Shown piece by piece: positions 1 through 56,648 of a stretch of 56,648 nucleotides of DNA. The stretch comes from Candidatus Woesearchaeota archaeon. GTDB lineage: Archaea; Nanobdellota; Nanobdellia; Woesearchaeales; UBA10216. Below the pieces are notes generated by a model. The model saw only the letters and a program-made list of their open reading frames with translations, was not told the origin of the DNA and made no database searches. The position numbers were made by a program, and so were the translations under genes. Each line of letters opens with the position of its first letter. The first letter of the stretch is position 1. The stretch spans positions 1 to 56,648 of the forward strand of contig JACPBX010000005.1 of assembly GCA_016180085.1 (NCBI GenBank). The letters run 5' to 3'.

Positions 1-1
1 C

Positions 2-724
2 AACGGCAGGAAGATTTTAGTGGGCAACAGGAGTTACATGAAGGACAACAACATTGCCGTAGCAGTTGTAACTGAGGAAAAAATAGCTGGATTGGAAAAA
101 GAAGGCAAAACCGCTGTTATTGTCGCTTTTAGCAGGCAGCTTATTGGCGTGATAGCAGTCGCTGACACTCTGAAGGAAAACTCAAGGCCAGCCATTGGGC
201 AGCTGCAGAAGATGGGCAAGGAAGTGATAATGATGACCGGAGACAATGAAAGGACAGCGGCGGCCATAGCCCAGCAGCTGGGAATTCAGCGTGTATTGGC
301 GAACGTGCTTCCCGGAGAAAAGGCAGCGAAAATAAGGGAACTTCAAAACGAAGGCATGGTTGTTGCCATGGTGGGAGATGGCATTAACGACGCTCCAGCC
401 CTTGCACAGGCTGACGTCGGGATAGCGATTGGAGCCGGCACTGACGTTGCGAAAGAAACAGGCGGCATTGTGCTGATGAGGGATGACCTGCGGGATGTTG
501 TGGCAGCCATTGACCTCAGCAGAAAGACAGTGAGCAAGATGAAGCAGAACCTTTTCTGGGCGTTCTTCTACAATGTCGCCCTCATTCCGGTGGCTGCTGG
601 CGTCCTTTATCCCTTCACAGGCCTGCTCCTTAATCCTATATTTGCTGCAATAGCGATGGCTTCGAGCTCAATAACCGTTGTTGGAAACTCGCTGCTTCTG
701 AACAGGTATAAGGTAAAGCGGTGA
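2..724 (+). CDS. copA: Cu(+)-transporting P1B-type ATPase, C-terminal part (gene begins upstream of the window)
   Basis: [22 protein letters not shown] hinge motif, and TM motifs YN (FFYN) and MxxSS (AMASSS) typical of P1B-1 ATPases; frame is open from base 2. Confidence 0.88.
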
Positions 725-919
725 CCACAAAATTTTTCAGGTACGCCGGAAATTATTCAAAAAATAGCCATTTTTCAGCATGATTTGCGGCAACAGCCGG
801 AACATTTCTTTATTCAGCAGATTATTTTCAAGAAATCTGGGCATAACTTCTTTAAGATGTAAATTTGTTGAAGTAAGCAGCGGTCGATAGCACCGCATAA
901 GCAGATAGGGCTGTTATCC

Positions 920-1129
920 ATGAAGCTAGTCTATTCCAAACATGCAAAAAAGAGGCTGAAGCAAAGAGGGATTGCGGAATTTGAGGTCGAACATATTCTG
1001 CAGCATCCAATAAGCATCAAGAACTTGCCAGAAGGGCTTGAGGAGGCTGTTGGAGAGTCAAACAACAGGATTATTAAAATCGTTTTTGACAGAAAAGAAA
1101 ACTATATAAAGATTGTAACGGTAGTGTGA
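920..1129 (+). CDS. DUF4258 family protein (putative RelE/BrnT-like toxin)
   Basis: YSKHAKKRLKQRGI N-terminus and IKIVTV C-terminus; overlaps a DUF2283 gene (GTGA). Confidence 0.8.
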   Translation: MKLVYSKHAKKRLKQRGIAEFEVEHILQHPISIKNLPEGLEEAVGESNNRIIKIVFDRKENYIKIVTVV

Positions 1130-1341
1130 TGGGTATGAAATTTGAATATGATAGGAAAGTGGATGCGGCATATGTTTATTTAGTTCACCCTATAAAGGAG
1201 GGGCAAGCTAAGATTCAACGCTGCTTGAATGAGGACATCATACTTGATTTTGACAGAAAAGGGAAGCTTTTAGGCGTAGAAATTCTGAATGCGAGCAAAA
1301 TCCTAAACAAGAAAGCGCTTTTGAAAGCTCAAGCCGTTTAA
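1126..1341 (+). CDS. DUF2283 family protein (putative antitoxin)
   Basis: MKFEYDRKVDAAYVYL...IILDFDRKGKLLGVEILNAS signature. Confidence 0.85.
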   Translation: MMGMKFEYDRKVDAAYVYLVHPIKEGQAKIQRCLNEDIILDFDRKGKLLGVEILNASKILNKKALLKAQAV

Positions 1342-1913
1342 AGGGATTTGAGGGCGTTTAGCAAAGTAAATACGCCTATTCCGATGAACAGCAGCGCGGA
1401 AACTACCTGTATGGCTTCTTCGCTCAGGTGCCTGCTGATGAATTTCCCCGCGTTGAGCATTACAGCCAGCACGACCGCTATTCCGGAAAGCGTCCCAAGG
1501 AGCGCCAGCAACAGGTTGTACTGGGTTCCGAACAGGAGGGCTGCGAACTGCGACTTGTCTCCGAACTCGCTGAAAAAGAACAGGATGAATGCTGCGATTA
1601 GCACTGAGCGCTTTGTCATGCCTTTCGCTTTTGCGCTTTCATTTTCCTCTTTTTTCAGAAGCGTGTAAATCCCGAACAGGATAAAAATGGCTCCTGCTGC
1701 AATAGAGATAGGCGCCCGCGGAAGGTATTTTGAAGCATAGTTCCCAAGGGCAACCGCCGAACCGTCAACAACTGCAGAAGCAGCCATTGCTCCAAGGAAT
1801 ATCTGCATGGTGTGCCTGTACCTTGCAGCCATTGCCATCATTGCAAGCTGCGTCTTGTCGCCAATCTCTGCAAGGGCGATTGTCACAAAAGGCACCAAGA
1901 AGTCCTGCAGCAT
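1338..1913 (-). CDS. TMEM165/GDT1 (UPF0016) family Mn/Ca transporter
   Basis: Two E-x-G-D-K-[TS]-Q motifs (EIGDKTQ, EFGDKSQ) in a hydrophobic protein. Confidence 0.92.
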   Translation of the reverse strand: MLQDFLVPFVTIALAEIGDKTQLAMMAMAARYRHTMQIFLGAMAASAVVDGSAVALGNYASKYLPRAPISIAAGAIFILFGIYTLLKKEENESAKAKGMTKRSVLIAAFILFFFSEFGDKSQFAALLFGTQYNLLLALLGTLSGIAVVLAVMLNAGKFISRHLSEEAIQVVSALLFIGIGVFTLLNALKSL

Positions 1914-1934
1914 TTTTTGTGCCTCTCCTGTTCC

Positions 1935-2480
1935 CTATTTCTCCTCAAGCCTTTGAGTTGTAAACCTGGAAATCTTCACATTCCTGTCGTTCCATAGCTC
2001 TGAGGCAAGCCCTGCCTTTCTGAGCGCGTTCTGCACTGTCTCAGCAGCAGTCCATTTGTATTTCCTTGCGTCCTCCGGCAGCTGCAATGCCTTGAACAGC
2101 CCATACTGAATGAAGATGCCGTGCTTTCCGGGCTTTATGCCGCTGATTCCGGTCAATTGGAATTTTGACAGTACGTCAATCCTTATCCGGAGCTGCTGCA
2201 GCTCGTTTTTCCTGACAGCCTTAAACCTTGGGTCTTTAAACGCAGCATCCCTTGCTGCCATTATTACGCCATCAATTAACGGGTAAGTGCCTTGCGGGTA
2301 GCCCATGCTGCCGCTCAATTCGCCGTTCCTGAGAATTGTAACAAATATCCCTGGCTGCTGCGAAAATATTTTTTGCTTTCTTACAGAAACTGGAACATGG
2401 ACTGTTTTGTGTTTCAAGGCTTTTTCAATGGCTTCTCTCGCAAGGCTGAGAAGCGTCTTGCCTTGTGTCTTTGATACCAT
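1935..2480 (-). CDS. AMMECR1 domain protein (divergent)
   Basis: LLSLAREAI...GIFVTI...ELSGSMG...AARDAAFKDPRF...L.I.IDVLS pattern. Confidence 0.85.
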   Translation of the reverse strand: MVSKTQGKTLLSLAREAIEKALKHKTVHVPVSVRKQKIFSQQPGIFVTILRNGELSGSMGYPQGTYPLIDGVIMAARDAAFKDPRFKAVRKNELQQLRIRIDVLSKFQLTGISGIKPGKHGIFIQYGLFKALQLPEDARKYKWTAAETVQNALRKAGLASELWNDRNVKISRFTTQRLEEK

Positions 2481-2526
2481 AGCGCAGGCTTTTTATGGCA
2501 AGCTTTAAATATGTTTTTGCTGGGAG

Positions 2527-3345
2527 TTGTTTCCAATGAAAGCCCTGCGCAGCCTACTTGGCTCGATGTATGTAGTTACCATTGCTCTTCTATTACTGCT
2601 GGCTGCTGTTGCCAGCTATAGGCAGGGAACCTTCCCGGGAAGCCTTTTAATAGCCGTCTTTGCCTGCAGTATTCTGGATTTGCTGGTTGCAAGGTTTTTC
2701 CTTAAAAGGAAAGGGTTCAGGTTTCCCTATTCCGGATTCATCAGCGGCACTATTATCGGCTCGATAGCGCCGGTGAATGCGCCGGCAGCTGCAATCTTGG
2801 TGGCTGCTGCAGTAGCCATAGCATCAAAGTATCTGATAAGGCTAAAAGGGCGCCACATCTTCAACCCCGCAACACTTGGCCTCTTGGTTTCGCTTTGGTT
2901 GTTCAGTCTGGGTGATGTTTGGTGGGCTGCATCCCCGATAGTATGGGTTGCGGGCTTTGCCTTCCCTCTGACATTGCTTCTCTTAGTTGCAAATTACCAG
3001 GCCGGCAAGTTGAGGGTTTCAATGCCGTTCCTTGCTGCCACGGCAATCCTGTATGCTGCCACGCAGTTTATTGCTGTCCCTTTCACTGCCGCAGGCTTGT
3101 TTACCTTCTTCAGCAGCCTGCCATTTTATTTTGCTTTCATTATGCTGTCAGAGCCGAAAACTTCCCCCAATGCACCAAGGGAGCAGATTATTTTTGGTGT
3201 CTCAGTGGCAGTGCTTGTCTTTGCCCTGGAACATGCCCACGTGAAATACCCGTTCTTTGTTGCCTTGCTGGCAGGTAATCTGGTGTATTCGTTGTATAGA
3301 AGCGGCTTTTTTCACAGAAAAATAAGGCAACAAAAAGAAGCATGA
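2527..3345 (+). CDS. Stand-alone short RnfD/NqrB-family membrane protein (likely start ATG 2536)
   Basis: Polytopic; SKYLIR..GRHIFNPA and F.MLSEPKTSP motifs of the RnfD/NqrB family. Confidence 0.75.
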   Translation: MFPMKALRSLLGSMYVVTIALLLLLAAVASYRQGTFPGSLLIAVFACSILDLLVARFFLKRKGFRFPYSGFISGTIIGSIAPVNAPAAAILVAAAVAIASKYLIRLKGRHIFNPATLGLLVSLWLFSLGDVWWAASPIVWVAGFAFPLTLLLLVANYQAGKLRVSMPFLAATAILYAATQFIAVPFTAAGLFTFFSSLPFYFAFIMLSEPKTSPNAPREQIIFGVSVAVLVFALEHAHVKYPFFVALLAGNLVYSLYRSGFFHRKIRQQKEA

Positions 3346-3362
3346 AGAAGATTAAAAAGTTC

Positions 3363-3914
3363 TTACTCTACCACTATTGTACCGAAGAATGCCGGGTCGC
3401 TGCAGCAGTTCAGGTGGTCGTGGTATTTCCAGCTGCCCTTCTCGTTGAACGTGAACATGAATGGCTCGCCTGTTGCAAGGCCCTTGCAGGAGTCAAACTT
3501 GCTTCCTATGCATCCGCCAGGTTCAGGATAGACGACATGAGTCGGATGGACCGCTGACGCCGGCCAGTGCTGCGCTGTGTCCTGGTTCAGGAACAGGACT
3601 GTTTCACCTGCCTTGATTGTCAGGGTCTGGGGATTAAATCCAGTTGCCGTAATCAGTACTGTCCTCACGCCAGCCGCAGCGCTGGGTTGCTGCTGTTCCT
3701 GTGGCTCTGTCGGCTGCTCTGGAACCGGGGATGCAACAGGAGGCTGTGTCTCAACTGCTTCAGCCGCTTCTGCCGGAGCTTCAGGCTGGGCTTCTTCGCC
3801 GGCCTGCGGAGCCTGCTGCCCGCCATCTTGTGCGTATTGTGCGCAGCCGCTGACTGCAACTACAGTAATCAGAAGCAATGTTAAGGCAAAAATAACGTTA
3901 ACTCTCTTTTTCAT
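3363..3914 (-). CDS. Secreted/lipid-anchored cupredoxin-fold protein with a P/E/Q/A-rich linker
   Basis: Signal peptide ending VSGC; GFNPQTLTIKAGETVLFLN..QH, F.FTFNEKGSWKYHDHLN..G.IVVE. Confidence 0.8.
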   Translation of the reverse strand: MKKRVNVIFALTLLLITVVAVSGCAQYAQDGGQQAPQAGEEAQPEAPAEAAEAVETQPPVASPVPEQPTEPQEQQQPSAAAGVRTVLITATGFNPQTLTIKAGETVLFLNQDTAQHWPASAVHPTHVVYPEPGGCIGSKFDSCKGLATGEPFMFTFNEKGSWKYHDHLNCCSDPAFFGTIVVE

Positions 3915-3985
3915 AGCAACTACCCAGAATCAGCTTACTTATAAAACTTTCGGATGCAGTTGCCAAAACCGAACTTATACTGCAA

Positions 3986-4264
3986 TTACCACCTGAACTT
4001 TTTCAGCTCCTGCTTGAGCTCTGCAACGTCCTTTCGCAGGGCTTCGGCAGCGTCGCCTACAGCCTTCCTCGGCTTAACCTCGCCGTCTGTCTCAACAACC
4101 ATCTTTGGTATCCCTACCAGCGGATGGGAAATCGTGTATGTAGCTGTTTTAACGTGCTTGTTCTCCCAAAGCTTTGACTTCAGGCCGTTGCACAGGGTAT
4201 GGCCCTGGCCCTTTACCTCAAAAACAAGCCTTTTCGGCGTCTCTTCCAGAATAGCAAGCTCCAT
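3986..4264 (-). CDS. rpoL: DNA-directed RNA polymerase subunit L (Rpo11)
   Basis: GQGHTLCNGLK...ATYTISHPL motif, 92 aa. Confidence 0.93.
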   Translation of the reverse strand: MELAILEETPKRLVFEVKGQGHTLCNGLKSKLWENKHVKTATYTISHPLVGIPKMVVETDGEVKPRKAVGDAAEALRKDVAELKQELKKFRW

Positions 4265-4434
4265 CGTCGTTTATCAAGCAATTCAGGGCTTATTTAAATT
4301 GGTTTCGGTAGCCACCAAATTTCCGCAGACACAGAGCAAAAGCGTATTTGCGTATTTAAAGTTTATATAAACGAAAATATTTATAAGTAGACCTATGTTC
4401 TTATGCTTATAGTCGGTGGGAGGAGTAGTTTTGC

Positions 4435-5349
4435 ATGGAAACCCGTAAGGTTCAGCGTTCAGGAAACACGTATTATTTGTACTTGCCGGCAGCGTGGTGC
4501 AAGTCCAACGGCATAGGCCATGATACCCAGCTTACGCTTGACACGTCAAGCGAAGGCAACCTCATTGTTTCTTCTGCTCCGGTAGCAGCCGAGGAAAAAC
4601 AGCTTGCCCTCAGTCTTTCTGAAACCAACGGGAAGCTTGACAGCAGGCTGGTTAACATGTTCATTGTCGCTTCCTATCTTAACCCTGTAAGGTCGTTCAG
4701 GATTAAGCTTGACAAGCCGATTTCATCGCTTGAAATCCTGGACCAGAAGAGGCTTCTGAGCAGCATAGAGCTTGTTGAGTTTGGCGAGGACCACATAAGC
4801 TGCGAGTCTTCCATATCGGTTGAAGACCCGGACGTCATTCTGAAAACAATGATAAGGAAAATCACCAACATGATCAGGGTAATGCAGGCCAAGGAGGCAA
4901 AGGAGCTTGTCCAGAGGTATGAGGAGGAGATAGACCGCAGCAACACCCTGATTCAAAAGGCCGTTATAAGCACGCTTATGTTCAAGCGGCCTTCAAAGCT
5001 GAGGCATATCGAGCTTTTTTACGTTGCCATGCTGTCAAAAGGGCTTGAGGGTCTGGCAGACCAGCTTGTCACGTCCACTAGCAGTAACAGCAGGCACAAC
5101 AAGGGGTTTGCAGAGTCCATGCAGGCGCTGCTGCTCAGCCTTCTGAAGTGCCTGGACACGCTGGATTACCGCTCAGCCTCGGCATTTGCCAATGAGGTTC
5201 TGGCTGTCCTTGACAGGTTTGACGAGAAAGACGCATCCGCAGGCAGGGTAAAGGGACTGCTGCAGCAGCTTTCTGAAACGGTTATCGACTGGTCTGTTAC
5301 AAGCGAGGTTGAGTCGAAGCCGGATGCTGAGAAGCAGAAGCCGCGCTGA
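4435..5349 (+). CDS. AbrB-domain/PhoU-family regulator
   Basis: N-terminal ETRKVQRSGNTYYLYLP..W (AbrB/SpoVT-like) followed by helical PhoU-like repeats (EEEIDR); GGAGG SD upstream. Confidence 0.8.
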   Translation: METRKVQRSGNTYYLYLPAAWCKSNGIGHDTQLTLDTSSEGNLIVSSAPVAAEEKQLALSLSETNGKLDSRLVNMFIVASYLNPVRSFRIKLDKPISSLEILDQKRLLSSIELVEFGEDHISCESSISVEDPDVILKTMIRKITNMIRVMQAKEAKELVQRYEEEIDRSNTLIQKAVISTLMFKRPSKLRHIELFYVAMLSKGLEGLADQLVTSTSSNSRHNKGFAESMQALLLSLLKCLDTLDYRSASAFANEVLAVLDRFDEKDASAGRVKGLLQQLSETVIDWSVTSEVESKPDAEKQKPR

Positions 5350-5547
5350 GGCTTGCTCAGCAGTTCTTAATAGCATTAATAGCTGCTTATTTTCCGTATT
5401 TTACGGCCTGGCATTTTAAACAGAAATTTCTCTGCAAGCGCGGGAAATTAAGGCAGTGCCCGTAAAATGCAGCATCCATTATAGCTTGTGAAACTTCTAA
5501 AAACAACTTGGGCAGCCTTCTAAAACATCCCTCAACTTCTGTTCATT

Positions 5548-5727
5548 ATGGCAACAGCCGCAGACATCCTGACATTCGTGCTTGTTTTCCTTATCGGCTT
5601 TGTATGTGGAAAGCTGTTTGCCTCAATCCAGCTTGCTGCAATGAGGACAGCAGCCAGAATCAACCAGCCTGAAGCTGCAGCGAGAAGGAGCGTTGACACG
5701 CTGATGCGATTGGGGAAGCGGTTGTAG
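5548..5727 (+). CDS. Small single-pass membrane protein (59 aa, below the ORF-track cutoff)
   Basis: Own translation: MATAADILTFVLVFLIGFVCGKLFASIQLAAMRTAARINQPEAAARRSVDTLMRLGKRL; fills the intergenic gap. Confidence 0.5.
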   Translation: MATAADILTFVLVFLIGFVCGKLFASIQLAAMRTAARINQPEAAARRSVDTLMRLGKRL

Positions 5728-5731
5728 AATA

Positions 5732-6367
5732 TTACGTTTTCTCAATCCTGAAAAGCCCCACGTCAATCCTTCGCATCCTTGAGCGGTGGAAATCGTATGT
5801 TCTTTTAAGTTGCAGCTGCAACTGCAGGATGTTGGTGACGTTAAAGCCGTTATCGGCGGCAATCTTTTTGACAAAGCCTGCGGTTTCTATCTTGTGGAAC
5901 GAGTACACCACACCGGCAGCTTTGAACGCCTGCAGCAGGAATTGCCGGTCAGCATGCTTTTCCTTTGTTCCAAACGGCGGATTCTGGATTACAGTATCAA
6001 CCTTTTTGTTAAAATCTTCAATATCAGCTCTTATTATTTCAAAATTGGTCATTGTTGCAGCAGCTGTTATGTTTTTTTCAGCTATTGCCAACGCATCGTC
6101 ATCGTTGTCAACAAAGTAAGCCTTCTCAGCGCCAAGCAGCAAAGCGCTTATGCCCAGCAGCCCTGTGCCGCAGCCGAAATCAGCAACAGCCTTTCCCTGA
6201 ATGTCGCCATGCATGTACGCAAACCACACTGCTTCAGCTGCGGCTTCGGAGTCTGTTGCGTATTGCTCTTTCAGCAGCTGGGGCTTTCCGAATTTTTCGA
6301 ACACTGCCAGCTTTGACAGCACAATGGCTAGTTGCGATTTGCTTTGGATGTTTTCCCGGGATTTCAT
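5732..6367 (-). CDS. METTL5-family SAM-dependent (rRNA adenine-N6) methyltransferase
   Basis: EQYAT, DFGCGTG (motif I) and NPPFG (motif IV). Confidence 0.9.
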   Translation of the reverse strand: MKSRENIQSKSQLAIVLSKLAVFEKFGKPQLLKEQYATDSEAAAEAVWFAYMHGDIQGKAVADFGCGTGLLGISALLLGAEKAYFVDNDDDALAIAEKNITAAATMTNFEIIRADIEDFNKKVDTVIQNPPFGTKEKHADRQFLLQAFKAAGVVYSFHKIETAGFVKKIAADNGFNVTNILQLQLQLKRTYDFHRSRMRRIDVGLFRIEKT

Positions 6368-6428
6368 GAGCGAACAACTCTAGGCATTTTTCACAATATT
6401 TAAAGCCTATTACCAATTCCCGGTAGGC

Positions 6429-7169
6429 ATGGGCCTACATCGGCTTTTGCTTGAGAGAGAAGTTAAGCAGGCAGATGAATACTTAAAAAGGGCGGGAATT
6501 TTAGGCGAGCAACGGCCTGCTCGAGCCATCAGGGCAGCACAATACGCACAAAGTGACTATAAGAGGGCATGCTTTCCAGACCTTATCCATATCTTACTAG
6601 AGCTAATGCCGTGGAAAACTAATCCTGACGAAAAGGCTCTGGTCCGTCGCGCCAAGCAGGGTGTGGCCTTTTCTTCCCAGATGCTTGCTTCGCTACGGTA
6701 CCAAATAGCTGTACAGAATGCAAGACCTGGTGGGCTCGAGGAAAAGGCAAGAGAGGACTTTGAAAAAAGCCTTAAATATTGCAGAGAAGCTGTTAGGGCC
6801 TTTGTAGACTTTCAGGATGCATTTACAACTGGTTATGAAGTTGCTAACCGTAAAATTAGGCTGCAAGATGTTTATGCTTTGCAGGTTAACCTTTGCCTGA
6901 GGCTCGCGCGTGATGATTATGCAAGGGCATTTTCTGTTGCCGGACATTCAGACCCGACAAATCTGGGCAGGCGTCATTTGCTGCGTGTTGGTAAGTGGTG
7001 TGATAATGTTTGGAAGTACAGCAGGATGGTAAGCCAGGTTTATCGTTCTGCCGAAACAGAGAAAATAGAACTTGATCTTCTATACAAGGAAGAAGCTGCA
7101 GCTCTGGGTAGAAATGCTAAAGAACTTGGCAACAATCTTTCAGTCACATTAAGAGGCCAGCAACGCTGA
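6429..7169 (+). CDS. Hypothetical all-alpha protein (ORFan)
   Basis: 246-aa ORF with TATA-like ATATTTAAAG upstream; no recognisable motif. Confidence 0.65.
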   Translation: MGLHRLLLEREVKQADEYLKRAGILGEQRPARAIRAAQYAQSDYKRACFPDLIHILLELMPWKTNPDEKALVRRAKQGVAFSSQMLASLRYQIAVQNARPGGLEEKAREDFEKSLKYCREAVRAFVDFQDAFTTGYEVANRKIRLQDVYALQVNLCLRLARDDYARAFSVAGHSDPTNLGRRHLLRVGKWCDNVWKYSRMVSQVYRSAETEKIELDLLYKEEAAALGRNAKELGNNLSVTLRGQQR

Positions 7170-7186
7170 AACCTGTTCAGGCTTTC

Positions 7187-8224
7187 CTATTTGCCCTTCA
7201 ACCCGTAGAAGTGGGGATCCGAGTAATCAAATAGCCTGTCCTTGCGTGTAATAATGGCAGAATCTTTGCTTCCCGGCTTAAAGTCTGCCGGGCTTGCATG
7301 AAGGTAAATGATTTTCTTTCCGCCATCGTCAGGCCGCAGGAGAACTCTCCCTTTCAAGTGTTCTATTGTCCCTCTTACAGGCTCGCCCTGCGGCGGATTC
7401 GCATCCAGAACTGAAGGTTGCGGGGCCGCGGTTACAGGAGGCTGTTGCTGAACACCCGTCACATCGTCTGCAGGCTGGTCATCAGGAGAGTCGTCATCAA
7501 AAGAGTCATCAATAGATGCCTTACGTTTGCTGCGCGGCCGGCCCGCAACTTTAGCTTTCCAGACCTTGTTCCATTCCTCAATGGTTGGAGGGTTGAATAG
7601 CGATAATCTCCCATCATAAGATTCTCTGGCGTAATCCGGCACGCTGACGGGAATTGAACTCACGCCAAAAGTAGTGGTGGTAATGGACCCGTATCTTCCA
7701 CCCTGCCAGGGCTCTATAGAGGATTCAAACATGCCTACCCGGGTTCCGATAGGATATTTCGGGGCGCCTATGATGGCTATTAGTTGCCTACGGAAATCAA
7801 CAGCCACAGGATGACCATTCTTTTCGCCGATGATGAACGCTTCAAATTTGCCCATGGCTGCATCGCGTCTTTGGCGATTCCTTTCGGATTCAGCTATCCG
7901 ATGGCTCATCTCCTTGTCCCAAGAAGCCTTCCATTCTTCAAAGGATGGTGGCTTGAATTGCTTTAGCATCTCCCTAACCCTGTCGTAAGGTACTTCCGGG
8001 AGTCCATGGGTATGCACATTAAGAATAGTGGCTGTAGTATATCCGCCAGCGCATTGCTCAAGTGCAGATCTAAACGTGGTTACTTCTGTGCCGAAAGAAT
8101 GAGCTGCCGCAGGAGTGCCAACAAGTGCTATCAAAACCGGATTCGGACCAATTGATACTGCCACAGGATGGCCGTTTTTCTCTCCGATAACAACCGTTAC
8201 CAGCTTATCGTCATTGGCAGACAT
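7187..8224 (-). CDS. Hypothetical protein with two ~100-aa internal repeats, an acidic/Pro linker and a small C-terminal beta domain
   Basis: IGEKNGHPVAV at aa 13 and aa 132; both repeats end F[KN]PP[ST][FI]EEW..W. Confidence 0.75.
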   Translation of the reverse strand: MSANDDKLVTVVIGEKNGHPVAVSIGPNPVLIALVGTPAAAHSFGTEVTTFRSALEQCAGGYTTATILNVHTHGLPEVPYDRVREMLKQFKPPSFEEWKASWDKEMSHRIAESERNRQRRDAAMGKFEAFIIGEKNGHPVAVDFRRQLIAIIGAPKYPIGTRVGMFESSIEPWQGGRYGSITTTTFGVSSIPVSVPDYARESYDGRLSLFNPPTIEEWNKVWKAKVAGRPRSKRKASIDDSFDDDSPDDQPADDVTGVQQQPPVTAAPQPSVLDANPPQGEPVRGTIEHLKGRVLLRPDDGGKKIIYLHASPADFKPGSKDSAIITRKDRLFDYSDPHFYGLKGK

Positions 8225-8366
8225 TTTATTTGCAGGAGCGTGGTTTTATATTTAAATATTGTTGAAAAATAGTATATCGCAAAAGACGCATTTATGCGAA
8301 TCCTCTCCCAAACCTATCTTTTCCGCAACAGAAAACTATTTAAAGATGTTTGCGGCAGGGCAAAGG

Positions 8367-8386
8367 CTCCTCGTGAATTCGGGGAG
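8367..8386 (+). promoter_or_regulatory. Hairpin at the 5' end of the long leader of the 8492-9076 gene
   Basis: CTCCTCG-TGAATT-CGGGGAG, about 25 nt after TATA-like ATTTAAAG (~8339-8346). Confidence 0.4.
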
Positions 8387-8491
8387 TCGTTGTTGATTCA
8401 TTGTTGGTTGGGAAATTTAGCGGGAATATACGAGCAACGAGCAGCGAATTTTTTGGCAGCGTGTTGCGTTTGTTGCATTTTAGTTTAGGGG

Positions 8492-9076
8492 GTGGAGAAA
8501 GTGGAGAACAGTCTGTTAGGGAGAGCTAATGCTACGCTAAACAATGGCGGCAGTGCTGATTCTGCTGTTGAAGTGCTTAACCGGAAGTTTGAGGCGGCAC
8601 TGACAGGCGTGAGGGAAGAGTTTGACGACCACCGCGAAAGCATCAATGACAATACTAACGAAATAGAAGCGAATTACGAGCTCCTTTGCAAGCTTGAGGC
8701 AAAGGTTGACAGGCTCCAGGAGCAGATTGAGAAGTTTCACCTTTCACTGTCACGATTTCTGGGAGATTCATCGCAGCAGCAGCCAGATATGGGCTCTATC
8801 GAGCTTGATGAGAGGGAAAAAGAGGTTTTCCTTGTACTTTACACTGCCTCGGACCAGAAGCCGCTTGCTTACAGGGAGATTGCAGCAGCCATAAAGGAAA
8901 GCGAGTTCCTTGTCCGTGGTTATGTAACAAACATGGTTGAGAAAGGCGTGCCAATTGTGAAGCGCTACATCAACGACGTTGCGTATATCGCGCTTGACCG
9001 CTCATTCAAGGACAGGCAGGCAAAGGAAAACATCGTGAAGCTAAGCCAGAGGACTGTTAAGGAGTTTGTGGTTTAA
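8492..9076 (+). CDS. Coiled-coil plus C-terminal winged-helix protein (likely start GTG 8501 after GGGGGTG SD)
   Basis: Heptad-rich N-half (EEFDDHRESINDNTNEIEANYELL), then LDEREKEVFLVL..YREIAAAI...YVTNMVEKGVPIVK wHTH pattern. Confidence 0.7.
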   Translation: MEKVENSLLGRANATLNNGGSADSAVEVLNRKFEAALTGVREEFDDHRESINDNTNEIEANYELLCKLEAKVDRLQEQIEKFHLSLSRFLGDSSQQQPDMGSIELDEREKEVFLVLYTASDQKPLAYREIAAAIKESEFLVRGYVTNMVEKGVPIVKRYINDVAYIALDRSFKDRQAKENIVKLSQRTVKEFVV

Positions 9077-9091
9077 GCTTAAGCCTAAAAG

Positions 9092-9301
9092 TCAGTGGGA
9101 AACAGCAACTGTTACCTTTTTAATTTCCATCTTAGGGATTCTTTCAGACGCGTCTAATATTTCGATAGCCATAATCTTGTTGTCCTTTGTCATGTCAATA
9201 ATTACGCCTTCGTCTATTTCTTTGCTTACCTCATACTTACCTTCCTGGAACTTTATACGCATTACATCATTTTTTGCATCAAATGTTATTTTCATTTCCA
9301 A
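9092..9301 (-). CDS. DUF2283 family protein (putative antitoxin)
   Basis: KITFDAKNDVMRIKF...GVIIDMTKDNKIMAIEILDAS. Confidence 0.85.
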   Translation of the reverse strand: MEMKITFDAKNDVMRIKFQEGKYEVSKEIDEGVIIDMTKDNKIMAIEILDASERIPKMEIKKVTVAVSH

Positions 9302-9540
9302 ATGTACCTCTCAGGTTTTGCATAATAAGCTGTTATTACTATATAAGCATTTGCTTCTGTTTCAAAAACCACTCGTAGAAGCCTAGTTCCAAAAATCTTG
9401 TGCGCGATTTTCCTTCCCTTCTTACCCTCTGAAAGAATAATAGGTTTCAGAAGCGCCAACTCAACATTTTCTTTGCTGATTTCCCTGTCTTTCAGGGTTT
9501 CTTCCGCATAATCTGTATACGTGCTGTTCATAAAGCCCAA
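9292..9540 (-). CDS. DUF4258 family protein (putative toxin)
   Basis: YTDYAEETLKDREIS...LRVVFE...IVITAY; overlaps the DUF2283 gene. Confidence 0.8.
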   Translation of the reverse strand: MGFMNSTYTDYAEETLKDREISKENVELALLKPIILSEGKKGRKIAHKIFGTRLLRVVFETEANAYIVITAYYAKPERYIWK

Positions 9541-9563
9541 CCGTTAAAGCAGGTGCTTTGCTG

Positions 9564-10826
9564 CTAGTTCAGGGCAGAAGCTGTAGGTGGAGCAGCCGCT
9601 TCCTGCTGCCCCGTGCCGTTTGTTGTCTGGTAATTTTTCCCTCTCAGCAGCTCCACAGCCTGCTCGTAAAAGGTTGTCTTCTTGTCCGCCCTTTCAAGCA
9701 GCGACCTTTGCTTGTTTACCTCGTGCTGGACAGAAGGCATTATTGTGTAATCCACTGTCCCTATGACGTTCACGAGCTTTTTTACAGCCTCTGTAGTTGC
9801 TGCGCTTCCGGCCTGCACCACGCCAGTGAGTATCTGGTACGCGTCAGTGACCGCTGTTGCAGTCTCAACAAGCTGCGGCAGCAAATCGTCAGCCTGCCTT
9901 GTTCTCTGGACAAAGGTCAGGAACCTCGTCACGTAAGAATGCACGAGCCGGAGTTCATGCAGCCCCATGCGGACAACATCTTCTTTTGCCCTTACCTGCG
10001 AGCTTTGTTTGTAAGTGTCAACAACCTGCTGGCCCAGGATTTCCAGCACATTTTTCGTTTCCTTCTCAGCCCTTAGCAGGTTGTTAAGCTTTGCCTGCAG
10101 CGGAACGTACTCGGGGCTGTCCATTTGCGTTTGCGCAAGCTGGCTGGACCTGGTTTCGACGGCCTTTTGCGTTTTGGCTTGCCTCGCTTCTTCTTCTGCG
10201 AATTGCGTCTTGGCGCTGTCAAATTCCTTCAGGAGGTCGCTGTCGTAGACCCTGAGCTTTCTGACTATTCCCTCCGAGTGGTTTACCGCCATTCCAACCT
10301 GTTTCTGCATTGCTGCCATGACTGCTATCTCTTCGCTTACGAGCTTTTCGAGCGATGGCACAGGCTGTGGAACCATCCCGTGGAATGCTGTTAGCAGGCC
10401 GCGGGAGGTTGCCTGGTAAAGCGCTGCTTTTGCACTCTCAACTGTTCTCAGGGCGCTGCTTTCGTTCAGCTTTGCATGGTAATTAACCAGGCTTTGCAGC
10501 CTGCCGAGCTCGACCATGTGCTCCATCGCTGCCTGGTAGCAGGCTGGCGCCTTGTTTGCTGACTGGCCTTTTCTGGGGCTTTCTTCGTATAGGTCAGAAA
10601 AATCCGCATCAGGCTCAACGCCTGGCCTTGGCCTTGCTATCACCTTCATTCTGCTGCCAAGCCCTTTCCCGTTGTCGTTATGGCCGTTTTTACCGCCATT
10701 CACGCCAGCTACGCCAGCTCTGCTAGCTCCGCTAACCCCGCTAACCATGTTTCCCACCTCTTTTCCTAACCTGTTCGCTGCATTTAACGCCTGAGCTAGC
10801 TCAACGACCGCCCCTACGTCTGTCAT
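9564..10826 (-). CDS. Hypothetical long coiled-coil protein
   Basis: 420-aa ORF with GGAGGGTG SD, heptad-rich central region; second gene of a two-gene operon. Confidence 0.75.
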   Translation of the reverse strand: MTDVGAVVELAQALNAANRLGKEVGNMVSGVSGASRAGVAGVNGGKNGHNDNGKGLGSRMKVIARPRPGVEPDADFSDLYEESPRKGQSANKAPACYQAAMEHMVELGRLQSLVNYHAKLNESSALRTVESAKAALYQATSRGLLTAFHGMVPQPVPSLEKLVSEEIAVMAAMQKQVGMAVNHSEGIVRKLRVYDSDLLKEFDSAKTQFAEEEARQAKTQKAVETRSSQLAQTQMDSPEYVPLQAKLNNLLRAEKETKNVLEILGQQVVDTYKQSSQVRAKEDVVRMGLHELRLVHSYVTRFLTFVQRTRQADDLLPQLVETATAVTDAYQILTGVVQAGSAATTEAVKKLVNVIGTVDYTIMPSVQHEVNKQRSLLERADKKTTFYEQAVELLRGKNYQTTNGTGQQEAAAPPTASALN

Positions 10827-10895
10827 CTTAACTCACCCTCCACTTGCCTGCACTTGCAGAAACTTGCAACCTCCTGCCGAGTCTTGCTCATTTGC

Positions 10896-11435
10896 TCATT
10901 TCTGTTTAGGCACATCGGCATCCTTGTACTGCTGCTGTTGCTGCTGCAACCGCGGTATTCCCTGGCTGCTGCTGTTTTGCAGCCCGTAAAACTGGTCCAG
11001 CATTGCCTGAAGTTCCCCACCTATTATGCCGCGCTTTGCTTCGTTGCTGATGCCCTGAAACTGCTCAACAACCACGCCTTCCCTTTGTGCCGGGGTGAAG
11101 TTTTCCACGATGTATTCGACTGTCCCGCACACAACCCCGCCAGAGTATCCCTCCATGCAAGGCAAAGAATCTATTTTGTCGCCATGCTTGTATCGCAGGT
11201 AAGCTTCCATGTTTCCGGAAGCGTTCTTCTTTCCCTGGCTGTCAAGCGATTTGTAATTTACAAATCCCTGCTCTATTGGTGCGTTGCCATTCCTTGCCCA
11301 GTTTATCACAGGGTTAAGCACAGCGGTATACAGAAGCCCTCCCGCCACAGTTACCATTGCTGTTCTAACAACCATTGCTCCCAATCCCATCTTCTTCACC
11401 TCTCCTGTTCCTTCCGTTTTCCCATACGTTGACAT
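10896..11435 (-). CDS. Hypothetical N-anchored membrane protein with a poly-Q tail
   Basis: GAGGTG SD; single hydrophobic segment near the N-terminus. Confidence 0.7.
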   Translation of the reverse strand: MSTYGKTEGTGEVKKMGLGAMVVRTAMVTVAGGLLYTAVLNPVINWARNGNAPIEQGFVNYKSLDSQGKKNASGNMEAYLRYKHGDKIDSLPCMEGYSGGVVCGTVEYIVENFTPAQREGVVVEQFQGISNEAKRGIIGGELQAMLDQFYGLQNSSSQGIPRLQQQQQQYKDADVPKQK

Positions 11436-11724
11436 CTTTTTTCACCTCTGCAGCCGCAGCTTTCACAGCAAAATTTTAGCAGCTGTTGCCAATTACAGTG
11501 TGAGGCAGTTTTAACATGCCTTTCGGCGAGAAATAAGCAAAAAATGCGTGGGTTGCGGAAGCTTTGCGGCACCTGCCGGAGATTTTTCCAAAAAAGTTGC
11601 ATTTGTTGGAAATTTTGCAGCATTGCCGGAAGAAAATAAAGCGGCAAAAAGGCAGCAAAGCGGGCTGAAAACCCTGCAGGGAGCAACGAAAAGATTAATA
11701 AGCGCGCGTTCCACCGCCATCATC

Positions 11725-13467
11725 ATGGGCCCGGACAAATTCAGGGAAGCCATTGCTGACCTGCTGAAGCCAGGCATTGGCGTTGAAGCTGCAGAGATAG
11801 ATTCGAAAATCGAGGTTCCCGCAGATGACAGCCTTGGCGATTATGCCTTCCCGTGCTTCTCCCTGGCTAAAGCAATGAAGAAGAGCCCGGCAGCCATTGC
11901 GATGGAAATAGCGGCAGCTATTGGCAATGACGCAGCTAAAAGCCTGCTGATTGACAGGGTCCAACCTGCCGGCCCTTATGTGAATTTTTTTGTGAACAAA
12001 AAAGAGCTGGCAGCTGCGGTGATTGGTGAAGCCAATAAGTCCAGGGATTCCTATGGCAGCGGTAAAAAGACAGGCAAAACCGCAATGGTGGAGTATTTTC
12101 ACGCCAACACGCACAAGGCTGTGCACATTGGCCATGTAAGGAACATCTGCCTCGGGGAGTCGCTTTGCAGAATCCTCGAGTTCAGCGGCAACAAGGTCGT
12201 GAGGGTTAATTACCAGGGAGACATCGGGCCTCACGTTTCGAAGTGCCTCTGGGGCATCCTGAACCTGAAGGATAAAATCGGTTCTCCTCCACAGCAGAAC
12301 CGGCTGCGATGGCTTGGTAACGTGTATGTCGAGGCAAACAAGCTGATTGAAGGCAATGAGCAATTAGAGGGAGAAACAAAGCAGCTGCTGCTGCGGATAT
12401 ACGAAGGCGACAAAGACCTTAATAAATTGTGGAAGGAGACGAGGCAGTGGTGCCTTGATGAATTTAACGAAATGTACAGGGATTTCGGCGTGAAGTACAA
12501 CGAATTGTATTTTGAGAGCGACATGGAATTTGAAGCGCGTAAAATATCCCGGCAGCTGCTTAAAGACGGGATCGCAAGGGAAAGCGACGGCGCGATAATC
12601 ATGAACCTGAAGCCTTACAAACTGGGCGTCTTCGTTCTGCTAACAAAAGACGGCACTGCGCTTTATTCCTCAAAGGACATCGCCCTTGCCAGAAAGAAGA
12701 TGTCAAAATACGCTCTTGACAGGTCAATCCACGTTGTAGGAAGGGAGCAGGAACTTCACTTCAAGCAGCTGTTCAAGACGCTTGAGCTTATCGGCAGCAG
12801 GGAAAAAGAATTCGCTGCTAAGTCATATCACCTGATCTACGGCCTTGTAATGCTCCCGACAGGCAAAATGTCCTCAAGGGCGGGGAGTGTCGTGTTCTAC
12901 GACGACCTCCGCGATGAGCTGCTGTCACTGGCCTCAGCCGAAGTCAAAAAGCGCCACAGCGATTGGAACGAATCCCAAATCGCGGCTGCAGCGAAGAAAA
13001 TCGCCTTTGCCGCGTTAAAATTCGGAATGATTAACAGGGACAACGACAAGGAGCTTGTCTTCGACTGGGAGCAGGCAATGAAGCTGGAAGGAGAAACGGG
13101 GCCTTACGTGCAGTACGCCTATGCAAGGATTTGCTCAATCTTCAGGAAATACGGCAAATCTTTGCCTCAGCCAGACAAAATCGACTATTCGCAATTAGCC
13201 ACAACCGCTGCTGAAATAAAAGTAATCAAGCTAATCAGGGAATTTCCCACTGTTGTTGCAGCTGCAGCAGCCCAGCTGAAGCCGGCTTTGCTGTCCAGAT
13301 ACCTTCTTGACCTCGCGCAGTCATTCAGCAATTTCTACAACGACTGCCCAATCCTCACGGCAGAGGATAACGCCAGGGAAGCACGCCTCTTGCTGTGCTC
13401 AGCTGTCAAGCAGGTGCTTGAGAACGGCCTGAAGCTTCTTGCCATCGATGTGCTGGAAGAGATGTGA
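11725..13467 (+). CDS. argS: Arginyl-tRNA synthetase (likely start ATG 11725)
   Basis: GDYAFPCF N-domain, ANTHKAVHIGH, KMSSRAG, GETGPYVQYAYARICSI. Confidence 0.97.
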   Translation: MGPDKFREAIADLLKPGIGVEAAEIDSKIEVPADDSLGDYAFPCFSLAKAMKKSPAAIAMEIAAAIGNDAAKSLLIDRVQPAGPYVNFFVNKKELAAAVIGEANKSRDSYGSGKKTGKTAMVEYFHANTHKAVHIGHVRNICLGESLCRILEFSGNKVVRVNYQGDIGPHVSKCLWGILNLKDKIGSPPQQNRLRWLGNVYVEANKLIEGNEQLEGETKQLLLRIYEGDKDLNKLWKETRQWCLDEFNEMYRDFGVKYNELYFESDMEFEARKISRQLLKDGIARESDGAIIMNLKPYKLGVFVLLTKDGTALYSSKDIALARKKMSKYALDRSIHVVGREQELHFKQLFKTLELIGSREKEFAAKSYHLIYGLVMLPTGKMSSRAGSVVFYDDLRDELLSLASAEVKKRHSDWNESQIAAAAKKIAFAALKFGMINRDNDKELVFDWEQAMKLEGETGPYVQYAYARICSIFRKYGKSLPQPDKIDYSQLATTAAEIKVIKLIREFPTVVAAAAAQLKPALLSRYLLDLAQSFSNFYNDCPILTAEDNAREARLLLCSAVKQVLENGLKLLAIDVLEEM

Positions 13468-13537
13468 TGGACATAGTGACGACATACCCACGGCAACCCA
13501 CAACATCTTTTTAAAGTTCGCCCGCTTGCCAGAGGTC

Positions 13538-14098
13538 ATGCCGCAGACCTTGGAGTTGGACGCTATTGTTGAAAACCTCCCGCCCCTGTTAAGCAGCGCA
13601 CGCATTATGGCGAACGGCAGACTCTTCACCTATGCCCCTTCGCCTTATGCGCTGGTCACTTGTCTGGAAAGTCGGGCACAGGTAAGGAGCGAACTGCCTA
13701 CGCCTCAGGATTACCGCACATCAGTTGATTTCACTTGCCAATGGCCAATTGCCCAGAGCAGACTCGTGTTTCCCCTGTCCACGAAAGCACGGCAGACCGT
13801 TGCTGACAGAATCTACCCGTCACAGGCAAGCTGGAATGACCGGCTTCGCCAGTATGGCGAATCTCGCGGCCTCAGGGTGCAAGGGGCTGCGCACTTGTCA
13901 TGGCATCACGGGCAGGTTTTTTTCCACCAGAGCACCATGGTCAGGTTTGGAGGGGAACCTACAGAAATTGGACGTGCAGAAATCAGGGCAATCGCTGGGC
14001 TGCTTGCTGAGGTAATCCGCTATGGATGCGTGCATGCCGATGTGCAGTCACAGCGGATAGTCAGTTCAGAAGAGTTCCAACATGCAAGTCGCCATTAG
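13538..14098 (+). CDS. Hypothetical protein (ORFan; likely start ATG 13538)
   Basis: ORF with TTTTTAAAG about 25 nt upstream; no motif recognised. Confidence 0.55.
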   Translation: MPQTLELDAIVENLPPLLSSARIMANGRLFTYAPSPYALVTCLESRAQVRSELPTPQDYRTSVDFTCQWPIAQSRLVFPLSTKARQTVADRIYPSQASWNDRLRQYGESRGLRVQGAAHLSWHHGQVFFHQSTMVRFGGEPTEIGRAEIRAIAGLLAEVIRYGCVHADVQSQRIVSSEEFQHASRH

Positions 14099-14185
14099 AC
14101 CAACCAAAGCACTATGAAGAAGCCATAGCAGCCGAAGCAATCGCAATCCAAAAGCTTTTAAACAGCCAAGGCATTTTCCGTTGTC

Positions 14186-17100
14186 ATGGCAAAATCGCAT
14201 TCGGCACAACATCACGCCCAGCACGCCGTACACGCTGAAACAGAGTTCACGTTCAAAACAACTAAAGACCTTAAGGTCTCGCACGCCCTGATAGACCAGA
14301 TCGTGGGGCAGGAGGACGCCGTCCATGTCATCAGGAAGGCGGCAAAGCAGCGAAGGCATGTGCTGCTTATTGGCGACCCCGGAACTGGGAAGTGTGTCGG
14401 GAAGGATTCCGTAATCCAGCTCTCTGATGGAAGCTTACTGACTGCAGAAGAGCTTGCCCGCCAGCTAAGCGAGGGAAAACAGCCTTACGCCCTGGCAGTT
14501 AACCCGGATCTTTCTCTTTCGCGCAGTAAGATACTCAGGGCAGGAAAAACAGAGGCACAAGCTCTGACTCTAAAGACAAATGGTGGTAAAACCATAACAG
14601 TTAGCTCAGAGCATCCTTTTTTAACAATCAGTGAAAGCGGAATCTCATGGAAGCACGCTGGTGAGCTATCAGAGCGTAGCTTCATCGCCACAGCGCGGCG
14701 TTTAGAGGCTCCTGAGCAGCTTCAGAAGCTTCCCTCTTTGCCACTTCATTACGTCCCCACCAGAAGCCATAGCAATGTCAAGAGCATCACGCTTCCTGAA
14801 TTTTTTAATGAGGATTTTGCTGAATGGTGCGGATATTTATGGTCGGAGGGGTACATTTCCCGCAGGATGTCCCTGGCATTTACTAACAGTGAAGAGGATC
14901 TTATAAAGCGTTTTGCACGCATTAGCAAAAATCTTTTTGGCCTTGAGACTCATATTAGGCACTTCCCTCATAAGAATGCCTTTGTCGCAACCGTCAACTC
15001 AGCTACTTTGGTTCATGCCCTTAAACTTTTGGGCTGGGGGGAAAAAATTCCGGATATAGTCCTCAAAAGTCCTCATGCCATTATGCGTTCTTTCCTTCGC
15101 GCATACTTCGATGGGGATGGAAGCGCAACTAAGCGCGGGTTTGAAGTCACCACCAAAAATCATCGCTTCGCGCTTCAGCTTCAGAGCATGCTCTTGAGGT
15201 TTGGAATTATCTCAGTGCTAAGAAAGCGCCTTTGCCGCGCAACAAACAGCACCATGCAGCCAAAACCATATACCGCCCTGCTTATTTATGACACGCTTAA
15301 TCTTGCAAAGCTTTCAGGCATTGGGTTCAGCATTCCAAGAAAAATGGAACGCCTCCTCCAGTTGCAGGGTAAGAAACCGCAATCCAACATTGATAAGGTG
15401 CCCCATATTGGAAAGCTTATATTTGATCTCAAGGAAAAGCTTCGGTTGACATCCGAGGATTTGGGAATTGGAGTTCACCAATTTCAGAGGTATCTTCAGG
15501 GCACCCGAACGCCTACTCTCGCCACAGTGCAAAAAGCCACCAAGGTATTCTCGCAGAGGTTTGTTGCACTTCGCACAGTTAAACAAAGGATATTGACTGA
15601 CGGAAGTCTTGACCTTGAGCAGCTTTGCCTTGAACTCGGAATTTCAAAAACTGCTCTTGCTCAAAGAACAGGAATGCATCCTCGCCAAATAGAACACGCC
15701 TTTACAGTTCATGACGAATCAATTACGGCATGCATGCAGGCTCTGGTTTCTGAATGCGTGACTGGCGAAATTGAAAACAAGCTTATTGGTCTTTACCAGC
15801 TTGCCAGCGCAGATGTTGTTTGGGAACGCATAACTAAGCTAACCGATTCAGGCGTCCAGGAACTTTACGACTTTGAGGCAGAAAACACACACAACTTCCT
15901 TGCGAATAACATCTTTGTCCATAACTCCATGATGGGAATGGCAATGGCAGAGCTTCTGCCAAGGGAGAAGCTTGTGGATGCGCTGGCTTTCGCAAACCCG
16001 AACGATGAGAACCAGCCTATGATCAGGGTTGTTCCGGCTGGCAAGGGAAGGGACGTTGTAAGCAGCTCAAGGCTGGAAGCAGGAAAGCTGTTCAGGCACC
16101 AGAACGTTGTAATGATTATCCTGCTTGTTACCTCGCTTATCCTCCCGTGGTGGGCTTTCAACCATTACTCAAAGCTTAACCCACTTCTTGGCGGCATAAT
16201 GTTTATGTCGTTCTCGCTTGTGGGACTGGCCTCGCTTGTCTCTTTCATCCTCTTCCTTAACCTCGGAAGGCGCATGGACAACAAGGCAAGGGCGCCAAAG
16301 GTTATTGTCGACAACTTTAACAGAAAGCTTGCACCCTTTTACGATGCAACAGGTGCGCATGCCGGAGCCTTGCTCGGCGATGTTTTGCACGATCCTTTCC
16401 AGTCCGGCGGCCTCGGCACTCCCGCTCATGAAAGGGTAGTTGCAGGCATGATTCACAAAGCCCACATGGGTGTTTTATTCATCGACGAAATAGCAACGCT
16501 TGAGCCAGCCACCCAGCAGGAGCTGCTCACAGCACTTCAGGAGGGGCGTTATCCGATTACAGGCCAGTCTGAAAGGTCAGCTGGCGCAATGGTCAGGACC
16601 GAGCCTGTGCCATGCAACTTTATTCTCGTGGCAGCTGGAAATGTGGAGACGGTTGCGAGGATGCATCCGGCCCTCCGCAGCAGAATCAGGGGCTACGGTT
16701 ACGAGGTTTACATGCGAAACACTATTGAAGACACTCCAGCCAACAGGATGAGGATTGCCCAGTTCGTTGCACAGGAGATTACAAAGGACAGGAAAATTCC
16801 TCATTTCTCTCCAGACGCTGTCAATGAGATAATTATTGAAGCCAAGAGAAGGGCAAACAGGAAAGGCCACCTTTCGCTTTTGCTCAGGGACCTTGGCGGC
16901 CTGGTGAGGGCTGCTGGAGACCTTGCGCTTGAAAAGGGCGCATCAGTTGTTGAGCGGCAGCACGTGCTTGACGCAAAAAGAATCGCGAGGTCGCTGGAGC
17001 AGCAGATTGCTGACAAGCTCATTGAGCAGAGGAAAGAATACGAGGTCATAGTAACCGAGGGCAGGCACGTAGGCAGGGTTAACGGCCTGGCTGTGCTGGG

Positions 17101-17647
17101 AGGAGGGGCAACTTATTCAGGCATCATCCTGCCAATTGAGGCAGAGGTAGTGCCCGGCGGTGAGGCCCGTGAAATAATAGCGACTGGCAAGCTGGGGGCA
17201 ATAGCAAAGGAAGCGGTGAAAAACGTCTCCGCAATCATAAAAAAATATTTTGGCGAGGACATCAAGAAGAAGTATGACATCTACGTGCAGTTCCTCCAGA
17301 CTTACGAGGGCGTTGAGGGCGACTCCGCCTCCATAGCTGTTGCAACAGCCATAATATCCGCATTGAAAGGCATACCGGTAAAGCAGGACTACGCCATGAC
17401 AGGCAGCCTGTCTGTCAGGGGCGAAGTGCTGCCAGTTGGAGGGGTATCTGCAAAGGTTGAGGCAGCGATCGAAACAGGCATCAAAAACGTCATTGTGCCG
17501 AAGAGCAACGTCAAGGACATCATACTTGACAAGGCAAGCGCTTCAAGGATTACCATAATCCCTGTGGAATCAATCATAGAAGTCCTCAGGGAAGCCCTTG
17601 ACTGGAAAGGCAGGGAATCAATCCTGCACAAGATAGTCGGGGCTTAA
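14186..17647 (+). CDS. lonB: Archaeal ATP-dependent protease LonB (intein-containing precursor)
   Basis: Walker A GDPGTGK/S split by an intein, two TM helices, LFIDEI Walker B, EGDSAS catalytic Ser and GGVSAK catalytic Lys. Confidence 0.96.
14393..15925 (+). mobile_element. Intein (511 aa) with LAGLIDADG homing endonuclease and an extra HTH-like region, inserted in the Lon Walker A
   Basis: Starts CVGKDS, block B SSEHPF, LAGLIDADG blocks WCGYLWSEG and [10 protein letters not shown], ends [17 protein letters not shown] followed by Ser +1. Confidence 0.95.
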
Positions 17648-17691
17648 ACGCTCATAGCGCCCATTTTACGTATAACCACGCCAGCAGCTCT

Positions 17692-18348
17692 TTACACCAT
17701 AGGCTTCTCAGCTGGAAGCGGCTCTATCTTCGCTTCCCTTTTCTTCCAGTCCATAACTACTTGGAACTTGTAAGTCTTGACCTTTCCAGCCTTTTCATCT
17801 TCAATTATGTGGCTCGGCACAGGAAAACCGGATTTTTGCCACCTCTCAAACAGATATGGCCTGTAGCCCATCCACCACCACGCATTGCCGTTTGGAAAAA
17901 CTACAATGCCGTCCTGCCGCGTAACTGAAGTGCCTGCTACAGGCTTGCTGTCAACACCTATCGGCTGAGTTGCCTTGTAGTCAACAACCGGGAATTCCTG
18001 CCCTCCGTAAAGGTTTTCAAAAGGCACAAAAGGATTTTCAGGGATAGCCCAGCTTGAGCTGATGAGACTATGCTCAAGGAAAGAACGCCTCTCAGGGCTT
18101 TCACTTACACCTGGTATGAGCCTCTCTGCTACCGATTCAATGCATTGCTCAAGGCTTTGCTTAACCGTATTGCCTGCTGCTAAGGCCTCCTGTGCCTTGT
18201 TTAGAAAGTGATGGTCCGAAAGGACAATCTGGATGGGAACATCTCTGCTTTTAAGCGCTGCAAAGTAGGCCTTAAGCCCGTCTCTGGCTTCTTTCGGAAG
18301 CAGCCTCGAGACCTTCCATGCACCGATTAGTTCGTAACCCCACATCAA
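17692..18348 (-). CDS. Hypothetical protein (ORFan)
   Basis: 218-aa ORF, GAGGT SD, downstream of 18375-18800 in a likely operon. Confidence 0.65.
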   Translation of the reverse strand: MMWGYELIGAWKVSRLLPKEARDGLKAYFAALKSRDVPIQIVLSDHHFLNKAQEALAAGNTVKQSLEQCIESVAERLIPGVSESPERRSFLEHSLISSSWAIPENPFVPFENLYGGQEFPVVDYKATQPIGVDSKPVAGTSVTRQDGIVVFPNGNAWWWMGYRPYLFERWQKSGFPVPSHIIEDEKAGKVKTYKFQVVMDWKKREAKIEPLPAEKPMV

Positions 18349-18374
18349 GCTTACCTCTGAGTTGAGTTGTAATC

Positions 18375-18800
18375 TTATTTTAAAACAGGTGTGCCGTAGT
18401 TCACGGCAGAATTCAACATGCCCAGAAGCGTTGTCTCACCTTGCGAAAGAATAGTCTCTATTGATTGCCGTAATGCCATCTCAAACTGAGCGTTAGCCTG
18501 GGCAATCTGAGGGTTAGTGCCAGCTTGTGCCTGCATTGCCCCCACTGCATGCTTATGTTGCCTGATTAGCTGCGAAAGACCGTACCTTATGACTTCTTGT
18601 TCGGGTAAGGGAACTTCAAACTTCCCTCGTGCATCCTCCAAAGCTGCTTCCAAGTGCTCAAGCTGCGACCGTTCAAGCAAGCCCAAAAGCAGCCTTTGTT
18701 CAGGTTGTGAGGCTTGCACAAGCTCCCCCAGATTGAGAAAATAGCACAATAAAGATCCATTGACCTCTTCAAGAGCCCTGCCAGTCAGGTCGTCTGCCAT
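18375..18800 (-). CDS. Hypothetical helical protein (ORFan)
   Basis: 141-aa ORF with AAAGGTTTATATAG BRE/TATA about 25 nt upstream. Confidence 0.65.
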   Translation of the reverse strand: MADDLTGRALEEVNGSLLCYFLNLGELVQASQPEQRLLLGLLERSQLEHLEAALEDARGKFEVPLPEQEVIRYGLSQLIRQHKHAVGAMQAQAGTNPQIAQANAQFEMALRQSIETILSQGETTLLGMLNSAVNYGTPVLK

Positions 18801-19053
18801 AGCCCGGTCAGTGAATAAGCAACTATATAAACCTTTCTATTTTCGTAACTATTAAGTAGCATCAATTTTTTGTGCCGATTACCCTTCTAAAATAGTAAGA
18901 AAACCTTTAATATATGCTAGGTTAGAGTCATACAATCACGCTATAAAGGCTACAATAGCACGCGTAGTTAAGTGTAGTTGGGGAGCTACCGCATAGAAAC
19001 TATAGGAACTCGTAATAACGTAATAAAAACCAAAAAATGGGGTGAATCTGGAA

Positions 19054-19731
19054 ATGGTTGGCACAGCAGGTTATTTGCAGCAGACAGGACAGGCGTTGAG
19101 CGATCCTCTGGTAAGGATATGGCAGAGCTTCGTTGACGTTACTCCAAGCATAATTGCGGGTGTGCTTGTAATAGTGTTTGGCTACATACTAAGCTCGCTT
19201 GTTGGCGCGTTGACTCATGCAATCCTCAACGCTGCGAAGATTGACGACCACTTGAGGAAGGCCAGGCTTGCCCATTCCATTGGCTTCATAAGCATCGCCA
19301 ACCTTGGAGGAGCCCTGATAAAGTGGTACATATTTGCGCTGTTCATCATTGAGGCAGCAGGTATCTTCAAGCTCGGTGTTTTGTCAGACCAGCTGTCAAG
19401 GCTTGCAGCAGTATTGCCAAACGTGTTCGCAGCCCTGATTATCGTGCTTGGCGGGCTGATAGTGGCAGACTACGCTGCAGACAGGATGCTTCACGCCAAG
19501 AGGAAAGGCGTGAGGGTCGCCAGTTCAGTCGTAAGGTGGGCGCTGATAGTGGTTGTGATTGTCACAGCCCTGAGCCAGATAGGCGTTGACGTTTCATTTG
19601 TAAGCAACGCCCTGCTGATTCTGGTGGCGGCTATTGGCGTCGGAATAGCAATAGCCGTTGGCATTGGCTTTGGAAACGCTTTCAAGGAAGAGTCCAAGAC
19701 CATCGTCAAGCACCTGAAGAGGAACTGGTAA
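19054..19731 (+). CDS. MscS-related conserved TM-helix membrane protein (CmpX-like)
   Basis: Two repeats of PxIIA.V(L)IV.G..LA...; L.QIGVD..F...LI..A.G.G.AIA.GIGFG; GGGGTG SD before ATG 19054. Confidence 0.8.
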   Translation: MVGTAGYLQQTGQALSDPLVRIWQSFVDVTPSIIAGVLVIVFGYILSSLVGALTHAILNAAKIDDHLRKARLAHSIGFISIANLGGALIKWYIFALFIIEAAGIFKLGVLSDQLSRLAAVLPNVFAALIIVLGGLIVADYAADRMLHAKRKGVRVASSVVRWALIVVVIVTALSQIGVDVSFVSNALLILVAAIGVGIAIAVGIGFGNAFKEESKTIVKHLKRNW

Positions 19732-19860
19732 GGGAAACCTGCCAGCTTTCTTTTTCTTTATTTTTTTATGTTTACCTTCCATTTGCTTTCCTTTATCTTC
19801 TGTAGCTTTGGCAGTTTTGCTGAAAAAGCTTAAAAACATCACGAGTTCCCATGCTGCAAG

Positions 19861-20943
19861 ATGGACTTGCAGGAAATAATTGACAACGAGGGCAGAGCGC
19901 TCAGAGAGCTCTCGAAAGCTAGCATTGGCTCCGGTTATGCAGAAGATTTTTACATGAACGCTTTTATGGAACTCGCTAAGGCTAATAATTCACGCACGTA
20001 TAGGGCGCGGCTTGCCGATTACGTGGCTCTTGCGGATGAATTGCCTGTGCCCACACACTTGGCCCTGCTACTGGCTGCACAGGCCAGGCAGTTTAAGATA
20101 GTGCCTGACGCCTACGTCAAAGGAGATAGATTCTTGAAATTAGATGGTTTCCTGAAATCAGTCGACTCAGCAGTAGCCTTGGCCACTGAGCCTGATTCGG
20201 GCAAGGCCAAAGCCGTTCTTAAGCAGGTGATACTGCAGCAAGCTGGCACTGCCTACTCTCAAGCTGAACTGCTTAGTCACGGGGAAAACGAGGTGGTTAG
20301 CCACATGGCATGCTACCGTCAGCTTGTGCCTGGTGAGTTTGAGCCTGACGTAATGCGGGCCGCAGCCAAATTGACTCGCGCATTGCTCATGCATGGCAGG
20401 CTGGTTAGTGCCTACGACTTGGCGCTGTCAGCTGCAGGCAGCCCTGACAATATAAGGTCTGAGCCATTTCTGAGTGCTGCGGAAACGCGTAGGCGCGAAA
20501 GCTTATACGAAAATAGGAGTGACGTTGACAAGTTTGCCCTCCTGGACGAACTCGCGAGTGATATTTACTATGTGAACCAGCGTTCTGGAGGCAGGCTGGG
20601 GCATGACCCAAAGCAGGAGCTGCTCATCACGGCAAAAGGCGCAATAGCAGCTTACAATACAGGCAATATAAGGAATCTATCAATATTATTGCAGCACCTA
20701 GGGAGTGTTTCGAGGGCGTGCCAGCTGCGTGGCATCTCACCCCATGATGCTTTAACTCCCGAATTAGCCGGTAAACTCCCTGACGCGTTTACAAGTGCAC
20801 GGGAGCGTATCGAGGCACTGCGCCCACGCATTGGTCTGGAGCCTGTGGCACGTATTCTGGAAAGTTTCTCTAGAACAGAGCACAGCCTTGGTTTTGATGA
20901 TATGAGTATTCGCGGGGATTATCTTGAGAATAAACGGGAATAA
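19861..20943 (+). CDS. Hypothetical helical-repeat-like protein (ORFan)
   Basis: 360-aa Ala/Leu-rich ORF with its own TATA-like element. Confidence 0.65.
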   Translation: MDLQEIIDNEGRALRELSKASIGSGYAEDFYMNAFMELAKANNSRTYRARLADYVALADELPVPTHLALLLAAQARQFKIVPDAYVKGDRFLKLDGFLKSVDSAVALATEPDSGKAKAVLKQVILQQAGTAYSQAELLSHGENEVVSHMACYRQLVPGEFEPDVMRAAAKLTRALLMHGRLVSAYDLALSAAGSPDNIRSEPFLSAAETRRRESLYENRSDVDKFALLDELASDIYYVNQRSGGRLGHDPKQELLITAKGAIAAYNTGNIRNLSILLQHLGSVSRACQLRGISPHDALTPELAGKLPDAFTSARERIEALRPRIGLEPVARILESFSRTEHSLGFDDMSIRGDYLENKRE

Positions 20944-21009
20944 GCGGCCAGCAGATAGCATTCACCAGCCACCGCAAACTATTTAAAACACCAGAAAGAA
21001 GAAAATGCC

Positions 21010-21723
21010 ATGGAAGTAATTCTGAAGCAGAAGCCTAAGTCGCCAATAGTCATAAGCGGCTTTCCCGGCATAGGGATGGTTGGGGCAATAGCTGCAGAGT
21101 TCCTTATCCAGCACCTGGGTACAAAGCAGATTGGCAAGATTATCCTGGACAAAAACCCGGCACTCGTTGCGATTCACGAGGGCAAGCTAATTGAGCCTTT
21201 CAGCGTATACCACAGCACCAAGTACAACATCGTTGTCATCCACTCCATACTTGCAGTTCCAGGCACAGAATGGCAGATGGCAGAAGCCCTGCTCAGGATA
21301 TGCAAATCCCTGAATGCAAAAGAGCTAATTAGCGTTGAAGGCGTTGGAAGCGCCACAGAGGGAACAGAAAGCGGCAGGACGTTCTACTACTCGAACTCTG
21401 CATCCAGGGAAAAAGTGCTGGCAAAGCAGAAGATTGCCAAGCTGAAAGAGGGCATTATAATGGGGCCAACGTCAGCCATTCTCATGAAGGCGGGCACCCT
21501 GCCTGTAACCTGCTTCTTTGCAGAAACCCATGACGCAATGCCCGACAGCAACGCCGCTGCCCAGATAATCAGGGCACTTGACACCTATCTTGGCCTGAAC
21601 GTAGACTACAAGCCCCTGCTCCAGCTCGCTGCCAAGTTCGAGGAGAAGCTCAGGAACATAATGACACAAAGCAGGCAGGCAGAAGACCTGAGGGACAAGA
21701 AGCAGATGAGCTACGTTGGGTAA
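21010..21723 (+). CDS. PAC2-family proteasome assembly chaperone
   Basis: ISGFPGIGMVGAIAAEFLI, ISVEG, GIIMG, PDSNAAA. Confidence 0.92.
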   Translation: MEVILKQKPKSPIVISGFPGIGMVGAIAAEFLIQHLGTKQIGKIILDKNPALVAIHEGKLIEPFSVYHSTKYNIVVIHSILAVPGTEWQMAEALLRICKSLNAKELISVEGVGSATEGTESGRTFYYSNSASREKVLAKQKIAKLKEGIIMGPTSAILMKAGTLPVTCFFAETHDAMPDSNAAAQIIRALDTYLGLNVDYKPLLQLAAKFEEKLRNIMTQSRQAEDLRDKKQMSYVG

Positions 21724-21776
21724 GTTCCTAAGCATTAAAAAGCTAAAGAGTTAAAAAAAGGTGCTTAATAACAGAT

Positions 21777-22820
21777 TTGGTGAATGAGGATATTATGCTT
21801 ATAGCTGATGCAGGGAGTGAACTCTCTCTCGAAGAAAAGGCAGATGACCCTGAATCACGCAATTTTGCCGGCAAGGCAGTGTTATTTACGCGCAAGCGAA
21901 TGACGGGCGCCGGCAATGCGGTGCAGCAGGCTGCGCGCAGTGCGACACAGGCGTATCAGGCGCACGTGCCTGTTAACGTGCAATTGCTGGTTTATGGCGC
22001 GGCCAAGGACCTTGAAGCCGCCGTACAATGGTCATGGAATCGCGTTCCAGCTGTCTATCGTGACCGCTATTCCATCATTCAGAACACTGGCTGGTTTGCG
22101 TCAAAAGGAACGCAGGTTTGGCTGCTTAATCACGTTTTTAAAGGAGGAATTGAAACAGCCGTTGCAACGCGCGGCTGGGAACTCGCTGCAGTATGGTTTG
22201 CCTCAGCCGCAGCATTTGAGGCCGTAACCGCCGGAGCTCATTTTGCAACCGAATTCGGCACCACTTATAGAGGCGACTTAGGCAGGTTTATCGAGGTAAG
22301 AAAAGGGCTGCTGGCAGCACAAAACATCCCAAAGGCGTTTTTCGGAATTCTGACATGGGGGCTTAACCTTGGCCTTGACAAGACCGAGTTGGTTCCAGCT
22401 TCCACAGCAATTTACTTCACTGGCATTCCATTCAGCTACGAGCAGACAAGGTTCACTACGCTTTTCAAAAATGCCCGCGACAGGGGCGAATCGGGCTGGC
22501 ATTATGCTATTTCTTACATCAAAAACAGGCCGTCCCAGTACGCGACACAAATGGCAGGATATTTTGCTCCTGCAGCTAAATGGCTTACTGAGCATGTTAA
22601 GGCAATAGAGCAGCATGCGGACTCTGTGCTGGAGCAGGCAGGCAATGCACAGCGCATGGCTGTTAATGCGGCTGCTACTGCATTCATAGCTATTACTGCA
22701 TTAGGAGCAGCGTATCATGCGACAAAAGCAGCACTCTACACAGCGCCAACAACTATCCCAGCAAGCATCCCAGCAGGCATGGCAGGCGTAATAGCAGGAA
22801 TCTCCCGCTTTTCAGCATAG
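21777..22820 (+). CDS. Hypothetical Ala-rich, probably membrane-associated protein (ORFan; ATG at 21795)
   Basis: 347-aa ORF with several moderately hydrophobic stretches. Confidence 0.6.
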   Translation: MVNEDIMLIADAGSELSLEEKADDPESRNFAGKAVLFTRKRMTGAGNAVQQAARSATQAYQAHVPVNVQLLVYGAAKDLEAAVQWSWNRVPAVYRDRYSIIQNTGWFASKGTQVWLLNHVFKGGIETAVATRGWELAAVWFASAAAFEAVTAGAHFATEFGTTYRGDLGRFIEVRKGLLAAQNIPKAFFGILTWGLNLGLDKTELVPASTAIYFTGIPFSYEQTRFTTLFKNARDRGESGWHYAISYIKNRPSQYATQMAGYFAPAAKWLTEHVKAIEQHADSVLEQAGNAQRMAVNAAATAFIAITALGAAYHATKAALYTAPTTIPASIPAGMAGVIAGISRFSA

Positions 22821-22833
22821 TGCTGAGTCCATA

Positions 22834-23286
22834 TCATGCCCTCTTCTCAAACGGGTTCACAGCCTTTATGCCTTCAATCTTATCAAAGTCTTTGTCTTCT
22901 GTGTAAATGGTAGTGATGCCGTGCTCTTTCATCGTGGCTGCTATTACAGCATCGTAGAATTCGACGCCAAACGTGATATGCAATTCCATAGCGCTTAAAA
23001 TAGTTTTGGGGGTTGATGAAAGCTTAGGTATTTCGGAAATATCAACAATGTCGGCAATAAAAAGCCGGATCTCTTCTAAATTGACACGGTTTTTGAAGTA
23101 TTTATGCCTAGTAAACACGTTAAAAGTTTCTGAAAGAACCTGCGTTGTAACGGCAAGCCGCATTTCACCGTACAGGGCTGATTCAAACAGTTCATTAGCC
23201 ATCTCATGCTTGAATTCGTCAGAATTATCAAACGCGTGGACCAAAATATTAGCGTCCAGCAGAGAGTATGCGTTCAACTCGCTCAT
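22834..23286 (-). CDS. vapC: PIN-domain (VapC-like) toxin (likely start ATG 23286)
   Basis: LLDANILV, QVLSETFNV, FYDAVIAA, IYTEDKDF. Confidence 0.9.
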   Translation of the reverse strand: MSELNAYSLLDANILVHAFDNSDEFKHEMANELFESALYGEMRLAVTTQVLSETFNVFTRHKYFKNRVNLEEIRLFIADIVDISEIPKLSSTPKTILSAMELHITFGVEFYDAVIAATMKEHGITTIYTEDKDFDKIEGIKAVNPFEKRA

Positions 23287-23518
23287 CGTACAATTCGCTC
23301 CTGCACTTATATCCTTTGAACCCAACATTGACTCCTTTCCTAAGCCTTTCAAGAAGACGTTTCTTTATCACTTCCTGCTCATTCTCCTCGACATGGTTCC
23401 TCATGGCTTCGGTTATGGCGTCGCCAAGAAAGCCCTTCTTGCCGTTCCTGGCCTGAGCTGCGTTTTCCCGAAACTTTTGATATACTTCATCATCCACGTT
23501 AACTGTTATAGTAACCAT
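23249..23518 (-). CDS. RHH-like antitoxin partner of the PIN toxin
   Basis: MVTITVNVDDEVYQKFR...GFLGDAITEAM beta-alpha-alpha pattern; overlaps the PIN gene. Confidence 0.75.
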   Translation of the reverse strand: MVTITVNVDDEVYQKFRENAAQARNGKKGFLGDAITEAMRNHVEENEQEVIKKRLLERLRKGVNVGFKGYKCRSELYDERVERILSAGR

Positions 23519-23749
23519 AACCGCAAATTAAGTAACAAGAACTATTTAATTCTTTCTATTTTGTAAATACATCTGACTCAGTTGCCAACACGCGCAACGC
23601 ACTTTAAACACTCACTTCTAATCATAGTGCCTAAGACAAAATTCTGCCGAAACCAGTCACACTACACGCCCAACCGCTGCGAAAACCTTACACAAAAAGG
23701 CAAACAGATGGTAAACGCCGCAACAGCGCTTGGCTCAGACAATAACATA

Positions 23750-23910
23750 TCAAAAATAATACAAGCAAATTGTAATAAATAGTTAAATAATTTCGTCACA
23801 ATTATAGTACTAAACTTATGATAATTAATTAAAAGTTTTAGCATATCCTTTAGCACAACAATATTTAAAAACAACATCTTATTAACTAACCAGTAATTAC
23901 ATAATGCTTA
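23750..23910. other. AT-rich intergenic tract (about 21% GC by manual count) within a ~400-bp non-coding gap
   Basis: Direct base composition against a window of roughly 50% GC. Confidence 0.7.
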
Positions 23911-23925
23911 GGTTGGTGGGGTTTA

Positions 23926-24120
23926 ATGGGCGACTTTGAACAAACGACGGTAAAATCTTTTCATGCTGTCAAGTCGGACATGGACGAATTCAAAAGAAGC
24001 ATGAACGAGTGGGTGATATTCCTTGACAATAGCCTGCGCGACGCAAAAGAGCAGGTAAGGTTTCTCGAGAGGCGGGTTGCCGAGCTGGAGTCCGAGATTG
24101 AGATGATGTGGCGCAGATGA
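23926..24120 (+). CDS. Small coiled-coil protein
   Basis: 64 aa, heptad pattern, GGTGGGG SD; resembles a recalled Woesearchaeota-conserved family (KSF..VK.D...EW..FL). Confidence 0.7.
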   Translation: MGDFEQTTVKSFHAVKSDMDEFKRSMNEWVIFLDNSLRDAKEQVRFLERRVAELESEIEMMWRR

Positions 24121-24746
24121 CGACAGAGCATGACCCCATAAAGCCTCCAGACGAGGTTTTGGAGGCCAACGATTCGCTTGAGGATCTTCTCACTCATGAA
24201 TTAAAGACGAACGGCCCCAAAACTCCGGAAAATCTGCTGAAGCTTGCGCGAAATTCAGCAGTAGATAATCTGACAATCGTTTCGGAATATTTGCGCAATA
24301 CAGGCTTTACTCCTCGACGGCCGGCCGGGATTCCTGTTGCAGTTGTCCTTTATGCGTTAGGCATAAGCTATAGGACAGGTGTTGGGCGGAGAACGCGGCT
24401 GACCAACGTGCTCGGAGAACGTGTTGTGGAACACTTTCCAGGCTTTTCCAGAGACATGCCACTACTTGACTACCTCAGAGCGGATCTCACCGAGTACCCA
24501 AGAAGACAGACTGTGCGCGTGAGTGGGCGGCCAAGGGTAATCTTCCCTCGCGAAACGCGGGCTATTGATCTGTATCGCGATGTTATTGCTTCAATCCGTG
24601 GTAGTGAGCCAAGGAGAAGCGGCGGAATAAGAATGGAACAGCTCACGATAGGCAGCTTTTTGGAACTCCCGCTTGCGATTATCGAGACCAACAGGCAGAT
24701 TTATGACATGCTGGGGCCCTACGGATTTCGAAGTCCTTGGCTTTAA
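24108..24746 (+). CDS. Hypothetical protein (ORFan)
   Basis: 212-aa ORF overlapping the stop region of the preceding gene. Confidence 0.6.
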   Translation: MAQMTTEHDPIKPPDEVLEANDSLEDLLTHELKTNGPKTPENLLKLARNSAVDNLTIVSEYLRNTGFTPRRPAGIPVAVVLYALGISYRTGVGRRTRLTNVLGERVVEHFPGFSRDMPLLDYLRADLTEYPRRQTVRVSGRPRVIFPRETRAIDLYRDVIASIRGSEPRRSGGIRMEQLTIGSFLELPLAIIETNRQIYDMLGPYGFRSPWL

Positions 24747-24955
24747 ATTATCGGCTTGCCTTCCATCGCCTTTGAAACAACGTCGTGAACGTCAATAGCA
24801 ACCCCGACAGCAACAACAGCTGTGAATGCCAGTCCTGACAGGCCGAGCCACGACGCTAAAAGAAGCGCGATCATCGTCATTGTTCCAAGCCTTATCCAGT
24901 CGTCAATCGACGTCAGGAACTTAGTTTTCCACACAATAAGCTGCATCAGGTTCAT
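24743..24955 (-). CDS. Small two-TM membrane protein (likely start ATG 24955)
   Basis: Hydrophobic hairpin LGTMTMIALLLASWLGLSGLAFTAVVAVGVAI. Confidence 0.65.
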   Translation of the reverse strand: MNLMQLIVWKTKFLTSIDDWIRLGTMTMIALLLASWLGLSGLAFTAVVAVGVAIDVHDVVSKAMEGKPII

Positions 24956-25032
24956 CTTGCTGCTGCAAATTGGCACGCCTTTATAAAGCTGATACAAAAT
25001 ATTTATAAGCAAATTCGCATCACCAAAGCTAT

Positions 25033-25404
25033 ATGGGGGCGAATAACGGTTATAGCGGTCTGATGTGCTACGGAAGTGGCGGTCTGTTCACAGTAATTCT
25101 TAAGCCTGACGCTGCGGAAGGCATAGGCCAAAAACTGATTGCCGCGAATTGGATAGATGAGGAAGATTGGCGTGGCAGGCAGGGTATAGGTGGTCTTGTT
25201 TTTGCAACCGCTGAGTATACAGTTGACCCGCTCACTACTGCCGCTGAAGGCGAAGTATCACAGTTGGCTAAACGTTTGAACTTAAGAGTCTTAAAGTACG
25301 GTATGTCGGCAAGTGAATCTGTTGTGGCCCAAGCGCAAATCAATGACAGGGGAGATGCTGCTCTATTGCTGACAGCTTTGGCTAAAGCACTTCTTCAGAA
25401 ATAA
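25033..25404 (+). CDS. Hypothetical protein (ORFan)
   Basis: 123-aa ORF, AAATATTTATAAG about 25 nt upstream. Confidence 0.6.
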   Translation: MGANNGYSGLMCYGSGGLFTVILKPDAAEGIGQKLIAANWIDEEDWRGRQGIGGLVFATAEYTVDPLTTAAEGEVSQLAKRLNLRVLKYGMSASESVVAQAQINDRGDAALLLTALAKALLQK

Positions 25405-25450
25405 TTTTTAAGGCAAAACTTTTTTATAGCAGCCGTGAGCCGCAGTTGCC

Positions 25451-26074
25451 ATGCTTTTCGAACGGCTCAGCGAACTGTTTACAGGCATCATTGCCTCAAC
25501 CGGCTATCTAGGCGTCTTTATCTTGATGACTTTGGAAAGCATGGTTGCCCCAGTTCCCTCTGAGCTGGTCATGCCTTTTGCCGGCTTTCTCGTTGCCGAC
25601 GGCAAGCTTAACCTGTGGCTTGTCATAGTCATCAGCAGCCTGGCGTCAATAACAGGCTCTCTCATATCTTATTTTGTTGCCTATTTCGGCGAGAAAGAGC
25701 TCATCCACAAGTTTGGCAGGTTTGTTTTCCTCGACAAGGAAGAGCTTGAATGGACTGAGCGATGGTTCAGGAGGCACGGCAGCATCACCATTTTCATCAG
25801 CAGGCTTATCCCTGTGGTGAGGCATTTAATTTCAATTCCAGCCGGCCTGGCCAGGATGGACCTCAAGCAGTTTATTTTATTCACCGCCATTGGAGCCACC
25901 GCCTGGAATTCTTTTCTTTTGTTCGTCGGCATTAAGTTAAGGGAGAACTGGGGGATAGTCCACGAGTACAGCAAGCAGCTTGACATCTTAGTTGTAATAG
26001 GCATTCTCCTGGCAGCTGCTTATCTAGTGTACAGGCACGTGAAAAGGCGCAGAAAAGCCGCTGAAAAAGCTTAA
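25451..26074 (+). CDS. dedA: DedA/SNARE-associated family membrane protein
   Basis: LES...PVPSELVMPFAG, F.RHG..TIFISRLIPVVRHLISIPAG. Confidence 0.93.
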   Translation: MLFERLSELFTGIIASTGYLGVFILMTLESMVAPVPSELVMPFAGFLVADGKLNLWLVIVISSLASITGSLISYFVAYFGEKELIHKFGRFVFLDKEELEWTERWFRRHGSITIFISRLIPVVRHLISIPAGLARMDLKQFILFTAIGATAWNSFLLFVGIKLRENWGIVHEYSKQLDILVVIGILLAAAYLVYRHVKRRRKAAEKA

Positions 26075-26106
26075 AATTTATAAATCAAACTTGATTCGCT
26101 GCCATC

Positions 26107-26484
26107 ATGGCTGGCGCTCCTTTAGAGGTAATGGTTAACCTGATAGACGCGGGAGGTTTTTCAGCAATTAAAGCTGCAAGACCAGATAAACCGATTCAAA
26201 GGTTAGAGCCTACAAGAGTTCTTATCTACAGAGGCGAGCTCGGTGTTGAAGTTTATTTGGATGCTGACATAGTTAAACCGTCTGGAAAGCTGGTAAGAGA
26301 GGGGGGAACAATGGCCAAGCGGCCGGGAGAAGAGTTGACTAAAGATGCTGTCGCATACGTGGCTGGAACGCTGTGGAGCATGGCTACGGGTCCGCTCACT
26401 TTCACAGGCGATGAAAGCGCCAGGGACATACCCTCTAAGATTCAGAAGGCTTACGACAGCTTGCAGCCTTCTTCTCAGGCTTGA
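26107..26484 (+). CDS. Hypothetical protein (ORFan)
   Basis: 125-aa ORF, TTTATAAA about 25 nt upstream. Confidence 0.6.
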   Translation: MAGAPLEVMVNLIDAGGFSAIKAARPDKPIQRLEPTRVLIYRGELGVEVYLDADIVKPSGKLVREGGTMAKRPGEELTKDAVAYVAGTLWSMATGPLTFTGDESARDIPSKIQKAYDSLQPSSQA

Positions 26485-26533
26485 GCTGTGAAGCAACATT
26501 TTTAAGTTGAATCCTTCTCCCATTGGTTTTGCA

Positions 26534-27076
26534 ATGCCTTCACGACTGGAAAGGTGGCTAAAAGGCTGTGCTCCTGTGATTTGGCCAGCAGTTGGCTTTC
26601 TTAGCATGGTGGGATTCCCGCTCGTCGTCACGACCATTTCTCTGAATCAGTATTTTAGTTGGTTTGACGAATCCGCGGTCTTGGAGCGGTCAGAGCGCAG
26701 CGCTGTGAGGGGTTTGCAGTCACTGGATGCCAGACTTTATTCTTTATGGGATGATATGTCGCAGAAACAATCTGGTTTTCAGTTGGCAGAGATAAAGGAG
26801 TACTGCAGGGCTGTGGATGTTCCTGGCATTGGCCTTGCAGGCAAAGCAAAACAGCTCTGCAATGCGTACCGTGACCGCCCAGGGCAGGCTGAGCACGTGG
26901 ATGCAACCGGAGCCGCAGCTTACCGGGCGAATGTGCAGGAACTCAGATTTCTGGCAGGAGGGGCTCTTGGCATTTTGTTAACCGCCGCAGGCTTTTTCTA
27001 CTTTGGGCATACAAGTGATACCATTCGAAAAGATGCGGAAAAGGTTGTCCTTACCCATCCCAGGCAGCACCAGTAA
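26534..27076 (+). CDS. Hypothetical two-TM protein with an extracellular helical loop containing two Cys (likely start ATG 26534)
   Basis: Hydrophobic segments near both ends; TTTTAAG about 28 nt upstream. Confidence 0.6.
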   Translation: MPSRLERWLKGCAPVIWPAVGFLSMVGFPLVVTTISLNQYFSWFDESAVLERSERSAVRGLQSLDARLYSLWDDMSQKQSGFQLAEIKEYCRAVDVPGIGLAGKAKQLCNAYRDRPGQAEHVDATGAAAYRANVQELRFLAGGALGILLTAAGFFYFGHTSDTIRKDAEKVVLTHPRQHQ

Positions 27077-27091
27077 GGAGGAATGGTTTAA

Positions 27092-27583
27092 ATGTTAATA
27101 GACTATAACACTCCAATAGAAGGCCTGGCTGGCCTTGTGACAGGCATCATGGTGCAGCGCGGCATCCTCATGCGTCAAATTGGCACGGCACTGTCAGCCC
27201 GCCTTAACGCCTCATCTGATATGGTTAAACTTCACGTACAGGGCTTGCGGAAGGGCTTGCCTCTTGGCTATTACGCCGTCTATGATGAGTTGTTAATAGG
27301 CCGCAAGCTCAGCCGGACAGCCGTGGTTCTGGCACACCTGCAGGTTCCACCGGAGCACTCTGTGATAACAGCAATAAGAGAAAGATACACCAACTGCGCC
27401 AACTGGGTTTACCCTCCAACTGGCGAGGTGCCGGTGGCAGCCCAACCGATTCCAGATTTTACAAGACCGTCTGACGATGATTTGGGAGGCCTTGTGGGCA
27501 AGCTGCGCCAATTGAAGCCAAAGGACCTGGAAGTGGTCAGGAAAGCCGTAGACAAGCGCCTTCTGCAATACGGCAAGAAATAG
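27092..27583 (+). CDS. Hypothetical protein, possibly a divergent XRE-like HTH
   Basis: AGGAGG SD; N-terminal helices (GILMRQIGTALSARL...LHVQGLRKG) and a short C-terminal helical domain. Confidence 0.55.
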   Translation: MLIDYNTPIEGLAGLVTGIMVQRGILMRQIGTALSARLNASSDMVKLHVQGLRKGLPLGYYAVYDELLIGRKLSRTAVVLAHLQVPPEHSVITAIRERYTNCANWVYPPTGEVPVAAQPIPDFTRPSDDDLGGLVGKLRQLKPKDLEVVRKAVDKRLLQYGKK

Positions 27584-27646
27584 AGAGTGTTAATGGCGAC
27601 TTTTAGAAAGATATAAATACATCCTATTACCATTATTAGTATTATC

Positions 27647-27847
27647 ATGATTATTTTGCTGACGAAGCACGCAAAGGAACGCATGGCTGAGAAGGGCATT
27701 TCGGTTGGTATGATTAAGGAGGCGATAAGCAAAGGCGCTGTGGTGAGGCAAACTGACGGTTATTTAGCGACGTACACTTACTTTGCTGTTGCCTACAAAA
27801 TAATCAAACAAGGCGTTTACAAGGTTAAAACGGTGATGGTGAAATGA
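27647..27847 (+). CDS. DUF4258 family protein (putative toxin)
   Basis: LTKHAKERMAEKGIS...KVKTVM. Confidence 0.82.
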   Translation: MIILLTKHAKERMAEKGISVGMIKEAISKGAVVRQTDGYLATYTYFAVAYKIIKQGVYKVKTVMVK

Positions 27848-28176
27848 TTAGGGACAAATGTGATGAGTGTGGCGGGAAGCTTGTTGAGAAAAATGTGGAC
27901 TTCAGCATGTTTGGCGTTATGCTTGGAAAGTTTCCAGCAGAAGTGTGCTCCAAATGCGGCGAGGAGGTATTCACTGAGGAAACCTCTGCCAAGATTGACG
28001 AAGCTGCCAAGGAGAAGGGCTTATACGGCCTTGCAGCGTCTACGACTGTCGGCAAGTCAGGCGACTCCCTTGATATCCGCATAAGCAAGAAGGTTGCAGA
28101 GTTCGTCAACCTCCAGAAAGGCCAAACAGTTATGGTGCACCCGGAAGGGAAAAACAGAATAGTAATAACTTTCTAG
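27844..28176 (+). CDS. YgiT/MqsA-type zinc finger fused to an AbrB-like domain (putative antitoxin)
   Basis: CDECGG...VCSKCGEEVF, then VGKSGDSLDIRISK. Confidence 0.82.
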   Translation: MIRDKCDECGGKLVEKNVDFSMFGVMLGKFPAEVCSKCGEEVFTEETSAKIDEAAKEKGLYGLAASTTVGKSGDSLDIRISKKVAEFVNLQKGQTVMVHPEGKNRIVITF

Positions 28177-28277
28177 CTGTTTCAGCCGGCTCCGGAAGGG
28201 GGAAAGAGGGGGTTGCTGGCGGGTTTTGGAAAAGGTATAAATACCTGTTTTAATCCGGCTTTGTTAGGGGGTAAATT

Positions 28278-28487
28278 ATGGGTATGTTTAACGACCTTTC
28301 GGATTCTTTCAAAAAAGCCTTACTAATTTTTGGCTCCTTGGCTTTAATGGTAATTGTTGCGTTTCTAATCGGCTGGTTGTCTTCCATTTCTAATTTACAA
28401 GGGTTTAATGACGCTTTGATTTTAATTGGAGTCTTATTTATAGCTATAGTCTTTGTGACTGTGAGTCTGTATCTTAAAAAAAGGTAA
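28278..28487 (+). CDS. Small two-TM membrane protein
   Basis: 69 aa, two hydrophobic helices, GGGGGT SD; noticeably AT-rich coding. Confidence 0.65.
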   Translation: MGMFNDLSDSFKKALLIFGSLALMVIVAFLIGWLSSISNLQGFNDALILIGVLFIAIVFVTVSLYLKKR

Positions 28488-28628
28488 CAAAAGGGCAATG
28501 GCACCCCAAACATACGTTTAATAGTCGTTATCAGAATGTTTTTGGCTATTTTCCGGAAATTTTGTGCTCACGGCCGGAAAAACAGCGGCAAACAGCTTCT
28601 TTTTGCCTTTTTTGACCGCGGGAGCCGG

Positions 28629-29183
28629 CTAAAACTGCCAAAGGTTAGTACTGGATTGGCGCGGGTTTGAGTTGCCCATTTCAACCAAGGCACCCAGCAG
28701 GATTTCGGCTTTCTTCCCAAAACCGGCTTTTTTGGCTTGGCGAAGCTGTTTAGCAATGCCGTCACCAGGGCGCATGGGTCCTTCATATCCGAAGGAGTTT
28801 GCCACTGTTTCAGCAGTGCCGTCAGCGTACTGCCTGAGGGTTACATGGAACTCAGGGTTCCTGTAATTGGTCCCATGGTCGTTTGGCAGGGCAATTGGCG
28901 TTTGGCTGCTTACCGAATGCAGACCAAGCACCAGCACTTGAGGCGTCAGGGCCACATACACAATGTTCCCGCTGCCCGGATTTGGCTTAGGCATAGGTGA
29001 AAGCATCAGTAACTTAAGGACGTCCTTAGGGGTTGTTGCGGCGCCAGGGAGATAAAGGTTGGGCATCAAAGAAGCCCGGTCTGGTTCAGCCACTTCTGTG
29101 CTGTAAAGGCTCCATTTCCCGGCTATTCTGACGGTCTGTGCAAGGCAATCCTCCAATGAAGGTGTTCTTCTGAAAAGCCACAT
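28629..29183 (-). CDS. Hypothetical protein (ORFan)
   Basis: 184-aa ORF with TTTTTATAT about 25 nt upstream. Confidence 0.6.
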   Translation of the reverse strand: MWLFRRTPSLEDCLAQTVRIAGKWSLYSTEVAEPDRASLMPNLYLPGAATTPKDVLKLLMLSPMPKPNPGSGNIVYVALTPQVLVLGLHSVSSQTPIALPNDHGTNYRNPEFHVTLRQYADGTAETVANSFGYEGPMRPGDGIAKQLRQAKKAGFGKKAEILLGALVEMGNSNPRQSSTNLWQF

Positions 29184-29233
29184 AAGGCAGGGGTAACGCA
29201 GGAGAATATAAAAAATTTTGGAATATGGCTATG

Positions 29234-29271
29234 TGGCGGGTAGAAGGGGCACTGGCGGGTAGAAGGAGCGC
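29234..29271. repeat. Imperfect 19-bp tandem duplication (17/19)
   Basis: TGGCGGGTAGAAGGGGCAC / TGGCGGGTAGAAGGAGCGC. Confidence 0.85.
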
Positions 29272-29295
29272 CAAGCAACATTTTAGGTGCGCCCT

Positions 29296-29799
29296 TCAGG
29301 CCAGACCGTATTCTTTGGCGTGGTCAGCATAGTAGCGGACATCGTTATGGCTTCCGAATTGCTCAAACAAATCATCTACCTCAAAGCGCAGAAGTCGCGT
29401 GGCAAGATCATACAGGTAAGCGTTAAGGTCAGGCGCAGTGATGGCAACTCCGTAGTTTTCTTCGATAACTGCAACATGGGCCCGGACTGTTTGGTATTGG
29501 GTCATTAATTGGTTTGTTATTGCCTTAACAAAAACAGGAGGCACTTCCCTTGCTTTCAGCTGCATGGCCGCCCCGCGCCTCGCGATTAGCCTGGCGCAGC
29601 TGCTGGGAAAAGAGCTTCGCACTGCCGGATGGTTGTGCATGATAGCGAGAGGCGCTACCCTGGCTGCCTCTTCAAGCTTTACGCCTTTTGCGCTGAGCGA
29701 ACCAACTGCATCGGCAATAGCCGCAGAAGAAGGTTTAAGGTCGCTTAGTTGTGTAAGGCATTCTTTTTCAGCAGCCAACAATGCATCCAGTGGTCCCAT
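29296..29799 (-). CDS. Hypothetical helical protein (ORFan)
   Basis: 167-aa ORF, GATTTAAAC about 25 nt upstream. Confidence 0.6.
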   Translation of the reverse strand: MGPLDALLAAEKECLTQLSDLKPSSAAIADAVGSLSAKGVKLEEAARVAPLAIMHNHPAVRSSFPSSCARLIARRGAAMQLKAREVPPVFVKAITNQLMTQYQTVRAHVAVIEENYGVAITAPDLNAYLYDLATRLLRFEVDDLFEQFGSHNDVRYYADHAKEYGLA

Positions 29800-29908
29800 C
29801 TCTTAATGGTAATCGAGAAGCCTGTTTAAATCTTGTGCCAACCCGCTTCTTAGGCTCAGGAGCCGATTATGGCATCATTGAACTGTCTTTGCCGGATTCA
29901 TCGGAGGC

Positions 29909-29946
29909 TATGCCGGTTCATACAGCATATGCCGGTTCATACAGCA
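29909..29946. repeat. Perfect 19-bp tandem duplication
   Basis: TATGCCGGTTCATACAGCA x2. Confidence 0.95.
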
Positions 29947-30703
29947 TGACTTGTGCATTCTGGACAATTCCAAGCGTTGTCAGGGTTTTGCATGCGTCCT
30001 CAAGCCGCAAGCCAGTGGAATCCGGTGGAAACCTGGTAGCCAGAGCAGCAGTGGCAACCGCGCGGAACTCTGAGGGTGTTTGAGTACCACTTACGGTTAT
30101 CCTGGCATATTGCCCACCTTTGGGAACATCCACGAGTCGCAGCACCTTGAAGCCGCCTTCCTTTGCAAACACTACCGCAGCCGTTATGCTTCTAATGTAT
30201 TCCGTGACAAGTGCGAGCATCCCCCTAACCGCTATGCGGTAATTCTGGTCGTTGAACTTCCTCGCCCAGTGGCTATCCGGCATTACTTCTCCTCTTCCGT
30301 TTAAGGCAAAGCTTATTCCAGAGGGGTCCTCTCTTTCGGCAGGCGTGAAGGAGACGCATATAAGCCCGGGCCTGCCGCCTGACAGTATATTGGCAGCGTA
30401 CATAGCTTCATCCCGACGTATTCTTTTCAATGCTTGACGGGCTTGTGTGAAGCCATTCCCCGGTACATTTCCTTTAAACGATGCCGAGTGCCCAACAATT
30501 ACCTTGTTGCCGCTTGGCTTTTGCGGCTCAAATACGTCATAGATTAAGTCCAGCCTGGGCCTGGTTTCGGTAAGCTCGGCATTGGCATAAATGCACGCTT
30601 CAACTTCCAGTCTTGCCAGCGCTACCTCTTCCTGGATGCCATGCATAACATCCTGATACCCTTTTATCCTCCCAACAAGCTCTCCAAGGTCTTCAGATAC
30701 CAT
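29918..30703 (-). CDS. Hypothetical protein (ORFan)
   Basis: 261-aa ORF, CATTTAAATA upstream; C-terminus altered by the 19-bp duplication. Confidence 0.65.
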   Translation of the reverse strand: MVSEDLGELVGRIKGYQDVMHGIQEEVALARLEVEACIYANAELTETRPRLDLIYDVFEPQKPSGNKVIVGHSASFKGNVPGNGFTQARQALKRIRRDEAMYAANILSGGRPGLICVSFTPAEREDPSGISFALNGRGEVMPDSHWARKFNDQNYRIAVRGMLALVTEYIRSITAAVVFAKEGGFKVLRLVDVPKGGQYARITVSGTQTPSEFRAVATAALATRFPPDSTGLRLEDACKTLTTLGIVQNAQVMLYEPAYAV

Positions 30704-30868
30704 GCTAAGTCAGCCGTTACAAATACCTCGTCGTATTTAAATGTTTCCTTTTTATCACCACTACCAAGAGATTACATTTCTGCGGGAAGTATTTAAGCAA
30801 GAGCAGATAATCTTATATACAGGAACTTCTCAGGAGTGCTAAATTCCAAAATTGGAGGTGTTTACAGA

Positions 30869-31084
30869 ATGGCAGGAAATACAGTTGATATGGTATCTAA
30901 GTGGTTAGTAGTTATCGGTGGCCTTAACTGGGGCCTTGTTGGTGTTGGCATGTTTGCCGGATCCGACCTGAATGTGGTAAAGCTTATCCTTGGCGGAATC
31001 GCTGGCGGAGTGCTGGCTAACATCGTTTATGTGTTGGTTGGCTTGTCAGCCCTGTACATGCTCTGGGGCATGTTCAAGAAGTAA
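30869..31084 (+). CDS. DUF378 family small membrane protein
   Basis: LVVIGGLNWGLVG...IVYVLVGLSALY; GGAGGTG SD. Confidence 0.92.
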   Translation: MAGNTVDMVSKWLVVIGGLNWGLVGVGMFAGSDLNVVKLILGGIAGGVLANIVYVLVGLSALYMLWGMFKK

Positions 31085-31092
31085 ATTGATGA

Positions 31093-31130
31093 AAGGGCTA
31101 AGCCCTTCTTTTTCTTCTTCTTTTTTATTT
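31093..31130 (+). terminator. Hairpin plus T-tract terminator after DUF378
   Basis: AAGGGC-TAA-GCCCTT followed by a long T-rich run. Confidence 0.7.
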
Positions 31131-31190
31131 TCTACACTCTCCTTTTTTCGCAAAGGTTTATATAGGAACAGTTCGCATAAAAACACCAGA

Positions 31191-32003
31191 ATGGTTCTGG
31201 AACAGCTTGAAACAGAGTTAAAGCTTCGCGGATTCAGCGAGAGAACAGTAAAAAGCTACCTTTTCTACAATAACAAGTTCCTTGCATTCACGAATAAAGC
31301 CCCAGAGGCTATATCAGAAGAAGACATCAAGTCATACCTGGCCAACCTGATAAGTGACAGGAAGAAAAACGCTGCAACCGTAGCCCTTGTAAGAGCTGCG
31401 CTCAGGTTTTATTATGACGGCGTACTGAAGAAAAGCATCGTAACGCTCAAAACGCCCAAGATACAGAAGAAGCTGCCGACAGTGCTTACGAAGGAAGAAG
31501 TGAAAAAGCTCATCGAATCTGCCGCAACAGCCAAAAGCAAGCTGCTGCTCATGACACTTTATTCCTCAGGCTTGAGGGTAAGCGAATGCACGAACCTGAA
31601 GATAAACGATGTCGAGCTTGACCAGAGGATGGGCTGGGTCAGGCAGGGAAAAGGCGGCAAGGACAGGCTGTTCATACTATCGGACGGCCTTGTAGATGCG
31701 CTAAGGGGCTATGTAAACGGCAAAAACACCGAGCACATTTTCACCAACAAATCAGGCAGGCCATTATCAGCTAGGAACATACAGAAAATAGTGGCTACTG
31801 CCGCAAAAAGGGCAGGGATAAGCAAGGGCGTGAGCCCTCACACGCTCAGGCATTCATTCGCAACCCACCTTCTTGAGAGCGGGGAGAGCATAAGGAAGAT
31901 ACAGGAGCTTCTTGGGCACTCAAATTTGCAGACAACGCAGATTTACACGAAAGTGTCGACGGAAGAATTGAGGAAGGTTAAGAGCCCTCTGGACAGCTTG
32001 TAA
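31191..32003 (+). CDS. xerA: XerA/XerD-like tyrosine recombinase (start ATG 31191)
   Basis: SAM-like N-domain, SGLRVSE (R), GKGGKDR (K), HTLRHSF (H-x-x-R), LLGH, TQIY (catalytic Tyr); AAAGGTTTATATAG promoter. Confidence 0.92.
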   Translation: MVLEQLETELKLRGFSERTVKSYLFYNNKFLAFTNKAPEAISEEDIKSYLANLISDRKKNAATVALVRAALRFYYDGVLKKSIVTLKTPKIQKKLPTVLTKEEVKKLIESAATAKSKLLLMTLYSSGLRVSECTNLKINDVELDQRMGWVRQGKGGKDRLFILSDGLVDALRGYVNGKNTEHIFTNKSGRPLSARNIQKIVATAAKRAGISKGVSPHTLRHSFATHLLESGESIRKIQELLGHSNLQTTQIYTKVSTEELRKVKSPLDSL

Positions 32004-32162
32004 GGAATTCTCGTAAATTTATAGAGTAAATAATGTAATAAATTCCTACAATATTTAAGAATATTATATCATATTTAGATACTTAATATTTAATAATAAA
32101 TTAGATTATTTAATCATAATTTTAATTAAATATTTTAGTTATATCACAAGACATTTGCATAA
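32004..32162. other. Extremely AT-rich tract (about 14% GC by manual count) ending in dif-arm-like sequences
   Basis: TTATATCACAA (32139-32149) and CATTTGCATAA (32152-32162) directly downstream of xerA. Confidence 0.5.
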
Positions 32163-32362
32163 GGCATGTAAGCGGTGCCGCCAAAAGGCCAAAAGAGGCT
32201 GCAAGGTAATGCAAATGCGCCATGAGCAGACCCAAAGCTGCTGCAATCGCCTGAACCAGCAACAATCCGTTAGGCACTATGGTGGAAAGTGAGGGAATAA
32301 TGGGCGTGCGTCTGCACCGATGGAGGATTATGGTCGCGCAAATCGGAGACTGAATGCGCCAT

Positions 32363-33115
32363 TCAAAAGATGCTTGAGCCGTCTAAACTCGCGCGGTTCT
32401 CCGGTGCCTGGGTGTCCAGGATAATCAGCTCCATCAGCCCTATTCCTACCTTTTGAACCACTTTGCCATCCTGGTACACAGTGAGGGGAAGCACAACAAA
32501 AGTGTAGGTTTGGCCTGTATCGCCAATCTGAAGGAATTGCGTTTGGGCTGAACCCATGATGCCACGGCTATCAACAATACGGACCATCCAGAAAGGGTCA
32601 GGTGGCATGGCAGGCGCTTGCAAAGGGAGCAGCCCGGTAAAATTGATTAGCAAAGTTGGTTCGGGAAACCTGTGCGCTACGGCTCGTTGGTTGATTATAG
32701 TGCCGTCTGGGACTATAAGCGGTGGCGGCAGGGATTTTTCCACAAAGGCATCATAGGGGTCTTGAGAAGGCAACGGCCTCACTTTAAAGTATAACTTGCC
32801 TTCGCTCAATTTCAGGCCGTCGATTAACCCGTATGCCACTGCAATAATGCTTGTGGCGTTGGATTCGGGGTCCAGAACATAATACCGGATGACAATCAGG
32901 TCATCCAATACGCTGTTATCGTAATGCAACTGGCCCTTTGATTTTGTATAGTATTCCAAAAGAATGCTCTGAAGCCCGGATTCGGGTTGGGGAGAGGATA
33001 TTGGGCTTGGCGCGGCTGTGGGTGGCGGCTGGGTGGCCACTGTTTTATCCGTATGGCCACATGCTGCGAGGACTATCGTTTCAAGCGCCAGCGCCGCAAC
33101 AAGCAGCTTTTTCAT
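32363..33115 (-). CDS. Hypothetical lipoprotein (likely start ATG 33115)
   Basis: MKKLLVAALALETIVLAAC lipobox, then a Pro/Thr/Ser linker; TTTATAAA about 24 nt upstream. Confidence 0.7.
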   Translation of the reverse strand: MKKLLVAALALETIVLAACGHTDKTVATQPPPTAAPSPISSPQPESGLQSILLEYYTKSKGQLHYDNSVLDDLIVIRYYVLDPESNATSIIAVAYGLIDGLKLSEGKLYFKVRPLPSQDPYDAFVEKSLPPPLIVPDGTIINQRAVAHRFPEPTLLINFTGLLPLQAPAMPPDPFWMVRIVDSRGIMGSAQTQFLQIGDTGQTYTFVVLPLTVYQDGKVVQKVGIGLMELIILDTQAPENRASLDGSSIF

Positions 33116-33193
33116 TGTAGGCAGGGTAGTCTGCTGCAATTTATAAAGTTCATGCGAAGATTTTTAAATGCCACGGCTGTCCGCAAAAAGCTT

Positions 33194-33598
33194 ATGATAA
33201 AGGTCGCAGACGCCAGAATCGGAACTTGTATTATGAACAGGGGTGAGCCTTCCAAGGTTACCCAGAAAGAGAGGGTTACTGTTGGTACTCACATGCATTC
33301 CAAGACGAGGCTGGTTGTGCAGGGCATTTTCTCAGGCAGGAGCGAGGTTTTGACGCTTTCTCACCATGAGAACCTTGAGGACATTGAAATCACCAACAAG
33401 AAAGGCCAGGTTGTTGCTAAAATTCCTCCCAACCAAATACAGATTATGGACCTGGTCAGCTACGAGACGCTGGCCGCAACAGTTGAAAAGGAAATGTTTG
33501 ACAAGGCCAGCGAGGGCAGCATAGTTACGTTCATTGAGCTGCAGGGCAAAGTGATCATAATAGAAATGAGGGAAGCTCGTGAGGAAGAGCAAAAGTAA
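33194..33598 (+). CDS. Translation factor aIF5A/eIF5A homologue lacking the hypusine Lys (start ATG 33194, 134 aa)
   Basis: Aligns by eye over the full length with aIF5A: G..I...GEP.KV, GTHMHSKTRL (for GKHG.AK.R), GIFSG, K.GQV, QIMDL.SYET, G..V.F.E..GK.II. Confidence 0.85.
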   Translation: MIKVADARIGTCIMNRGEPSKVTQKERVTVGTHMHSKTRLVVQGIFSGRSEVLTLSHHENLEDIEITNKKGQVVAKIPPNQIQIMDLVSYETLAATVEKEMFDKASEGSIVTFIELQGKVIIIEMREAREEEQK

Positions 33599-33613
33599 AG
33601 CGTTTAAAGCGTT

Positions 33614-33892
33614 CTAAATTCCAAACGATTCTATGAGTGCCTTCATTTTCCTGAATTCTGCAACAAAGCTGTAGCCCTTTTGGGTCAGGGCAATTAGGTT
33701 TCGGCCTTCGCTGCCGCTGCCTTCGATGGCCAGCATCTGCTGCCTGACCAGGCTTTCGAGGTAAAGCTTAAGCCTTGCGTGGGAGAGGTTTGACTTGTAA
33801 AGCAGCCTCGTGGGCTTCATCTTCCCGCCGCTTTCCTGCACGGCCCGGAGTATGTCGAATATTATTTCGGGCTTGCCCCTTTTTGACGTCAT
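33614..33892 (-). CDS. Winged-helix transcription regulator (ArnR1/HTH_45-like)
   Basis: KR...EIIFDIL.....KPTRLLYKSNLS...L..YL..L.......TQKG..F. Confidence 0.85.
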   Translation of the reverse strand: MTSKRGKPEIIFDILRAVQESGGKMKPTRLLYKSNLSHARLKLYLESLVRQQMLAIEGSGSEGRNLIALTQKGYSFVAEFRKMKALIESFGI

Positions 33893-34545
33893 TTTTTGAG
33901 CACCAGCAGCATGTTAGCGAGGAGCAGCAGGTAAGCCAGCACCCTTAAAGTGCTGCCGATAAAGTAGAAGTTTATTGATTTCAGTATGAAGAGGAAAAGG
34001 ACCTCACTTACAAGAAGGGTTACGAACGAAGCCAGGACGAGGAGCGTGTTCCTGTTCCTTTTTTTAATAAAGCTCTCTGCGCTATGCGTCAGAATGAAAG
34101 CGAGGAGAACTGCCGGGATTATATGCGCGGTAAGGTAGGCGTTTGACGTGCTTATGGTGAGCAGGGCGACCAGGGCAACAAGCAGGGTTATAACTCTCTT
34201 GCTTTGTATTTTGAAGAACAGCGCTATCAGGAAGGTATATCCTGAAGTTGCCAGGAATATTGAGAGGAACAGCATCAGCGCTTGCAGCTGAGTCATGCCC
34301 TGAAGCGCGATGAATCTCGGGTTGTAGGTAAGCTCGAATTTCACTAGGTAGTCGAACAGAACCCTCGAGAAAAGGCCTGCTGCAATCAGCATGAATGCTG
34401 ATGAAAAGAAAAGGCTGGTCCTGTTCCTGGTCAGAAGGTAGCCTCTCAGGGCATACCCTGCTATGAAAAGCGCTACAGACGCTGAGACCAGCCCGAAGGC
34501 AAGGTCTATGCTGTAGAAGGCATGCAACACATCAGCCCATACCAT
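33889..34545 (-). CDS. Seven-TM membrane protein translationally coupled to the wHTH gene
   Basis: About 7 hydrophobic segments; ATGA overlap with the wHTH start. Confidence 0.75.
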   Translation of the reverse strand: MVWADVLHAFYSIDLAFGLVSASVALFIAGYALRGYLLTRNRTSLFFSSAFMLIAAGLFSRVLFDYLVKFELTYNPRFIALQGMTQLQALMLFLSIFLATSGYTFLIALFFKIQSKRVITLLVALVALLTISTSNAYLTAHIIPAVLLAFILTHSAESFIKKRNRNTLLVLASFVTLLVSEVLFLFILKSINFYFIGSTLRVLAYLLLLANMLLVLKK

Positions 34546-34678
34546 GTCCTTGGCTATGCAGGATTTTGCTTTAAAAAGATTGTGAACCTTTAATCACGAT
34601 TTTTTCTTCACAAGGCACTTATTAACCAGGTTCCATAACGCATCCATCACAATAGAAATTAACAAAAAATCGGAGGTG

Positions 34679-34930
34679 ATGCTGGTGGGCAGTATTAATT
34701 TGCTGTTGACTGATTTCCCGGGCTTTGTTGGTGGTGAGGCAAGGGAGCTTATGGAAAAAATCAACGCACAGTACCTAATGTGGCTTTCCAAAAAGGCAAG
34801 GAGGGTAAGGATGCGCAAAAGGCAGGAAGGCAGCGCAACCAATGTGGTGGCAAATGCGCTTGCAAAGGAGGTGATGCTTGATGAGCGAAGGGGAAGATGG
34901 CTACGGCACAGGCAGACGATGGAAGCATGA
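34679..34930 (+). CDS. Possible small basic protein
   Basis: Perfect GGAGGTGA SD at about 34672; K/R-rich centre; overlaps the next ORF by about 50 nt. Confidence 0.4.
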   Translation: MLVGSINLLLTDFPGFVGGEARELMEKINAQYLMWLSKKARRVRMRKRQEGSATNVVANALAKEVMLDERRGRWLRHRQTMEA

Positions 34931-35042
34931 GGAAGACGATGACGAATGGTTTGAGGAGCTGCTTGAGGACGACGAGGTCAGCAGCAGCGAGGCCGGCTTT
35001 ATGATTGGCTATAAGAAGGCGGAAGAGGAGGGGTTCGAGTAG
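34881..35042 (+). CDS. Small highly acidic protein (53 aa, not in the ORF track)
   Basis: GGAGGTG SD 7 nt upstream; MSEGEDGYGTGRRWKHEEDDDEWFEELLEDDEVSSSEAGFMIGYKKAEEEGFE; followed by a pyrimidine tract. Confidence 0.7.
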   Translation: MSEGEDGYGTGRRWKHEEDDDEWFEELLEDDEVSSSEAGFMIGYKKAEEEGFE

Positions 35043-35063
35043 CCTTTCCCTTACCTTTCTGCA

Positions 35064-35627
35064 TTATCGCTCCACAAACAAATAGTGCTTCTGCGGCTCT
35101 GTAATCTCGAGCAGTATTCTCTTCTCTATGGCTTTTTCAGGGTCAAGCATCAGCTTAAGCCTTCCTCTCATTTCCTTGAACGTCTCAAACAGCTTCTGGT
35201 CCCTTGCCTCAATGAGCTCCCACATCCTTTTCTTTCCCATCCCGGGCAAAAGCTCAAGGCTGTGCATCCTTGTGCTTAGCGGCTGGGCTGTGTTGAAGAA
35301 GCTGATAAACCTGGTCTCGTTGGCCTTTACTATGTTGGCTATGACGAATTCCAGCTCTGCTTTCGCTGTTGGGGTGAGCTTTGCAGCCGGCAGTCTGCCG
35401 TTTATGTGGTGTATCTTGTCTCTTTTGCCCTCGCCTATGTAGACCTCCTCGTGCGGCTGGAGGGTAATGTCTTTCTTAGGGACAAGCTCAAGAAGCACAA
35501 AATAAGTTTTGCCGATTGCCTGCACTATCGGCGTTTTCATGTAGCCAGGTCTTGTGTCGAAAGGGTAGCCGTTTGGCAGGAAGTCCAGCACTATGACATA
35601 CTCTTCCTTTGTCCTTTGCTGTTCCAT
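35064..35627 (-). CDS. DUF655 family putative RNA-binding protein
   Basis: EEY.IVLDFLP.G, QAIG..YFVLLE, LELLPG.GKK (HhH). Confidence 0.92.
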   Translation of the reverse strand: MEQQRTKEEYVIVLDFLPNGYPFDTRPGYMKTPIVQAIGKTYFVLLELVPKKDITLQPHEEVYIGEGKRDKIHHINGRLPAAKLTPTAKAELEFVIANIVKANETRFISFFNTAQPLSTRMHSLELLPGMGKKRMWELIEARDQKLFETFKEMRGRLKLMLDPEKAIEKRILLEITEPQKHYLFVER

Positions 35628-35746
35628 TCCCCACCAACTCCGAATCGCTACTCATATTACTCGCATTTTTACATTAGACCGAATTTGCCTTTATAGTGGT
35701 CAAAGTATATAAAAACCTTTTGCACACATCCTTGATAGAATCCGTG

Positions 35747-36274
35747 TTACGGCATTCCCAGACTGACGAAAGTGCCGAAAGGCAGGCCTCTGTCTGCGAG
35801 CACAATTTCAAGGGCAGATAAAATAGGTCTGACTTCTCCTGCCCCAAAAATCGAATCGCCAGGAGCCAATACGTGGCCGCCCAGGCCGTACAAAAGTTTC
35901 TTTTGAGGAGTTACCAACAGGGCAGTAAAAGCAGGATCTTTCCTTGATTGCTGCTTGTAGAATTCAACGTCGCCTCTTGAGAAGTGCGTGGCAAGCTGCG
36001 GGGCTCTGCCTACTGTCCCATTGCTGTGGGTGTGAAAGTGCATAGTTCGGTAGCCGCAGCCGGACATTCTTTTCAAAAGGGCTTGAGCAACTTTTGCTCT
36101 TTTTTTATCAGCGTGAAGGTGCACCCCTTCGCGAAAATTAGTTAGTACCATATATTGCAGAACAAGATCATCATCCCGCGGCCGGGCCAAAATCAGGCCA
36201 TTTGCCTCTTCGTTCCTTTCAACAAGATAACTTATTTGCTGCTCAAGGTACGACGGCATCAAAACCTTTGCCAT
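35747..36274 (-). CDS. JAB/MPN-like metalloprotein (atypical spacing)
   Basis: EEANGLIL N-terminal Glu, then HFHTH...FSRGD (H-x-H ... S-x-x-D). Confidence 0.6.
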   Translation of the reverse strand: MAKVLMPSYLEQQISYLVERNEEANGLILARPRDDDLVLQYMVLTNFREGVHLHADKKRAKVAQALLKRMSGCGYRTMHFHTHSNGTVGRAPQLATHFSRGDVEFYKQQSRKDPAFTALLVTPQKKLLYGLGGHVLAPGDSIFGAGEVRPILSALEIVLADRGLPFGTFVSLGMP

Positions 36275-36395
36275 GCTTAATGTGAATTACTGCGGCTATA
36301 TAAATCTTTTGTAAAGTCACCACTGAAAAGAAACAAATAATAACGATAGTAAAGTATTTAAGTAAGAATATTTTTACTTTGGCCGGTGATTCGTA

Positions 36396-36638
36396 ATGAA
36401 GGTCAAAACGGTTAAAATGTCGGAAAAGGGGCAGATAGCCATTCCTCTCGAAATCAGGGAAGCGATTGGGCTGAAAAAAGGAGACGAGTTGCTGCTGCTG
36501 CAGGAAGGAGAAAGGGTGTTTATTGAGAAAGCGACTTCTGCCCTGAAAGATGAATTTGAGCCGTTACTCAAGGCATCAGAAAAAACGCTAAAAAAGCTCT
36601 GGGATAACAAGTTTGATGAGGTCTGGAACAATGTTTGA
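36396..36638 (+). CDS. AbrB/MazE-family antitoxin
   Basis: VKMSEKGQIAIPLEIREAIGLKKGDEL. Confidence 0.9.
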   Translation: MKVKTVKMSEKGQIAIPLEIREAIGLKKGDELLLLQEGERVFIEKATSALKDEFEPLLKASEKTLKKLWDNKFDEVWNNV

Positions 36639-36963
36639 GCAGGGCGATATCGTCGTAGTGCCTTTTCCTTTTACGGACTTAAGTGCGACAAAGCAGAGGC
36701 CAGCATTAGTTATCTCAAAAACAGGGTACAATAGCATGACTGACGATGTCATAACCTGTGCCATAACGTCTAACCTACAAGGCTCAGACTATTCCGTACT
36801 AATCGACAATGATAGCTTGACAGAAGGAGCGATTCCAACCAAAAGCAGGGTAAAGGTTGACAAGTTATTCACGATAAGCAAATTGCTGGTTAAGAAGAAA
36901 GTGGCTAAGCTGGGGGCGGAAGAGTTTTCGAAAGTAAAAGCTGAACTGCAAAAGCTGGTTTAA
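36631..36963 (+). CDS. mazF: PemK/MazF-family endoribonuclease toxin (start ATG 36631)
   Basis: QGDIVVVPFPFTD....KQRPALVIS, CAITS, SRVKVDKLFTI. Confidence 0.9.
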   Translation: MFEQGDIVVVPFPFTDLSATKQRPALVISKTGYNSMTDDVITCAITSNLQGSDYSVLIDNDSLTEGAIPTKSRVKVDKLFTISKLLVKKKVAKLGAEEFSKVKAELQKLV

Positions 36964-37122
36964 ATGGAATTTATTCCAAAGGTAAAAAGACGTGGAAACT
37001 CATTGTGGCTTATTTTTCCAAAATACGTTGTGACAGCATTGGCGCTTAACGAAAACTCCACCTTCAGGCTAAATTTTGTTAAAAACGGAGATAAAATCTT
37101 CGTTACAGGAACAGTCTTATGA
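36964..37122 (+). CDS. Second small AbrB-like protein (52 aa, not in the ORF track)
   Basis: Own translation: MEFIPKVKRRGNSLWLIFPKYVVTALALNENSTFRLNFVKNGDKIFVTGTVL; ATG directly follows the mazF TAA. Confidence 0.7.
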   Translation: MEFIPKVKRRGNSLWLIFPKYVVTALALNENSTFRLNFVKNGDKIFVTGTVL

Positions 37123-37150
37123 ACGAATCGCCTGAGTGGCTGCAAAACAA

Positions 37151-37504
37151 CTACTTCTTCTTTTCCAAGAACTCGTTAACCAGCTCGACTATCTTGCTGA
37201 TTGCATCGTTTGTCAGGCTTACTGCGTAGCCCTGCATTAGCAGCTTTAGCTCCGCTGCTGTCCTTGGGAGCAGGTCAACTATCTTGCAGATGTGCTCGTC
37301 CTTTAGCCTGTTTATTGCCAGTTTGCTTATGGCTGCGTGCAGCTCCTTGCCCTGCTCAGGGCTTAGCTCTACAAAGGCGTTGAGGTAGTCCTCTGTCCTC
37401 GTGACCCTGATGCTTGGCTCTTTTTCCCTTTGCCTTATCTTCTCAATTTCGTGCTTGAGCTCCACTAGCGACAACGGTGTCTGGCTTACTATTTTAGGCT
37501 CCAT
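37151..37504 (-). CDS. rpoF: DNA-directed RNA polymerase subunit F (Rpo4)
   Basis: P.SL.E.K..., EDYL..F, KIVDLLP....ELK; lies next to rpl21e. Confidence 0.88.
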   Translation of the reverse strand: MEPKIVSQTPLSLVELKHEIEKIRQREKEPSIRVTRTEDYLNAFVELSPEQGKELHAAISKLAINRLKDEHICKIVDLLPRTAAELKLLMQGYAVSLTNDAISKIVELVNEFLEKKK

Positions 37505-37510
37505 TTTTGC

Positions 37511-37807
37511 TCACTTCCTAACCACGTTCAGGTGGACAGGGCCTATCAAGAGTGTTTTTTCCTTGCCACCATCGCTGATTCTTACCTTGTAGCAGCTTCC
37601 CTGCATGCCAACAACCATACCAATTCGGCCGTGAAACCTTCTGAAGTATGCTCCCTTACTGACAGACGGCTGCAGGTCAAGCTGCACGTGCCCGCCAGCT
37701 GCGATTTTTTTGACAAACCTGCTTACAGGAAGCTTTCCCTTCATCTTCTTTGGAACAGAGAAGAGCTGCCTTGACTTACGCCTTGAACTTCCGACCCGCT
37801 TTACCAT
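37511..37807 (-). CDS. rpl21e: 50S ribosomal protein L21e (start ATG 37807)
   Basis: SRRKSR.LF, PSVSKG..FRRFHGRIG.VVG.QG..Y.V...DGGKEK.L...PVHL. Confidence 0.95.
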   Translation of the reverse strand: MVKRVGSSRRKSRQLFSVPKKMKGKLPVSRFVKKIAAGGHVQLDLQPSVSKGAYFRRFHGRIGMVVGMQGSCYKVRISDGGKEKTLLIGPVHLNVVRK

Positions 37808-37886
37808 TTTTGTGCTAAATTTTTGAGAAAGGGCAGGCATTTAAAAAGCTATTGCTTGCGGAGCAGCCACAGCGGTTATTGATTGC

Positions 37887-38381
37887 TTATCGTCTTAGCC
37901 TCTTCCTGCCCGCTCTGGTGCTTTTTGAGCGGCGAATCCGCTTTTTGGCAGCTTTGGCAGCACGCCTGTGCCTTGCGGCACGCCTGCCTCGCCTCCCCGA
38001 CTTTGGTGCGCGCCTTTTGCGCTTTATTTGCCGCTTCAGCCTGCTTTTTCTGCTTTTCTTCTTTACACCAATCCTTTTGACAATGGCCTGAAGCTCCTCA
38101 ACGCGCTCGGTTATTTTCCTCACGAGGGTTTCCTTGGTTTTTACCCTGGCGATTTCCCTGGCGAGGTCCTTGTCCTTGATTACCTCCCGTATCCACACCT
38201 CAAAGTCGTTCTTGTCCCTGTTGACGTGATACCTGAAGACTTCATCATCTGCCTTTTGCAGGGCTGCAGAAAGAGCTGAAAGGCTTCTCAGGTTCTCATT
38301 TGTGCACAACCAGAAGCTTATCTGAAAAGGCACCTTTGCCAGTATGCTTTTGGCAAGAGCTGCCGGCACTTTGCGTTTCAT
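37887..38381 (-). CDS. DUF5752-like domain with a protamine-like R/K-rich C-terminal tail (start ATG 38381)
   Basis: FWLC....LRSL..L..AL....DEVFRYHVNRDKNDFEVWI..VI; last 63 aa are 36 K/R with no acidic residue. Confidence 0.75.
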   Translation of the reverse strand: MKRKVPAALAKSILAKVPFQISFWLCTNENLRSLSALSAALQKADDEVFRYHVNRDKNDFEVWIREVIKDKDLAREIARVKTKETLVRKITERVEELQAIVKRIGVKKKSRKSRLKRQIKRKRRAPKSGRRGRRAARHRRAAKAAKKRIRRSKSTRAGRKRLRR

Positions 38382-38503
38382 TCTTAACCTTCTTGAGCAA
38401 CAACGTTTCCACAAGCTTTGCCTCGGCTGTATATAAAATTTTCTGTTTCCACTTAGCAGTGACGAGGCATGTTTTTAAGTTGGATTCACCATTTGCTGAT
38501 TCA

Positions 38504-38620
38504 ATGAACTGGAGGGCTTTCCTGGTTGTGGACTTCAAGGATATGTCCAACTGGATAGCCATTGCGATAGCCATCCCGCTTCTCATCTGGGGCGTTACGA
38601 TGCTCATGCGCGCCATCTAG
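38504..38620 (+). CDS. Possible 38-aa single-TM peptide
   Basis: MNWRAFLVVDFKDMSNWIAIAIAIPLLIWGVTMLMRAI; TTTTTAAG about 30 nt upstream. Confidence 0.45.
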   Translation: MNWRAFLVVDFKDMSNWIAIAIAIPLLIWGVTMLMRAI

Positions 38621-38693
38621 GCATGGGTGCAGGCACAGGCTTTCCTTGCAAAAATTATTTATATGCTCTTTTTGTGCCTGAAATTCGACCAAG

Positions 38694-41600
38694 ATGGCCT
38701 CTGAAACTACAGCCGCAGCGGCTGCCAATCCTTTTCCCCGTGCTTACGACTTCAAGCGCATTGAGGAGAATGTTTCCATGCTGTGGAAGGAGAAAGGCGT
38801 TATTGAGAAGGCAATTTCTTATGATGAAAAGAAGCCTCTTTTCAGCTTTCTGGAGGGGCCTCCGACAGCCAACGCCCCTCCTGCGCTGCACCATGTTGAG
38901 ATGCGCACGATAAAGGACCTGGTTTGCCGTTATAAGTTCATGAAGGGCTTTTCAGTTCCCAGGAAGGCAGGCTGGGACTGCCATGGGCTTCCTGTTGAGG
39001 TGCAGGTTGAGAAGAAGCTGGGCCTCAGCACAAAGAAGGACGTTCTGAATTACGGGATTGACAAGTTCAATGCGCTGTGCAGGAGCGATGTTTTCTCTTT
39101 CATTAGCGAATGGGACAGGCTCACTGACAAGATGGCTTTCTGGATTGATTTAAGTGACCCATACGTTACCCTCAAGAACGAATACATTGAAAGCGTTTGG
39201 TGGAGCCTTCAGCAGCTGCACAAAAAGGGTATGCTGTACGAGGATTTCAAGGTTTTGCCTTATTGCCCAAGGTGTGAAACTCCATTGAGCAGCCACGAGG
39301 TTGCCTTGGGCTATGAGGATGTGACAGAGCCGGCAATAACAACAATGTTTCAGCTGAAAGGAGGCCCAGAAAGCCCTACTCGTTACCTTCTCGCGTGGAC
39401 AACCACTCCCTGGACTGTTCCGGGCAACATCGCCCTGGCTGTCCACCCTGACATAACTTATGCTGTTGTTGAGGACGGCACAGGCGCCCATCCAGGCAAG
39501 CAGTTCATTCTGGCTAATGACCTTGTGGGCAAATACTTCAAAAATCCAGTAATTGTGCAGCAGATGCAGGGAACAGAGCTGGAAGGAAAGGAGTATGTGC
39601 CCCTGTTTGATTACTTCGTAGATAAGCTTGACAAGCCTGCGTGGGTTATCACACTGGCCGATTTTGTGACGACAGAGGAAGGAACAGGCATTGTGCACCA
39701 GGCCCCTGCCTTTGGAGAGGAGGACTACGAGAACTGCAGGAAGCACGGTTTGGCGTTTGTGCAGCCTGTAGCTGAGAACGGCACGTTCACGAAAGACGTT
39801 GAGGACTTTGCCGGGCTGTTCGTCAAGGATGCTGACCCCTTGGTCATCGAACGGCTGGAAAAGGACGGCACGCTCTTCAGCAAAGGGAACTACACCCACA
39901 CTTACCCGTTCTGCTGGCGATGCTCAACTCCCCTGCTTTATTATGCCCTGAAATCATGGTTTATTGCAGTCAGCAAATACAAGCAGCGGCTGGTTGAGCT
40001 GAATGAAAAAATAGCATGGTATCCTGACCACATAAAGCATGGAAGGTTTGGCGACTGGCTTGCCAATGTCAAGGACTGGGCATTGAGCAGGAACAAGTTC
40101 TGGGGCACTCCCCTGCCAATATGGAAGTGCAATAACAGCGACTGCGGCAATGAAACTGCTATTGGCAGCATCAAGGAATTGAAAGAAAAAGCAGTAGGCC
40201 TGCCTAAAAACGCTGAGGTTGACCTTCACAAGCCCTTCATTGACGAAATCAGGCTCAAGTGCGGCAGCTGTGCTGGTGAAATGTCTCGTGTCCCTTACGT
40301 TATTGACTGCTGGTATGACTCGGGGGCTGCAACGTTTGCTCAGTTCCATTATCCTTTTGGCAAAGGCAGCAGCGAGAGCTTCCAGAAAAGTTTTCCGTAC
40401 GATTTCATCGCCGAAGCTATTGACCAGACTAGGGGCTGGTTTTATACACTCCATGTCCTTGGCACATTGCTGTTTGACGGCCTTGCTTACAGGAGCGTTG
40501 TCTGCGCCGGCCATGTTGTGGATGAGAATGGCGAGAAGATGAGCAAGAGCAAGGGCAACGTCCTCAACCCATGGGAGGTCTTCGGGAAGGTCGGGGTTGA
40601 CGCTGTCAGGCTCCAGTTCTGCAGCACCTCGCCGGAAGCCCCAAAGCGCTTCAGCTACGGGATTATCAATGAGAACATAACGCCTTTCCTCACCGTGCTG
40701 TGGAACAGCTGCTATTTTGCATCCGAAACTTTAGCGAAGAAAGCTGCGGCAGCAGGGGATTCCCCTTTGAAAATTGAGGACAAATGGATAATTTCCCGGG
40801 CAAACTCTGTCGTGGCTGCTGTTGAGGATGCGCTTGGCAGGCACGAATACCACGCCTGCGTGCAGGCGCTGAAGTCCTTTGCCACTGACGACTTCTCCAG
40901 GTGGTATATCAGGCTTATCAGGGACAGGGCATCAGGCCCTGACGCACCTGACGATGCGCTGCAGTACACGTTTCGCTATGTAATCTCCAGGGTTGTAAAG
41001 CTCCTTGCGCCCTTTGCGCCTTATGTAAGCGAGGAAATTTACCAGCTGCTCGTCAGGGAAAAGCCGGTTAGTGTTCACCTTTCCGAGTGGCCGAAGGGAG
41101 AGGCTATAGACGAGGAGCTTGAGTCTCAGATGGCTGTTGCAAGAAGTATCGTTGAGTCTGTGCTCTCTGCCCGTGACCAGATTCAGCGCGGCCTGAAATG
41201 GCCGCTGAAAAGGGTCTCTGTCGTTACTAAGGACGAGAAGGTAAAGCAGGCAATCAGGAGCCTTGCTGAAGTAATAAAGAAGCAGGGCAATGTCAAGGAG
41301 CTTACGCTGTCTGATGAGTTCAAGGAGGCAAGGCAGAGGGTTAAGGCTGACTACAGCAAGCTTGGGCCCGTGTTTGGAAGCATTACCCCGAAAATCATCG
41401 CCAACTTGGCGATGCACAGCACCCAGGCAGTTTTGCAGCACATTGAAACCGAAGGCAGCTTCAGGCTTGAGGTTGACGGCCAGATGATTTCAATAACGAA
41501 AGAGCACCTGATAACGGAAAAGGAAATTCCGGGCAACTACGTCCAGGCGCAGTCACAGTACGCTGACATTTACATTGACACAGAAATGACAGAAGAGATG

Positions 41601-41882
41601 GAGGCAGAGGGCTATGCCCGCGAGCTGGTCAGGCACGTCCAGCAGGCAAGGAAGGATGCTGGCTTGACCAAGGACCAGCTCATCGCAGTTGCCATAAAGT
41701 TCCCTGAGCAACTGCTGCACCTTAAAGATGCGTTAAAGGACCATGTTGCCGACATGAAGTCAAAAGTGGGCGCCTTCAAGCTGCAATTCGCTGATGCAAG
41801 GCCAGAGCAGGGAACGTTTGACAGCGAAGCAGTCGCAAGGATAAAAGGGCAGAATGTTGAGATATTCCTGACAAAGGCCTAG
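38694..41882 (+). CDS. ileS: Isoleucyl-tRNA synthetase (type 2, archaeal/eukaryote-like) with ALHH signature
   Basis: EGPPTAN, GWDCHGLP, AWTTTPWT, DWALSR.KFWGTP, DQTRGWF, KMSKS. Confidence 0.98.
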   Translation: MASETTAAAAANPFPRAYDFKRIEENVSMLWKEKGVIEKAISYDEKKPLFSFLEGPPTANAPPALHHVEMRTIKDLVCRYKFMKGFSVPRKAGWDCHGLPVEVQVEKKLGLSTKKDVLNYGIDKFNALCRSDVFSFISEWDRLTDKMAFWIDLSDPYVTLKNEYIESVWWSLQQLHKKGMLYEDFKVLPYCPRCETPLSSHEVALGYEDVTEPAITTMFQLKGGPESPTRYLLAWTTTPWTVPGNIALAVHPDITYAVVEDGTGAHPGKQFILANDLVGKYFKNPVIVQQMQGTELEGKEYVPLFDYFVDKLDKPAWVITLADFVTTEEGTGIVHQAPAFGEEDYENCRKHGLAFVQPVAENGTFTKDVEDFAGLFVKDADPLVIERLEKDGTLFSKGNYTHTYPFCWRCSTPLLYYALKSWFIAVSKYKQRLVELNEKIAWYPDHIKHGRFGDWLANVKDWALSRNKFWGTPLPIWKCNNSDCGNETAIGSIKELKEKAVGLPKNAEVDLHKPFIDEIRLKCGSCAGEMSRVPYVIDCWYDSGAATFAQFHYPFGKGSSESFQKSFPYDFIAEAIDQTRGWFYTLHVLGTLLFDGLAYRSVVCAGHVVDENGEKMSKSKGNVLNPWEVFGKVGVDAVRLQFCSTSPEAPKRFSYGIINENITPFLTVLWNSCYFASETLAKKAAAAGDSPLKIEDKWIISRANSVVAAVEDALGRHEYHACVQALKSFATDDFSRWYIRLIRDRASGPDAPDDALQYTFRYVISRVVKLLAPFAPYVSEEIYQLLVREKPVSVHLSEWPKGEAIDEELESQMAVARSIVESVLSARDQIQRGLKWPLKRVSVVTKDEKVKQAIRSLAEVIKKQGNVKELTLSDEFKEARQRVKADYSKLGPVFGSITPKIIANLAMHSTQAVLQHIETEGSFRLEVDGQMISITKEHLITEKEIPGNYVQAQSQYADIYIDTEMTEEMEAEGYARELVRHVQQARKDAGLTKDQLIAVAIKFPEQLLHLKDALKDHVADMKSKVGAFKLQFADARPEQGTFDSEAVARIKGQNVEIFLTKA

Positions 41883-41947
41883 TTCTTTAGTTGTGTTCCA
41901 TGAGGTTGGCGAAACCACGCATAAGTAAGGGAAATCATGCGTAGTTT

Positions 41948-42385
41948 TCAGTCAAGAAGCCTTTCCAGTGCTGCAGCAGACAATTCTACGGCAAGAGTGC
42001 CTCTGGGTGCGGGTGTTCTCGCATGGAAAAAATACGTAAAAGGCTCCAAAGCCTTACTAAACCGCTGGAAGCTTTCGCTTGCCCTGGTGTACCGCCAGGC
42101 CCCGTCAAAAACTAAATAACTGGAAAGTATGCTCTCTGCCAGGTTATCTCCGATAAAATAGCTGGCTGCTACACCTGCGCCAAGTTCCAAGAAAGCTGTC
42201 CTTTTCGTATTTTTTATTGCAGATTCAGTTCCCAGCCACTTTGTCTGGTACTTTCTGGGCAACAGGCTTACGAGGGGCTCACATACTTTGTAACCCGCCC
42301 ACGCTATAGTGCCTGCAGTTTTTACAGCAAATCTGACCGGTGCTGGTGCCGCGTTAATAAGCTCAATACGTTCAGCCAATCTCAT
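41948..42385 (-). CDS. Hypothetical protein (ORFan, two hydrophobic segments)
   Basis: 145-aa ORF with an AT-rich promoter-like element upstream. Confidence 0.55.
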   Translation of the reverse strand: MRLAERIELINAAPAPVRFAVKTAGTIAWAGYKVCEPLVSLLPRKYQTKWLGTESAIKNTKRTAFLELGAGVAASYFIGDNLAESILSSYLVFDGAWRYTRASESFQRFSKALEPFTYFFHARTPAPRGTLAVELSAAALERLLD

Positions 42386-42465
42386 AAAAACAATGGTAGT
42401 TTTGTTGCATTTATTAACTTTGTGTTAACCAGCGCTTTTGTGCACTTTTCAGGGCTTTTTGGGCG

Positions 42466-42834
42466 TCAACGCACGAAAACGGTGTTTGGCAGGCCCTTAA
42501 AGGCGTTGTCGCATGTCAGGAATCGCATGTTGCGTTCCATTGCATAGGTGTAACCGAGCGCGTCTGCATAGGAAAAGCCGCGTTTCTCATTTTCCAGCCT
42601 GAATTTCATTGCCTTCCTGATTATTGTTTTCGTCGGAATTACCATTAAGGGAAAGAGCATCTTCAGCGCCTCTTCTGCTATGTTCTCACCGGCTTTTTTT
42701 AATAACATGAAATAAGACTCCATTATAACAAGCAGACTGACTTTGCCTTCGTGAGGCTCTTCAAAGTAGCTGGCGACATCAGGGTTGTCTATCATGTATT
42801 CGTAAATTGCCGAGGTATCATAGAAATAGCTCAT
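42466..42834 (-). CDS. vapC: PIN-domain (VapC-like) toxin
   Basis: YFYDTSAI, MESY, SYADAL, FLTCDNAF. Confidence 0.9.
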   Translation of the reverse strand: MSYFYDTSAIYEYMIDNPDVASYFEEPHEGKVSLLVIMESYFMLLKKAGENIAEEALKMLFPLMVIPTKTIIRKAMKFRLENEKRGFSYADALGYTYAMERNMRFLTCDNAFKGLPNTVFVR

Positions 42835-43050
42835 TTAATCACCCCAGCCTTTTCTTGCCTCATCCTTGAATTCCTGGGCTGTCATTTTTATCTTGCCTTT
42901 CAAAATGCCCCTTAGCGCTCTAATGCCTGTTTTTTTCGCTGTAACAACAATCTCATCACCTTCTTCAATTCCTTCTCCTTTGACGAACTCGAAGGGTAAA
43001 ACTACCCCGAGAGAGTTTCCCCACTTTCGCGCTTTTCCCACTGCTTCCAT
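42835..43050 (-). CDS. vapB: AbrB/MazE-family (VapB) antitoxin
   Basis: KARKWGNSLGVVLP......GIEEGDEI. Confidence 0.9.
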   Translation of the reverse strand: MEAVGKARKWGNSLGVVLPFEFVKGEGIEEGDEIVVTAKKTGIRALRGILKGKIKMTAQEFKDEARKGWGD

Positions 43051-43113
43051 AATATAATTAGAATTATACTAATATTTAAACCTTTTGGAAGACGCAATCA
43101 AAAAACTGTTGCC

Positions 43114-44052
43114 CTACTTCTTCACAATCGCGTAAGTGTGCGTCACATAGACGAAGTGCGGCCTGAACTTCAGCTTGAACTTCAAAAGCGGCATGGGGCT
43201 GCCTCCGAAGTCGACAAGGCCGTAGCCTTTTTCCTTAAGCCTGTGGAGGTCATCGAGGTTGGCAATTTCGCCAAGGCCTTCAAAGGCGTAGTTGCAAATG
43301 CCCATTGCAGAATAGTAAGCATTGTCAGAGTTTGGGATTTCCCAGCCGCAGGTTATGCTGCATGGCTCTCCGTCAACGACCATTGTTGTGGCTAATTTTG
43401 TGCCTTCAAAGCCAATATCAATCATCTTGAGGTATCTTTCATCGTAAGCAAAGTTTGAATCTCTCCTGTTGGCGCCCAGGCTCATAAGCTTCCTGCGCTC
43501 AACCCACTCATTAACTATTTTTTTCAGTTTCTCCCTGCCAACTGTCCTGCTGTCAACCATCTCAACAGAATGCTCGCCATAAAACCTGTTCCTGATGTTC
43601 CTGAGCTTTTTCCAGTCGTCGCCAGCCATATCATCTCCGTGCCACCTTTCCATGTTAAAAACCGGCCAGTAGAGCGAGAACCTGGGCTGCAATGCAGCGT
43701 AGCCGTTGCCCTCAAACGACTTCAAAGTGGCTGCCCTCAGCGCATCGTCCTGCTCAACGACAAATTTCCGGATTTTAAGCTGGCTGAAGCACGTGTCAAG
43801 GGCATCTTTCAAAACACTAACCTGCTTTTCTCTTGGGGCAAGCGCTTCGGAAATCATTACAACTTCTCCTGCCTTTTCCCTGTAATTCGCAAAAATGCCA
43901 AAGCCCTCATCCGACTTCAGGAAAATATTTCTTGCGCCATTATCGGCCGCAGTCGAGAAATATGCGTAGTTGTGCTCTGGCGTGTAGCCGAATTTCCCTA
44001 TGCACCTCTTTATCTCATCGCCTGATTTCTCAGGCATTTCTACCAATTCCAT
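43114..44052 (-). CDS. Divergent DUF2156 / LPG_synthase_C-like (Fem-type GNAT) protein
   Basis: M.GDDWKKLRNIRNRF, EW..R, V.DG...G..., G.G......D...L...GY..VDFGGS...LLKFKLKFRP parallels the DUF2156 C-terminal motifs. Confidence 0.7.
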   Translation of the reverse strand: MELVEMPEKSGDEIKRCIGKFGYTPEHNYAYFSTAADNGARNIFLKSDEGFGIFANYREKAGEVVMISEALAPREKQVSVLKDALDTCFSQLKIRKFVVEQDDALRAATLKSFEGNGYAALQPRFSLYWPVFNMERWHGDDMAGDDWKKLRNIRNRFYGEHSVEMVDSRTVGREKLKKIVNEWVERRKLMSLGANRRDSNFAYDERYLKMIDIGFEGTKLATTMVVDGEPCSITCGWEIPNSDNAYYSAMGICNYAFEGLGEIANLDDLHRLKEKGYGLVDFGGSPMPLLKFKLKFRPHFVYVTHTYAIVKK

Positions 44053-44132
44053 TACAAAAAGTGATATTGTTGCACCGCATATTTAATTTTTTGCCCAAAA
44101 AGAATAAAAACAAGCCCAAAAACCACTTTTTT

Positions 44133-44510
44133 ATGGGAGACCTGCCTGTTCCGGTTAAGATTGGGCTCATATGCGTTGGCACAACTGCAACTTTGCTGGG
44201 TTTTATAGGGTCTGTCGGTGCCAGGCCTGTCGACAGGATAGTTTACCTTAATAAGCCACCGGCAGTTGCAAAGCCCGCCAGCCAATCTTCGGCTCTTTCC
44301 GGAGATGCAACGCAGTCAGTGGATGATTATGTGCCCGGCAATACTATCGCTTATTCCCAGAGCAATCCCAAAAGAAGCTTTGACCTTGCGCCGCAGAAAT
44401 ACCTGCTTCTTATAGCAACCGGTTTCGCAGTTGGAGCGGTCGGGGTTCACACTTATTGTGTGGGTGTTTATGAGGGAAGTCACGGGCTTTGGCGTAGAGA
44501 AAAAAGCTGA
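44133..44510 (+). CDS. Hypothetical two-TM protein (ORFan; start ATG 44133)
   Basis: Hydrophobic ends with a P/S/A linker. Confidence 0.5.
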   Translation: MGDLPVPVKIGLICVGTTATLLGFIGSVGARPVDRIVYLNKPPAVAKPASQSSALSGDATQSVDDYVPGNTIAYSQSNPKRSFDLAPQKYLLLIATGFAVGAVGVHTYCVGVYEGSHGLWRREKS

Positions 44511-44554
44511 ATTTTCTGCAAAAAAATATAAATGCCCCTGTTTTTGGTTTCCTC

Positions 44555-45508
44555 ATGGATTCATTGCAGAAGGATGGCGAGTTGAGAGAAGTCTTGCTTT
44601 CTGACTGCGCTTTTTTTGAAAAAGCTTTTTCTTCTGTTCCTGAGCCGCTTGCCGACACTACCTTTACCATGCGCTTTATTTGGGCAGGGCCCCTGAAGCA
44701 TGCCTGGACTGTCATTAACGGGAATTTGTGCGTGTTTGGCTACGATAAGGGCCGCTATGTTGTGTGGGGACCTCCTGTCGGCGGCGCAAAGCTTTCTGAC
44801 ACGATTGCCGGGTGCTTTGAAATTGTAGAAAAGTTGAATGCTGCCGGGGGGGTAAATGCCAATCCTGCTGCGATTTACGTTCCAGAATGCCTCAGGTCAG
44901 AATACGAGGCTGTTGCCGAAAAGCTTGGCTGCTCGCTGGACTACTGGACCCAGGATTACATTTACAAAACCAAAGACCTGATTGAGCTGAAGGGCCCGAA
45001 GTTTGACTCAAAGCGCAACAAGGCCAATTTTTTTATGAAAAATTATGACTACGGCGTTGAAGAGTTTAATTTTGACAAGCACGGCAGCGAGTGCCTGGCC
45101 CTCGTGGATTTATGGAGAGAGCAGAAAGAAGGCATGGAAGGCAGCAGTGCTGACCTGTGGAGGTATGAAATTGGTGCAGAGACCGAAGTTGCAAGGACGC
45201 TGATAGGGTTTTCAAGGGAACTTGGCGTAAGGGGCATAGTGCTAAAGGTTGAAGGCAGGATAGTCGGGGTCAGCCTGGGCGAGCACTTAACGCCAAATAT
45301 GTGCAGCAATATCATTGAAAAGACAAACCCTGCCATTAATGGCGCGTCCCAATTCATTTTCAGGGAGTTTTCAGGTTACTGGTCGCGATTGTCCGGCTGC
45401 GAGTTCCTGAATGCCCAGGACGACTTTGGCGTGGATTACCTGAAAAGAGTGAAGCTGTCTTACCATCCTGCAAAGCTTCTGAAGAGCTACTGTTTGGAAA
45501 AGAAGTAG
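44555..45508 (+). CDS. DUF2156 / phosphatidylglycerol lysyltransferase C-terminal-like protein (soluble, no flippase domain)
   Basis: DYIY...DLIELKG.KFDSKRN..N.F, ECL.LV.LW, G.VL.VEG.IVG..LGE, IIEKTN..I.GASQFI, D.G...LKRVKLSYHP. Confidence 0.85.
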   Translation: MDSLQKDGELREVLLSDCAFFEKAFSSVPEPLADTTFTMRFIWAGPLKHAWTVINGNLCVFGYDKGRYVVWGPPVGGAKLSDTIAGCFEIVEKLNAAGGVNANPAAIYVPECLRSEYEAVAEKLGCSLDYWTQDYIYKTKDLIELKGPKFDSKRNKANFFMKNYDYGVEEFNFDKHGSECLALVDLWREQKEGMEGSSADLWRYEIGAETEVARTLIGFSRELGVRGIVLKVEGRIVGVSLGEHLTPNMCSNIIEKTNPAINGASQFIFREFSGYWSRLSGCEFLNAQDDFGVDYLKRVKLSYHPAKLLKSYCLEKK

Positions 45509-46383
45509 CTGATGAGCTTGTATACGAGCTTTGCTGCGAGAACATCCGGCGCGCGGTTGCCTGGTATGGGCATCAGTTCAGTCACGTCAAAGCCCACAAC
45601 ATTCTTCCCAGCAGCGATTTTCTTCATGAATTCAAGCATCTGGTACCATTGCAGGCCGCCTGGCTGCGGTGTTCCCACAGATGGCATGATGGAAATGTCA
45701 AAAGCGTCAAGGTCAATTGTGATGTAAACGTTCTTCCCAAGCGATTTGACAGCTGCGTCCATCCAGGCGCTGTTGCTGCCGTCATGAATGTCTTTTGCGA
45801 AAAAGGTTTTTATTCTGCCGTTGCTGCTGCGGATGTGCTCCATCTCCTCTTCTGCAATGCTCCTCACTCCAACAGAGACAAGGGGGCACATCTCTGATAT
45901 CCTTCTTGCGACGCAGCCGTGGTTAAACCTGTTCCCGGCAAGCTCATCCCTCATGTCAGCGTGCGCATCAACATGAAGCACCGTAAGGTCGGGATATCTT
46001 TCCATGTGCGCCTTCACTGAACCGCTGCTGATGGAGTGCTCGCCGCCAATGACTGCGACTTTCTTATTGTCACCCAGCAAAACCTTGACAGCCTCATAAA
46101 CCCTGTTGGCCATTTTTCCCGCATCGTCAACCACTTCCACCTCATCCAAGGTGCACACGCCAATCCCGGTAAAGCTCCTTTCGGTCTCCTCATCGTAGAA
46201 TTCCAGGCAGCGGGATGCCTCGATCAGGGCTCTTGGGCCGTTTCTTGTTCCCGGTTGGTAAGTCGTGGTTGCGTCGTAAGGCACAGGCAGGATTACGACC
46301 TTCGATGCGCCATACTCTGCAAGCTCGTGCGGTATTGCCCCAAAATTGAACGGAAGGTAAAAATGCGGATTTTTTGCTGGCAT
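45487..46383 (-). CDS. speB: Agmatinase (ureohydrolase family)
   Basis: PYD.TTTY.PGTR.GP, GGEHSIS, DAHAD, DLDAFD, GFDVTELMP. Confidence 0.93.
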   Translation of the reverse strand: MPAKNPHFYLPFNFGAIPHELAEYGASKVVILPVPYDATTTYQPGTRNGPRALIEASRCLEFYDEETERSFTGIGVCTLDEVEVVDDAGKMANRVYEAVKVLLGDNKKVAVIGGEHSISSGSVKAHMERYPDLTVLHVDAHADMRDELAGNRFNHGCVARRISEMCPLVSVGVRSIAEEEMEHIRSSNGRIKTFFAKDIHDGSNSAWMDAAVKSLGKNVYITIDLDAFDISIMPSVGTPQPGGLQWYQMLEFMKKIAAGKNVVGFDVTELMPIPGNRAPDVLAAKLVYKLISYFFSKQ

Positions 46384-46440
46384 TGCAACTTAACCGCTGT
46401 CAAGTGCTATATTAAAAATTTTTCCAAAAATTCCAAGAAA

Positions 46441-46875
46441 TTACTGTACGAGTTCCCTCTCCTTCCGCGCTATAGATGCTGCCTTCTGTACATTTCGCGG
46501 GTAGTGCTTGACAAACGCCTTTCCCCGCTCAATCATGTTTTTCTCTATCCGCTTGGCCTCAAGCCTTTCCATAAGGTATTTTGTGGCGGTTTCCTCGCTG
46601 AAGTACTTGCAGGAGAATATGTCAAATGAAGCAAAGCCGTCTTGCGGAAAGGTATGGATTGCAATGTGGCTCTCCACCAGAATTACGAAGCCGGTCAGGC
46701 CGCCCTTGTCAAAGGAGTTTGGCTGAATGGGGATTTTCGTCAGCTGGGGCGTTGAGAACTTGTGCATGCCGAGCATCTCAGGCATCTCATCCAGGACGCT
46801 GTAAACGAAGTCGTAATCATCCAGCTTCTTTTTATCGCATCCGTACAGGTCAAGAGTCAGGTGTGGTCCGAACAT
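46441..46875 (-). CDS. speD: Pyruvoyl-dependent AdoMetDC-fold decarboxylase proenzyme (SpeD/SpeH family; substrate uncertain)
   Basis: G.HL.LDLYGC, ILVESHIAIHTFP (E/S autocleavage), DIFSC; GAGGTG SD. Confidence 0.9.
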   Translation of the reverse strand: MFGPHLTLDLYGCDKKKLDDYDFVYSVLDEMPEMLGMHKFSTPQLTKIPIQPNSFDKGGLTGFVILVESHIAIHTFPQDGFASFDIFSCKYFSEETATKYLMERLEAKRIEKNMIERGKAFVKHYPRNVQKAASIARKERELVQ

Positions 46876-46879
46876 TTTA

Positions 46880-46996
46880 CTAAATGCTCACCTCGTTTTT
46901 TTCAATTTCAAGAAAGCTTAAGCTATTTTTCTGGACAGGAATACCGCAATTGCCACATAAATGCATATTGCTTACTGACGTGATATACGAGTTCAT
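46880..46996 (-). other. Candidate 38-codon upstream ORF in the speD leader
   Basis: MNSYITSVSNMHLCGNCGIPVQKNSLSFLEIEKNEVSI, located between TATA (TTTAAATA, ~47037-47044, minus strand) and speD; stop 4 nt before the speD ATG. Confidence 0.35.
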
Positions 46997-47147
46997 CTGC
47001 ACCAATTTTTTATGTGAACCAGTTATGTAAACGCTTATATTTAAACTTAACTGTTTTTTGTTTTTCCGGGAATTTTTTGGTAAAAAGTTTTGATAAATTT
47101 CTTTCAAAAGCCGCCTTTATCTGATTTTTATCTAATTTTTCGCAACA

Positions 47148-48113
47148 TCATTCAAAAAAATAATCATTGGACGCTATCAGGAGAGGGAAAATCACAGCTG
47201 CATCGCCGTAAATTGTGACGTCCCTGGCATTTTCGCTGATTTTCCCCCAGGATTTTGCCTCGCTTGTCGTAGCCCCTGACAATGAGCCGTGGTATGGCGA
47301 GCTGCTGTTGACGTAAATGGCGTAGTCAAGGCCTCCGCCAAGAATGTTTGAAATTATTGTGTGGTGCTTTGCTATGCCTCCGCCAAGTATTATCGCGCCG
47401 ACTTTCCCGCTTCCACTCTTTTTCGCGGAAATTGCGAAGTCAATTGCCTCAATTGCGCCTTTAAGCTCGTTCACCCTGAAATCCGGGTGCGTCTGCTGGA
47501 AAAACGCGAGTTGCAGCCCAACCGCGCCATCGGTTATTCCCGGGCAGAATATTGGAATGCTGTTCCGAGCAGCGTGGTAAACGAATGAGTCTTCAGTGTC
47601 AAGGTTCATGCCAATCTGCCTTATCAGTTCTGTTACCGTAAATTCGTGGCTGGTGCTGGTGTTATGGATTTTTTTCAGGACCTCAGCCATTTTTTCTTCC
47701 AGATACTCGTAGCATTCATTTGGCACGAATATGCTTCCCATCCTGTTGATGCCTTTCCTGCCAAGCTCGGCATCGTCCGCCTCAAACGTGCCCTGAAAAT
47801 AAGGCATTTTTGCCCTGGCGATGTCCTCGTCAAGCGCGCCGCTGCTTACCACAAGGGCATGCACCTTTTTTCTTTTGACCAGGTCTGTTATTATGCCGCG
47901 AATGCCTGATGCGGAAATGTTCGATGTGAAGCTCAGAAATATCGTTGCCTTGTCATTAACCATCTTGGCCAGAATTTCGGCAGCGGTTGCAATATTGTGC
48001 GTCTGGAATCCCGAGTTTTTGAGCTGCCGCACTAATTCAGCAACTGGCATGCCTTTCCTGAGCCGGATATCGGCAATTGGAGGAAGATTAAGGTTGCCGT
48101 CGTTGCTTTCCAT
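47148..48113 (-). CDS. dhs: Deoxyhypusine synthase family protein (likely start ATG 48113)
   Basis: SFTSNI..SG.R, G..DED, IFCPGITDG, LGGGIAKHH, SLSGA..SEA.SWGK (catalytic Lys present). Confidence 0.93.
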   Translation of the reverse strand: MESNDGNLNLPPIADIRLRKGMPVAELVRQLKNSGFQTHNIATAAEILAKMVNDKATIFLSFTSNISASGIRGIITDLVKRKKVHALVVSSGALDEDIARAKMPYFQGTFEADDAELGRKGINRMGSIFVPNECYEYLEEKMAEVLKKIHNTSTSHEFTVTELIRQIGMNLDTEDSFVYHAARNSIPIFCPGITDGAVGLQLAFFQQTHPDFRVNELKGAIEAIDFAISAKKSGSGKVGAIILGGGIAKHHTIISNILGGGLDYAIYVNSSSPYHGSLSGATTSEAKSWGKISENARDVTIYGDAAVIFPLLIASNDYFFE

Positions 48114-48283
48114 GTTGCCAGTCAGCAAAGCCCGATGTTATATAAAATTTACCAAAAAAAACATTAAATCAAAAAATACCTGGGCAAATCCGAAAGGACA
48201 CTGATAGAAAACTATTTATACTTAATTCTTAAAAGTTTTAGTTAGGTTGAGAGTGTTGTTGGGTGTGCAGGGCTGATTTGTAA

Positions 48284-48763
48284 ATGAAAAGCGCAAGGAA
48301 GGTCTTGAGTGATACGCCTCTTTTCGAACTGACACTGAGGAAGTATGAAAAGCCCCAGTCAAGGAAGGAGCGCGAACTCATAAAGAGGCTTTGCCTCAGC
48401 CTTGGCTTGCTGCAGCCGGGCGATTCAAGGGATGTTATCGTTGACGTTCTCCATGTCCTCTTCAAGGGCAGGAAGAAAAAGCAGCTTCTCAGCGTTGAAG
48501 AGCTGGAAAAGAAGGTTATAATCAACAGGAAGCTTCACAAGCTACAGCTCCAGGGCATTGCGCCTTCGAACATAAGGCGCCAGCTGAAGCGGCTCAGGAA
48601 CCTTATGCTTGTTGAGAAGGTCAAAAGCAGGTACAGGATCACGGAGTTTCTCGGGCTTTCGGATATTTTCAGCGAAAAAATCGAGAAGTTCCTCCTTCAG
48701 GGGGTTATGCAGCGCGTGAAGGAATACCTCACATCAGTTGATGAGCTCTTTGCCAAAAGGTGA
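48284..48763 (+). CDS. Conserved hypothetical winged-helix protein
   Basis: ELTLRKYEKP, LCLSLGLLQPGDSRDVIVDVL, SNIRRQLKRL..L.LVEK....YRI wHTH pattern. Confidence 0.75.
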   Translation: MKSARKVLSDTPLFELTLRKYEKPQSRKERELIKRLCLSLGLLQPGDSRDVIVDVLHVLFKGRKKKQLLSVEELEKKVIINRKLHKLQLQGIAPSNIRRQLKRLRNLMLVEKVKSRYRITEFLGLSDIFSEKIEKFLLQGVMQRVKEYLTSVDELFAKR

Positions 48764-48811
48764 GTTCCGTCGTAAAAATAGCAAGATTTAAATAGAAGTA
48801 TGCGCAAAAGA

Positions 48812-48935
48812 AAATTCTCTCCTCGAGAAAATTGGGAAGAAAGGAGTCTCAGCGAGGAGAAAAATGTCGCGCTAAACGCGAAACCCAAATCGGTAGTGCC
48901 GATTGGGCCCAGTCGCAGCGGCGACTTGGGCAACA
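48812..48935 (+). ncRNA. Candidate structured 5' leader RNA with four stem-loops
   Basis: TCTCCTCG(48818-25)/CGAGGAGA(48853-60); TCGCG-CTAAA-CGCGA (48867-81); CCC(A)AATCGG-TAGTG-CCGATTGGG (48884-907); CCCAGTCGC-AGCG-GCGAC(T)TGGG (48908-30); follows TATA ATTTAAAT (~48786-93). Confidence 0.6.
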
Positions 48936-48963
48936 ATAAAATAAAAAATCGGGGGTGTAAGGG

Positions 48964-49194
48964 ATGGCACAGAAAGTTGCTAAAGCAGGCGTTAGGAAGC
49001 AGAACGGCTACCTCTATTTCGTGGACAAGAGGGGGAACGTTGCCAGGGCCAAGATGGTCAGGGGCGGAAAGAAGAAAGGAGCCCAGAAGCAGGAAGTAGT
49101 TGCCAAGGTCGGAGTAAGGAAGGAAAAGGGATACCTTTACTTCATCGACAAGCAGGGCGACATCTCCAGGGCCAAGATGGCCAGGGGAAGGTAA
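48964..49194 (+). CDS. Small basic protein made of two 31-aa repeats (candidate nucleic-acid-binding protein)
   Basis: KVAKAGVRKQNGYLYFVDKRGNVARAKMVRG / VVAKVGVRKEKGYLYFIDKQGDISRAKMARG (21/31 identical); GGGGGTG SD. Confidence 0.85.
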   Translation: MAQKVAKAGVRKQNGYLYFVDKRGNVARAKMVRGGKKKGAQKQEVVAKVGVRKEKGYLYFIDKQGDISRAKMARGR

Positions 49195-49255
49195 GAAGGC
49201 TTACTGATTCGGCTTTTTCTTTTATTTTTCTTTATTTTATCTTATTCACAATTGT
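49195..49255 (+). terminator. T-rich terminator
   Basis: Long T-tract (CTTTTTCTTTTATTTTTCTTTATTTT) right after the stop, with a weak AAGGC/GCTTT stem. Confidence 0.6.
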
Positions 49256-49300
49256 AGCTGTGAACCTTTCCCGCAGCAAAAAATCAAATCACAGAATTCC

Positions 49301-49969
49301 CTATTTTTTCTTTCCCGCTGCTGATGGAGTGCCCCTGAGGCTGCTGATTGCCGCAAGAGGGTCTGTGCTTTCGTAGATGTATGAGCCTGCTACCAGGATG
49401 TCGGCTCCCGCAGCTATAACCTGCCTGGCCGTATCACCGTTTATACCGCCATCAACCTCTATCTCGACGTCAAGCTTTGCCTTGTCAATCATCTGCCTGA
49501 GCGCCTTAATCTTCGGCAGCATGCTTTTTATGAAGGACTGGCCCCCGAAGCCCGGGTTTACGGTCATGATGAGAACCATGTCTATATCCTGCAGGACATG
49601 GTCCAGAACGGTTAGCGGTGTGGACGGGTTAAGCGCGACTCCAGCCTTTGCGCCTTTTTTCTTGATATTGCTTATTGTCCTGTTGAGGTGCACTGCAGTC
49701 TCTGCGTGCACGGTAAGGAGGTTTGCGCCTGCGTCAATGAATTGCTCAACGTAGTTGTCCGGGTTTTCCACCATGAGGTGCACGTCAAAAGGCAGCTTGG
49801 TCACGACCCTGATGCTCCTGACGACTGGCGGCCCGAACGTTATGTTTGGCACGAAATGCCCGTCCATGACGTCAACGTGCAGCATGTCAACGTATTTCTC
49901 AACCCGCCTTATCTCGTCAGCAAGCTTGCCGAAGTCGGCAGAAAGTATTGAAGGCGCAATTTTCACCAT
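49301..49969 (-). CDS. rpe: Ribulose-phosphate 3-epimerase
   Basis: IAPSILSADF, HVDVMDGHFVPN, DVHLMV, MTVNPGFGGQ, EVDGG, VAGS. Confidence 0.97.
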   Translation of the reverse strand: MVKIAPSILSADFGKLADEIRRVEKYVDMLHVDVMDGHFVPNITFGPPVVRSIRVVTKLPFDVHLMVENPDNYVEQFIDAGANLLTVHAETAVHLNRTISNIKKKGAKAGVALNPSTPLTVLDHVLQDIDMVLIMTVNPGFGGQSFIKSMLPKIKALRQMIDKAKLDVEIEVDGGINGDTARQVIAAGADILVAGSYIYESTDPLAAISSLRGTPSAAGKKK

Positions 49970-50107
49970 GCAATCTTCACCATCTTTTTCACCCTACCTG
50001 TTGGAGTTATCGCTCTACTGCTATTATTTAAAGCTTATTGCTGCCGCAGCAGCGACTTATGCATAGACAAAAATATTTATAAACCCTTTTTTGAAACTAC
50101 GCGGTAG

Positions 50108-50860
50108 ATGACAAACGGCACTAAAAACAGCTCTAACCAGGCCAATACGGCAAACCCGAATCCTTCGCATGTCGCCATAATCCTCGACGGCAACCGAAGG
50201 TTTGCCAAAAGGCTGATGCTGAAGCCCTGGATGGGGCACGAGTGGGGCAGGAAGAAGGTAGAGAAGCTGCTGGACTGGTGCGTTGAGCTCGGGATAAAGG
50301 AGTTGACACTGTATGCTTTTTCTGTTGATAACTTCAACAGGCCAAAAGAGGAATTTGACTACATTATGAAGCTCTTTAAGGAGGCCTGTGAGCAGCTCAG
50401 AACAGACAAGCGGCTGCAGGAAAAGGGCAATAAAATGGGCATAAGAATGAGGTTCCTTGGCAGGCTTGAGATGTTTCCTGAAGTCGTAAGGAAGCTGATG
50501 CGCGAGCTGATGGAAAAAACAGCAAAAAACAGAGGCCTTATTGTCAATTTCTGCATGGCTTACGGCGGCAGGCAGGAGATAGCCGATGCGGCAAGAAAAA
50601 TTATGGGCGATGTCGAGAGTGGCAAATTGGCAGCATCTGATGTGAATGAGGAAACGTTCAAGAAATACCTTTACATGCCCGATGACCCCGACCTGATAAT
50701 AAGGACAGGCGGCGAAAAAAGGCTGAGCGGCTTCCTGCTTTACCAGTCGTCCTATTCGGAGCTTTTCTTCCTGGAAAAAATGTGGCCTGAATTCGAAAAG
50801 GAGGACCTCGTGCAGGTTATTGAGGAGTTCAGGCAGAGGCACAGAAGGTTTGGAAAGTAA
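50108..50860 (+). CDS. uppS: cis-prenyltransferase (undecaprenyl-diphosphate synthase family)
   Basis: HVAIILDGNRR, LYAFS.DNF.RP..E, YGGRQEI, DLIIRTGGEKRLSGFLLYQ..YSEL. Confidence 0.95.
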   Translation: MTNGTKNSSNQANTANPNPSHVAIILDGNRRFAKRLMLKPWMGHEWGRKKVEKLLDWCVELGIKELTLYAFSVDNFNRPKEEFDYIMKLFKEACEQLRTDKRLQEKGNKMGIRMRFLGRLEMFPEVVRKLMRELMEKTAKNRGLIVNFCMAYGGRQEIADAARKIMGDVESGKLAASDVNEETFKKYLYMPDDPDLIIRTGGEKRLSGFLLYQSSYSELFFLEKMWPEFEKEDLVQVIEEFRQRHRRFGK

Positions 50861-50865
50861 GAATT

Positions 50866-51915
50866 CTAAACTGACCTGCTTAGCAGCAGCTGCGACAGCT
50901 CTTTCAGCTGGTTCTTGGCTTCTGAATCAGGCAATGCTGCCTCTGCACCTTCCCATGCTTCTTGAACAAGCCTTGTTGCGGTTTTCTTTGCATACTCTAT
51001 AGAATTGTGGCTTTTTATTATTGCTATGGCCTCTTTCAGCAGCTTGTCATCCTTGGTATGCATATTCAGTATTTCAAAAAGCCTTGTTTTTTGTGCTTCT
51101 CCCGCAGCATTTAGGGCATGTATAACCAAAAGTGTCCTTTTGCCTTCCTTGATATCGTCGCCAAGCTTTTTTCCAATGCTTTCGTGCTCTGAGATGTTAA
51201 GGATATCGTCTTGTATCTGGAACACTACTCCGACCGTTTCCCCAAATTTGCCAAGGGCTTCCATCTGCTTTTCACTGCCACTGCCAAGAAGCGCTCCGAG
51301 CTTTGCAGCCATGCAGGCAAGCGAGCCGCTCTTGTTAGCGCACATCTGAAGGTATTCCTCTTCACTCGGGATTCGCTCTGATTTTCCGCTGTGCCACCAT
51401 ATGTCAATTGCCTGCCCAAAGTGACACTTTAACAGCTGTGTGCTTATTACCTCATAAGCCCTCTGTTTTGTTGTTTCTGGCAGGTCAGAATTCTGTATTG
51501 CAATGTAAGGGAGGAAGTATATCGCGTTGCCTGCGTTTACTGCAATATCAACGCCAAATATTTTATGCAGCACAGGCTTTCCTCTTCTCAAATCAGAATT
51601 ATCTTCTATATCATCAACAATAAGCGTTCCATTATGGATAAGCTCTGGAATAACTGTGAATGGCAGAATCGTGGAAGGCTTTCCTCCAACGATCTCACAG
51701 CATATGAGCATTAGCACAGGCCTCCACCTCTTTCCTCCTCTTGCGAGAAAGTCCCACACAGGCTCGCTGATGGTTTTTGTCAGGGCTTCTGTGTCCTGCC
51801 TCCATTTTGCTTTCCCAATGGCTTTCTCAGCCCAATCTGCTGTCAGCTTATCAGGCAGGAAGCTCTTGAGCGCCTTTTCAATGTCTTCCCTGTATTTGTA
51901 GCTGCCGAAATCCAT
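50866..51915 (-). CDS. trans-polyprenyl diphosphate synthase (likely start ATG 51915)
   Basis: GGKRWRP, FARM DDIED, RRGKP, GQAID, KSG, FQIQDDILN, D..EGK.T. Confidence 0.93.
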   Translation of the reverse strand: MDFGSYKYREDIEKALKSFLPDKLTADWAEKAIGKAKWRQDTEALTKTISEPVWDFLARGGKRWRPVLMLICCEIVGGKPSTILPFTVIPELIHNGTLIVDDIEDNSDLRRGKPVLHKIFGVDIAVNAGNAIYFLPYIAIQNSDLPETTKQRAYEVISTQLLKCHFGQAIDIWWHSGKSERIPSEEEYLQMCANKSGSLACMAAKLGALLGSGSEKQMEALGKFGETVGVVFQIQDDILNISEHESIGKKLGDDIKEGKRTLLVIHALNAAGEAQKTRLFEILNMHTKDDKLLKEAIAIIKSHNSIEYAKKTATRLVQEAWEGAEAALPDSEAKNQLKELSQLLLSRSV

Positions 51916-51947
51916 GCGTCCCGACAACTGCAGGGGCTTAATATACT

Positions 51948-51969
51948 TTTTGGCAAAGTTTTGGCAAAG
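51948..51969. repeat. Perfect 11-bp tandem repeat in the prenyltransferase promoter
   Basis: TTTTGGCAAAG x2, immediately upstream (minus strand) of the TATA element. Confidence 0.8.
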
Positions 51970-51981
51970 AATTCAACACTT

Positions 51982-52245
51982 TTATCTTATCTTGTAGTCC
52001 TTGAGTTCCTTAATTTTCTCTTTTCCTTTGCTGTTGTCGCCAGTGTGGCCGCCAATGTGAACCTGCTGCTTACTAACGACGCCAATCTTAGCAAAAGTAT
52101 ACAGGCCCAAAAACAAAATTGAGGCTGCGGCTATTATTAAAGCGAACAGCGGAACGAGGAAAGCCATTATGAGCCCCAGCACCAGGAGAAGCGGGATGAA
52201 GAAAATCATTGCCACGATGTTTGAAGCTGAGAATCTTATCATCAT
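51982..52245 (-). CDS. Small two-TM membrane protein
   Basis: Long hydrophobic N-half and a polar basic tail. Confidence 0.65.
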   Translation of the reverse strand: MMIRFSASNIVAMIFFIPLLLVLGLIMAFLVPLFALIIAAASILFLGLYTFAKIGVVSKQQVHIGGHTGDNSKGKEKIKELKDYKIR

Positions 52246-52276
52246 GCCGGCATCAGCATTGAGTTTTGTGCCTTAT

Positions 52277-52471
52277 TTACGCCTTATACTTGTAAATGTA
52301 CTGGTTTGCCCTTCCTGCCTTCTTGAACAGAACCTGCTTGCTCTTCCTGAGCTTTGACAGGTTGTTTATGACAGAGCCTGTTGACACCTTAAGGTTCTTG
52401 GCAATCTCCTTAGAAGTGAACCACTTTGTCCTATGCTTTTTTAAAAAGTCGCTTACTTCCTGCTGTCCCAT
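52277..52471 (-). CDS. Small winged-helix protein
   Basis: MGQQEV.DFLK...KWFTSKEIA..L..S.GSV..NL.KLRK. Confidence 0.8.
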   Translation of the reverse strand: MGQQEVSDFLKKHRTKWFTSKEIAKNLKVSTGSVINNLSKLRKSKQVLFKKAGRANQYIYKYKA

Positions 52472-52600
52472 ATTTGTTCTCTGGTATGGCGCTGCACGCT
52501 AATATTTAAACCTAGTGGTTTTTGCGGGTTTAGGCTGGCTTCTCAGACAAGCGCACTGTAACGGAAAATTTTAATACGCTAGCATACCTCCCACTGCATA

Positions 52601-53308
52601 ATGGTTAAGCGCCTTTCTGAACCGGGCAGGTTTGCGGTTGTGGGTCATGAGGCTATGGAAGTGGCGGATGTAGACGACCCCTTCGACTATGCTGCCCTTC
52701 GTGCTCTTGTAATTGCTACAACCCCAAAAACGCATTCCGATATTCTGTTTTATGATGACATAAAAGGTGCTGCCGATCCGTATGTGCTTCTTCCTCCAGA
52801 GGTTGAGCCGAAGTACCCACATGAGCTGCGAGAGGCTGCCGCTAGCGATTTGGTTCTTGTGGTTGACAGGGTGCTCAGATACCTTTCTCTTCCAGCAAAT
52901 CTTCCTGCAGACTCTAACCACGACTTGGCGCAGGTTTTGGAAGATTACAGAAAGCTTGTAGGTTTATTAGACGAAGTGCGCCATAAGGCGACAGCTGAAC
53001 TTCTTATGAGTTTAAAGCTGCAAGGGTATCGCCTTCGTGACCTGCATTTGCTGCCTGATGTGCTGTCAGAGCAAAGCCCTGAAGTTGCTGCTGACGTGGA
53101 AACGGCGCTTGGGCATCAGGGTGCAGTCAGGGCTTTCATGAATATATTTACGAATGACGACTTGGAAAGCCGGCTTGCGGCTTTTGATAAAGCCCATCTG
53201 GCTGCAAGGCTGCCTGACGGCGCTTACGTTGCAACTATGGAAGGCAGGGATTCTTATCTGCGTTCATCTTTTTCTAATGGCTTGCTCTATGCACAAAACC
53301 TGTTATAA
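52601..53308 (+). CDS. Hypothetical protein (ORFan)
   Basis: 235-aa ORF, TTTTAATA about 25 nt upstream. Confidence 0.6.
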   Translation: MVKRLSEPGRFAVVGHEAMEVADVDDPFDYAALRALVIATTPKTHSDILFYDDIKGAADPYVLLPPEVEPKYPHELREAAASDLVLVVDRVLRYLSLPANLPADSNHDLAQVLEDYRKLVGLLDEVRHKATAELLMSLKLQGYRLRDLHLLPDVLSEQSPEVAADVETALGHQGAVRAFMNIFTNDDLESRLAAFDKAHLAARLPDGAYVATMEGRDSYLRSSFSNGLLYAQNLL

Positions 53309-53311
53309 ATT

Positions 53312-54514
53312 TCATAGCCGCTGCCGTATTTCATCTACAACCTGCTTCATGAATTTCCCAGAATCCACAGTAAACTGCTCTTTTCCCTTCCTTACCGTTA
53401 CCGTGTTGGCTGCTACCTCTTTCTCGCCAACAACGATTATGTAGTTAACCTTGTCCAATTCAGCTTCCCTTACCTTGTAGGGCACGCTTTCTGCCTTGTC
53501 GTCAACCTCAACCCTTATTCCGGCATCAAAATACTGCTGCAGCAGCTTGCTGGCGTAGTCGTTGAACCGGTCAGCCACTGTTAAAATCCTGACCTGCACA
53601 GGGCTCAGCCACAGCGGGAACTTGCCTGCGTAGTGCTCGGTAAGCACGCCAATCAGCCTTTCAAGGCTGCCCAAAATGGCGCGGTGAATCATTACAGCAG
53701 TGTGCCTCTTCCCATCCTGGCCTTCGTACTCCGCCTCCATCTTCAGGGGCATCTGGAAGTCCAGCTGGATTGTGGCAAGCTGCCAGTCCCTTCCAATTGC
53801 GTCCCTAACGTCAAAGTCTATCTTAGGGCCGTAGAACGCCCCCTCACCGGGCTTGACCTCGTATTTCAGCTTGCTTGCCTTAAGGGCTTCTTCAAGGGCC
53901 TTTTCAGCCATGGCCCACAGCTGCAGGTCGCCCATAAACTTCTCAGGCCTTGTGCTCAGCTTTGTCCTGAACTCGAACTTCAGCGTATCCACGAAAACAA
54001 ATTTCACAAAGTCCAGAAGCTGCATTATTTCAGAGTTAATCTGCTCAGTTGTGCAGAAGATGTGGGCATCGTCCTGTGAGAACTTCCTGACTCTTGTCAG
54101 GCCTGCAAGCACGCCCCTGAGCTCGTTCCTGTGCAGCGCACAGAAATCAGCAATCCTCAGCGGCAATTCGCGGTAGCTCCTGGTCCTGTTCTTGAAAATC
54201 AGCACGTGGCTTGGGCAGTTCATGGATTTCAGGCTAAACTCCTCGCCGTCAACGCTCATCACGAACATGTTTTCCTTGTAATGCTGCCAGTGCCCTGACT
54301 GTTCCCATAAAGCCTTGTTGAACAGCTGGGGCGTTATGACCTCCTTATAGCCCCTCTTGACATATTCCTTCCTGATAAAACTGATGAGCTCGTTGTAGAT
54401 TATCGCCCCTTTTGGCAGGAAAAACGCGCTTCCAGGGCTCCAGTCATGGAACATGAAGAGCTCAAGCTCCTTCCCAAGCTTTCTGTGGTCCCTCTTTTCA
54501 GCTTCCTGCAGCAT
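53312..54514 (-). CDS. thrS: ThrRS catalytic plus anticodon-binding domains (intact ORF)
   Basis: KRDHRKLG, MNCP.H, RNE..G.L.GLTRVR.F.QDDAH, GAFYGPKID, TIQLDF, HRAILGS.ER, WLSPVQV. Confidence 0.9.
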   Translation of the reverse strand: MLQEAEKRDHRKLGKELELFMFHDWSPGSAFFLPKGAIIYNELISFIRKEYVKRGYKEVITPQLFNKALWEQSGHWQHYKENMFVMSVDGEEFSLKSMNCPSHVLIFKNRTRSYRELPLRIADFCALHRNELRGVLAGLTRVRKFSQDDAHIFCTTEQINSEIMQLLDFVKFVFVDTLKFEFRTKLSTRPEKFMGDLQLWAMAEKALEEALKASKLKYEVKPGEGAFYGPKIDFDVRDAIGRDWQLATIQLDFQMPLKMEAEYEGQDGKRHTAVMIHRAILGSLERLIGVLTEHYAGKFPLWLSPVQVRILTVADRFNDYASKLLQQYFDAGIRVEVDDKAESVPYKVREAELDKVNYIIVVGEKEVAANTVTVRKGKEQFTVDSGKFMKQVVDEIRQRL

Positions 54515-55155
54515 TGCGAAGTAATCGTCAAGTTGCTTCTTTGAAGGAAACGCTATTCCGTAAAGCCGCTGCAGAGGCTTGTTTTTCGCGTCCCCCCTCC
54601 AGTAAGCCCCAGAGATTTTCGTGAGCTTGAATAAACCTTGAGCGCCTCTGCCTTCGCCAGGACCTTTCGGTGGATGTCAAGCTTCTCTGCAACAATCTTG
54701 GCCATCTCAGCCTCAATCTTTTCCAAATCCTGAGGTTTGAACGGGTCATGCTCAAGGTCATAGTAGAAGCCGCTTTCAAACACAGGCCCGATTGTGAGCT
54801 TCGCGAAAGGAAACAGCCTCGTGACAGCCTGTGCCATGACATGGGCTGCCGAGTGCCAGAAAACGCTCTTTCCCTCGGCAGAGTCAAACTTCAGCAGCTG
54901 CAATGCTGCATCAGACTCAATCGGCCTTGTCAGGTCGTAAAGAACGCCATTGACTTTCGCAGCAACAGCCTCTTCAGCCAGTCCGCGGCTTATTCCTTCA
55001 GCTATTTTCAAAGCCGTCGTGCCCTTGGGAAACTCCCTGGAAGCGCCGTCAGGAAAAGTTATTTTTATTTCGCTTTTTCCGTCTTCTTTTTTCTTAGCTG
55101 CAGCCGCTGCAGATTCGGAATTTTTAGCTTCTTTTTTGCCCTTTGCTGTTGCCAT
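53312..55155 (-). pseudogene. thrS: Bacterial-type threonyl-tRNA synthetase split by a deletion and frameshift near 54625-54642
   Basis: The N-terminal ORF (54553-55155) has TGS plus HSAAH and FYYD, then goes out of frame after AEALK; FKLTKISGAYWRGD...LQRLYG continues in the frame of the catalytic ORF; the DLCRGPH segment is absent. Confidence 0.8.
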
Positions 55156-55286
55156 TCAAATCCACACGCCGGCTGCCTACAAATGCAGCCAACAGCAATA
55201 AGCAGCAGCGAGGGGGTATTTATAGGTTTCTGAAATAAAAAGACAAAAAGAAAAGCACCAGCAGCCTACCACTTCTGCTTTTGCTT

Positions 55287-56045
55287 TTACTTCTTTGGTG
55301 CCTGGTACTTCTTCAGCCCTAACGCCTTGTACCGCGCAGGGTCTTCACTGGTGCTCAAAGTATCCACACGCTGAAATATTTCCTGCATTGGCGTTAATGT
55401 GGATATGTACCTTGCAACGTTGTCAGGTGTTGCGGTATGCGTATCCCTAAGGTGCTTGACAAGGTATGCCCTGAACTTGTGCTCATTCTTTTGATTTACC
55501 CTTTCAAGCCTATGTTGCGTGATGTAGTGGTCTATTACGCTGTCTTTTAGATGATTGGTGAACTGGCGCACGCTTTGCGCCCATAGGGTAGCCTCACCGC
55601 TTCTAAGCCCGCCAAGTAGTGCTCCTAGCCGCTCTTCTTCAGCTCCGAGATAACTGGCTGCGAGTTGTAAGAGGTGATTTAACCTTTCCTGGTCGCCCTC
55701 AAACCCTCCTGAGCTTTTGAGCGCTTCGAAGGTCTTAGCATGCTCAGCTTCTGCGCCACCCAGTTTCTTAAGCGTCTCAACTACTATCAATTCCAAAGCG
55801 TCGGCAATAGATTTTGGATCTTTTTTCTCCTGCAACCCTTTTTCCTTAGCTGTGGCATAAGCGCTGTGATAAATATCATCAAACAGCTTTTCCGTGCCGC
55901 CCTCTATCGGGCCAAACTTTTGGAACTTCATTGCACGAACGTTCTGGGGCGAGCGGTATTCCAAGTGCTCTTTAAATTTGGCTGCCTCTTCTGCGCTTAT
56001 CCCTCCAAGGATTTCTTCCAAGCGGCTTTCAGGCGTTGGTGGCAT
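55287..56045 (-). CDS. Hypothetical helical protein (ORFan)
   Basis: 252-aa ORF with GAGGTGA SD and a downstream T-rich terminator (minus strand, ~55235-55285). Confidence 0.7.
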   Translation of the reverse strand: MPPTPESRLEEILGGISAEEAAKFKEHLEYRSPQNVRAMKFQKFGPIEGGTEKLFDDIYHSAYATAKEKGLQEKKDPKSIADALELIVVETLKKLGGAEAEHAKTFEALKSSGGFEGDQERLNHLLQLAASYLGAEEERLGALLGGLRSGEATLWAQSVRQFTNHLKDSVIDHYITQHRLERVNQKNEHKFRAYLVKHLRDTHTATPDNVARYISTLTPMQEIFQRVDTLSTSEDPARYKALGLKKYQAPKK

Positions 56046-56220
56046 ATTTCAATCACCTCATTGTTTTCTTCAATAGCTTGACTAAAGCTTGCTTAACCTG
56101 GCAGTAAAGCTTCAAGGTGCATTATTTAAAGTTTTTCACTATTAATCACTTCAGTGTAAATACGAAGCTAAAAAGCAAGCCACCAAACATTTAAATACTC
56201 TCCTGAACACCGCTTTTTCA

Positions 56221-56648
56221 ATGGCGAAAAAGAAAGCTGAGGCGAAGAAAGGTGGCGGTAGCGATTATAAAGTTGCTGCAAAAGACGCGAAGCCAAAATA
56301 CGATGCTTCTGAGATTGAGAAGGCCGCAGGCGCTGCGGCAACGGCAGCTGCAGGGGCTCCTGTGGACGAATTCGAGCTTCTGGCATCAAAACTGCCAAAG
56401 GAGGCTCAGGAAAAGCTCCGCGACATCAAGGTTAAGCTTGACAAGTTCAAGTCTGCTGTTTTGGCGAAGTTTGACAAGTACATAATGGGCATTGCCCTGC
56501 TTCCTCCTCCAATGCCGCAGCAGCCAGGCATGCAAGGCGTTTTTGCTCCGGGTCAGCTTCCTCCAACGCTCCAGCCGCAGATGCAGGCGACACAGCAACA
56601 GCAGCAGGCGACTGAAAGCCCGGATGGCAGCGACAATAATTCGCAGAT
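56221..56648 (+). CDS. 5' part of a conserved hypothetical protein, possibly the Woesearchaeota nucleotidyltransferase-domain family (runs off the window end)
   Basis: Open frame from ATG 56221: K/A-rich N-terminus, KLDKFK..VL.KFDKYIMGIALLPP, then a P/Q-rich insert; the family link is from memory and no catalytic motif lies inside the window. Confidence 0.55.
   Translation, partial: MAKKKAEAKKGGGSDYKVAAKDAKPKYDASEIEKAAGAAATAAAGAPVDEFELLASKLPKEAQEKLRDIKVKLDKFKSAVLAKFDKYIMGIALLPPPMPQQPGMQGVFAPGQLPPTLQPQMQATQQQQQATESPDGSDNNSQ

Follow-up and report, generated by a model that had tools for sequence, protein, structure and literature searches.

What does an archaeon do with an aIF5A-like protein that has no lysine to be hypusinated? 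To our knowledge, the hypusine lysine of a/eIF5A counts as both essential and universally conserved. Nevertheless, the stretch of 56,648 nucleotides analysed here (the window), from a Candidatus Woesearchaeota metagenome-assembled genome (MAG), encodes a protein of this kind with threonine at that position. Is it a second copy beside a canonical factor or its replacement, as the original prediction had left open, and what could it do? Open-literature searches for an archaeal aIF5A paralogue, an archaeal counterpart of EfpL or hypusine in DPANN returned nothing relevant. The answer matters beyond this locus, because the gene belongs to an order-wide and strongly constrained subfamily with an invariant threonine at a supposedly universal hypusine position. 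Its carriers are uncultivated, and a recombinant protein makes the subfamily testable.

A divergent aIF5A homologue with threonine at the hypusine position

The gene, its loop codons and the neighbouring features are listed in Table 1. The 134-aa frame had been proposed to have aIF5A features from end to end, and both profiles and fold bear this out. NCBIfam NF003076 matches residues 3-124 (E=1e-18, 67.1 bits; cut-off 138 bits) and TIGR00037 matches residues 2-125 (E=6e-12, 45.6 bits; cut-off 75.45 bits). PF21485 reaches 20.1, below its cut-off of 27.1, and a scan with the C-domain model PF01287 (cut-off 24.2 bits) gave no match. The EF-P family TIGR00038 aligns along profile positions 2-124 of 184 only, with 24.8 bits (cut-off 185.8). 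Since every curated family score falls under its cut-off, the protein has to be regarded as a divergent member. With 14 homologues as input, AlphaFold2 gave a model of pLDDT 85.8, which Foldseek matched to archaeal aIF5A structures with TM scores of 0.78-0.83 at probability 1.0 (1bkb and 8put_E at 0.83). Thus, the protein is a divergent aIF5A homologue end to end, with a similarity well outside what chance would give.

Table 1. Coordinates of the features discussed in the text (positions in the window)
Feature	Position	Strand	Remarks
XerA-type tyrosine recombinase, upstream neighbour of the paralogue	30990..32003	+	
TATA-like box ATTTTTAAAT	33160..33169	+	read in the sequence; ends about 24 nt 5′ of the paralogue ATG
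aIF5A-like paralogue gene (P0001)	33194..33598	+	ATG to TAA, 134 aa; SH3-like N-domain and OB C-domain
Loop-tip codons G31-T32-H33-M34-H35-S36-K37	33284..33304	+	T32 (ACT, 33287-33289) in place of the hypusine Lys
Neighbouring gene	33614..33892	-	
Neighbouring gene	35064..35627	-	
Stand-alone LPG_synthase_C/DUF2156 gene, first of two	43114..44052	-	aminoacyl-tRNA transferase fold; beside the speB-speD-dhs run
Stand-alone LPG_synthase_C/DUF2156 gene, second of two	44555..45508	+	aminoacyl-tRNA transferase fold; beside the speB-speD-dhs run
Agmatinase/arginase-family enzyme	45487..46383	-	polyamine supply; same gene run as DHS
S-adenosylmethionine decarboxylase	46441..46875	-	polyamine supply; same gene run as DHS
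Deoxyhypusine synthase (DHS)	47148..48128	-	311 bits to PF01916; SWGK catalytic-Lys motif kept

The threonine itself is equally clear. Codon 32 reads ACT within the loop V-G-T-H-M-H-S-K-T-R, and HMMER alignments with solved archaeal aIF5A structures (8put_E, E=6e-12; 1iz6; 1bkb; 1eif) place Thr32 on the hypusine Lys of t-G-K-H-G-s-A-K with no gap in the loop region, in agreement with the substitution as first proposed. In the AlphaFold2 model, residues 30-35 form the predicted tip of the β3-β4 hairpin.

The orthologues of the genus begin with the same MIKVAD. Upstream, a TTTA/AA(T/C) element with four invariant bases, T-A-A-A, is found at the same spacing to the ATG in seven of eight genus orthologues. 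We infer that the TATA-like box is the promoter of the paralogue, whose own transcript would then be leaderless or nearly so.

Conservation of the threonine-tipped loop

Is the threonine a peculiarity of one genome? When 1.8 billion representatives were searched exhaustively with a profile, 240 relatives emerged; among these, around 35 of the clusters formed at 50% identity have the loop G-T-H-(S/M/C/T)-H-(S/T)-K. The GTH-type sequences, taken from genomes and metagenomes, are otherwise down to about 35% identical, and yet the G, T, H, H and K of their loop motif G-T-H-x-H-(S/T)-K are each invariant in 56 out of 56. The loop thus proved to be conserved in relatives, a point on which the original prediction hinged, and close relatives have no lysine at this position either. 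The same residues (G31, T32, H33, H35 and K37) are invariant in 14 full-length homologues of the same family that are 37-89% identical, and in the main clade no part of the protein is more conserved than the loop tip G-T-H-x-H. Many public proteins show 48-93% identity to the paralogue. They are named either 'hypothetical protein [Candidatus Woesearchaeota archaeon]' or, at JGI, 'translation elongation factor P/translation initiation factor 5A', names that call for care in annotation.

Comparison with 76 canonical sequences shows what has changed in this loop. The hypusine Lys is conserved in 100% of them, and this Lys, the Gly at +2 and the Ser at -4 are conserved in 93-100%. All three are switched in the paralogue: Lys to Thr, Gly to Ser or Met, and Ser to Val. 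Because the paralogue has no Lys, no Gly at +2 and no Ser at -4, its loop tip is predicted to be one that cannot be deoxyhypusinated. The other residues of the loop are less novel than they had seemed. It had been described as a His-rich, possibly metal-binding H-M-H loop; as a novelty this is not supported, since the canonical aIF5A of the same lineage already reads S-R-P-G-K-H-G-H-A-K and, judged from the alignment, both loop histidines and the following Lys are inherited from it.

Within the genus, omega is 0.078 for the paralogue vs 0.092 for canonical aIF5A. The paralogue has a median pI of 6.1 and a net charge of -2, equal to those of the canonical protein. Because the frame is intact, the threonine invariant, omega low and the promoter-like element conserved, we are highly confident that the paralogue is a functional gene and represents a subfamily of paralogues.

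Coexistence with a canonical aIF5A

Does the same organism also have a hypusinable aIF5A? The second, GKHG-bearing copy considered in the original prediction is absent from this assembly and present in most relatives. In the assembly of this MAG (G000; 1.0 Mb, 45 contigs, 82.8% complete), a search for a second aIF5A-like gene found none besides the Thr-tipped paralogue. In the genus, ten genomes were sampled, G000 counted, and 7 have canonical aIF5A; both genes occur together in six of the nine other genus genomes as well as in several other genera of the family. In these relatives the two are readily told apart by their NF003076 scores, about 150 bits for the canonical protein and 57-84 bits for the paralogue. 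In the sample of family f1, 9 of 14 carrier genomes have the canonical copy, seen as SRPGKHGHAK in eight of them. An even sample of 301 genomes of the order contained 34 carriers of the paralogue, spread over about 26 families; in 30 of these 34, a second match reaches the canonical level. The genomes of three carriers, G154 and G229 from the order sample and G516 from that of the phylum, are unpublished, and our conclusions are independent of them.

The gene order around canonical aIF5A helps to interpret its absence from G000. In 30 canonical loci from 17 families, aIF5A is adjacent to S2P in 29, covering all 17 families, and a block of aRF1, a SprT-like gene, aIF5A and S2P is present, whole or in part, in 30 of 30. 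The full block was counted in 13 of the 30 loci and 4 of the 17 families, a count confined to genes that lie inside these short loci. The S2P neighbour is an M50-type membrane protease with HExxH, and the SprT-like protein is a metalloprotein (L003-L032, L051, L052). None of the genes of this block, including the essential aRF1, was found in G000, and a search for the 20 kb that surround the block in two congeners recovered next to nothing there. Near the block in the genus there are also ORFs whose translations, read and not scanned, we take to be ribosomal protein L37ae and prefoldin beta, and both are without counterpart in G000. The other two congeners that lack the canonical copy, G003 and G006, lack the essential aRF1 too.

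Because the whole block, with the indispensable aRF1, is absent from a MAG that is 82.8% complete, the canonical copy is likely to be unassembled: the co-absence of aRF1 indicates an assembly or binning gap and not a loss. In addition, the intact DHS and polyamine genes in G000 lead one to expect a Lys-bearing substrate. We therefore think it quite probable that a canonical aIF5A exists in this organism and was left out of the assembly. Of the two possibilities raised at the outset, that of a paralogue stands, given the canonical copy in most carriers of the order; the evidence speaks against that of a lineage-specific replacement, given the absence of the entire block from G000, and gives no support to an archaeon that lacks a hypusinable aIF5A.

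The same aRF1-aIF5A region is missing from three congeneric MAGs (G000, G003 and G006) that are 83-89% complete, which suggests a recurrent failure of assembly or binning of this region in the genus. Five other carriers also lack a detected canonical copy, one of them 95% complete, and DHS is retained in four of these five paralogue-only genomes. In G260, the contig stops exactly at the position where aIF5A is expected. The aRF1 frame of this genome (L085:4788-6299, G260:C130) is open over 519 aa, with around 140 extra residues at profile position 174 that may represent an intein or another in-frame insertion. The 95%-complete genome is G166, in which aRF1 and the SprT-like gene lie on a 63-kb contig with no aIF5A-S2P next to them; neither aIF5A nor S2P was found when sought elsewhere in this genome. 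Here the block is broken right after the SprT-like gene (L083:7119-9103, G166:C23) and a convergent vWA-domain gene follows, together with further genes that, as read from the sequence and not scanned, presumably encode a MoxR-type ATPase and a DUF58-like protein. The region is not collinear with that of G038, from the same family. Here aIF5A-S2P may have moved to a contig that is missing, or the loss may be real.

These cases carry a warning for annotation and for metabolic inference from MAGs: in incomplete bins, the paralogue can pass for the sole aIF5A.

Origin, range and gene neighbourhood of the subfamily

In a maximum-likelihood tree of 153 sequences, a branch with SH-aLRT 98 parts all canonical aIF5A, that is, Woesearchaeal and other archaeal representatives, from the paralogue side, made up of 56 GTH sequences and 18 variants. 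The tree was built with a quick search on 125 columns and contains long branches; on this basis, the subfamily may stem from an ancient duplication or may be a rapidly evolving lineage that arose inside Woesearchaeota.

The paralogue side also includes small groups with an S-(K/R/S/T)-H-S-H-T-K loop. In addition, it includes a well-supported subclade (P0101, P0109, P0115, P0135, P0136, P0143, P0167, P0186, P0211) in which the G-T-H-x-H motif has been lost through substitutions and deletions and the rest of the aIF5A-like body is kept. The existence of this subclade suggests that part of the function of the family is independent of the tip.

How widely is the paralogue distributed? All 20 carriers in a sample of 400 genomes of the phylum belong to the order of the window, and carrier records are titled as groundwater and other Candidatus Woesearchaeota MAGs. 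Some records bear other names. Two genomes titled Candidatus Undinarchaeota/Undinarchaeales (G543, G544; L119, L120) have a GTHSHSK paralogue together with a canonical aIF5A; either their label or the purity of the bins is doubtful, because their 3.6-3.8 Mb is far above the expectation for Undinarchaeota. Carriers titled 'uncultured Methanosarcinales archaeon' (L099, L101, L103, L104, L108, L110) are probably mislabelled.

Clustering of the ORFs at 40 paralogue loci revealed no neighbour common beyond the genus, and no modifying-enzyme, partner or RNA-metabolism gene conserved beside the paralogue at these loci. Neighbours are common only within genus g1: xerA, a winged-helix (wHTH) gene, a membrane protein and DUF655. 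Downstream of the paralogue, the genus has a small HTH_45 winged-helix protein, a membrane protein without family hit and DUF655.

Deoxyhypusine synthase, polyamine genes and DUF2156

The DHS of the window had been called divergent. This is not what we find: besides its profile score and its SWGK motif, it matches archaeal DHS 7cmc with E=9e-62 and is, by sequence, an ordinary and intact DHS. It lies 13.5 kb from the paralogue here and on different contigs elsewhere, and it is equally present in genomes that have canonical aIF5A and no paralogue.

The two stand-alone DUF2156 genes beside the polyamine run were considered as a possible partner of the paralogue. Such genes occur in 35 of the 301 order genomes and in 11 of the 34 paralogue carriers, where about 4 would be expected, an overlap that is partly phylogenetic since 4 of the 11 belong to family f1. 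An obligate modifier partner is rejected, 23 of the 34 carriers being without such a gene.

Possible role of the paralogue

What could a hypusine-independent member of this family do? Our preferred reading, held with moderate confidence, is that the GTH subfamily stems from an aIF5A duplication, and has been kept in many Woesearchaeota (DPANN) beside canonical aIF5A and DHS; its most likely role, of which we are less sure, would be that of a hypusine-independent auxiliary factor. The duplication would have given rise to a subfamily defined by G-T-H-x-H-(S/T)-K and maintained by strong purifying selection. The β3-β4 loop of eIF5A contacts 25S rRNA H74/H93 near the CCA end through its backbone and basic side chains, and hypusine reaches A76 (PMC4770232). 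In the paralogue, the loop keeps its length together with His33, His35 and Lys37, position 39 is still basic, and domain II still has the signature Q-x-M-D...Y-E-T. With its body and with the backbone, histidines and lysine of the loop, it would dock between the ribosomal E and P sites, would present there a neutral Thr/His tip, and would serve as a modification-independent auxiliary factor whose range of clients is different from, or narrower than, that of aIF5A, much like EfpL/YeiP next to EF-P in bacteria. By analogy with eIF5A, we tentatively propose that the paralogue is a ribosome-bound, hypusine-independent factor.

The consequences of such a tip may be judged from bacteria. E. coli EF-P with the neutral tips A, M, N or Q is inactive, bacterial EF-P paralogues and variants with other tips exist, and tip chemistry switches between lineages (PMC6544042). 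By analogy with the inactive neutral tips, the Thr tip may not stimulate peptide-bond formation. It is conceivable, and in our view rather doubtful, that the GTH subfamily with its invariant threonine is still active on the ribosome, either unmodified or through a new modification of Thr or His, as a second hypusine-independent rescue or elongation factor of DPANN that might replace the canonical factor in a few lineages (e.g. G166).

Several other readings have to be weighed against a hypusine-independent auxiliary factor. The paralogue might occupy the same ribosomal site without promoting peptide-bond formation, and might compete with aIF5A, regulate it, or serve as a dormancy (ribosome-preservation) factor. 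The combination of a retained body and domain II signature with the loss of the cationic tip fits such a non-catalytic occupant of the E site, as do the persistence of the subclade with a decayed loop, the inhibitory effect of some EF-P tip variants, besides the inactivity of neutral ones (PMC6544042), and the presence of eIF5A on dormant or hibernating ribosomes (PDB titles 9rvu, 8y0u; PMC11063288). However, an idle tip would not be expected to be the most conserved part of the protein in the main clade, and we hold this reading to be unlikely, if still worth serious attention.

A role away from the ribosome appears quite unlikely. Here, the paralogue would be an RNA-binding or RNA-processing protein specialised in the RNA-associated (ribonucleolytic or chaperone) activity of archaeal aIF5A. 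The aIF5A of S. solfataricus associates with RNAs in vivo and has RNase activity on long structured RNA (PMC9599864), and the OB-fold C-domain is retained in the paralogue. Nevertheless, its net charge is not raised above that of the canonical protein, no RNA-metabolism gene is conserved beside it, and a strictly conserved loop directed to the PTC would have no obvious use off the ribosome.

Could another post-translational modification (e.g. glycosylation, phosphorylation or aminoacylation) on Thr32 or on His33/His35 restore a long reactive arm, in the way that rhamnosylation of Arg does in certain EF-Ps? A threonine invariant at the exact position of modification is what such a reading would call for, EF-P tip chemistry is known to differ between lineages (PMC6544042), and there is the weak co-occurrence with stand-alone DUF2156 genes. 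Yet no enzyme gene is conserved beside the paralogue, DUF2156 is absent from most carriers and its overlap with them is partly a matter of phylogeny, so that a new modification seems hardly probable.

We regard it as very unlikely that the Thr-tipped protein is the sole aIF5A of this organism and has taken over the essential function. It is indeed the only aIF5A-like gene detected in G000, and the five further carriers without a detected canonical copy, the 95%-complete one included, could be taken in the same sense. Against this stand the incompleteness of G000, from which the entire canonical block with aRF1 is missing, the co-absence of aRF1 in G003 and G006, the contig end in G260, the canonical gene in most sampled genomes of the genus, and the intact DHS and polyamine genes, which would be senseless without a Lys substrate.

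A paralogue that docks unmodified on DHS, as a decoy or regulator tuning hypusination, is highly improbable: it co-resides with a DHS and its fold resembles that of IF5A in the DHS complex (8put_E, TM 0.83), but the tip residues invariant in the substrate (Ser at -4, Lys, Gly at +2) have all been replaced, its gene is not linked to dhs, and DHS is just as present in paralogue-free genomes with canonical aIF5A. Finally, a pseudogene, a sequencing error or a private mutation, for which only the unusual residue in itself would speak, is refuted by conservation, namely the intact frame, the same threonine in 56 homologues from independent samples, an omega of 0.08 and the conserved promoter element.

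Comparison with known systems

How does the paralogue relate to the factors already described? With canonical archaeal aIF5A (NF003076/TIGR00037; 1bkb, 1iz6, 2eif, 8put_E) it shares the two-domain fold (TM 0.78-0.83), the same length, the length and register of the loop, G31, H33, K37, the signature Q-x-M-D...Y-E-T and G107. It differs in the three switched positions of the loop (Lys to Thr, Gly to Ser or Met at +2, Ser to Val at -4), in the loss of two conserved prolines, in a score of about half the family cut-off, in its location outside the aRF1-SprT-aIF5A-S2P block and in its place on the other side of the split in the tree. In other words, the paralogue departs from canonical a/eIF5A in curated score, in the Lys loop and in syntenic position, and agrees with it in fold.

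In bacteria, the closest parallel is EfpL/YeiP of Enterobacteria, a second copy of EF-P beside the canonical modified one whose tip does not carry the canonical modification. EfpL has three domains, an extended loop and an Arg tip, which is still cationic; its structure (PDB 8s8u) is in the Foldseek listing. The paralogue would likewise be a second copy with an altered tip. Unlike EfpL, the paralogue is archaeal and two-domain, with a neutral Thr tip and unchanged loop length, and the two duplications are independent. Bacterial EF-P and EfpL are built of KOW-like, OB and OB domains over about 185 aa, in contrast with the two domains and 134 aa of the paralogue.

A second parallel is given by the EF-Ps whose tip is neither Lys nor Arg and by the unmodified PGKGP-type EF-Ps, which, like the paralogue, do not have the usual modified Lys or Arg at the tip (PMC6544042; bioRxiv 10.1101/2023.09.18.558224). 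EF-Ps with A, M, N or Q tips make up 4.1% of bacterial EF-Ps, and Thr is not among the reported tips (PMC6544042). Unlike the paralogue, the non-K/R-tip proteins are the sole EF-P of their bacteria, and the function of their neutral tips is undemonstrated. For these reasons of score, loop and synteny, we place the paralogue outside aIF5A proper, in a new subfamily within the aIF5A superfamily, recognised by a GTH loop on a body of about 125-135 aa and by its position on the paralogue side of the tree.

Follow-up and report, generated by a model that had tools for sequence, protein, structure and literature searches.

Two stand-alone DUF2156 proteins encoded with arginine decarboxylase and agmatinase in Woesearchaeota: candidates for the tRNA-dependent aminoacylation of agmatine-derived polyamines

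What might two soluble proteins of the DUF2156 family, which is otherwise known for modifying lipids and sterols, be doing among the polyamine genes of an archaeon? The question is raised by a 56,648-nucleotide stretch of DNA from Candidatus Woesearchaeota archaeon (GCA_016180085.1, JACPBX010000005.1:1-56648; hereafter, the window), in which a first-pass annotation had noted consecutive dhs, speD-like, and speB genes next to two DUF2156-like genes. The observation is real, and all five ORFs were recovered in place. The minus strand carries a deoxyhypusine synthase family gene (DS/DHS; 47148..48128; PF01916, 311.2 bits), which probably begins at the ATG at 48113, the first within the ORF and the dhs end previously annotated; speDA (46441..46875; 144 aa; AdoMet_dc PF02675, 97.1 bits); speB (45487..46383; 298 aa; agmatinase TIGR01230, 236.6 bits against a cut-off of 174.3); and the gene that we term DUFb (43114..44052; 312 aa), with a weak, partial match to PF09924 (28.4 bits, just above the cut-off of 27.5). 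The fifth gene, DUFa (44555..45508; 317 aa; PF09924 over its full length, 102.3 bits), is on the plus strand, convergent with speB, whose 3' end it overlaps by 22 nt, and divergent from DUFb. The mixed orientation noted earlier is thus correct and, given the inversion of DUFa, the five genes cannot form a single transcript in the window.

SpeDA belongs to the class 1b AdoMetDC fold, and its residues for processing (Ser69) and catalysis (His74 and Cys89) are spaced as in the Thermotoga maritima enzyme (S63/H68/C83; PMC10407285). It is the sole AdoMet_dc/SpeD homolog in the genome, whose assembly comprises 1.0 Mb and is 82.8% complete, a figure that qualifies all genome-wide absences given here. 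Within this assembly we found no SpeE, CASDH, PvlArgDC, or other arginine or ornithine decarboxylase (ADC/ODC), and the lack of a spermidine synthase, previously noted for the window, extends to its remainder, with no PF01564 match in either; the genome as assembled has no spermidine route. SpeDA is therefore in the 'anomalous' context of having no SpeE, no other ADC/ODC, and an adjacent SpeB in an 82.8% complete genome. Arginine decarboxylases with the AdoMetDC fold are expected to have lost a Pro that is invariant in true AdoMetDCs (PMC10407285); the central motif of SpeDA, HTFPQ, contains a Pro, which may or may not be the diagnostic one. PIN80235 is a characterized protein of this type, and ADC activity has been demonstrated for a Woesearchaeota SpeD homolog from the same type of cluster (Li et al. 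2023, PMC10407285). The lone SpeD, the missing SpeE, CASDH, and PvlArgDC, the adjoining SpeB, and this proven homolog together favor the earlier suggestion of an arginine decarboxylase, and SpeDA is best read as a probable pyruvoyl-type ADC with the AdoMetDC fold. SpeB (PF00491, 228.5 bits) retains the metal-site motifs GGEHS, DAHAD, IDLD, and DVTE and is an arginase-fold ureohydrolase of the agmatinase type, with agmatine or a substituted agmatine as the predicted substrate.

The DS protein was earlier taken for a possible DHS paralog acting as a homospermidine synthase. By its profile scores it is divergent, yet DHS models remain its best matches: among NCBIfam models it scores highest with deoxyhypusine synthase NF002294 (323.4 bits, under the cut-off of 350), and TIGR00321 stays below its own (281.8 against 304.25). 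It bears the catalytic-Lys motif SWGK at residue 293. We rejected membership in the SpeY/bis-guanidino-homospermidine synthase clade on the basis of its low scores with the SpeY-type models (NF002699, 130.9 against 500; NF001980, 138.5 against 450) and its mere 25% identity to the DS2 paralog of L025, which adjoins PvlArgDC and SpeB. By contrast, it is 37–45% identical to the sole DS of genomes from other families (G016, G075, G080, G032, and G070), the assembled genome encodes no second DS, and DS is found in 120 of the 121 genomes of the order; it is, then, an ordinary single-copy archaeal DHS ortholog. Two of those families (G032 and G070) encode AdoMet_dc+DS fusion proteins, indicating that agmatine probably feeds DHS directly. 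The route from arginine through agmatine and putrescine to homospermidine, as first proposed, is at odds with the published DS-homolog route, which bypasses putrescine by passing from agmatine to bis-guanidino-homospermidine and on to homospermidine (PMC13625781).

We propose that the region comprises two functionally coupled layers, of which the first is of a known kind. SpeDA would convert arginine to agmatine, and the single-copy DHS and the SpeB ureohydrolase would act on agmatine-derived intermediates, yielding either deoxyhypusine on aIF5A or homospermidine via the bis-guanidino intermediate; the ADC-DHS link in this layer is backed by the fusions. Clusters of dhs, speD-like, and speB genes have already been described in Woesearchaeota (Li et al. 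2023, PMC10407285), which leaves the DUF2156 pair beside the ADC and agmatinase as the new part of the locus.

DUFa and DUFb are both confidently predicted to fold as MprF-type tandem GNATs (AF2 pLDDT of 94.6 and 93.8, respectively). The PF09924 match covers profile positions 12–297 in DUFa and only 111–251 in DUFb, many relatives of DUFb lack a precomputed PF09924 match, and hhalign aligns DUFb to DUFa only in the C-terminal GNAT, at a probability of 93%. The DUFb family is small (205 clusters among 1.84 billion representatives), with members in DPANN and CPR. In Foldseek searches with the predicted models, DUFa best matches 2hqy (TM 0.81/0.86), followed by MprF synthase domains, and the best matches of DUFb are P. 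aeruginosa MprF/A-PGS, 2hqy, and L-PGS; the E-values of the pair against 2hqy, 5vrv, 4v36, 4v34/35, and 9goe range from 1e-25 to 1e-11. The aa-tRNA-dependent amide synthases Sbb17/Sba18, which use small-molecule amine acceptors, are also among the fold matches. Between the two GNAT halves of each protein sits a basic helix, at residues 148–163 in DUFa (R154 invariant, K153 in at least 90% of sequences) and 145–160 in DUFb (K148, R151, N152, and N155 invariant, K149 in at least 90%). Such a helix is the feature binding the acceptor stem of aa-tRNA in Fem, L/F-transferases, and aaPGS (reviewed in PMC6103681, PMC7334510).

These features bear on the chemistry of the pair. Lower-ranked fold matches, namely MshD, a clavulanate tandem GNAT, and glucosamine N-acetyltransferase, use CoA thioesters, acetyltransferases are common in polyamine operons, and DUFb is sometimes fused to, or adjoins, a classical Acetyltransf_1 GNAT, all of which would suit acyl-CoA-dependent N-acyl (acetyl) transferases acting on polyamines in homeostasis or export. 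We consider this unlikely, as the aa-tRNA branch is favored by the top fold matches, by the assignment to the Pfam family, and by conservation of the basic helix, bacterial DUFa-like homologs adjoin a tRNA-binding-domain gene in a triad tRNA_bind-CxxCxxCC-DUF2156, and the separate small GNAT would be redundant were DUFb itself an acetylating enzyme. Within the aa-tRNA branch, every characterized DUF2156 enzyme is a lipid or sterol O-aminoacyl transferase (MprF, Ala-DAG synthases, and ErdS; PMC6103681, PMC7334510, PMC8913301). With MprF synthase domains as best structural matches, it is conceivable, though on balance rather unlikely, that DUFa and DUFb aminoacylate the hydroxyl of a membrane lipid, such as an archaeal phosphatidylglycerol-type head group, with a shared role in envelope or cation balance as the sole reason for adjoining polyamine genes. 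However, both proteins lack membrane and flippase domains as well as any hydrophobic segment (no 20-residue window holds more than 12 hydrophobic residues), and each consists of the soluble domain only. MprF proper, the bifunctional aaPG synthase/flippase, was ruled out, the N-terminal integral-membrane flippase domain being absent.

The gene neighborhoods speak further against a lipid acceptor, as the interleaving of DUFb with ADC and SpeB (e.g., speDA-DUFb-speB-DUFb) and with CASDH/CASDC exceeds usual co-regulation and persists over many rearrangements and a cross-domain transfer. DUFa orthologs adjoin DUFb in every sufficiently long locus and, down to 36–42% identity in the window's clade, always retain the block DUFb-DUFa-speB-speDA, which is joined by DS in only some loci. 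This constancy might reflect no more than an ancestral insertion that placed the pair between IleRS and speB, followed by general synteny: the entire 15-kb neighborhood (IleRS, L21e, Rpb4, Rpe, and UPPS) is conserved in this clade, whose loci are consequently not independent evidence, DUFa is inverted in the window, and a MazE-PIN pair and small ORFans have been inserted nearby. Yet in G059 and L007 all block genes are co-directional, with gaps of 11–184 nt or overlaps, as in an operon, and independent architectures exist with interleaved orders and two non-homologous ADCs, namely SpeDA and PvlArgDC, which has an unrelated fold (Pfam-confirmed in L025). At least six gene orders combine DUFb with an ADC: speDA-DUFb-speB-DUFb(-AcT6), speDA-AcT6-DUFb-CASDH-CASDC-speB, speDA-Ddl-speB-DUFb-AcT6, speDA-Ddl-CxxC-DUFb, Ddl-CxxC-DUFb-PvlADC-DS2-speB, and, transferred into CPR bacteria, PvlADC-MetK-speB-Ddl-DUFb flanked by MurB and SecA. 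In the DUFb tree the ADC-linked members are spread over at least six separated clades. We therefore regard a functionally meaningless adjacency as improbable, and infer that DUFa, DUFb, ADC, and SpeB constitute a conserved, horizontally mobile module.

DUFb is co-directional with an ADC in 37 of 56 species-level loci, a sample dominated by a few related clades. As a rule the locus also encodes SpeB and one further enzyme that forms amides, which may be another DUF2156, a FemAB-like protein, or a Ddl-like ATP-grasp. With one genome sampled per family, an ADC adjoins DUFb in only 4 of 11 genomes (G000, G059, G075, and G110), the others having only Ddl-like, FemAB-like, or GNAT neighbors, which makes the polyamine link frequent and not obligatory. 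Thus, of the conservation expected for DUF2156 with the polyamine genes, the association with ADC and SpeB is borne out across many rearrangements, but dhs is not a regular partner, being missing from most related DUFb loci in the 56-locus sample.

The last point weighs on a protein acceptor, in which either aIF5A, at its deoxyhypusine or guanidinobutyl-lysine side chain, or its Thr-tipped paralog would be extended by a tRNA-derived amino acid. The Lys-less aIF5A-like factor invoked earlier does exist in the window (33194-33598), with GTHM in place of the expected GKHG; a canonical aIF5A, found in five of seven genomes of the same genus, is probably merely unassembled here. In favor of such an acceptor, the pair is in line with dhs in the window's clade, a functional tie joins the ADC to DHS, the superfamily includes the protein modifiers L/F-transferase and ATE1, and ATE_C is matched weakly by some relatives of DUFb. 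Nevertheless, nearly every genome of the order has DS and aIF5A while DUFb occurs in 11 of 121 genomes, and the Thr-tipped paralog occurs in 17, only 4 of which also have DUFb; its co-occurrence with the DUF2156 family is thus not tight, and a protein acceptor seems very improbable.

The repeated pairing of DUF2156 with ADC and agmatinase, in varied gene arrangements of related archaea and some CPR bacteria, suggests that polyamines derived from agmatine undergo a modification not yet described. Our preferred reading, tentative and given somewhat less than an even chance, is that DUFa and DUFb perform tRNA-dependent aminoacylation of agmatine or putrescine. In this second layer, for which we infer the tRNA dependence, acceptor, and order of steps, the pair would draw an amino acid from aminoacyl-tRNA and acylate agmatine with it at the free primary amine; once SpeB had removed the guanidino group, a second amino acid could follow, either on the amine thus exposed or on the amino acid already attached, giving aminoacyl- or dipeptidyl-putrescine-type conjugates. 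The frequent PF13480 FemAB-like and the Ddl-like ATP-grasp partners of DUFb are likewise amide-bond formers, and peptidoglycan is an unlikely target, since the Mur-ligase set is absent from these archaea. Against aminoacylation of a polyamine stands that the characterized DUF2156 enzymes make esters on hydroxyls, not amides on amines. Our literature search found no paper on tRNA-dependent aminoacylation of agmatine or putrescine by such genes.

Among known systems, the speY-speDA-speB clusters known from Woesearchaeota and other phyla (PMC10407285; Li et al. 2026, PMC13625781) match the dhs, speDA, and speB genes here in both family and order. There, SpeY joins two agmatines and the ureohydrolase afterwards frees homospermidine, whereas the DS of the window is the universal archaeal DHS ortholog and not the SpeY-type paralog; searching these two papers revealed no reference to adjoining DUF2156 genes. 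Haloferax volcanii, for which an agmatine-dependent deoxyhypusine pathway was proposed from a DHS-agmatinase-like cluster (Prunetti et al. 2016, PMC5178350), similarly lacks spermidine, clusters DHS with an arginase-fold gene, and requires ADC; the ADC of the window differs in having the AdoMetDC fold and in being fused to DHS in sister families, and the haloarchaeal system involves no DUF2156 genes. With the C-terminal domain of MprF/aaPG synthases (PF09924; 4v34, 4v36, 9goe, 7duw), DUFa and DUFb share the tandem GNAT, the inter-GNAT basic helix, and a C-terminal FK.KF.P-type motif. They differ in being soluble proteins of 312–317 aa with only 12–18% identity and no membrane or flippase domain, and their encoding in archaeal ADC/agmatinase operons suggests that the acceptor is not phosphatidylglycerol. 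The structure nearest to DUFa, 2HQY, the BT stand-alone DUF2156 protein with 25% identity, is likewise soluble and single-domain; it is bacterial and of no assigned function, and the bacterial DUFa relatives adjoin tRNA_bind and CxxCxxCC genes rather than polyamine genes. Finally, FemX and Sbb17/Sba18 (9wqw-9wqy) form a separate family of the same superfamily with a weaker match (TM about 0.5-0.6), and they act on cell-wall precursors or on an intermediate of an aminosugar antibiotic; they nonetheless use aa-tRNA to acylate an amine on small or soluble acceptors, the very chemistry proposed here for DUFa and DUFb.

The positions of the five open reading frames placed by the first-pass annotation are all confirmed. 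The cluster is formed by a deoxyhypusine synthase (DS)-family gene (47148-48128, minus strand, with its first ATG at 48113; PF01916, 311.2 bits), a SpeD-like gene (46441-46875, minus strand; PF02675, 97.1 bits), the agmatinase-type ureohydrolase gene speB (45487-46383, minus strand; 236.6 bits with the agmatinase equivalog TIGR01230 against a cut-off of 174.3), and two DUF2156 genes, namely DUFa (44555-45508, plus strand; 317 aa, PF09924 at 102.3 bits over its full length) and DUFb (43114-44052, minus strand; 312 aa, PF09924 at 28.4 bits over profile positions 111-251 only). Both DUF2156 genes are annotated solely as domain-of-unknown-function or hypothetical proteins. Close homologues are labeled Candidatus Woesearchaeota or Nanoarchaeota. 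The IleRS gene (38694-41882) and a 145-aa ORF lie to the left of DUFb, with a MazE-like antitoxin and PIN-domain toxin pair (42466-43050, minus strand) inserted in between; a similar pair occupies the same site in one related locus (L004) and other sites in two more (L005, L009). DUFb and DUFa are separated by 500 nt, and this gap contains a ~125-aa ORF with two hydrophobic segments (44134-44510, plus strand), which is missing from the relatives L004 and L005, where the gap is ~100 nt. A TATA-like box, AAAAAAATATAAAT, is found ~22 nt upstream of the DUFa ATG.

The assembly carrying the window (1.0 Mb in 45 contigs, 82.8% complete) encodes a single AdoMet_dc homologue, and at that completeness contains no detectable spermidine synthase, carboxyspermidine dehydrogenase (CASDH) or pyruvoyl arginine decarboxylase (PvlArgDC); the lack of a spermidine synthase, earlier noted for the window, thus extends to the assembly. 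This is the same 'anomalous SpeD' situation by which AdoMetDC-fold arginine decarboxylases (ADCs) were discovered (Li et al., 2023; PMC10407285). The same study described Ca. Woesearchaeota clusters of speDA, the gene for such an ADC, with speY and speB, and measured ADC activity for the clustered enzyme, with ornithine and lysine being inactive (PMC10407285). The SpeD-like protein of the window retains the processing Ser (S69) and the catalytic His and Cys (H74, C89) with the spacing seen in T. maritima. When the order was sampled at one genome per family, 38 of the 121 genomes had an AdoMet_dc homologue. The first-pass reading, which joined a polyamine/DHS cluster and two DUF2156 paralogues into a possible undescribed pathway, stands in part: its polyamine half is ordinary, as the dhs/speDA/speB cluster type is already described, while its DUF2156 half entails a chemistry that we infer.

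The proposal that the DS is a paralogue does not survive comparison with the rest of the order. DS is present in 120 of the 121 genomes (a tally that takes in one unpublished genome, G112, used for no other result), mostly as a single copy, and the window protein shares 37-45% identity with the DS that is the sole or main one in other families, as against only 25% with the second copy found beside PvlArgDC and an arginase in G075. Its best NCBIfam models are those of deoxyhypusine synthase, just below their cut-offs, with the SpeY-type models scoring far lower. This combination of phyletic pattern, identities and model scores leads us to reject a SpeY-type paralogue and to regard it as the orthologue of the order's usual DS (DHS). 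An AdoMet_dc gene adjoins DS in five of the genomes (G000, G059, G065, G047, G012) and a second DS copy in another (G039). In two further genomes the domains are fused, as confirmed by Pfam, in proteins of 442-449 aa with an N-terminal ADC-type AdoMet_dc domain and a C-terminal DS domain that is the only DS of the genome: G032 (contig C1; L097:3302-4630, minus strand) and G070 (contig C31; L098:1502-2851, plus strand). The same fusion is probably present in G100 (contig C72), because both matches fall in one open reading frame. A conserved ORF of 173-176 aa without a Pfam match follows the fusion in G032 and G070, with an arginase-fold gene coming after it in G032. The ADC and DHS are functionally tied in this order, and the fusion, as a Rosetta-stone link, suggests that agmatine is channeled into DHS as its substrate. 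Such a role would be in keeping with the agmatine-dependent route to deoxyhypusine that has been put forward for Haloferax (PMC5178350) and with the reaction proven for SpeY, wherein two agmatines yield bis-guanidino-homospermidine, from which a ureohydrolase then frees homospermidine (PMC13625781). The occurrence, in sister lineages, of proteins that unite an AdoMetDC-fold ADC with the only DHS opens a long-standing question to direct test, that of deoxyhypusine synthesis in spermidine-less archaea.

A Thr-tipped aIF5A paralogue is encoded in the window (33194-33598, plus strand), and it had been suggested that this Lys-less factor accepts an amino acid from the DUF2156 proteins. No canonical aIF5A was found in the assembly; however, since five of the seven genomes of the same genus carry the canonical form together with the paralogue, the canonical gene is probably simply unassembled here, and its loss is an unsupported reading. 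In G059, the paralogue (C12:43335-43718) lies ~13 kb from a dhs-speDA-speB-DUFa-DUFb operon. Across the order, the paralogue is found in 17 of the 121 genomes (matches of 34-43% identity) and DUFb in 11, with only four genomes common to both, which weakens protein modification with aIF5A as the acceptor and speaks against the Thr-tipped form in that role. Several of the paralogue matches are interrupted by a single in-frame stop when read through in tblastn.

Confident AlphaFold models were obtained for DUFa and DUFb from 35 and 38 homologues (pLDDT 94.6 and 93.8, respectively). The nearest fold to DUFa is that of 2HQY, a stand-alone protein from Bacteroides (TM 0.81/0.86, 25% identity), with MprF synthase domains next; those nearest to DUFb are P. 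aeruginosa MprF/A-PGS, 2HQY, and B. licheniformis L-PGS. A PDB sequence search with the DUFb profile gave no match, and only the fold search succeeded. One rival reading, given this kinship with MprF, is lipid O-aminoacylation; both proteins are devoid of a membrane domain, and further down both fold lists come FemX and two amide synthases that depend on aa-tRNA, Sbb17/Sba18. The two window proteins are distant from each other (hhalign probability 93%, 16% identity, C-terminal GNAT only), and the DUFb family is small: searched against 1.84 billion representatives, its profile matched 205 clusters at E <= 1e-3, and 101 when the threshold was tightened to E <= 1e-30. Each has a strongly conserved basic helix between its GNAT halves (DUFa residues 148-163, where R154 is invariant and K153 almost invariant; DUFb 145-160, with K148, R151, N152, and N155 invariant); according to reviews, such a helix is the feature by which Fem, L/F-transferases, and aaPGS all bind aa-tRNA (PMC6103681, PMC7334510). 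Omnitrophota homologues of DUFa occur in a conserved triad of tRNA_bind (PF01588), CxxCxxCC (PF03692), and stand-alone DUF2156 genes (L092:5188-6894 and the ENA contig of P0061), and the tRNA_bind gene supports a tRNA dependence of these proteins. CxxCxxCC also sits beside DUFb in archaea, and in P0105 it forms one protein with a DUFa homologue; it may partner soluble DUF2156 enzymes in general. In other cases, small Acetyltransf_1 GNATs adjoin or are fused to DUF2156 homologues; the alternative of a CoA-dependent N-acylation of polyamines has to be weighed against the basic helix and the tRNA_bind association. A 746-aa protein of G061 (contig C8; L088:128-2368, plus strand) has an N-terminal DUFb-type domain and ~440 C-terminal residues without a significant Pfam match.

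Within the clade of the window, the arrangement DUFb-DUFa-speB-speDA beside IleRS is kept by all DUFa orthologues on long-enough contigs, down to 36-42% identity. The linkage of DUF2156 to speDA and speB thus holds in the relatives but that to dhs only in some: DS is part of the cluster in L004, L005, L010, and L023 and absent from it in L007, L008, and L009. The cluster genes are all co-directional in L023 (G059) and L007, with gaps of 11-184 nt or overlaps, and DUFa alone is inverted in the window's subclade. Overlap or translational coupling of the genes in L007, L042, and L046 suggests that DUFa and DUFb may work as a complex. Because the entire neighborhood is syntenic in this clade, these loci constitute weak independent evidence; mere synteny, without functional meaning, is one of the rival readings. 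The DUFb alignment, searched against one genome per species, recovered 56 loci, whose neighbors were typed by tblastn with reference proteins, Pfam checks and follow-up tblastn; an ADC is present in 37 of them, in many gene orders, and ADC-linked DUFbs fall in at least six separated clades of a quick ML tree of 72 sequences. A common order is speDA-DUFb-speB-DUFb, at times followed by a FemAB-like gene (AcT6, PF13480; L049, L051, L053, L055, L057, L058, L067, L081). Others combine speDA, FemAB-like, and DUFb genes with CASDH-like, carboxyspermidine decarboxylase (CASDC)-like, and speB genes in that order (L077 and L079, with the CASDH- and CASDC-like genes of L079 at 7556-9906), reordered without speB (L050), without CASDH/CASDC (speDA-FemAB-like-DUFb-speB, L073), or with only speDA-FemAB-like-DUFb visible (L066, L069). 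The clusters with CASDH and CASDC amount to a full agmatine-to-spermidine-type operon enclosing two transferase-fold genes, and a bacterial-type MetK adjoins several of them. A Ddl-like ATP-grasp gene is found in speDA-Ddl-like-speB-DUFb-FemAB-like (L068), speDA-Ddl-like(-CxxCxxCC)-DUFb (L054, L070), Ddl-like-CxxCxxCC-DUFb-PvlArgDC-DS2-arginase (L025 and L048, one locus), and, between MurB and SecA on Magasanikbacteria-type CPR contigs, PvlArgDC-MetK-speB-Ddl-like-DUFb (L061, L063, L074). That DUFb and the Ddl-like gene serve to build cross-bridges in peptidoglycan or pseudomurein is unlikely in these archaea, Mur ligases being absent from the genome with the window and represented by none or one weak match in G075, G080, G015, G039, and G059. 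The CPR DUFbs are 36-38% identical to that of the window, and the module proteins share 51-68% identity with their Woesearchaeales counterparts in L025, which argues for a recent transfer between archaea and bacteria. Two non-homologous ADC folds are thus recruited, as the PvlArgDC and speDA loci show. The transferase genes are interleaved with ADC and SpeB genes, in a module that has crossed the archaea-bacteria boundary.

Polyamine genes are nevertheless frequent rather than obligatory partners of DUFb. In the one-per-family sample, an ADC adjoins DUFb in four of the 11 genomes (G000, G059, G075, G110), and the others have Ddl-like (G015, G080), FemAB-like (G039, G072), or GlmS and small GNAT (G050) neighbors, making a second amide-forming enzyme the most constant partner. 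By tblastn, polyamine neighbors were absent for the ~30%-identity DUFb members in Aenigmatarchaeota, and no polyamine genes were found within ~8 kb of a third PF09924 subfamily of the order (25-29% identity to DUFa; G048, G105, G041, G096, and others), so that the polyamine link does not extend to every DUF2156 protein.

In these neighborhoods, enzymes of the aa-tRNA-transferase fold are met in a metabolic setting that is both new and conserved, and the DUF2156 half is, with good support, a candidate for a pathway not yet described. Transferases that depend on aa-tRNA are known to act on lipids, on cell-wall precursors, on the N-termini of proteins, and on a few antibiotics; to our knowledge, none acts on polyamines. 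Our literature search likewise retrieved no account of agmatine or polyamines being aminoacylated from tRNA, nor of DUF2156 genes within polyamine operons. The genomes of DPANN and CPR organisms are tiny and encode few biosynthetic pathways. We tentatively put forward, as a possibility well short of an even chance, that this mobile module of DPANN archaea and some CPR bacteria, with its ADC, its ureohydrolase, and its two or three amide-forming enzymes (DUF2156, FemAB-like, or ATP-grasp), builds aminoacyl- or peptidyl-polyamines from aa-tRNA. If so, charged tRNA spent on agmatine-derived amines by a conserved module that is exchanged horizontally would be a real part of DPANN/CPR physiology, with possible roles in polycation chemistry, envelope function, or host interaction; these would be the first amide-forming DUF2156 enzymes and the first tRNA-dependent polyamine modification, yielding a new class of polyamine conjugates, and the widespread soluble DUF2156 proteins of 'unknown function' would gain a testable substrate class. 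We infer the donor, acceptor, and order of steps alike: the ADC would produce agmatine, a tandem-GNAT transferase would move an amino acid from aa-tRNA to its sole free primary amine, the arginase-fold SpeB would take urea off the guanidino end, and a second transferase or ATP-grasp ligase would add another residue to the freed amine or the first amino acid. DUFa and DUFb would perform the two transfers in the window, with the guanidino group serving as a built-in protecting group between the two aminoacylations, a logic mirrored by the common order speDA-DUFb-speB-DUFb. The proposed route would in this resemble the SpeY pathway, where the ureohydrolase also works on a substituted agmatine and not on agmatine itself (PMC13625781).
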